Assembly (NCBI GenBank): GCA_963810935.1 | Contig: CAWEPK010000013.1 | Location: 1 to 10,952, forward strand | Direction of reading: 5' to 3' | DNA from: an uncultured delta proteobacterium | GTDB taxonomy: Bacteria > Desulfobacterota > Syntrophorhabdia > Syntrophorhabdales > WCHB1-27 | Length of the DNA stretch: 10,952 nt | Part shown: piece by piece, positions 1-10,952 of the stretch | Numbering within the stretch: position 1 is the first letter of the stretch | How the letters are laid out: each line of letters begins with the position of its first letter | The notes under the pieces: generated by a model | The model's database searches: none | What the model was told of the DNA's origin: nothing | The model's input: the letters and a program-made list of their open reading frames with translations, nothing else | Position numbers and translations under genes: made by a program

Positions 1-540
1 TTAGTCTTGATTTTACTCAGTTCTAGTCCCGCCTTTTCTGTTCCTTTTTTCACTCTTAGATCAAAAACATTATCGTCCATCTTTTGAACAACATTGAGAA
101 GCGTATCAGCATAGGCGTGGTAGTAATTGTCCGTAGATCTCCGCTCCTTGTGCCTCATGAGCCTCTGAGCCGTTAGCGGGTCCGTCAAGGGTACGATCTG
201 CGTGCAGAAGGAATGTCTCGTCGCCTCGTAGAGTTTAACGTCGAGGCCGTTGTTCTCGCGCCATATCTTCGACAGTGCCCATAGATGGTAACCCCGGCCT
301 GTCGCGGGATGAATCCGAAACGTCTATTCTGAGGCTGTACTAAAAGAGGGGTACGGTCAATTTGTCCCTGATATTCCGCCGCGCTATCTCCAGGGCTTTG
401 TCGTTGAGCGGGATGGGTAGCTTGCTCTTATTCTTCGTCGTTTCCACGTGCTGACAGCCGGACGCGGACCTTTCTACCCACACGACGCGCTGCTCTATGT
501 TCACACTCTTGACGAGGACGGCGATACACTCTCCCGGGGG
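1..540 (-). pseudogene. Tyrosine recombinase/phage integrase catalytic domain; 5'-truncated and interrupted, runs off the window edge
   Basis: Manual translation. 540->343 reads PPGECIAVLVKSVNIEQRVVWVERSASGCQHVETTKNKSKLPIPLNDKALEIARRNIRDKLTVPLF, then TAG at 342-340 (RPGE-like box I, catalytic-Lys TTKN, IPL motif). A different frame, 314->3, reads IHPATGRGYHLWALSKIWRENNGLDVKLYEATRHSFCTQ...AQRLMRHKERRSTDNYYH (box II RH, H, catalytic Tyr). Confidence 0.85.
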
Positions 541-547
541 TTTTCCA

Positions 548-2407
548 TCAAATGTACCATGACGAGGGAAGATCGGCCATCCCCCCGATCCCCAGTTCTT
601 CCGTCCTGGCAGTCACCCTCTCGCCCATGGCCCTGTTCATCTTTATCTCCTCCGGCCATGGTCTCATCCTCCCCTCCCCTCTCTTGGCGGTCGCATCAAT
701 CACCATGCGGCCGCCTTTGTTGAAAATGTCACCTCCGGGGTCCACGTTGGCGGCTGCGCGCCAAAGGGCCTCCTCGTTCTCGACGGCCGCAACGGGGCCG
801 TCGAGAAGCACGCAGAAAACTCCCTCGGGCATGAAGGTCGACGAGAGAAGAAGGTCTACCAGGCTGTCCCTCTCCGCCGTGCCCTGCACCCCCACCAGAA
901 TCAGCGGATGGGCCGCCTCCCCGAAGAGGAGGCGGCAGTCAATGACGCGGGCGTCGCGGCTGCGAAGAAGGTTGGCCACCTCCGCATCGGGAGGCGGCGG
1001 CGCACCGGCAGGGAGGCAGCCCCTGACAGCCTCTCCTCTCAACCTTCCGGTGAGGTCCACGCCGACCTTCCCTCCCAGGACGGGCGACGGCGACGCGTGG
1101 TCGAGGACGTCGAGGATGCCGGTGGAAAAGGTGAGATCGCGCTGCGGGTCGATTGTATCGAGTACAGCCCGGGCGACCTCGCTGCCCATTGTCAGGTCAA
1201 GGGGCGCGTCGAGCACTAAGATCGCCTTGGATAAGCCCATCTGGCCGGAACCCCAGAGGCCGTGCATTACCCGAGCCGCCTGGCCGGGATAACGCTTCTC
1301 GATAGTCGCCAGCACTATGTTGTGAAAGACGCCCTCCCGGGGCATCCTGCAGTCGACAAGCTCGGGCAGGACCGCCTGGAGGAGGGGCAAAAAAAGCCTC
1401 TCCGTCGCCAGCCCGATGTAGGAGTCCTCCATGGGCGGGCGGCCAACCACCGTAGCCTGGTAGACGGCATCTTTCCTGTGGGTAAGGGCGGTCACATGAA
1501 AGACCGGATAAAGGTCGGCTGCCGAATAGAAGCCCGTGTGGTCGCCGAAGGGGCCCTCGAGGCGCTCTTCAGCCGGATCGACGTAGCCTTCGAGGACGAT
1601 CTCCGCCTCTGCAGGCACATCGAGATCAACCGTAAGGCACCGCGCCATCCGCACGGGCCTCCGTCTGACGAACCCCGCAAGGAGCATTTCATCGACGCCG
1701 TAAGGGAGAGGGGCTGTTGCCGCATAGGTGACGGCGGGATCCGCTCCTATGGCAACGGCAACCTCCATCCTCTTCCCTGCCGCACCATATTCATGGAAAT
1801 GGCGGGCCCCGTCCTTGTGGACATGCCAGTGCATCCCCAGCGTCTGGCCGTCAAACACCTGAAGGCGGTACATGCCGGCATTCCGCCGGCCTTCCGCATT
1901 CTTGGAAAAAACGATGGGAAGAGTTACAAACCTGCCCCCGTCGCCCGGCCAGCAGTGCAGGACCGGCAGCCTGTGGACATCGACATCCCCACCCCTGAAG
2001 ACCACATCCTGACAGGGGGGTGGGAAAAGACCGGGACCGCCGGGCAGGAATCGGGACCAGCCAAGCGCTTTAACGAGGAGGCGGACCTTGTCGGCAAGGG
2101 AGCCCGGCGGCCGGGGCGCAAGTATATCCCTGAGCCGGCCTGCCAACTCGCCGAGGTCGTCCACGCCGAGGGCCATGCAGATCCTCTTCATGCTGCCGAA
2201 GGCATTGGTGAGGACGGGCATCGAAGAGCCTTCCACCTTCTCGAAAAGAAGCGCCTTGCCGCCCCCAGGTGTTTTGGATGCCCTGTCCGTTATCTCCGAT
2301 ATCTCGAGGACAGGCGAGACAGGGGCCTTGATTCTCAGGAGCTCGCCTTCGGAATCGAGGGCCGCTATGAAGTCCCTAAGGCTGTTGTAGGTTTTTTCGT
2401 TCTTCAT
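548..2407 (-). CDS. ubiD: UbiD-family prFMN-dependent decarboxylase, menaquinone-biosynthesis (MqnL-like) type, 619 aa
   Basis: Motifs LRDFI..L...GEL, GGKALLFE, PVLTNAFGS, LPVLHCWPGDGGRFVTLP, RNAGMYRLQ, AEAEIVLEG, EGPFGDHTGFY, TVVGRPPMED and GGKVGVDLT. ATG is 12 nt after the upstream stop. Confidence 0.95.
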   Translation of the reverse strand: MKNEKTYNSLRDFIAALDSEGELLRIKAPVSPVLEISEITDRASKTPGGGKALLFEKVEGSSMPVLTNAFGSMKRICMALGVDDLGELAGRLRDILAPRPPGSLADKVRLLVKALGWSRFLPGGPGLFPPPCQDVVFRGGDVDVHRLPVLHCWPGDGGRFVTLPIVFSKNAEGRRNAGMYRLQVFDGQTLGMHWHVHKDGARHFHEYGAAGKRMEVAVAIGADPAVTYAATAPLPYGVDEMLLAGFVRRRPVRMARCLTVDLDVPAEAEIVLEGYVDPAEERLEGPFGDHTGFYSAADLYPVFHVTALTHRKDAVYQATVVGRPPMEDSYIGLATERLFLPLLQAVLPELVDCRMPREGVFHNIVLATIEKRYPGQAARVMHGLWGSGQMGLSKAILVLDAPLDLTMGSEVARAVLDTIDPQRDLTFSTGILDVLDHASPSPVLGGKVGVDLTGRLRGEAVRGCLPAGAPPPPDAEVANLLRSRDARVIDCRLLFGEAAHPLILVGVQGTAERDSLVDLLLSSTFMPEGVFCVLLDGPVAAVENEEALWRAAANVDPGGDIFNKGGRMVIDATAKRGEGRMRPWPEEIKMNRAMGERVTARTEELGIGGMADLPSSWYI

Positions 2408-2419
2408 GCACCCGTCCGC

Positions 2420-4120
2420 CTAAGCAAGCCGCCTCAGGATCTCTTCGGTCATGAGCGCGGCAAATACAAGGAGCGAAATTACACTGTTGATCCAGTAGAA
2501 GGCAATATGGATCCTGGAAAAGTTCTTCGGCGTCACGAGATGGTGCTCGACGACGAGAAGCATGCCGATTACCAGAACGAAGACTATGTAAACACGGGTC
2601 AGGCCGAAGAACCAGAAGAGCGAAAGGAGAGCCCCGAAGGCTACCAGGTGGAGCAGGCCCGACACGGTCAGGGCCGCCTCGGCGCCGAACCTTACCGGCA
2701 TCGAGCACAGGCCCTCCTGACTGTCAAATTCCACGTCCTGGCAGGCATAGAGGATGTCGAAGCCGGCGATATAGGCACACAGGGCAAGCGACAGGATGAC
2801 AATATTGACGGAAAGCGAGTTCGTGAGGGCCACCCAGACGCCGAGAGGGGCCAGACCGATGGCGATCCCCAGCGCCAGGTGGGACAGCCAGGTGAACCGC
2901 TTCGTATAGGAGTAGCCGAAGAGGACGGCCAGCACTGCGAAGGAATACCGGAAACACAGAGGGGATATGAAGAGGGCGGCAAGCACGAAGAGGACGGCGG
3001 AGGCAGCGACGAAGGCTGCCGTCTCCCCGGAGGTGACTTTCCCGGAAGGAAGCTCCCTGTCGGCCGTTCGCGGATTCCTGCCGTCGAAGGAAGCGTCAAC
3101 CAGGCGGTTGAATCCCATTGCAGCCGACCTGGCGCCGACCATGGCGACGACGATCCAGAAACCCTGCCTGAAGGTGACGGAAAATTGGCGCATTGCCAGG
3201 AGCAAGGCGGCAAGGGCGAAGGGCAACGCGAAGACCGTATGCTCGAACCTGATGAGACGACCGTAGACGCCGGCCGTGCGCCCCACCCGGACTATCGCCT
3301 GCACCACGGGGCTCTTCGTCTCCTCCACAAAGCTCGCATATTTCCATGGACACAGGCGCGGCTCGAGCGCCCCCAGGGCCTCGTAAAGCAATATTCCGAG
3401 AATACCCATGCCGACGATGCCGTTCCAGAGATGGCCGTAATCCATACGCGCCCACGCGTCCATGATGAGATAGCCCAGACCCGTTGTGGTGGCAAAAGAT
3501 TCGACGAAAAAGAGGACCGACACGGCCGTGCCGATCCCTATGCGGAGAGCGGTAAAGCTATGAGGCAGGGCGGCGGGAAAGGCTACCTCCATCAACACGA
3601 CGCGGTCATCCGCCCCGAGGGAGCGAAGAGAATCATAGTACTTCCCGTCCACGGCCCTTACGCCGTCCCTGGTCGCGACCAGCACCTGGAAGAAAAGGAT
3701 GCTTGTGATAAGGACAACCTTGGAAAGGTCGCCTATGCCGAATATAAGGAGGACGAGGGGAAGGAGGACGATTTTCGGGACCGGGTAGGTTATGAATACG
3801 AGAGGCGCAAAAATGCGGTCAATCCTTCTTCCGTAGCCCATGGCTACACCGACCGGGAAGGCAAGGAGCCAGCCCAGGGCTATACCAGCCGACACCCGGT
3901 ATGCGCTGATAAAGAAATGCCCCCAGAACTCGACGGTCCCGCAGGCCTTCGAAAAATTGAGGAGCACCGTTTCGGGGGGAAGAAGGAATGGCGACCTGAC
4001 GGCGCAAGCGGCCAGCTTCCAGAGGGCGGCGAGGATGCAAAGGCAGAGGGCGTAGTTGACCCCACGGGCCACCGCACCGGACGATCCTGTCTTCCATTCC
4101 CTATCAGCCGACGATGTCAT
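2420..4120 (-). CDS. Fusion protein: N-terminal SsuC/TauC-type ABC permease plus C-terminal UbiA-family (MqnP-like) polyprenyltransferase, 566 aa
   Basis: N-half has LLPPETV, SAYRV..G, YPVPKIVLLPL....FGIG, EAA-like YYDSLRSLGA....EVAFPAALP, and GLGYLIMDAW. C-half has IRFEHTVFALPFA, ARSAAMGFNRLVDASFDGRNPRT, YSYTKRFT and DILYACQDVEFD. The frame is continuous across the linker (about 3345-3260). ATG at 4120 overlaps the ATPase stop (ATGA, 4120-4117), so it is preferred over the track's GTG at 4135. Confidence 0.92.
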   Translation of the reverse strand: MTSSADREWKTGSSGAVARGVNYALCLCILAALWKLAACAVRSPFLLPPETVLLNFSKACGTVEFWGHFFISAYRVSAGIALGWLLAFPVGVAMGYGRRIDRIFAPLVFITYPVPKIVLLPLVLLIFGIGDLSKVVLITSILFFQVLVATRDGVRAVDGKYYDSLRSLGADDRVVLMEVAFPAALPHSFTALRIGIGTAVSVLFFVESFATTTGLGYLIMDAWARMDYGHLWNGIVGMGILGILLYEALGALEPRLCPWKYASFVEETKSPVVQAIVRVGRTAGVYGRLIRFEHTVFALPFALAALLLAMRQFSVTFRQGFWIVVAMVGARSAAMGFNRLVDASFDGRNPRTADRELPSGKVTSGETAAFVAASAVLFVLAALFISPLCFRYSFAVLAVLFGYSYTKRFTWLSHLALGIAIGLAPLGVWVALTNSLSVNIVILSLALCAYIAGFDILYACQDVEFDSQEGLCSMPVRFGAEAALTVSGLLHLVAFGALLSLFWFFGLTRVYIVFVLVIGMLLVVEHHLVTPKNFSRIHIAFYWINSVISLLVFAALMTEEILRRLA

Positions 4121-4848
4121 GGAGCTTCGAGGCACCTCCGCACCTCTTTACAGGTCTCGTGAAAAGACGCCTCTTCACGATAGCCGGCGCTGCCCACCCT
4201 CCCGTTATCTATCATCCTTTTGATAGATCCAGGCCTCCTGCCCAGGACCATGATTACCTGCCCCAGAAAAACGGCCTCCTCGATGCTGTGGGTCACGAGG
4301 ATCATTGTCAGCCCTCTTCTCTTCCATATGCCGAGCAGAAGGTTCTGAAGGTTCTCTCTGGTGAGGGCATCAAGGGAGGAGAAGGGCTCGTCCATCAAAA
4401 GAAGATCCGGTTCCGTGGCCAGCGCCCGGCCGATTGCAATGCGCTGTTTCTCCCCGCCCGAGAGACTCTCCGGAAAACGGTCCCGCTGCGCAAGGAGCCC
4501 GAGCTCGTCGAGGAGGTGTTCCGCCCTCCGTCCCTGCGTCGGTTTATCGAGCCGCGCGATCTTCATCCCGAGACAGACGTTCTCCCAGACCGTGCGCCAC
4601 GGCAGCAGACCGAAATCCTGCAAAATGAAACCGGTCTTCCCCGGCCTGCCCGCCTCTCTGTCGTTGATTGTCACGCCGCCCGAGCTCGGCGCCAGAAGGC
4701 CCGCCAGGAGATAGAGGAGCGTCGTCTTGCCGCACCCGGAGGGACCCACTACGGCCAGCGAGCCTGCATCGGGCACCGAAAAGCTAATGTCCCTAAGGAC
4801 GGGCGTGTCTTCCTGAAAACATTTATCGAGCCTGTCTACCTGGACCAA
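4117..4848 (-). CDS. ABC transporter ATP-binding protein, SsuB/TauB/NitT type
   Basis: Walker A GPSGCGKTT, Q-loop ILQD..LLPW, signature LSGGEKQR, Walker B LLLMDEPFSSLD, and VTHSIEEAVFL. TTG start preceded by GAAGAGGG. Confidence 0.95.
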   Translation of the reverse strand: MVQVDRLDKCFQEDTPVLRDISFSVPDAGSLAVVGPSGCGKTTLLYLLAGLLAPSSGGVTINDREAGRPGKTGFILQDFGLLPWRTVWENVCLGMKIARLDKPTQGRRAEHLLDELGLLAQRDRFPESLSGGEKQRIAIGRALATEPDLLLMDEPFSSLDALTRENLQNLLLGIWKRRGLTMILVTHSIEEAVFLGQVIMVLGRRPGSIKRMIDNGRVGSAGYREEASFHETCKEVRRCLEAP

Positions 4849-4866
4849 ACGACCCTCTTCCTGCCC

Positions 4867-5805
4867 TTACCAGGGCGCAACAATAGTTTCGTAGGCAGCG
4901 GTCGTTGAGATCAATCCCTTTTCCTTCAGCCATTTCGAAATCGAGAGGACATCCTGCCGCCTCGGCTTCTCGGGACGTGGAAACAGGGGCACCTTGAACC
5001 GCCCCCTCAGGGAAGCGGGAAACTGTGTCCGCTCCACCAACAAATCTATAAAGGCCTGGGGGTTCTCATCTATCGCCCGGACAGCCTTGTCGTACGCCGC
5101 GACAAAGCGCGCCGCAAGGTCCGGGTAGCGGGTTAGAAGGTCGCTTTTCAGCGCCACTACCGTGAGAGTGGTATCAAGTCCCCTGTCATCGGCGAGCACG
5201 ATGGCCCCTTCGGACTCGGCTTTGCTCGCTAGAGGCTCGGGCAGAAGGGCAGACTTCACCTGCCCCGCCATGAGCATCTGGTACCGTATGGGGATGGCCC
5301 TCACCTCAATCTTACCTACCCTGTTAGCACGGACGGCAGACCTGGAGAGTATCCCGTCGAGCACGTATTCGACGACGGAGGCCTTCGATACGGCCACGGA
5401 CTCACCCGCAAGCTGTCCCACGTCCCTGATCCCGGACCGGGGCGAGGCGAGCAGGGCAAACATCCTTTGCCTGGAATCCGTCCTCATGACGGAAGTCAGG
5501 ACGGCGAGACGCTGGCCGGAGTTTATCAGGAGGAGCGTATTGAGGAGGTCCCCGAAATAGGCATCGACTTTTCCGCTTTGTAGTGCCACGTCCCGTTCGA
5601 GGGCGCTCGAAAAGTAAAGGAACCTGGCGTCGATCCCCTGCTCCTCGAAAAAACCCTTCTTCCCTGCAACGACGAGGGGAAGGGTATCGATCACGGGCAA
5701 CAGTCCCAAGGATACGGAGACCCGTTCTGCGGCAACGGCCGGAGAGACGCCTCCCGGACAGAGGAAAGCAACGAGGACGACCGATAGCAAGGCCCTTCTA
5801 ATCAT
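4867..5805 (-). CDS. ABC transporter substrate-binding protein, SsuA/TauA/NMT1-THI5-like, 312 aa
   Basis: Signal peptide MIRRALLSVVLVAFLCPGGVSPAVAA. Motifs LPLVVA.KKGFFEEQGID, ALQSGKVDA, SGIRDV.QLAG, and GQVKSALLPEP. The first 78 aa of the 390-aa track ORF lie in the IS110 end and promoter region and are probably not translated. Alternative ATG at 5814. Confidence 0.9.
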   Translation of the reverse strand: MIRRALLSVVLVAFLCPGGVSPAVAAERVSVSLGLLPVIDTLPLVVAGKKGFFEEQGIDARFLYFSSALERDVALQSGKVDAYFGDLLNTLLLINSGQRLAVLTSVMRTDSRQRMFALLASPRSGIRDVGQLAGESVAVSKASVVEYVLDGILSRSAVRANRVGKIEVRAIPIRYQMLMAGQVKSALLPEPLASKAESEGAIVLADDRGLDTTLTVVALKSDLLTRYPDLAARFVAAYDKAVRAIDENPQAFIDLLVERTQFPASLRGRFKVPLFPRPEKPRRQDVLSISKWLKEKGLISTTAAYETIVAPW

Positions 5806-5812
5806 GGGGGAC

Positions 5813-5818
5813 ATTATA
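5813..5818 (-). promoter_or_regulatory. Candidate sigma70 -10 box (TATAAT) for the ABC-ubiA-ubiD operon
   Basis: Perfect TATAAT at 5818-5813, 7 nt before the ATG at 5805. No Shine-Dalgarno. The -35 match is weak (TTCGCT at 17 nt spacing). Confidence 0.45.
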
Positions 5819-5849
5819 ACCCAAGACCGCCGGCCAGCGAAAGAGAGAC

Positions 5850-6814
5850 GCGGGGTCAGTAGTGGGTCAGTTTGAAAATGATAATGTTGCTTAACCGCTC
5901 TTGCACGTCTTTTTAACTTGACATTCAAGGGCCTGTTGCCCAACTCATAATGCCAGTCCTTTGTCATGGAGACAAATGTCCGTGTTTCAGCGGCGGTGAT
6001 GCAGTTAGCAACACTTGTTTTCTCTTTCCTGCATTTCACGGATGCCGGTTGAATTCTTCACGATTACTGGCTGTCCTGATGTTGACGACTTCAGTCAACT
6101 GGCTTCGCTTCCCTCCCTCCTCAAAGCATGTTTGGTGAACCAGCATGGCGAACATCACCCGGATGAGCTTATGGGCAGTTGCCATAATCGCCTTTTTGTA
6201 GCACAGCCCGTCTCTCTTTCTTTTGCAGAAATAGGCCCTGAAGAGGTCATTGGAGAAGACTACGGTCTTGGTCGTCAGCCAGATCACCCTTCTCAGGCGC
6301 CGGTTTCCTCTCTTGTTTATTTTGCTTGATCCTTCGTACTTGCCCGATTGGTATGTGGAAGAAGGATCGAGGCCGGCAGCGGCAATGAGCTTCTTGTCGT
6401 TCTTGCAGAGGCTAACATCTCCGCCCATCTCTAATTGCGGTCGCTTCCCCTATGCCCTTGATCGAGATTGGTAGCTAGATGTCTTTCTTCATCTTCTCAT
6501 TGCAGAAATCCGTAAGGGCCTTCGTCGTCTCCTTGATCTGCTCCTGGATATAGAGAAGCAGAGAGGCATCCTGTTTCAAAATCAGTTCCCTTGCCGGGGA
6601 TGAGATAACTACAGAAGAAGATGCAGTAGCCATCAGGGTATCCACCCACGCCCTGGACTTTCTGCCCAATGACCGGGGAACAACGATGGCTGCCACAGTA
6701 TCGACATCTTCCTTTCGAAGTGCATCAGCAGAGGGGAACCGGGTGAGCAGTTGCAGGATAGACTTGGTGAAGACCCCTGTAAGACTCCAGCTCAGGGAAG
6801 GTGACGGATAGCAC
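5850..6814 (-). mobile_element. Degenerate IS110-family element: transposase remnant plus downstream non-coding end; boundaries approximate
   Basis: Transposase fragments (next feature), followed by about 200 nt of lower-GC non-coding sequence with several inverted repeats. GC-rich host-like sequence resumes near 5850. Confidence 0.7.
6036..6814 (-). pseudogene. IS110/IS116/IS902-family transposase pseudogene lacking the N-terminal DEDD domain
   Basis: Reads VLSVTFPELES (6814-6782), frameshift, LTGVFTKSILQLLTRFPSA...KKDI, TAG (6477-6475), LPISIKGIGEATA, frameshift near 6432, then MGGDVS...KKLIAAAGLDPSSTYQSGKYEGSSKINKRGNRRLRR...KKAIMATAHKLIRVMFAML (Transposase_20-type motifs). Confidence 0.92.
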
Positions 6815-7016
6815 CCCTCCCCTTGCTCCACCCATTGTACTGCCTTTTTTAGCCTTCTTTCGAATGCCCCTTACCTCACAACGCGCAAGACACCCTAAGG
6901 TAGATCCACTATCCCCTGCATAAGGCAAAGGCCATTTTAAGTAATTCGCCGCTCTTGACGATAAAAAGTATAGCAGGTTTACGATCTTGACCCTATGACC
7001 GAATGGGGAGGTACGA

Positions 7017-7731
7017 ATGGCCACTGAAAGCGCACGTCAAGAGGATACCCAACCGGTAAATCTGAACGAATCCGAAAATGCCCCACTATTCTTCCCTCCG
7101 GGCCTGCCGCTTCAGGTGGAGGTGGAAGGCGTCTCCTTCAGGATGAACAGCATCGCTGTCGGCATGATCGCCGAGAGGTTCCTTATAATGAAGTATCCCA
7201 ACACGGGGATCTACGGATCGATTGACAGCAAGATGTTCAAGGGGAACAAGATTGTTGTCCGATACGTCAACGGCGGAGACGTTTTCGGCTTCCAGTCGGA
7301 GCTGATCGAGATGATAACCAGCCCCCTCAAGCTCCTGTTCATCTCATGTCCGTCACTGATTGTCCGCAAGAACCTGCGGTCGAACAAACGTGTGGAATGT
7401 TCTCTCCCTGCCCGCCTGAAGCCTTCAACGAAGGACGAAAACATGGTTTTTGAAGACGGCCTTATCACCGATATAAGCATGGCGGGATGCCGCTTCACCA
7501 TGATGAAAGCAGCGGAGCAGGCACGTCACGAGATGAACGGAACCGTTATGCTCCACATAGAGATACCGGGGGTTGAGGGCGGAATCGAGTCTGTCGGGTA
7601 GCGTAAAGAACGTGCAGCGCGACTCGCAAAGGATAAGCATGGGCGTTCAGTTCGCCGAAATCGACGAGCAGAAAAAAGAAAAGTTCATGGAATTCATCGC
7701 CACCCTGGAAAAGTTTGCCTGGGACAAATAG
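7017..7731 (+). pseudogene. PilZ-domain / flagellar-brake (YcgR-like) c-di-GMP receptor with a +1 frameshift near 7575-7591
   Basis: RBS GGGGAGG. YcgR-N-like VVRY...GDVFGFQS...PLKLLFISCP, RxxxR (RSNKR) and DxSxxG (DISMAGC). The frame stops at 7601, but the +1 frame from 7591 continues LSGSVKNVQRDSQRISMGVQFAEIDEQKKEKFMEFIATLEKFAWDK to TAG at 7729-7731. Confidence 0.85.
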
Positions 7732-7822
7732 AGCGCCCGGCCTCGCTGCGCGCCCGGATGCACGTCGTCTGCCTGTTCGATCTGATTTTAGAAAGGGATT
7801 ATTCTTACGCGATACTACTATC

Positions 7823-7860
7823 GGCGAAGGGCTCGTAGATACATCGCGTCGCCCTTCGCC
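7823..7860. terminator. Perfect 10-bp inverted repeat between convergent genes; terminator or 3' stabilising hairpin
   Basis: GGCGAAGGGC (7823-7832) pairs with GCCCTTCGCC (7851-7860) around an 18-nt loop, 16 nt past the stop at 7877. No strong U-tract. Confidence 0.5.
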
Positions 7861-7876
7861 TGTAAGTCTCGATATG

Positions 7877-8401
7877 TCAATGATGTGCGGTAGTCGTCGT
7901 TGACGATCCCTTGCCGCCGCTGGCGGCGATAATGGCTGCGGCTGCGGCAGCGGCAATCCCTGCGCCTGCTGCTATCGTCCCTGCGCCTATACCGGCGGCC
8001 ACGTGTCCGCCGGCCACCAAACCGGCCGTGTGGGCCGCCTCGGAGGCGGACTTGGCAGCGGCGGCAGCTTTGGCGGCGGCCGCCTTATCGGCTTCAGTTC
8101 CGGTAAGGGCGGCCTTTTGGGCGGCGAAGTCGGCCGCTTTATTAGCCTCTGAGGCGGCAATCCTGGCCTGTTCGGCGGCTATTTTTTTCTCAGCGGCGGC
8201 GGCAACCGCATCGCCTTTCGCCTCTGCTGCGGCCGCGGCTTTTTCTGCGACTGCGGCCTTCTCCTCTGCTGCGGCTGCGGCTTTTTCCGCGGTAGCGGCT
8301 TGCCGGCCTAATTCCTCAGCCGTCTGTGCAAACACCTGGATGGGAGCCATAAGCCCGATACATAAAGCGAGGAAGCAACAAAGCAAAAATCTGCCACTCA
8401 T
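7877..8401 (-). CDS. Ala-rich exported protein with a C-terminal hydrophobic helix and Gly/Ser/Thr tail (YjbE/GfcA-like architecture)
   Basis: RBS GGTGAGGT. Signal peptide ending VFA|QT. AEKAAAAAEEKAA helical repeats. C-terminus AGIAAAAAAAIIAASGGKGSSTTTTAHH. Confidence 0.8.
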   Translation of the reverse strand: MSGRFLLCCFLALCIGLMAPIQVFAQTAEELGRQAATAEKAAAAAEEKAAVAEKAAAAAEAKGDAVAAAAEKKIAAEQARIAASEANKAADFAAQKAALTGTEADKAAAAKAAAAAKSASEAAHTAGLVAGGHVAAGIGAGTIAAGAGIAAAAAAAIIAASGGKGSSTTTTAHH

Positions 8402-8727
8402 AATAGAACCTCACCTGACATACGTATTATTGAAACCGAATACCTAAAAAATGTTATACATCTTTACAATAGTCAACCGTCGTTGTCAAGCCATTTTTCC
8501 ATTCCGGACAGTTTAATCGTCCACGCAGCCGGTTGCAACAATATACAGGGCCGTTTCAATGCATCTCCGGCTTTGCGTTGTGATTCAGCCGCTCTTTCTC
8601 TGCGCCACCAATCAAACCATACCCTTACGGACGAAAGGCGTCTTGACAGGCCGTTATCCGGTACACAGGTTGTTACAGATCGATGACGAGAAAGGACCGG
8701 CACGAATACTAACAACATCGAGGCTCC

Positions 8728-9435
8728 ATGCGCGCCTGGGCCTACCTTCTTTGCCTGTCGATTCTCATCTGTTCCGCCTGCTCCGGCGCTCCCGCCGTCA
8801 AGGCCCCTCCTTCGGCGCACGCCCCCTCGTCAGCACTATATCCGGTACGGGAAGTCAGGATCGTCGTCCTGGCCTCCGACGCAGACGACTTCGCGGCTGC
8901 GGAAAGCCTGGTACGCGAGGGCTCGGAAGCCTTGTCCGCCCAGGTGGGCATAAGCCTTAAAGTCGTCGGCTGGAGGCATATCCGCTGGCAATCGGACAAC
9001 AGGTCGGGCGTGCTGCGCGAGGTCCTGGAGCGGATGAGCCTCTATGAACAGCCCTATGACATGGCCGTCGCAGTCCATGGGTTCGGCGTCACCGGGTTCA
9101 TAGGATACATGATCTACGGCGGATGGGAGGCCGTGATCGACGACACGTACCGGCGGTACGTCGTCATAAGGAGGATGACCGTCCAGGTGCTGCTCCACGA
9201 GGTATGCCACGCCTTCCTGCTCTCCGAGAACCACACATTGGGCATCAGGCACCTGATGACGCCCATTACCTTCTATGTCATTCCCGGCATAATGCCCCTT
9301 AACCGCTCCACTCATCTCAACAAGAAAGATAGAGAAGAGATTATCAGGAATAAATGGAGGGACTTCTCCGGGACTTTGAACCTCCCCCGCTCGCACGTCT
9401 CCGACCCTCTCGACCCGGTCCGCCAGGTCCGATAG
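8728..9435 (+). CDS. Putative lipoprotein zinc metallopeptidase (zincin/metzincin-like)
   Basis: RBS GAGG. Lipobox-like LICSA-C followed by a Pro/Ala tether. VLLHEVCHAF (HExxH), a downstream His, and Met-turn-like HLMTP. Confidence 0.75.
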   Translation: MRAWAYLLCLSILICSACSGAPAVKAPPSAHAPSSALYPVREVRIVVLASDADDFAAAESLVREGSEALSAQVGISLKVVGWRHIRWQSDNRSGVLREVLERMSLYEQPYDMAVAVHGFGVTGFIGYMIYGGWEAVIDDTYRRYVVIRRMTVQVLLHEVCHAFLLSENHTLGIRHLMTPITFYVIPGIMPLNRSTHLNKKDREEIIRNKWRDFSGTLNLPRSHVSDPLDPVRQVR

Positions 9436-9503
9436 CCTTTTCCCTTCCCCAACCCGGCAAGGCGACCGTGATCGTCTAATTTATTAAAGTTTCTTTATTT
9501 TTC

Positions 9504-9521
9504 TGTTGCAATGAAGCAACA
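9504..9521. promoter_or_regulatory. Palindromic operator candidate TGTTGC-N6-GCAACA
   Basis: Perfect 6-bp arms in an AT-rich intergenic tract upstream of the polysaccharide-gene leader. Confidence 0.4.
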
Positions 9522-9612
9522 AATTGAAGTAACGTCTTCCGTACCGGACCAAAACAGTAAGCGGTTTGTAGTAATGCTTTATGGTTATGAATAGTACCAA
9601 GCCCAATCAGGC

Positions 9613-9624
9613 GGCGGTAGCTTG
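9613..9624 (+). promoter_or_regulatory. ops-like element (GGCGGTAGnnTG)
   Basis: GGCGGTAGCTTG matches the ops consensus exactly and lies on the sense strand about 225 nt upstream of a nucleotide-sugar dehydrogenase. Confidence 0.6.
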
Positions 9625-9850
9625 CCTTTTTGTCGTTAAGACACGATAATGACTAATTGCACAGCGCCTACTACGAGTTCGCGGCGTCTTTGACACTTTA
9701 CCTCATCGTCGGCGTTCGACGGCCTGTCCGCAACGACCACGTGCCAAGCCACAAGCGCTAGAGAAAATTACTCATACGCCAGATGAGTACCACGACCAGA
9801 TGAAGATCCGAACGAGCCAGACCAAGAATATTCCTTATGGAGGCCCTTAA

Positions 9851-10213
9851 TTGGACAACCTCGTATCGGTCAGCCCCGATGGTACTGTCTACTCTATGCC
9901 GGATGAAGCCGACCACCGTGCCGAGCCCGCCCGTATGGAAGTCCTCGTCAGTGAGGCAAGGGCCAAAGGCCAGGAGATCGTAGTAGTCATGGGTGTCGGC
10001 TTCGTGGGTGCGGTCATGGCCGCAATTATAGCAGACACCACGGATTCCGAAGGCTCCCCCGCCAAGCTTGCAATCGGCATGCAAAGGCCGAGCGCAAGGA
10101 GCTACTGGAGGATACCCCTGCTCAACCAGGGGGTCTCGCCCGTCAAAGCGGAAGACCCCGAAGTCGACCCGATGATAAGGCGCTGCGTACTGGGCAAGGA
10201 GACGCTCGTGGCG
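9851..10213 (+). pseudogene. UDP-glucose/GDP-mannose dehydrogenase family; N-terminal NAD-binding fragment of 121 codons, 3'-truncated
   Basis: RBS GGAGG and TTG start. Rossmann motif IVVVMGVGFVGAVMAAIIAD, QRPSARSYWRIPLLNQGVSPVKAEDPEV. Similarity ends at KETLVA, where intron sequence begins. Confidence 0.85.
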
Positions 10214-10516
10214 CCTGCGGTGCTTTACAGCGAAGCAATGGATCAAGAACTGCCATACCCGGTGCAAGAACCTAGTGACCATGGGCGTCCACGAAAAGGA
10301 CATCCAACTCTTTGCCGCATTACCAAAGGGACCATGGGCGATGTCCATATGAAATCGATGAGAGTGGCGACACCGAACTGCTTCTTGAAGGAGCACGTAC
10401 TCTTTAGCCTCCTTGCCCAACATCGGCTCATTGGCAAGCTTCATGAACCGTCGTTTACGGACCTGTATGTGCGGTGATGTGAGAGGCGAAGGTCGCGAGG
10501 CCTTCCCTATCCCGAT
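10212..10516 (+). mobile_element. 3' remnant of a group II intron (class IIC-like): maturase C-terminus plus ribozyme domains V and VI
   Basis: 10212-10349 reads RLRCFTAKQWIKNCHTRCKNLVTMGV...PKGPWAMS; after a frameshift it reads MRVATPNCFLKEHVLFSLL (IIC maturase C-terminal pattern). DV-like GAACCGTCGTTTACGGACCTGTATGTGCGGTGATGTGAGAGG starts at 10445. DVI hairpin GAAGGTC-GCGA-GGCCTTC at 10488-10505. 3' end CCTATCCCGAT at 10516. Confidence 0.9.
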
Positions 10517-10665
10517 TCAACAGCGCGGCAGAATTGGAAGACAAAATCAAATTTTACGTGCAACAAGAGGACGAGAAGGGAGAGATCGTTTCAGAAGACT
10601 ATCCTGGAGGAGTATAACGCATAAAATATCGTGGTTATAATGATGGATATAATAAAACGCGGGTG
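10517..10665 (+). pseudogene. C-terminal remnant of a GT-B glycosyltransferase (CgeB/Glyco_trans_1_2-like)
   Basis: Reads (F)NSAAELEDKIKFYVQQEDEKGEIVS, frameshift near 10590, then QKTILEEYNA*NIVVIMMDIIKRG with TAA at 10622-10624. Resembles the GT C-terminal pattern S.EEL.EKI.YY....EER..IA..G...V...H. Confidence 0.55.
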
Positions 10666-10952
10666 GCTCGAACCGTTTTCCGTTGATAGAAATCTACCGA
10701 TAACGGACTATCCTCACAAATGGCCTCTTGCTGATAAAGCGCCAATAAATGGTCCGACAGACTCCATAGTCGATTTCTTAGCCCATATTTTCTTGCAGGG
10801 AAGGGCGCACAATTAAAGTCCTCACCGTATTCGGAACACGTCCTGAAGCAATTAAGATGGCTCCCGTAATAGCCGAAGCCATGAGGTATCATGACTTTCT
10901 TCAGACTGTGGTGTGCGTGACCGCCCAGCATCGAGAGATGCTTGACCAAGTA

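Follow-up and report, generated by a model that had tools for sequence, protein, structure and literature searches.

The stretch of DNA analysed here (the window; 10,952 nt) is an entire contig of a metagenome assembly. Four tightly packed genes occupy positions 548 to 5805 of its minus strand, and the preliminary description had read them as an operon that imports, prenylates, and decarboxylates a quinone head group. The features are as follows:

5805-4867, minus strand: binding protein (312-aa ORF)
4848-4117, minus strand: ATPase (TTG start; 243-aa ORF)
4120-2420, minus strand: permease-UbiA fusion (566 aa, no internal stops)
3338..4120, minus strand: permease domain of the fusion, residues 1-261 (PF00528)
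2420..3337, minus strand: short linker and MqnP-type UbiA-family prenyltransferase domain of the fusion (PF01040)
2407-548, minus strand: UbiD (MqnL-type; 619-aa ORF)
5813..5818, minus strand: perfect TATAAT hexamer, 7 nt ahead of the first start codon

The ORFs, the junctions (18 nt between the binding-protein and ATPase genes, a 4-nt overlap, ATGA, between ATPase and permease, and 12 nt before the UbiD gene), and the motifs IRFEHTVFALPF (UbiA) and HCWPGDGG (UbiD) were all found as claimed. The reported lack of head-group synthesis genes also held, as a scan of the 10 window ORFs returned no early mqn, men, or ubiC match. The TATAAT hexamer, which inspection of the sequence revealed to be kept in the same-genus locus L057, is possibly the promoter of a leaderless transcript; it was not among the matches of a promoter consensus scan, and promoter and terminator scans yielded matches at chance level only. 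No riboswitches turned up with Rfam, which matched nothing in the window and just two tRNAs across 11 related loci.

The transporter belongs to the structural class of NitT/TauT-type ABC importers, consisting of a type II binding protein, a BPD_transp_1 permease, and an ABC ATPase. The binding protein carries a signal-peptide-like N terminus, as judged by eye, and matches PF09084 and PF13379 (SsuA/TauA/THI5 [NMT1] fold), but scored under the cut-offs of TIGR01728 (SsuA aliphatic-sulfonate binding; 85 versus 163.5 bits) and TIGR01729 (TauA; 20.7 versus 304 bits). Similarly, TauB was the top NCBIfam match of the ATPase (PF00005; TauB/SsuB/NrtD type), at 204.8 bits under a cut-off of 357. The AF2 model of the binding protein (pLDDT 97) adopts the type II fold and matched SsuA with a Z of 28.6 (rmsd 2.5 over 278 residues, 16% identity), although the matches to SsuA, CmpA, NrtA, and TauA, all at Z 26-29, are generic and uninformative on the ligand. 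None of the proteins of known ligand retrieved by PDB sequence and fold searches was closely related, and the ESM Atlas returned generic NMT1 clusters only. Residues R174, D72, P191, and W292 are invariant across 67 family members, whereas position 71 is usually R in proteins next to mqnP and K in those next to menA. MqnA and MqnD have only the fold in common with this protein (Z 17-22), which has no PF02621 (MqnA/MqnD) match. Known NitT/TauT importers (SsuABC, TauABC, NrtABCD/CmpABCD, and ThiXYZ) share with the operon transporter the three parts, the type II fold, the BPD_transp_1 domain, and a TauB-like ATPase. However, the operon transporter is only 13-21% identical to them, falls below all curated cut-offs, has its permease fused to a prenyltransferase, and lies among late menaquinone genes rather than sulfur, nitrogen, or thiamine genes. 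The window contained no ssuD/ssuE or tauD desulfonation genes, nor did two scanned sets of neighbours (105 and 96 proteins, picked as nearest neighbours), and these sets also included no sulfonate-catabolism, nitrate-reductase, or thiamine-synthesis families. Neither a TPP/FMN riboswitch upstream nor linked thi/rib genes, the hallmarks of ThiY/RibY vitamin importers, accompany the transporter.

Pfam places BPD_transp_1 (residues 80-254) and UbiA (298-546) in a single chain, which the AF2 model (pTM 0.64) folds into two helical domains joined by a linker of lower confidence. A read-through or assembly artefact was ruled out as the origin of the fusion, as both domains are shared by 119 of the 120 best homologues, the remaining one being a partial protein. 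Homologues of the fusion also bear the labels Spirochaetota and Methanomassiliicoccales, and several databases name the fusion 4-hydroxybenzoate polyprenyltransferase. The prenyltransferase domain exceeded the TIGR01475 cut-off (276 versus 180.8) and reached 219-255 bits with three lineage-specific MqnP models (NF041584-6), under their cut-offs of 375-430. Its first motif is NRxxD, which 119/119 fusions and 56/56 scored MqnP-type proteins share, against NDxxD in 10/10 scored UbiA-type ones; a residue within NRxxD is a known MqnP marker. Together with 53-57% identity to the prenyltransferases of complete-futalosine genomes, this bears out the proposed resemblance of the UbiA domain to the late-futalosine subtype. 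The same resemblance, proposed for the UbiD protein, is upheld by its 598.3 bits with TIGR03701 (MqnL; cut-off 495.9), compared with 376 bits against the 788 required by the E. coli-type UbiD model, and by 52-56% identity to the long MqnL of complete-futalosine genomes. It is itself a long form; Pfam leaves its last 157 aa unmatched, and the C-terminal extension also occurs in some complete-pathway genomes. The EGPFGDHTG motif occurs in 17/17 long forms listed. By its family membership, this MqnL is a candidate prFMN-dependent decarboxylase of a prenylated dihydroxynaphthoate.

The salvage interpretation had predicted that the early mqn and men genes would be missing from the source genome (a metagenome assembly with 93.5% completeness and 7% contamination) while ubiX and a menG methylase would be kept. 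Such was the case. A genome-wide search, operon contig included, found no PF02621 (MqnA/D), MqnE, or UbiC (chorismate lyase) match, and MqnC, MenD, and MenB had none over cut-off. Furthermore, tblastn with relatives' MqnA/D, C, E, and B returned nothing at E<=1e-3, with UbiD and UbiX controls matched in the same search. PF02621 was also missing from all 21 other genomes of the family. Retained are ubiX, which lies outside the operon, menG, two polyprenyl synthases, three NarI-like heme b subunits, and six UbiD-family genes. We rejected menG as a pseudogene, given that contigs from four runs of one study all lack the assembly's extra base.

For a pattern scan we used a permease alignment, the binding-protein alignment being too diverse. 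Searching the genome collection with the binding protein alone retrieved one close locus; ten distant SsuA-like loci from the same scan served as controls only, and 0/10 of them lay beside menaquinone genes. In a phylum sample of 401 genomes, the permease family, called at E<=1e-40, was present in 57. Late menaquinone genes adjoin the permease in 44 of these positive genomes, spanning 14 of 19 families, in one of three layouts, namely an mqnP fusion, an unfused permease gene next to mqnL-mqnP, or a position next to menG and/or menA. The last layout accounts for 21 of the 44 linked genomes, most of its menA-like neighbours scoring merely near the TIGR00751 cut-off. The homologue linkage to ubiA/ubiD that had been anticipated thus recurs as linkage to mqnP/mqnL, and both computational checks of the salvage interpretation came out as predicted. 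Beyond what had been claimed, genomes without menD/menB repeatedly have the family next to menA/menG. The remaining 13 of the 57 positive genomes show no adjacent quinone gene; five of these loci are cut by contig ends and five belong to prototrophs. In the order to which the source genome belongs, 24 of 30 other mqnL-type loci adjoin part of the transporter (7 fused and 17 unfused), and of the five with no transporter nearby, four lie in genomes with MqnA/D. Among well-covered metagenome loci, 16/26 adjoin menaquinone genes and 10/26 have no quinone neighbour.

MqnA/D was found in 7/57 permease-positive genomes versus 209/344 others, and the permease occurred in 25/41 genomes that lack MqnA/D and exceed the TIGR03701 cut-off versus 7/216 genomes with MqnA/D, although related genomes in the sample are not independent and the 2x2 odds ratio overstates the association. 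Early genes are missing from 48 of the 57 positive genomes, which are at least 90% complete, and menD/menB occurred in just one of the 57. The other nine hold early genes (MqnA/D in seven, mqnC/E in G469, and men genes in G407), indicating that carriage of the pump extends beyond auxotrophs. A high-scoring MqnL occurs with neither MqnA/D nor the permease (E<=1e-40) in eight genomes, of which two have a more distant SsuA-type ABC system at the same place. Genomes lacking both the transporter and MqnA/D gave 28 MqnL-like matches, of which 20 scored <525 bits; ten of these adjoin a UbiA-like gene, and they were excluded as salvage evidence because the ten UbiA-like proteins scored carry NDxxD.

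These data make it likely that the operon encodes a high-affinity importer of a dihydroxy-2-naphthoate ring, here 1,4-dihydroxy-6-naphthoate, feeding prenylation and decarboxylation. Gene anatomy, enzyme subtypes, the lack of early genes, and the repeated linkage to both late pathways are direct observations. From them we infer in which direction transport runs, in what order the last steps occur, and whether the permease passes its cargo on to the prenyltransferase; the ligand is deduced solely from gene context and distribution. The periplasmic binding protein, our proposed dihydroxynaphthoate receptor, would capture soluble dihydroxy-2-naphthoate shed by other anaerobes, in this operon probably 1,4-dihydroxy-6-naphthoate (5,8-dihydroxy-2-naphthoate), with which the early futalosine steps end; the ABC permease and ATPase would take the ring into the cell. 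The fused MqnP domain would then prenylate the ring at the membrane, MqnL would decarboxylate the prenylated ring with prFMN from UbiX, and MenG would methylate the product to menaquinone. The acceptors of the MqnP and MenA routes are isomeric 2-naphthoates, and family members beside menA/menG would import the isomer DHNA. This second linkage, in genomes without menD/menB, favours a naphthoate over a hydroxybenzoate as the putative cargo. The order of the last futalosine steps is given as unconfirmed in bioRxiv 10.1101/2021.10.26.465979.

The best-surviving alternative, which we nevertheless regard as unlikely, is that the pump serves menaquinone metabolism with other cargo, i.e., an intermediate from earlier in the futalosine route, a naphthoquinone already decarboxylated (menadione- or ACNQ-like), or a short prenyl phosphate of the kind UbiX uses. 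SsuA-type proteins do bind small oxyanions, the pump directly precedes mqnC/E and mqnA/D in two metagenome loci and is clustered with mqnE and mqnC in G469, and ubiX comes after the transporter genes in several loci. However, the retained decarboxylase MqnL points to a carboxylated substrate, and earlier intermediates require MqnB/C/D, missing from the source genome. Import of a prenyl donor would not follow the loss of head-group genes, the source genome has polyprenyl synthases of its own, and menA/menG layouts mostly lack an adjacent ubiX.

Less probable still is the absence of any auxotrophy, in which case the assemblies would have missed the early genes or an unknown route would make the ring (the binding-protein-fold protein being perhaps an enzyme like MqnA/MqnD), and the pump would merely recapture a leaked intermediate. 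This would accommodate the fold shared with MqnA and MqnD, the nine positive genomes with early genes, the incompleteness of the source genome, and the lineages that make menaquinone without a known pathway, which are noted in PMC13386864. Yet the gene absence is common to all 21 family relatives and to the 48 near-complete positive genomes, while the signal-peptide-like N terminus, the missing PF02621 match, and the nearly constant company of ATPase and permease also count against this alternative; recapture in prototrophs would still imply naphthoate import. We likewise give very little credence to import of 4-hydroxybenzoate or a similar monocyclic acid that UbiA/UbiD would convert to a benzoquinone or another prenylated phenol, as suggested by the database label of the fusion and by the six UbiD-family genes in a genome without chorismate lyase. 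Against this stand the NRxxD motif, the prenyltransferase identity to complete-futalosine enzymes, a decarboxylase that passes the MqnL model and fails that of E. coli-type UbiD, and the occurrence of the same transporter family beside menA/menG. Finally, an ordinary sulfonate, nitrate, or thiamine-precursor importer merely next to quinone genes would fit the top family and fold matches (SsuA, TauA, CmpA, and ThiY) and the unrelated neighbours at 10/26 well-covered metagenome loci, but is highly improbable given the scores under the SsuA, TauA, and TauB cut-offs, a linkage that recurs across three gene orders and two prenyltransferase types, conservation of the fusion, and the lack of matching catabolic or biosynthetic neighbours and of riboswitches in the loci scanned.

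Among described systems, PqqT (PDB 9B1U) has the same fold as the binding protein (Z 24.7, 20% identity), a likeness that does not imply orthology. According to PMC11331073, it is a periplasmic protein that binds the carboxylated quinone cofactor PQQ and is proposed to import it. That this fold already includes a quinone-cofactor receptor counts in favour of dihydroxynaphthoate import, although PQQ is a finished soluble cofactor whereas the operon would take up a precursor for prenylation into a membrane quinone. The late futalosine enzymes MqnP/MqnL/MqnM, so named in PMC4746308, resemble the operon proteins in the MqnL score over cut-off, the MqnP-type motif, and the 52-57% identity to complete-pathway enzymes; here, however, the source genome lacks MqnA-E, an ABC permease precedes MqnP in the same chain, and MqnL has the C-terminal extension common to some complete-pathway genomes. 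DHNA salvage by menA-menG-only auxotrophs is alike in that the late steps alone are kept and a soluble ring is taken up, but the operon points to a specific transporter family and would extend salvage to a futalosine-type head group. PMC4746308 also predicts that unannotated quinone-precursor transporters exist, and according to PMC5738691 such transporters had gone undescribed. Our literature search, with most subscription journals outside its reach, found no description of this family or of any naphthoate importer.

If the proposal is correct, the futalosine-pathway head group passes between cells, and many syntrophs rely on 1,4-dihydroxy-6-naphthoate cross-fed by neighbours. In syntrophic fatty-acid oxidation, the reverse redox loop is driven by carriers of the menaquinone type (bioRxiv 10.64898/2026.08.18.745454). 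The need for an imported ring would be a hidden dependency of uncultured syntrophs and a testable cultivation supplement, and the transporter family provides a marker gene for quinone auxotrophy as well as a concrete soluble protein for assays. Salvage could also explain part of the genomes with neither menaquinone pathway and of the frequent pathway switching in Desulfobacterota that PMC13386864, a recent survey, notes.

On balance, we favour the broader notion of a widespread ABC importer family for menaquinone head groups that serves both late pathways, switching partners between MqnP/MqnL and MenA/MenG, and in which a fusion would couple import to membrane trapping in one lineage. In a binding-protein tree built with a quick method, a menA/menG-linked clade has three mqnP-linked proteins nested inside it (support 95-100), and mqnP-linked proteins are joined by two menA-linked ones (support 99); these mixed placements indicate that the partner changed more than once.

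The window, which makes up contig C13 in full, carries four minus-strand genes at its left. The first and second lie 18 nt apart, the second and third overlap by 4 nt, and the third and fourth lie 12 nt apart, confirming the tight packing of binding protein, ATPase, permease-UbiA, and UbiD noted in the preliminary description. The features of the window are as follows.

5805-4867, minus strand: NMT1/SsuA-type binding protein (Pfam), first operon gene
4848-4117, minus strand: TauB-like ATPase (Pfam), second operon gene
4120-2420, minus strand: ABC permease domain plus UbiA domain (Pfam), 566 aa, third operon gene
2407-548, minus strand: UbiD (Pfam), 619 aa, fourth operon gene
6036-6831, minus strand: IS110-family transposase remnant (PF02371 on 6039-6428)
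7017-7601, plus strand: PilZ/YcgR-type protein (PF12945)
7877-8401, minus strand: alanine-rich low-complexity protein with a signal-like N terminus, no Pfam match
9851-10952: broken ORFs (piece 9851-10474, no Pfam match)

The transposase remnant is fragmented and immediately precedes the operon, the PilZ/YcgR-type ORF may be shortened at its 3′ end, and the broken ORFs resemble, in their motifs, a UDP-sugar dehydrogenase and a UDP-GlcNAc 2-epimerase.

The fusion of permease and prenyltransferase is real and conserved. A homologue search (E≤1e-60) yielded 515 matches, and 119 of the best 120, which were inspected, carry both Pfam domains (47 to 100% identity). Source labels of the 119 fusions include Syntrophorhabdales, Desulfobacterales, Spirochaetota, and Methanomassiliicoccales (the last for fusions P0087 and P0120, 50 to 51% identity). 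Across the linker, the two flanking motifs lie 20 to 32 residues apart (113 of the 119 fusions, both motifs found), and the AlphaFold model places two helical domains around a less certain joint. In one fused-layout operon (L064, genome G078), several frameshifts break the binding protein and permease genes, reflecting either decay or assembly error. The closest named record to the window's binding protein (88% identity) is labelled Syntrophorhabdales, and the host therefore probably belongs to that order.

UbiD scored 598 bits on the menaquinone decarboxylase model TIGR03701 (cut-off, 496) and fell below the cut-off of the E. coli-type UbiD model, while the prenyltransferase passed TIGR01475 and failed three lineage-specific MqnP models. 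The two proteins are 52 to 56% and 53 to 57% identical, respectively, to their counterparts in G044, G256, G285, G311, and G378, genomes that all hold MqnA/D and MqnC/E. The first aspartate-rich motif reads NRxxD in 119/119 fusions and 56/56 MqnP-type neighbours, and NDxxD in the 10 UbiA-type proteins scored. Based on these model scores, identities, and the NRxxD motif, both are predicted to be late futalosine-pathway enzymes, MqnP and MqnL. These names come from PMC4746308, which presents the assignment as predicted, and bioRxiv 10.1101/2021.10.26.465979 describes the sequence of the final futalosine steps as unconfirmed. MqnL is long, with a 157-aa C-terminal extension (window 551-1021, minus strand) that has no Pfam match, is common to fused-layout loci and some complete-futalosine genomes, and by eye looks like a duplicate of the C-terminal part of UbiD.

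The host assembly (4.06 Mb, 93.5% complete, 7.1% contamination) had been expected to lack early mqn and men genes while retaining ubiX and a methylase, and both profile searches and tblastn agreed. PF02621 (MqnA/D) had no match, MqnE and chorismate lyase were not found, and neither MqnC nor MenD and MenB exceeded their cut-offs. In tblastn, nine early futalosine proteins taken from related genomes gave no match at E≤1e-3, MenD and MenB retrieved only paralogues (25% and 32 to 33% identity), and the UbiD and UbiX controls matched (53% and 63%). Assembly incompleteness is an unlikely cause, since all 21 other genomes of the family also lack PF02621. Judged by gene content, the host would be unable to make the menaquinone ring by any known route. 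It retains ubiX, menG, two polyprenyl synthases, and three NarI-like membrane cytochromes. A frameshift splits menG (L087:8335-9438; contig C12 near 189,490), probably through assembly error, because the extra base is absent from the contigs of four runs of one study; further split genes in this assembly may also be errors. Elsewhere, the genome encodes a MenA-like prenyltransferase that scores under the cut-offs and a further UbiD lying some 7 kb from a divergent UbiA (L090:8618-9520 and L088:6902-16019; contigs C8 and C12).

Structurally, the transporter is a NitT/TauT-type importer. The predicted binding protein (pLDDT 97) adopts a type II periplasmic binding protein fold, best matched by SsuA, CmpA, NrtA, and TauA (Z 26 to 29, 13 to 20% identity) and more weakly by PqqT (Z 25) and MqnD/MqnA (Z 17 to 22). 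This fold defines the class of the protein but not its ligand; PqqT shows that a carboxylated quinone can be a ligand within this class (PMC11331073). By membership tests, the transporter does not qualify as a sulfonate, taurine, or thiamine importer; its function is most plausibly import of a menaquinone head group.

The recurrent linkage to ubiA/ubiD anticipated in the preliminary description was recovered in the order (24/30 loci) and again in the phylum sample. Among 96 genomes of the order, 31 hold an MqnL-type gene and 8 MqnA/D. Of the 30 MqnL loci outside the host, the layout is fused in 7 (one truncated at a contig end, another frameshifted), and in 17 the binding protein comes after mqnL-mqnP, in most cases together with ATPase and permease. 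At one locus the transporter lies 5 kb off, beside a menA fragment, and five have no transporter nearby, four of these in genomes with MqnA/D. Only 3/24 transporter-linked genomes hold MqnA/D.

Across 401 phylum genomes, related and non-independent ones included, the permease (E≤1e-40, locus inspected in each positive genome) was found in 57, and late menaquinone genes adjoin it in 44 of these, from 14 of 19 families: 3 fused, 22 beside mqnP (G266 counted through its binding protein, which lies on a second contig), and 21 next to menG and/or menA-like genes, with two genomes in two classes. The menG/menA-like neighbours were identified by NCBIfam at most loci; in G054, and for menG in G257, profiles derived from these neighbours were used instead. 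Full-length menG neighbours pass TIGR01934, and menA-like ones mostly lie near the TIGR00751 cut-off, two well above it. The 13 unlinked cases comprise 5 cut by contig ends, 1 distant member, 5 with a complete futalosine pathway, and 2 others. MqnA/D occurs in 7/57 permease-positive versus 209/344 other genomes, a contrast that persists within families f23, f45, and f69. Conversely, where TIGR03701 exceeds its cut-off but MqnA/D is absent, the permease occurs in 25/41 genomes, versus 7/216 where MqnA/D is present. MenB exceeded its cut-off in 1/57 permease-positive genomes (15/401 overall), the same single genome being menD positive among the 78 searched. Neither ring route is present in 48/57, counting G126, which has a lone MqnC-like match below cut-off.

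Metagenome loci were ranked by likeness to the window's permease, so the best 80 of at least 544 are skewed to the fused form; 33 of them have late genes on the same strand. When at least 4 kb upstream and 1.8 kb downstream are required, 26 loci remain: 14 with late genes, 10 with unrelated neighbours, and two in which mqnC/E and mqnA/D come after the transporter. Gene families for sulfonate, nitrate, or thiamine were absent from the scanned neighbours, nor was a riboswitch found in the window and related loci. No quinone genes lie near ten distant SsuA-like control loci or near the second SsuA-like transporter of the host.

MqnP and MenA use a common polyprenyl donor and isomeric dihydroxy-2-naphthoate acceptors. 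Of these substrates the acceptor alone is soluble, and it alone, as cargo, accounts for the link to head-group gene loss. A quickly computed maximum-likelihood tree of 70 binding proteins requires 6 changes of the mqnP-linked label and 4 of the menA/menG-linked label; three mqnP-linked proteins nest in a menA/menG clade and two menA-linked ones group with mqnP-linked proteins, both with starred support. R174, D72, P191, and W292 are invariant across 67 rows, and the arginine would suit a carboxylate ligand. Position 71 is R in 37/40 mqnP-linked and K in 16/19 menA/menG-linked proteins.

Operon anatomy and distribution are direct observations; as to the cargo, we infer with fair confidence that the ligand of the binding protein is 1,4-dihydroxy-6-naphthoate, which the ABC pump then brings into the cell. 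Fused MqnP would then prenylate the ring, presumably trapping it in the membrane, MqnL with prFMN would decarboxylate the product, and MenG would methylate it. The menA-linked members would import DHNA. The earlier reading of quinone-precursor import is supported and widened to menA/menG-linked transporters. In prototrophs, the pump may save synthesis or recapture leaked intermediate. PMC4746308 predicts unannotated transporters for soluble quinone precursors, PMC5738691 states that none had been described at that time and describes a Bilophila isolate for which DHNA was the only inducer, PMC10746273 expects unidentified uptake routes, and the discussion section and other passages of PMC13386864 do not mention such importers. 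A literature search of limited coverage listed no description of this transporter family.

Both mqnP-linked and menA-linked operons are often immediately preceded by a gene for a TetR-family regulator (L127, L129, L135, L138, L140, L144-L148, L150, L152), possibly a sensor of the imported ring. Genome G469 (92% complete; PF02621 not found) clusters mqnE, mqnC, an MTAP-like gene, an amidohydrolase, mqnL, mqnP, and the transporter (L293:7850-12499 and L137); mqnC/E are absent from five sampled congeners, and its futalosine pathway is possibly in decay. Finally, in G392 and G348 (L188:8718-11409, L189:8807-11498) mqnL-mqnP precede a far more distant SsuA-type binding protein, ATPase, and permease (103 to 107 bits on the family profile), which may represent an independent recruitment for the same job.

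Follow-up and report, generated by a model that had tools for sequence, protein, structure and literature searches.

A conserved ABC permease–MqnP prenyltransferase fusion as a candidate importer for menaquinone head-group salvage

It has been proposed that microbes exchange quinone precursors, and transport joined to chemical trapping of the solute is known from the sugar phosphotransferase system, from PnuC with NadR and from LplT with Aas. In the futalosine pathway to menaquinone, the late steps are assigned to MqnP, MqnL and MqnM, as named in the available text of Ravcheev & Thiele 2016 (PMC4746308). Described MqnP enzymes are stand-alone proteins of ~280–300 aa. For the isomeric precursor 1,4-dihydroxy-2-naphthoate, the accessible portion of a recent preprint describes salvage in oral Porphyromonas, where only menA and ubiE are kept, and a requirement of some anaerobes for the added compound (bioRxiv 10.64898/2026.08.04.741601). 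Salvage is likewise predicted for gut microbes in the available text of PMC4746308, according to which naphthoate importers "remain to be annotated", and we found none described in the literature searched.

The window analysed here is a contig of 10,952 nucleotides from an uncultured delta proteobacterium of the order Syntrophorhabdales (CAWEPK010000013.1, assembly GCA_963810935.1). It carries a compact cassette encoding a binding protein, an ATPase, an ABC permease fused to a UbiA-type prenyltransferase and then an MqnL-type UbiD decarboxylase. As in the MqnP/MqnL/MqnM system, the UbiA half passes the TIGR01475 profile, the UbiD protein passes the MqnL equivalog and UbiX is present in 4 of 8 loci, but the window's genome yielded none of the early pathway genes, and the enzyme is attached to an ABC permease as its C-terminal half. 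As in NrtBCD, CmpBCD, TauABC and SsuABC, a single permease is encoded with one ATPase and a binding protein of the TauA/SsuA class, but the permease bears a C-terminal enzyme, and the enzymes encoded alongside act on quinones and not on sulfonates or nitrate. The cassette would follow the same logic as 1,4-dihydroxy-2-naphthoate salvage, with late membrane steps retained and a soluble head group taken from outside; the available texts on that salvage name no importer, whereas here a candidate importer is joined to an enzyme of the futalosine branch, which uses the 6-carboxy isomer. With the phosphotransferase system, PnuC/NadR and LplT/Aas it would share the concept that an entering solute is modified and cannot leave, while folds and chemistry differ, and the literature searched yielded no case of an ABC importer whose solute is trapped by prenylation. 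The sequence-only reading of this locus knew of no characterised protein with this architecture, and our searches agree: none appeared in the literature searched or among solved structures, where no single chain matches the two halves together (best Foldseek TMq 0.44).

We favour, with a probability of roughly 0.6, the reading that the cassette serves salvage: it would import a soluble naphthoate head group, with 1,4-dihydroxy-6-naphthoate as the most likely one, and couple this uptake to prenylation. In the proposed mechanism, the binding protein would capture soluble dihydroxynaphthoate let out by neighbours, most likely the 1,4-dihydroxy-6 isomer; the permease, presumably a homodimer, would bring this head group to the cytoplasmic face of the membrane, and the tethered prenyltransferase would add a polyprenyl tail there. 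MqnL would then remove the carboxylate to give demethylmenaquinone, which a methyltransferase would convert to menaquinone. Inferred here are the cargo and the direction in which it moves, the dimer, the physical coupling and any kinetic advantage of the tether; our literature search found no report of environmental release of 1,4-dihydroxy-6-naphthoate. The fusion serves as a Rosetta stone: through it, one particular ABC transporter family is linked to menaquinone prenylation, which yields testable importer candidates for both naphthoate isomers. The cassette probably lets microbes that are unable to make the ring of menaquinone (vitamin K2) take it from neighbours, with uptake and membrane trapping by prenylation, if this is true, occurring on one complex; mechanistically, it would exemplify an ABC importer that passes its cargo to a tethered membrane enzyme.

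The prenyltransferase half and the nature of the cargo

The UbiA half (2420..3265, minus strand; residues 286–566 plus stop) matches Pfam UbiA (PF01040) over residues 303–551 and profile positions 1–249 of 250, scoring 167.5 bits against 34.2 (Pfam spans are in the numbering of a 571-aa form of the protein; every other residue number of the fusion refers to the 566-aa form). Both Asp-rich motifs, which had been read as intact, are found: NRLVDASFD at residues 338–346 (window 3083–3109) and YACQDVEFD at residues 458–466 (window 2723–2749). Residues N338, R339, D342, D346, Y458, C460, D462 and D466 are invariant in 43 aligned fused homologues. The NxxxDxxxD and DxxxD motifs and a nine-helix fold (Foldseek TMt 0.86 to 4od4) place this half in the UbiA superfamily. 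The solved Aeropyrum pernix UbiA homologue (4od4/4od5) has the same fold (Foldseek TMt 0.86–0.87) with 29–30% identity and shares both Asp-rich motifs, but is single-domain; in sequence, the UbiA half matches 4od4 with an E-value of 1.1e-30.

Profile, linkage and tree evidence all point to the MqnP type. The UbiA half scores 276.1 on TIGR01475 against a cut-off of 180.8 and stays below the cut-offs of the NCBIfam MqnP models NF041584, NF041585 and NF041586 (219 versus 420, 221 versus 375 and 255 versus 430; the best of them is MqnP_DT at 255). These MqnP "exception" models are narrow: they give similar values (239, 259 and 259) for the UbiA protein of a full mqn operon from the same order. MqnL adjoins the fusion gene, and UbiX lies in the cassette, between UbiA and UbiD, at 4 of 8 annotated fused loci, where flanking genes are not conserved. 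In a tree of 90 UbiA sequences the fused proteins are interleaved with stand-alone MqnP-type genes, and PF02621 (MqnA/D) is present in 32 of 33 searched genomes having such a stand-alone gene; tree and counts support orthology with the prenyltransferase of genomes that carry MqnA/C/D/E. As judged from these comparisons, the UbiA half is an orthologue of MqnP, the late futalosine-pathway enzyme.

The adjoining gene (548..2407, minus strand) begins 12 nt past the fusion stop and encodes a UbiD-family decarboxylase of 619 aa. It scores 598.3 bits on the MqnL equivalog TIGR03701 mena_SCO4490 (cut-off 495.9) and fails the UbiD equivalog (376 against 788), and the Pfam domains UbiD_N, UbiD and UbiD_C cover only residues 14–451, leaving a C-terminal extension of ~150 aa. 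The sole UbiX (MqnM) of the window's genome lies on another contig.

The same coupling could instead serve another cargo, 4-hydroxybenzoate or a related hydroxy-aromatic acid, with a prenylated phenol or a quinone other than menaquinone as the product. Many homologues carry the JGI label "4-hydroxybenzoate polyprenyltransferase", the nearest solved structure, 4od4, is labelled 4-hydroxybenzoate octaprenyltransferase, and the 4-hydroxybenzoate models PRK12888 and PRK12874 score 246 and 216 bits on the UbiA half, near the scores of the MqnP models, yet all such models stay under their cut-offs. The window's genome has 6 UbiD-family genes, as expected of an aromatic-compound degrader, but the one beside the fusion passes the menaquinone-specific profile and not the UbiD equivalog. 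The UbiA half has orthologues within a complete mqn operon, and the sister transporter clade pairs with the naphthoquinone enzymes MenA and MenG, all of which makes a different cargo unlikely. On gene content, a dihydroxynaphthoate is the likely cargo.

Genomic arrangements and de novo head-group genes

We compared 80 loci, which are best matches, not a random sample. Related genomes in this analysis do not count as independent samples, and for some genes that overlap their neighbours, such as the UbiA genes of loci L093 and L102, coordinates came from tblastn. The order binding protein–ATPase–permease::UbiA–UbiD is kept, on one strand, at 11 of 13 fused loci in other phyla, the remaining two being cut by contig ends. 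Sister families have the unfused order UbiD–UbiA–binding protein–ATPase–permease at 9 of 9 loci, and 17 of 19 further loci show binding protein–ATPase–permease–(MenG)–MenA-like genes. The order Syntrophorhabdales holds all three arrangements, with the transporter fused to MqnP, unfused beside MqnL–MqnP, or beside MenG–MenA, and 35 visible contexts from this one order tie the transporter family to menaquinone prenyltransferases. UbiD accompanies MqnP cassettes and none occurs with MenA cassettes, and in the permease tree the clades track the type of partner with support of 97–99. Whether these transporters constitute an unrecognised ABC importer family for naphthoate head-group salvage, one branch fused to MqnP and its sister serving MenA/MenG, is in our estimate an even bet.

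The transporter stands where de novo head-group genes are not found. Profile searches of the window's genome (93.5% complete, 7% estimated contamination) gave no PF02621 and no MqnE, and neither MqnC nor MenB over the cut-off. In the order as a whole, 4 of 61 genomes have MqnA/D, and the same four have MqnC/E; neither was found in the other 57, many of them rated 95–100% complete, and MenD exceeded its cut-off in 0 of 61; these absences come from metagenome-assembled genomes and are never proof. Elsewhere, PF02621 is absent in 6 of 13 fused genomes versus 1 of 33 with a stand-alone gene, and MqnC is absent in all five genomes examined among those six. Since the window's genome yielded none of the known de novo routes to the head group, the cassette would be its sole source of MqnP substrate. 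In favour of the reading, the genome encodes quinone-interacting subunits (three NrfD-type and three NarI/DsrM-type matches); against it, the MenG/UbiE candidate is apparently frameshifted.

Two members of one genus offer a closer comparison. In genome G096 the mqn de novo genes precede mqnL–mqnP–mqnM and there is no transporter, whereas G098, rated 100% complete and having no MqnA/D, has mqnL–mqnP–binding protein–ATPase–permease–x–mqnM, and the UbiA genes of the two are sisters with support of 100. By gene order and phylogeny this pair is a natural swap of de novo genes against importer around a mqnL–mqnP–mqnM core. The linkage of the transporter family to menaquinone prenyltransferases, together with the missing de novo genes, supports the salvage reading. 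The earlier suggestion that an imported aromatic acid could be trapped in the membrane by prenylation thereby gains backing from comparative genomics, through the three arrangements and the missing genes.

MqnA/D is nonetheless present in 7 of 13 fused genomes, so that the fusion also exists where de novo synthesis has been kept and is not contingent on its loss. In these 7 genomes the fusion is the sole MqnP-class gene (TIGR01475 match); the enzyme half must therefore also take substrate made in the cytoplasm, and channelling is not obligatory. Retention of the importer half alongside de novo genes in these 7 genomes would suit an importer that only retrieves a leaked intermediate, the head group being made in genomes such as the window's by an unrecognised route. 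The same can be said of G081, a genome of the same order with both de novo genes and a linked transporter, and of two Desulfovibrionales genomes with MqnA/D that retain the closest unfused orthologous transporter with no prenyltransferase adjoining; both cases also weigh against the favoured reading. Recapture of this kind is hard to square with MqnA/D, MqnC/E and MenD going unfound in 57 of 61 genomes, many nearly complete, and with an importer that occupies the place of a relative's de novo genes within one genus; a third pathway is pure supposition, and we judge this account to be improbable.

If these transporters are indeed such a salvage family, the head-group auxotrophs would include most Syntrophorhabdales and some Desulfobacterales, Spirochaetota, Chloroflexota and Methanomassiliicoccales archaea, the respiratory quinone of whole lineages would depend on neighbours, and bacteria and archaea would have exchanged the cassette. 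The prediction for important syntrophs that degrade aromatic compounds, and for some relatives of methanogens, is that they are incapable of making their own quinone head group, an auxotrophy that would bear on the difficulty of culturing them and on dependences in anaerobic communities.

The transporter and its coupling to prenylation

The permease half (3344..4120, minus strand; residues 1–259) is a type I ABC importer permease with six predicted membrane helices, whose positions come from the AF2 model. It matches BPD_transp_1 (PF00528) over residues 85–259 of the 571-aa form (74.7 bits, cut-off 26.4), has a cytoplasmic EAA-type loop at residues 163–186 (window 3563–3634) and resembles the solved permeases CmpB and NrtB in sequence (E 1.2e-13 and 3.1e-10) and in fold (Foldseek TMt 0.69–0.77). 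D163, S164, S167 and P182–P186 are conserved in the 43 aligned fused homologues. A cognate ATPase and an exported binding protein are encoded in the same operon; the single permease gene and the solved relatives suggest by analogy that the permease acts as a homodimer importing its solute, and such a dimer would bear two enzyme domains, as the sequence-only reading had suggested. The hydrophilic linker (3266..3343, minus strand; residues 260–285) varies in sequence and length and is never interrupted. The linker sequence quoted in the sequence-only reading is present, but its length, given there as about 30 aa, is corrected to ~26 aa, compared with ~15 to 27 aa in the 43 homologues. In the AF2 model of the whole fusion the halves are well folded (mean pLDDT 85.3, pTM 0.64) and the lowest pLDDT falls in the linker, at residues 265–269; prediction of the halves as separate chains (1–262 and 270–566) returned a score of 0.00, which is silent on docking. 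The modelled topology fits: if the linker is cytoplasmic, the EAA loop and Asp-rich motif 1 come to lie on that side of the membrane as well.

Upstream lies the ATPase gene (4117..4848, minus strand; Pfam ABC_tran 107.8 bits), whose stop overlaps the fusion start and whose translation contains GPSGCGKT, LSGGEKQR and LLLMDEP, which we take to be the Walker A, signature and Walker B motifs. The substrate-binding protein (4867..5814, minus strand) is of the NMT1/SsuA/TauA class by Pfam (NMT1 52.2 bits, NMT1_2 49.9 bits) and has an N-terminal signal peptide, with hydrophobic N-termini aligned across 13 orthologues; its reading frame is open to 6039, making the true start uncertain, and we adopted the Met at 5814. 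Its AF2 model (pLDDT 90.7) retrieves TauA, SsuA, Thi5, ThiY and PqqT by Foldseek, a broad class that does not fix the ligand, and sequence matches to solved structures are weak (3qsl at 1.1e-9, others ≥1e-7; the PQQ-binding PqqT, 9b1u, at E 0.0014). PqqT, ThiY (formylaminopyrimidine, 3ix1) and a thiamin-binding protein (4nmy) share the fold class at 15–19% identity; that this class holds binders for aromatic-cofactor salvage is in line with the salvage reading. A derivation of the binding protein from MqnA/MqnD was considered and found unsupported, PF02621 not being among its Pfam matches at E-values up to 0.01. Rfam searches over the window at E-values up to 0.1 found nothing, and so no riboswitch clue to the ligand, and promoter-like and terminator-like sites in the window occur at chance level.

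A transporter without functional coupling to its enzyme could carry something unrelated, which by automatic annotation would be a sulfonate, taurine or a nitrate-like anion, with the fusion reflecting no more than co-expression or co-localisation in the membrane. The best NCBIfam permease models are indeed SaoP (126.4 bits), TauC (117) and SsuC (86), one homologue is named "SsuC" in its NCBI record, and TauA and SsuA are the nearest folds of the binding protein. These permease scores are, however, far under the cut-offs of 295, 342 and 347, outside the sulfonate-type equivalogs, and the permease falls under every curated cut-off among TauC, SsuC, SaoP and NtrB. No sulfonate-utilisation genes were seen in the cassettes, whose enzymes fit the chemistry of each naphthoate isomer (UbiD with MqnP, none with MenA), and the three arrangements are independent and link the transporter to menaquinone prenyltransferases in 35 visible contexts of one order, leaving an uncoupled transporter very improbable.

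Integrity and history of the fusion

The fusion gene (2420–4120, minus strand) is a single uninterrupted ORF of 566 aa containing BPD_transp_1 and UbiA, as first described, with zero stop codons between the halves. Two starts are possible, GTG at 4135 (571 aa) and ATG at 4120 (566 aa); the latter is the likelier, because it shares an ATGA with the stop codon of the ATPase gene upstream. A private read-through, expected if all close relatives encoded two separate genes, is contradicted by the homologues: 119 of the 120 best (of 909 matches) carry PF01040 and PF00528 in proteins of 534–568 aa with 47–100% identity. Fused homologues are found in Syntrophorhabdales, Desulfobacterales, Spirochaetota, Chloroflexota and Methanomassiliicoccales, including 9 of 61 sampled genomes of the window's order. 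Such conservation, with a linker that is variable but unbroken in 43 sequences, indicates that the fusion is under selection. By the same comparisons, the ORF encodes a real, conserved membrane protein with two functions.

Checking the sequence across the linker, as had been proposed, we found it crossed gap-free by short-read contigs from two soil-metagenome runs of one study, possibly the source sample (X1 record 2, 3118–3838; X2 record 10, 2656–3442), and the contig comparison listed no insertions or deletions in 2420–4848. An assembly or sequencing artefact, in which a lost stop or an indel joined two separate genes, might be entertained for a short contig of 10,952 bases in a genome with 7% estimated contamination and a frameshifted MenG candidate, but it is virtually dismissed by fused homologues from many assemblies and sources, by these gap-free contigs and by the unbroken linkers. 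In a wetland metatranscriptome (X6), a 227-nt contig matches 3767–3993 with one mismatch, and a peat run (X5) has short pieces only; both are too little for a claim on expression or habitat.

The trees bear differently on whether the fusion arose once. The permease tree permits a single origin of the fusion, and the UbiA tree needs at least four changes on well-supported branches; repeated fusion and fission, or exchange of the enzyme half, may each account for this pattern.

A permease–UbiA fusion and its cassette

The window, which is the entire 10,952-base contig C13 of a 4.06-Mb assembly (21 contigs; completeness 93.5%, contamination 7.1%), encodes on its minus strand an uninterrupted reading frame spanning 2420–4135 from a GTG start (571 aa) or 2420–4120 from an ATG (566 aa), and the 566-aa product is the likelier because its start shares an ATGA with the stop of the ATPase gene that precedes it. 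Pfam places two domains in this frame, that of a binding-protein-dependent permease (BPD_transp_1) at 74.7 bits against a cut-off of 26.4 and a complete UbiA domain at 167.5 bits against 34.2, bearing out the single permease–UbiA protein proposed in the sequence-only reading, and both Asp-rich motifs described there as intact are present, with key residues invariant across an alignment of 43 fused homologues. The linker, taken from an invariant C-x-W at the permease end to the first UbiA helix, comprises ~15–27 residues of variable sequence, acidic or basic, and is unbroken in every aligned homologue. The linker is crossed, without gaps, by contigs from two soil-metagenome runs of one study, possibly with the source sample among them, and comparison with these contigs lists no insertion or deletion over 2420–4848.

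We searched 5.8 billion clustered proteins and scored 8000 candidates, of which 909 matched the fusion at E ≤ 0.001. Both Pfam domains occur in 119 of the 120 best of these matches (534–568 aa, 47–100% identity), the lone exception being a 373-aa record labelled partial, which refutes a private read-through; the permease–UbiA fusion is real and not private to the window. Record names place homologues in Syntrophorhabdaceae/Syntrophorhabdales, Thermodesulfobacteriota/Desulfobacterales, Spirochaetota and Methanomassiliicoccales, and a scan of one genome per species added a Chloroflexota carrier. Public records name just one of the two halves ('UbiA-like polyprenyltransferase', '4-hydroxybenzoate polyprenyltransferase', 'putative aliphatic sulfonates transport permease protein SsuC'). 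One fused gene, in genome G060 (C25:27274–28915), matches as two pieces that overlap, a single TGA separating them within the permease half, either a frameshift or an assembly error.

In the window the fusion lies third in a minus-strand series that runs from an NMT1/SsuA-class binding protein with a signal peptide (4867 to ~5814) through an ABC ATPase (4117–4848) and the fusion to a 619-aa UbiD-family decarboxylase (548–2407), which starts 12 nt past the fusion's stop and matches the MqnL equivalog TIGR03701, 'menaquinone biosynthesis decarboxylase', at 598.3 bits (NCBIfam cut-off 495.9). The scan found a relative encoded in 584 of 600 matched stretches; among the best 80 kept, 13 loci are fused, 65 carry a stand-alone orthologue of the UbiA half only (42–61% identity) and two an unfused permease orthologue only. 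Tblastn with the window's five parts recovered binding protein, ATPase, permease–UbiA and UbiD in one order and strand at 11 of the 13 fused loci, and the other two end at contig ends with all visible parts in agreement. By Pfam, a UbiX-type flavoprotein sits between UbiA and UbiD in four of eight fused loci examined, and the genes flanking those eight cassettes are unrelated from locus to locus. The cassette is thus conserved and self-contained; the window's genome has one UbiX, on a different contig.

The UbiD carries a C-terminal extension of ~150 aa (residues ~452–619; 548–1050, minus strand) with no Pfam match, and this long form (~600–620 aa) recurs in fused cassettes as well as at many stand-alone loci of Desulfobacterales. 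Immediately upstream of the operon, two short minus-strand ORFs (130 and 118 aa; 6036–6831), the first matching the C-terminal Transposase_20 domain of IS110-family transposases, look from their sequence like a broken insertion sequence, and an IS200-like transposase occupies the matching position at a second fused locus (L074). Further upstream, a 174-aa minus-strand ORF (7877–8401) begins like a signal peptide and is otherwise extremely rich in alanine (runs of A, K and E); it has no Pfam match, and the opposite strand is also open, as composition predicts. No Rfam family was matched in the window.

Identity and topology of the two halves

The UbiA half scores 276.1 bits against TIGR01475 (NCBIfam cut-off 180.8), and the fusion is the sole match to this model (E ≤ 1e-30) in 12 of 13 fused genomes, the gene being cut in the thirteenth. 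In a tree of 90 UbiA domains, 16 fused rows are intermingled with stand-alone genes from Syntrophales and Desulfobacterales, and its well-supported branches force at least four changes between the two states; 32 of 33 searched genomes holding the stand-alone gene encode MqnA/MqnD (PF02621). Failure to reach three narrow MqnP models is uninformative, since a UbiA inside a complete mqn operon (genome G096) has the same profile (TIGR01475 300 bits; MqnP_DT 259 bits, below 430). From these profile and tree comparisons we conclude that the C-terminal half is a predicted MqnP. The window's genome has three further UbiA-family genes: a distant MenA-like gene (C8:444701–445450; PRK05951 215 bits, cut-off 239), a weak UbiA adjoining a B12-binding radical SAM gene (C12:210186–218907) and a decaprenyl-phosphate phosphoribosyltransferase-like gene on C5. 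It also has five further UbiD-family genes, and no transporter of the fusion's permease family lies near these extra UbiA and UbiD genes.

An AF2 model of the fusion built with 43 homologues is confident in both halves (mean pLDDT 85.3, pTM 0.64) and poor only at residues 1–14 and 265–269. In Foldseek the N-terminal half resembles CmpB/NrtB (TMt 0.69–0.77), the UbiA homologue of Aeropyrum is the match for the C-terminal half (TMt 0.86–0.87), and no solved chain spans both (best TMq 0.44). The EAA-type loop of ABC importers faces the ATPase; in the model helix list two membrane helices follow this conserved loop (residues 163–186), which places the linker in the cytoplasm, and two further helices return the first Asp-rich motif (338–346) to the cytoplasmic side of the membrane, the side on which structure papers on ApUbiA reportedly locate the active sites of UbiA enzymes. 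With loop, linker and motif all cytoplasmic, the predicted topology of the fusion is consistent and sound.

Menaquinone cassettes and head-group supply

Three gene arrangements link the transporter family to menaquinone PRENYLTRANSFERASES. Beside the fused cassette, the gene order at all nine loci retrieved from sister families is UbiD (the 478-aa MqnL of unfused cassettes)–UbiA–binding protein–ATPase–permease. The remaining permease matches of the order (61 genomes) at first seemed lone transporters; at 17 of 19 loci (L107–L111 and L116–L127, for example L117:3534–7500 and L119:3367–7327) binding protein, ATPase and permease precede, on one strand, a UbiE/MenG methyltransferase, a second, MenA-like UbiA-family gene, or both. 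Of the two exceptions, one locus ends 43 nt past the permease and the other, truncated where its contig stops, falls with the second arrangement. Three of four scored UbiA-family genes pass the MenA equivalog (113–117 bits, cut-off 102.15), the fourth falling just below at 97.8, and the one methyltransferase scored passes TIGR01934 (228 against 158.35). This third type looks like a salvage cassette for 1,4-dihydroxy-2-naphthoate. Genome G086 holds both MenA-type and fused cassettes.

Clades in a permease tree of 44 rows track the partner enzyme (support: unfused MqnP-type 97, MenA-type 99, fused 99), with MenA-type and fused clades as sisters (97). MenA decarboxylates while prenylating, and UbiD, always present in MqnP cassettes, occurs in none of the MenA cassettes; enzyme content fits the chemistry. 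A limit on the salvage reading given below comes from two Desulfovibrionales genomes, whose nearest unfused transporter has no adjoining prenyltransferase. The permease half of the window's fusion scores far below all cut-offs of the NCBIfam TauC, SsuC, SaoP and NtrB models. A natural swap is seen within one genus, where the UbiA genes of G096 and G098 are sisters (support 100; branch lengths of 0.13 and 0.10). The G096 locus has no transporter and runs from DAHP synthase through two radical-SAM CofH/MqnC-type genes, two MqnA/D genes and a nucleosidase-type gene to UbiD, UbiA and UbiX; in G098 (rated 100% complete), with no PF02621 or MqnC/E, UbiD and UbiA are followed by binding protein, ATPase and permease and then by a small gene and UbiX, the importer occupying the place that the head-group pathway has in G096. 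Elsewhere, locus L112 (G077:C17, 5522–12778) has UbiD–UbiA, an orphan binding protein without ATPase or permease, and the tryptophan-pathway genes anthranilate synthase component I, phosphoribosyltransferase and IGP synthase; a complete MenA-type cassette lies on another contig of that genome (L111).

The window's genome yielded no PF02621 or MqnE, and neither MqnC (best 22.7 bits) nor MenB (137 against 342.7) exceeded its cut-off there. Among 61 genomes of the order (this one and 60 others; 45 of them with completeness ≥ 90% and contamination ≤ 5%), 23 have an MqnP-type gene (9 fused, 14 unfused), four encode MqnA/D (G075, G081, G085, G096), MqnC/E-like genes (E ≤ 1e-60) are confined to those four, and none has MenD over cut-off. 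Outside the order, PF02621 is absent from 6 of 13 fused genomes versus 1 of 33 with the stand-alone gene, counts from genomes of unstated completeness in which relatives are not independent samples, and MqnC is absent from all five tested of those six; absence from an assembly does not prove that a gene is missing. In an archaeon, the Methanomassiliicoccus genome G005, binding protein, ATPase, fused gene and long UbiD stand together (L014, 6288–12225) and neither PF02621 nor MqnC was found, and NCBI records name two more Methanomassiliicoccales homologues. These records suggest that the cassette has passed between Bacteria and Archaea and prompt one to ask whether such relatives of methanogens employ a menaquinone, on which a literature search found nothing.

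A proposed route for head-group salvage

The best explanation, to which we assign a probability of about 0.6, is that MqnP is fused to an importer that salvages naphthoate head groups. The exported binding protein would capture a dihydroxynaphthoate in solution; the permease, which like its relatives with a single permease gene probably works as a homodimer, would release it at the inner membrane face; the tethered MqnP would add a polyprenyl chain and so fix it in the membrane; MqnL, with the UbiX-made cofactor, would remove the carboxylate; and a methyltransferase would complete menaquinone. With MqnD absent, the cargo would be its product or something equivalent, most likely 1,4-dihydroxy-6-naphthoate. 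These findings support and sharpen the earlier idea that an imported aromatic acid is trapped by prenylation, the cargo now being likely a naphthoate and the enzyme MqnP. In seven fused genomes that retain de novo genes the fusion is the only MqnP, so the enzyme half must also serve an internal substrate and the tether cannot be an obligatory channel.

The binding protein (AF2 pLDDT 90.7) belongs by Foldseek to a fold class that includes binders of PQQ, a thiamin pyrimidine precursor, thiamin, taurine and sulfonates, as context that favours salvage. Import of some other aromatic acid is a rival reading, which the menaquinone enzymes of the cassettes make unlikely. Recapture of a leaked endogenous intermediate would suit the genomes with de novo genes, is at odds with G098, and is a shade less probable still. 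Permease and UbiA halves without functional coupling seem improbable beside the three gene arrangements, and an artefactual fusion can be dismissed on its recurrence. For the salvage importer, it is speculation that R74 and R177 together with W295 and Y308, invariant in 13 binding-protein orthologues, could hold an aromatic carboxylate.

The prediction of MqnP, MqnL and MqnM goes back to Ravcheev and Thiele (PMC4746308), parts of whose paper propose soluble precursors as the source for microbes with late genes only and describe import genes as still to be annotated and such exchange as wholly uncharted. Sections of a 2026 preprint (bioRxiv 10.64898/2026.08.04.741601) report Porphyromonas strains that need added 1,4-dihydroxy-2-naphthoate, with only menA and ubiE kept, and name no importer. 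In the literature searched, mostly outside subscription journals, we found no description of a permease–UbiA fusion or naphthoate importer and no report of 6-naphthoate outside cells, and as far as found there the architecture and proposed role are undescribed. The component parts are known families, and solute trapping by modification on entry is a known principle.

In favour of the salvage reading, the window's genome encodes quinone-interacting membrane subunits (three NrfD-family and three NarI/DsrM-type matches). As a point that limits the reading, its best MenG/UbiE candidate (C12:189282–189951; L104 ~1290–1960, minus strand) lies in two adjacent pieces in different frames, scoring 151.4 and 49.1 bits (cut-off 158.35) and out of frame after ~170 residues, either an assembly frameshift or a pseudogene.
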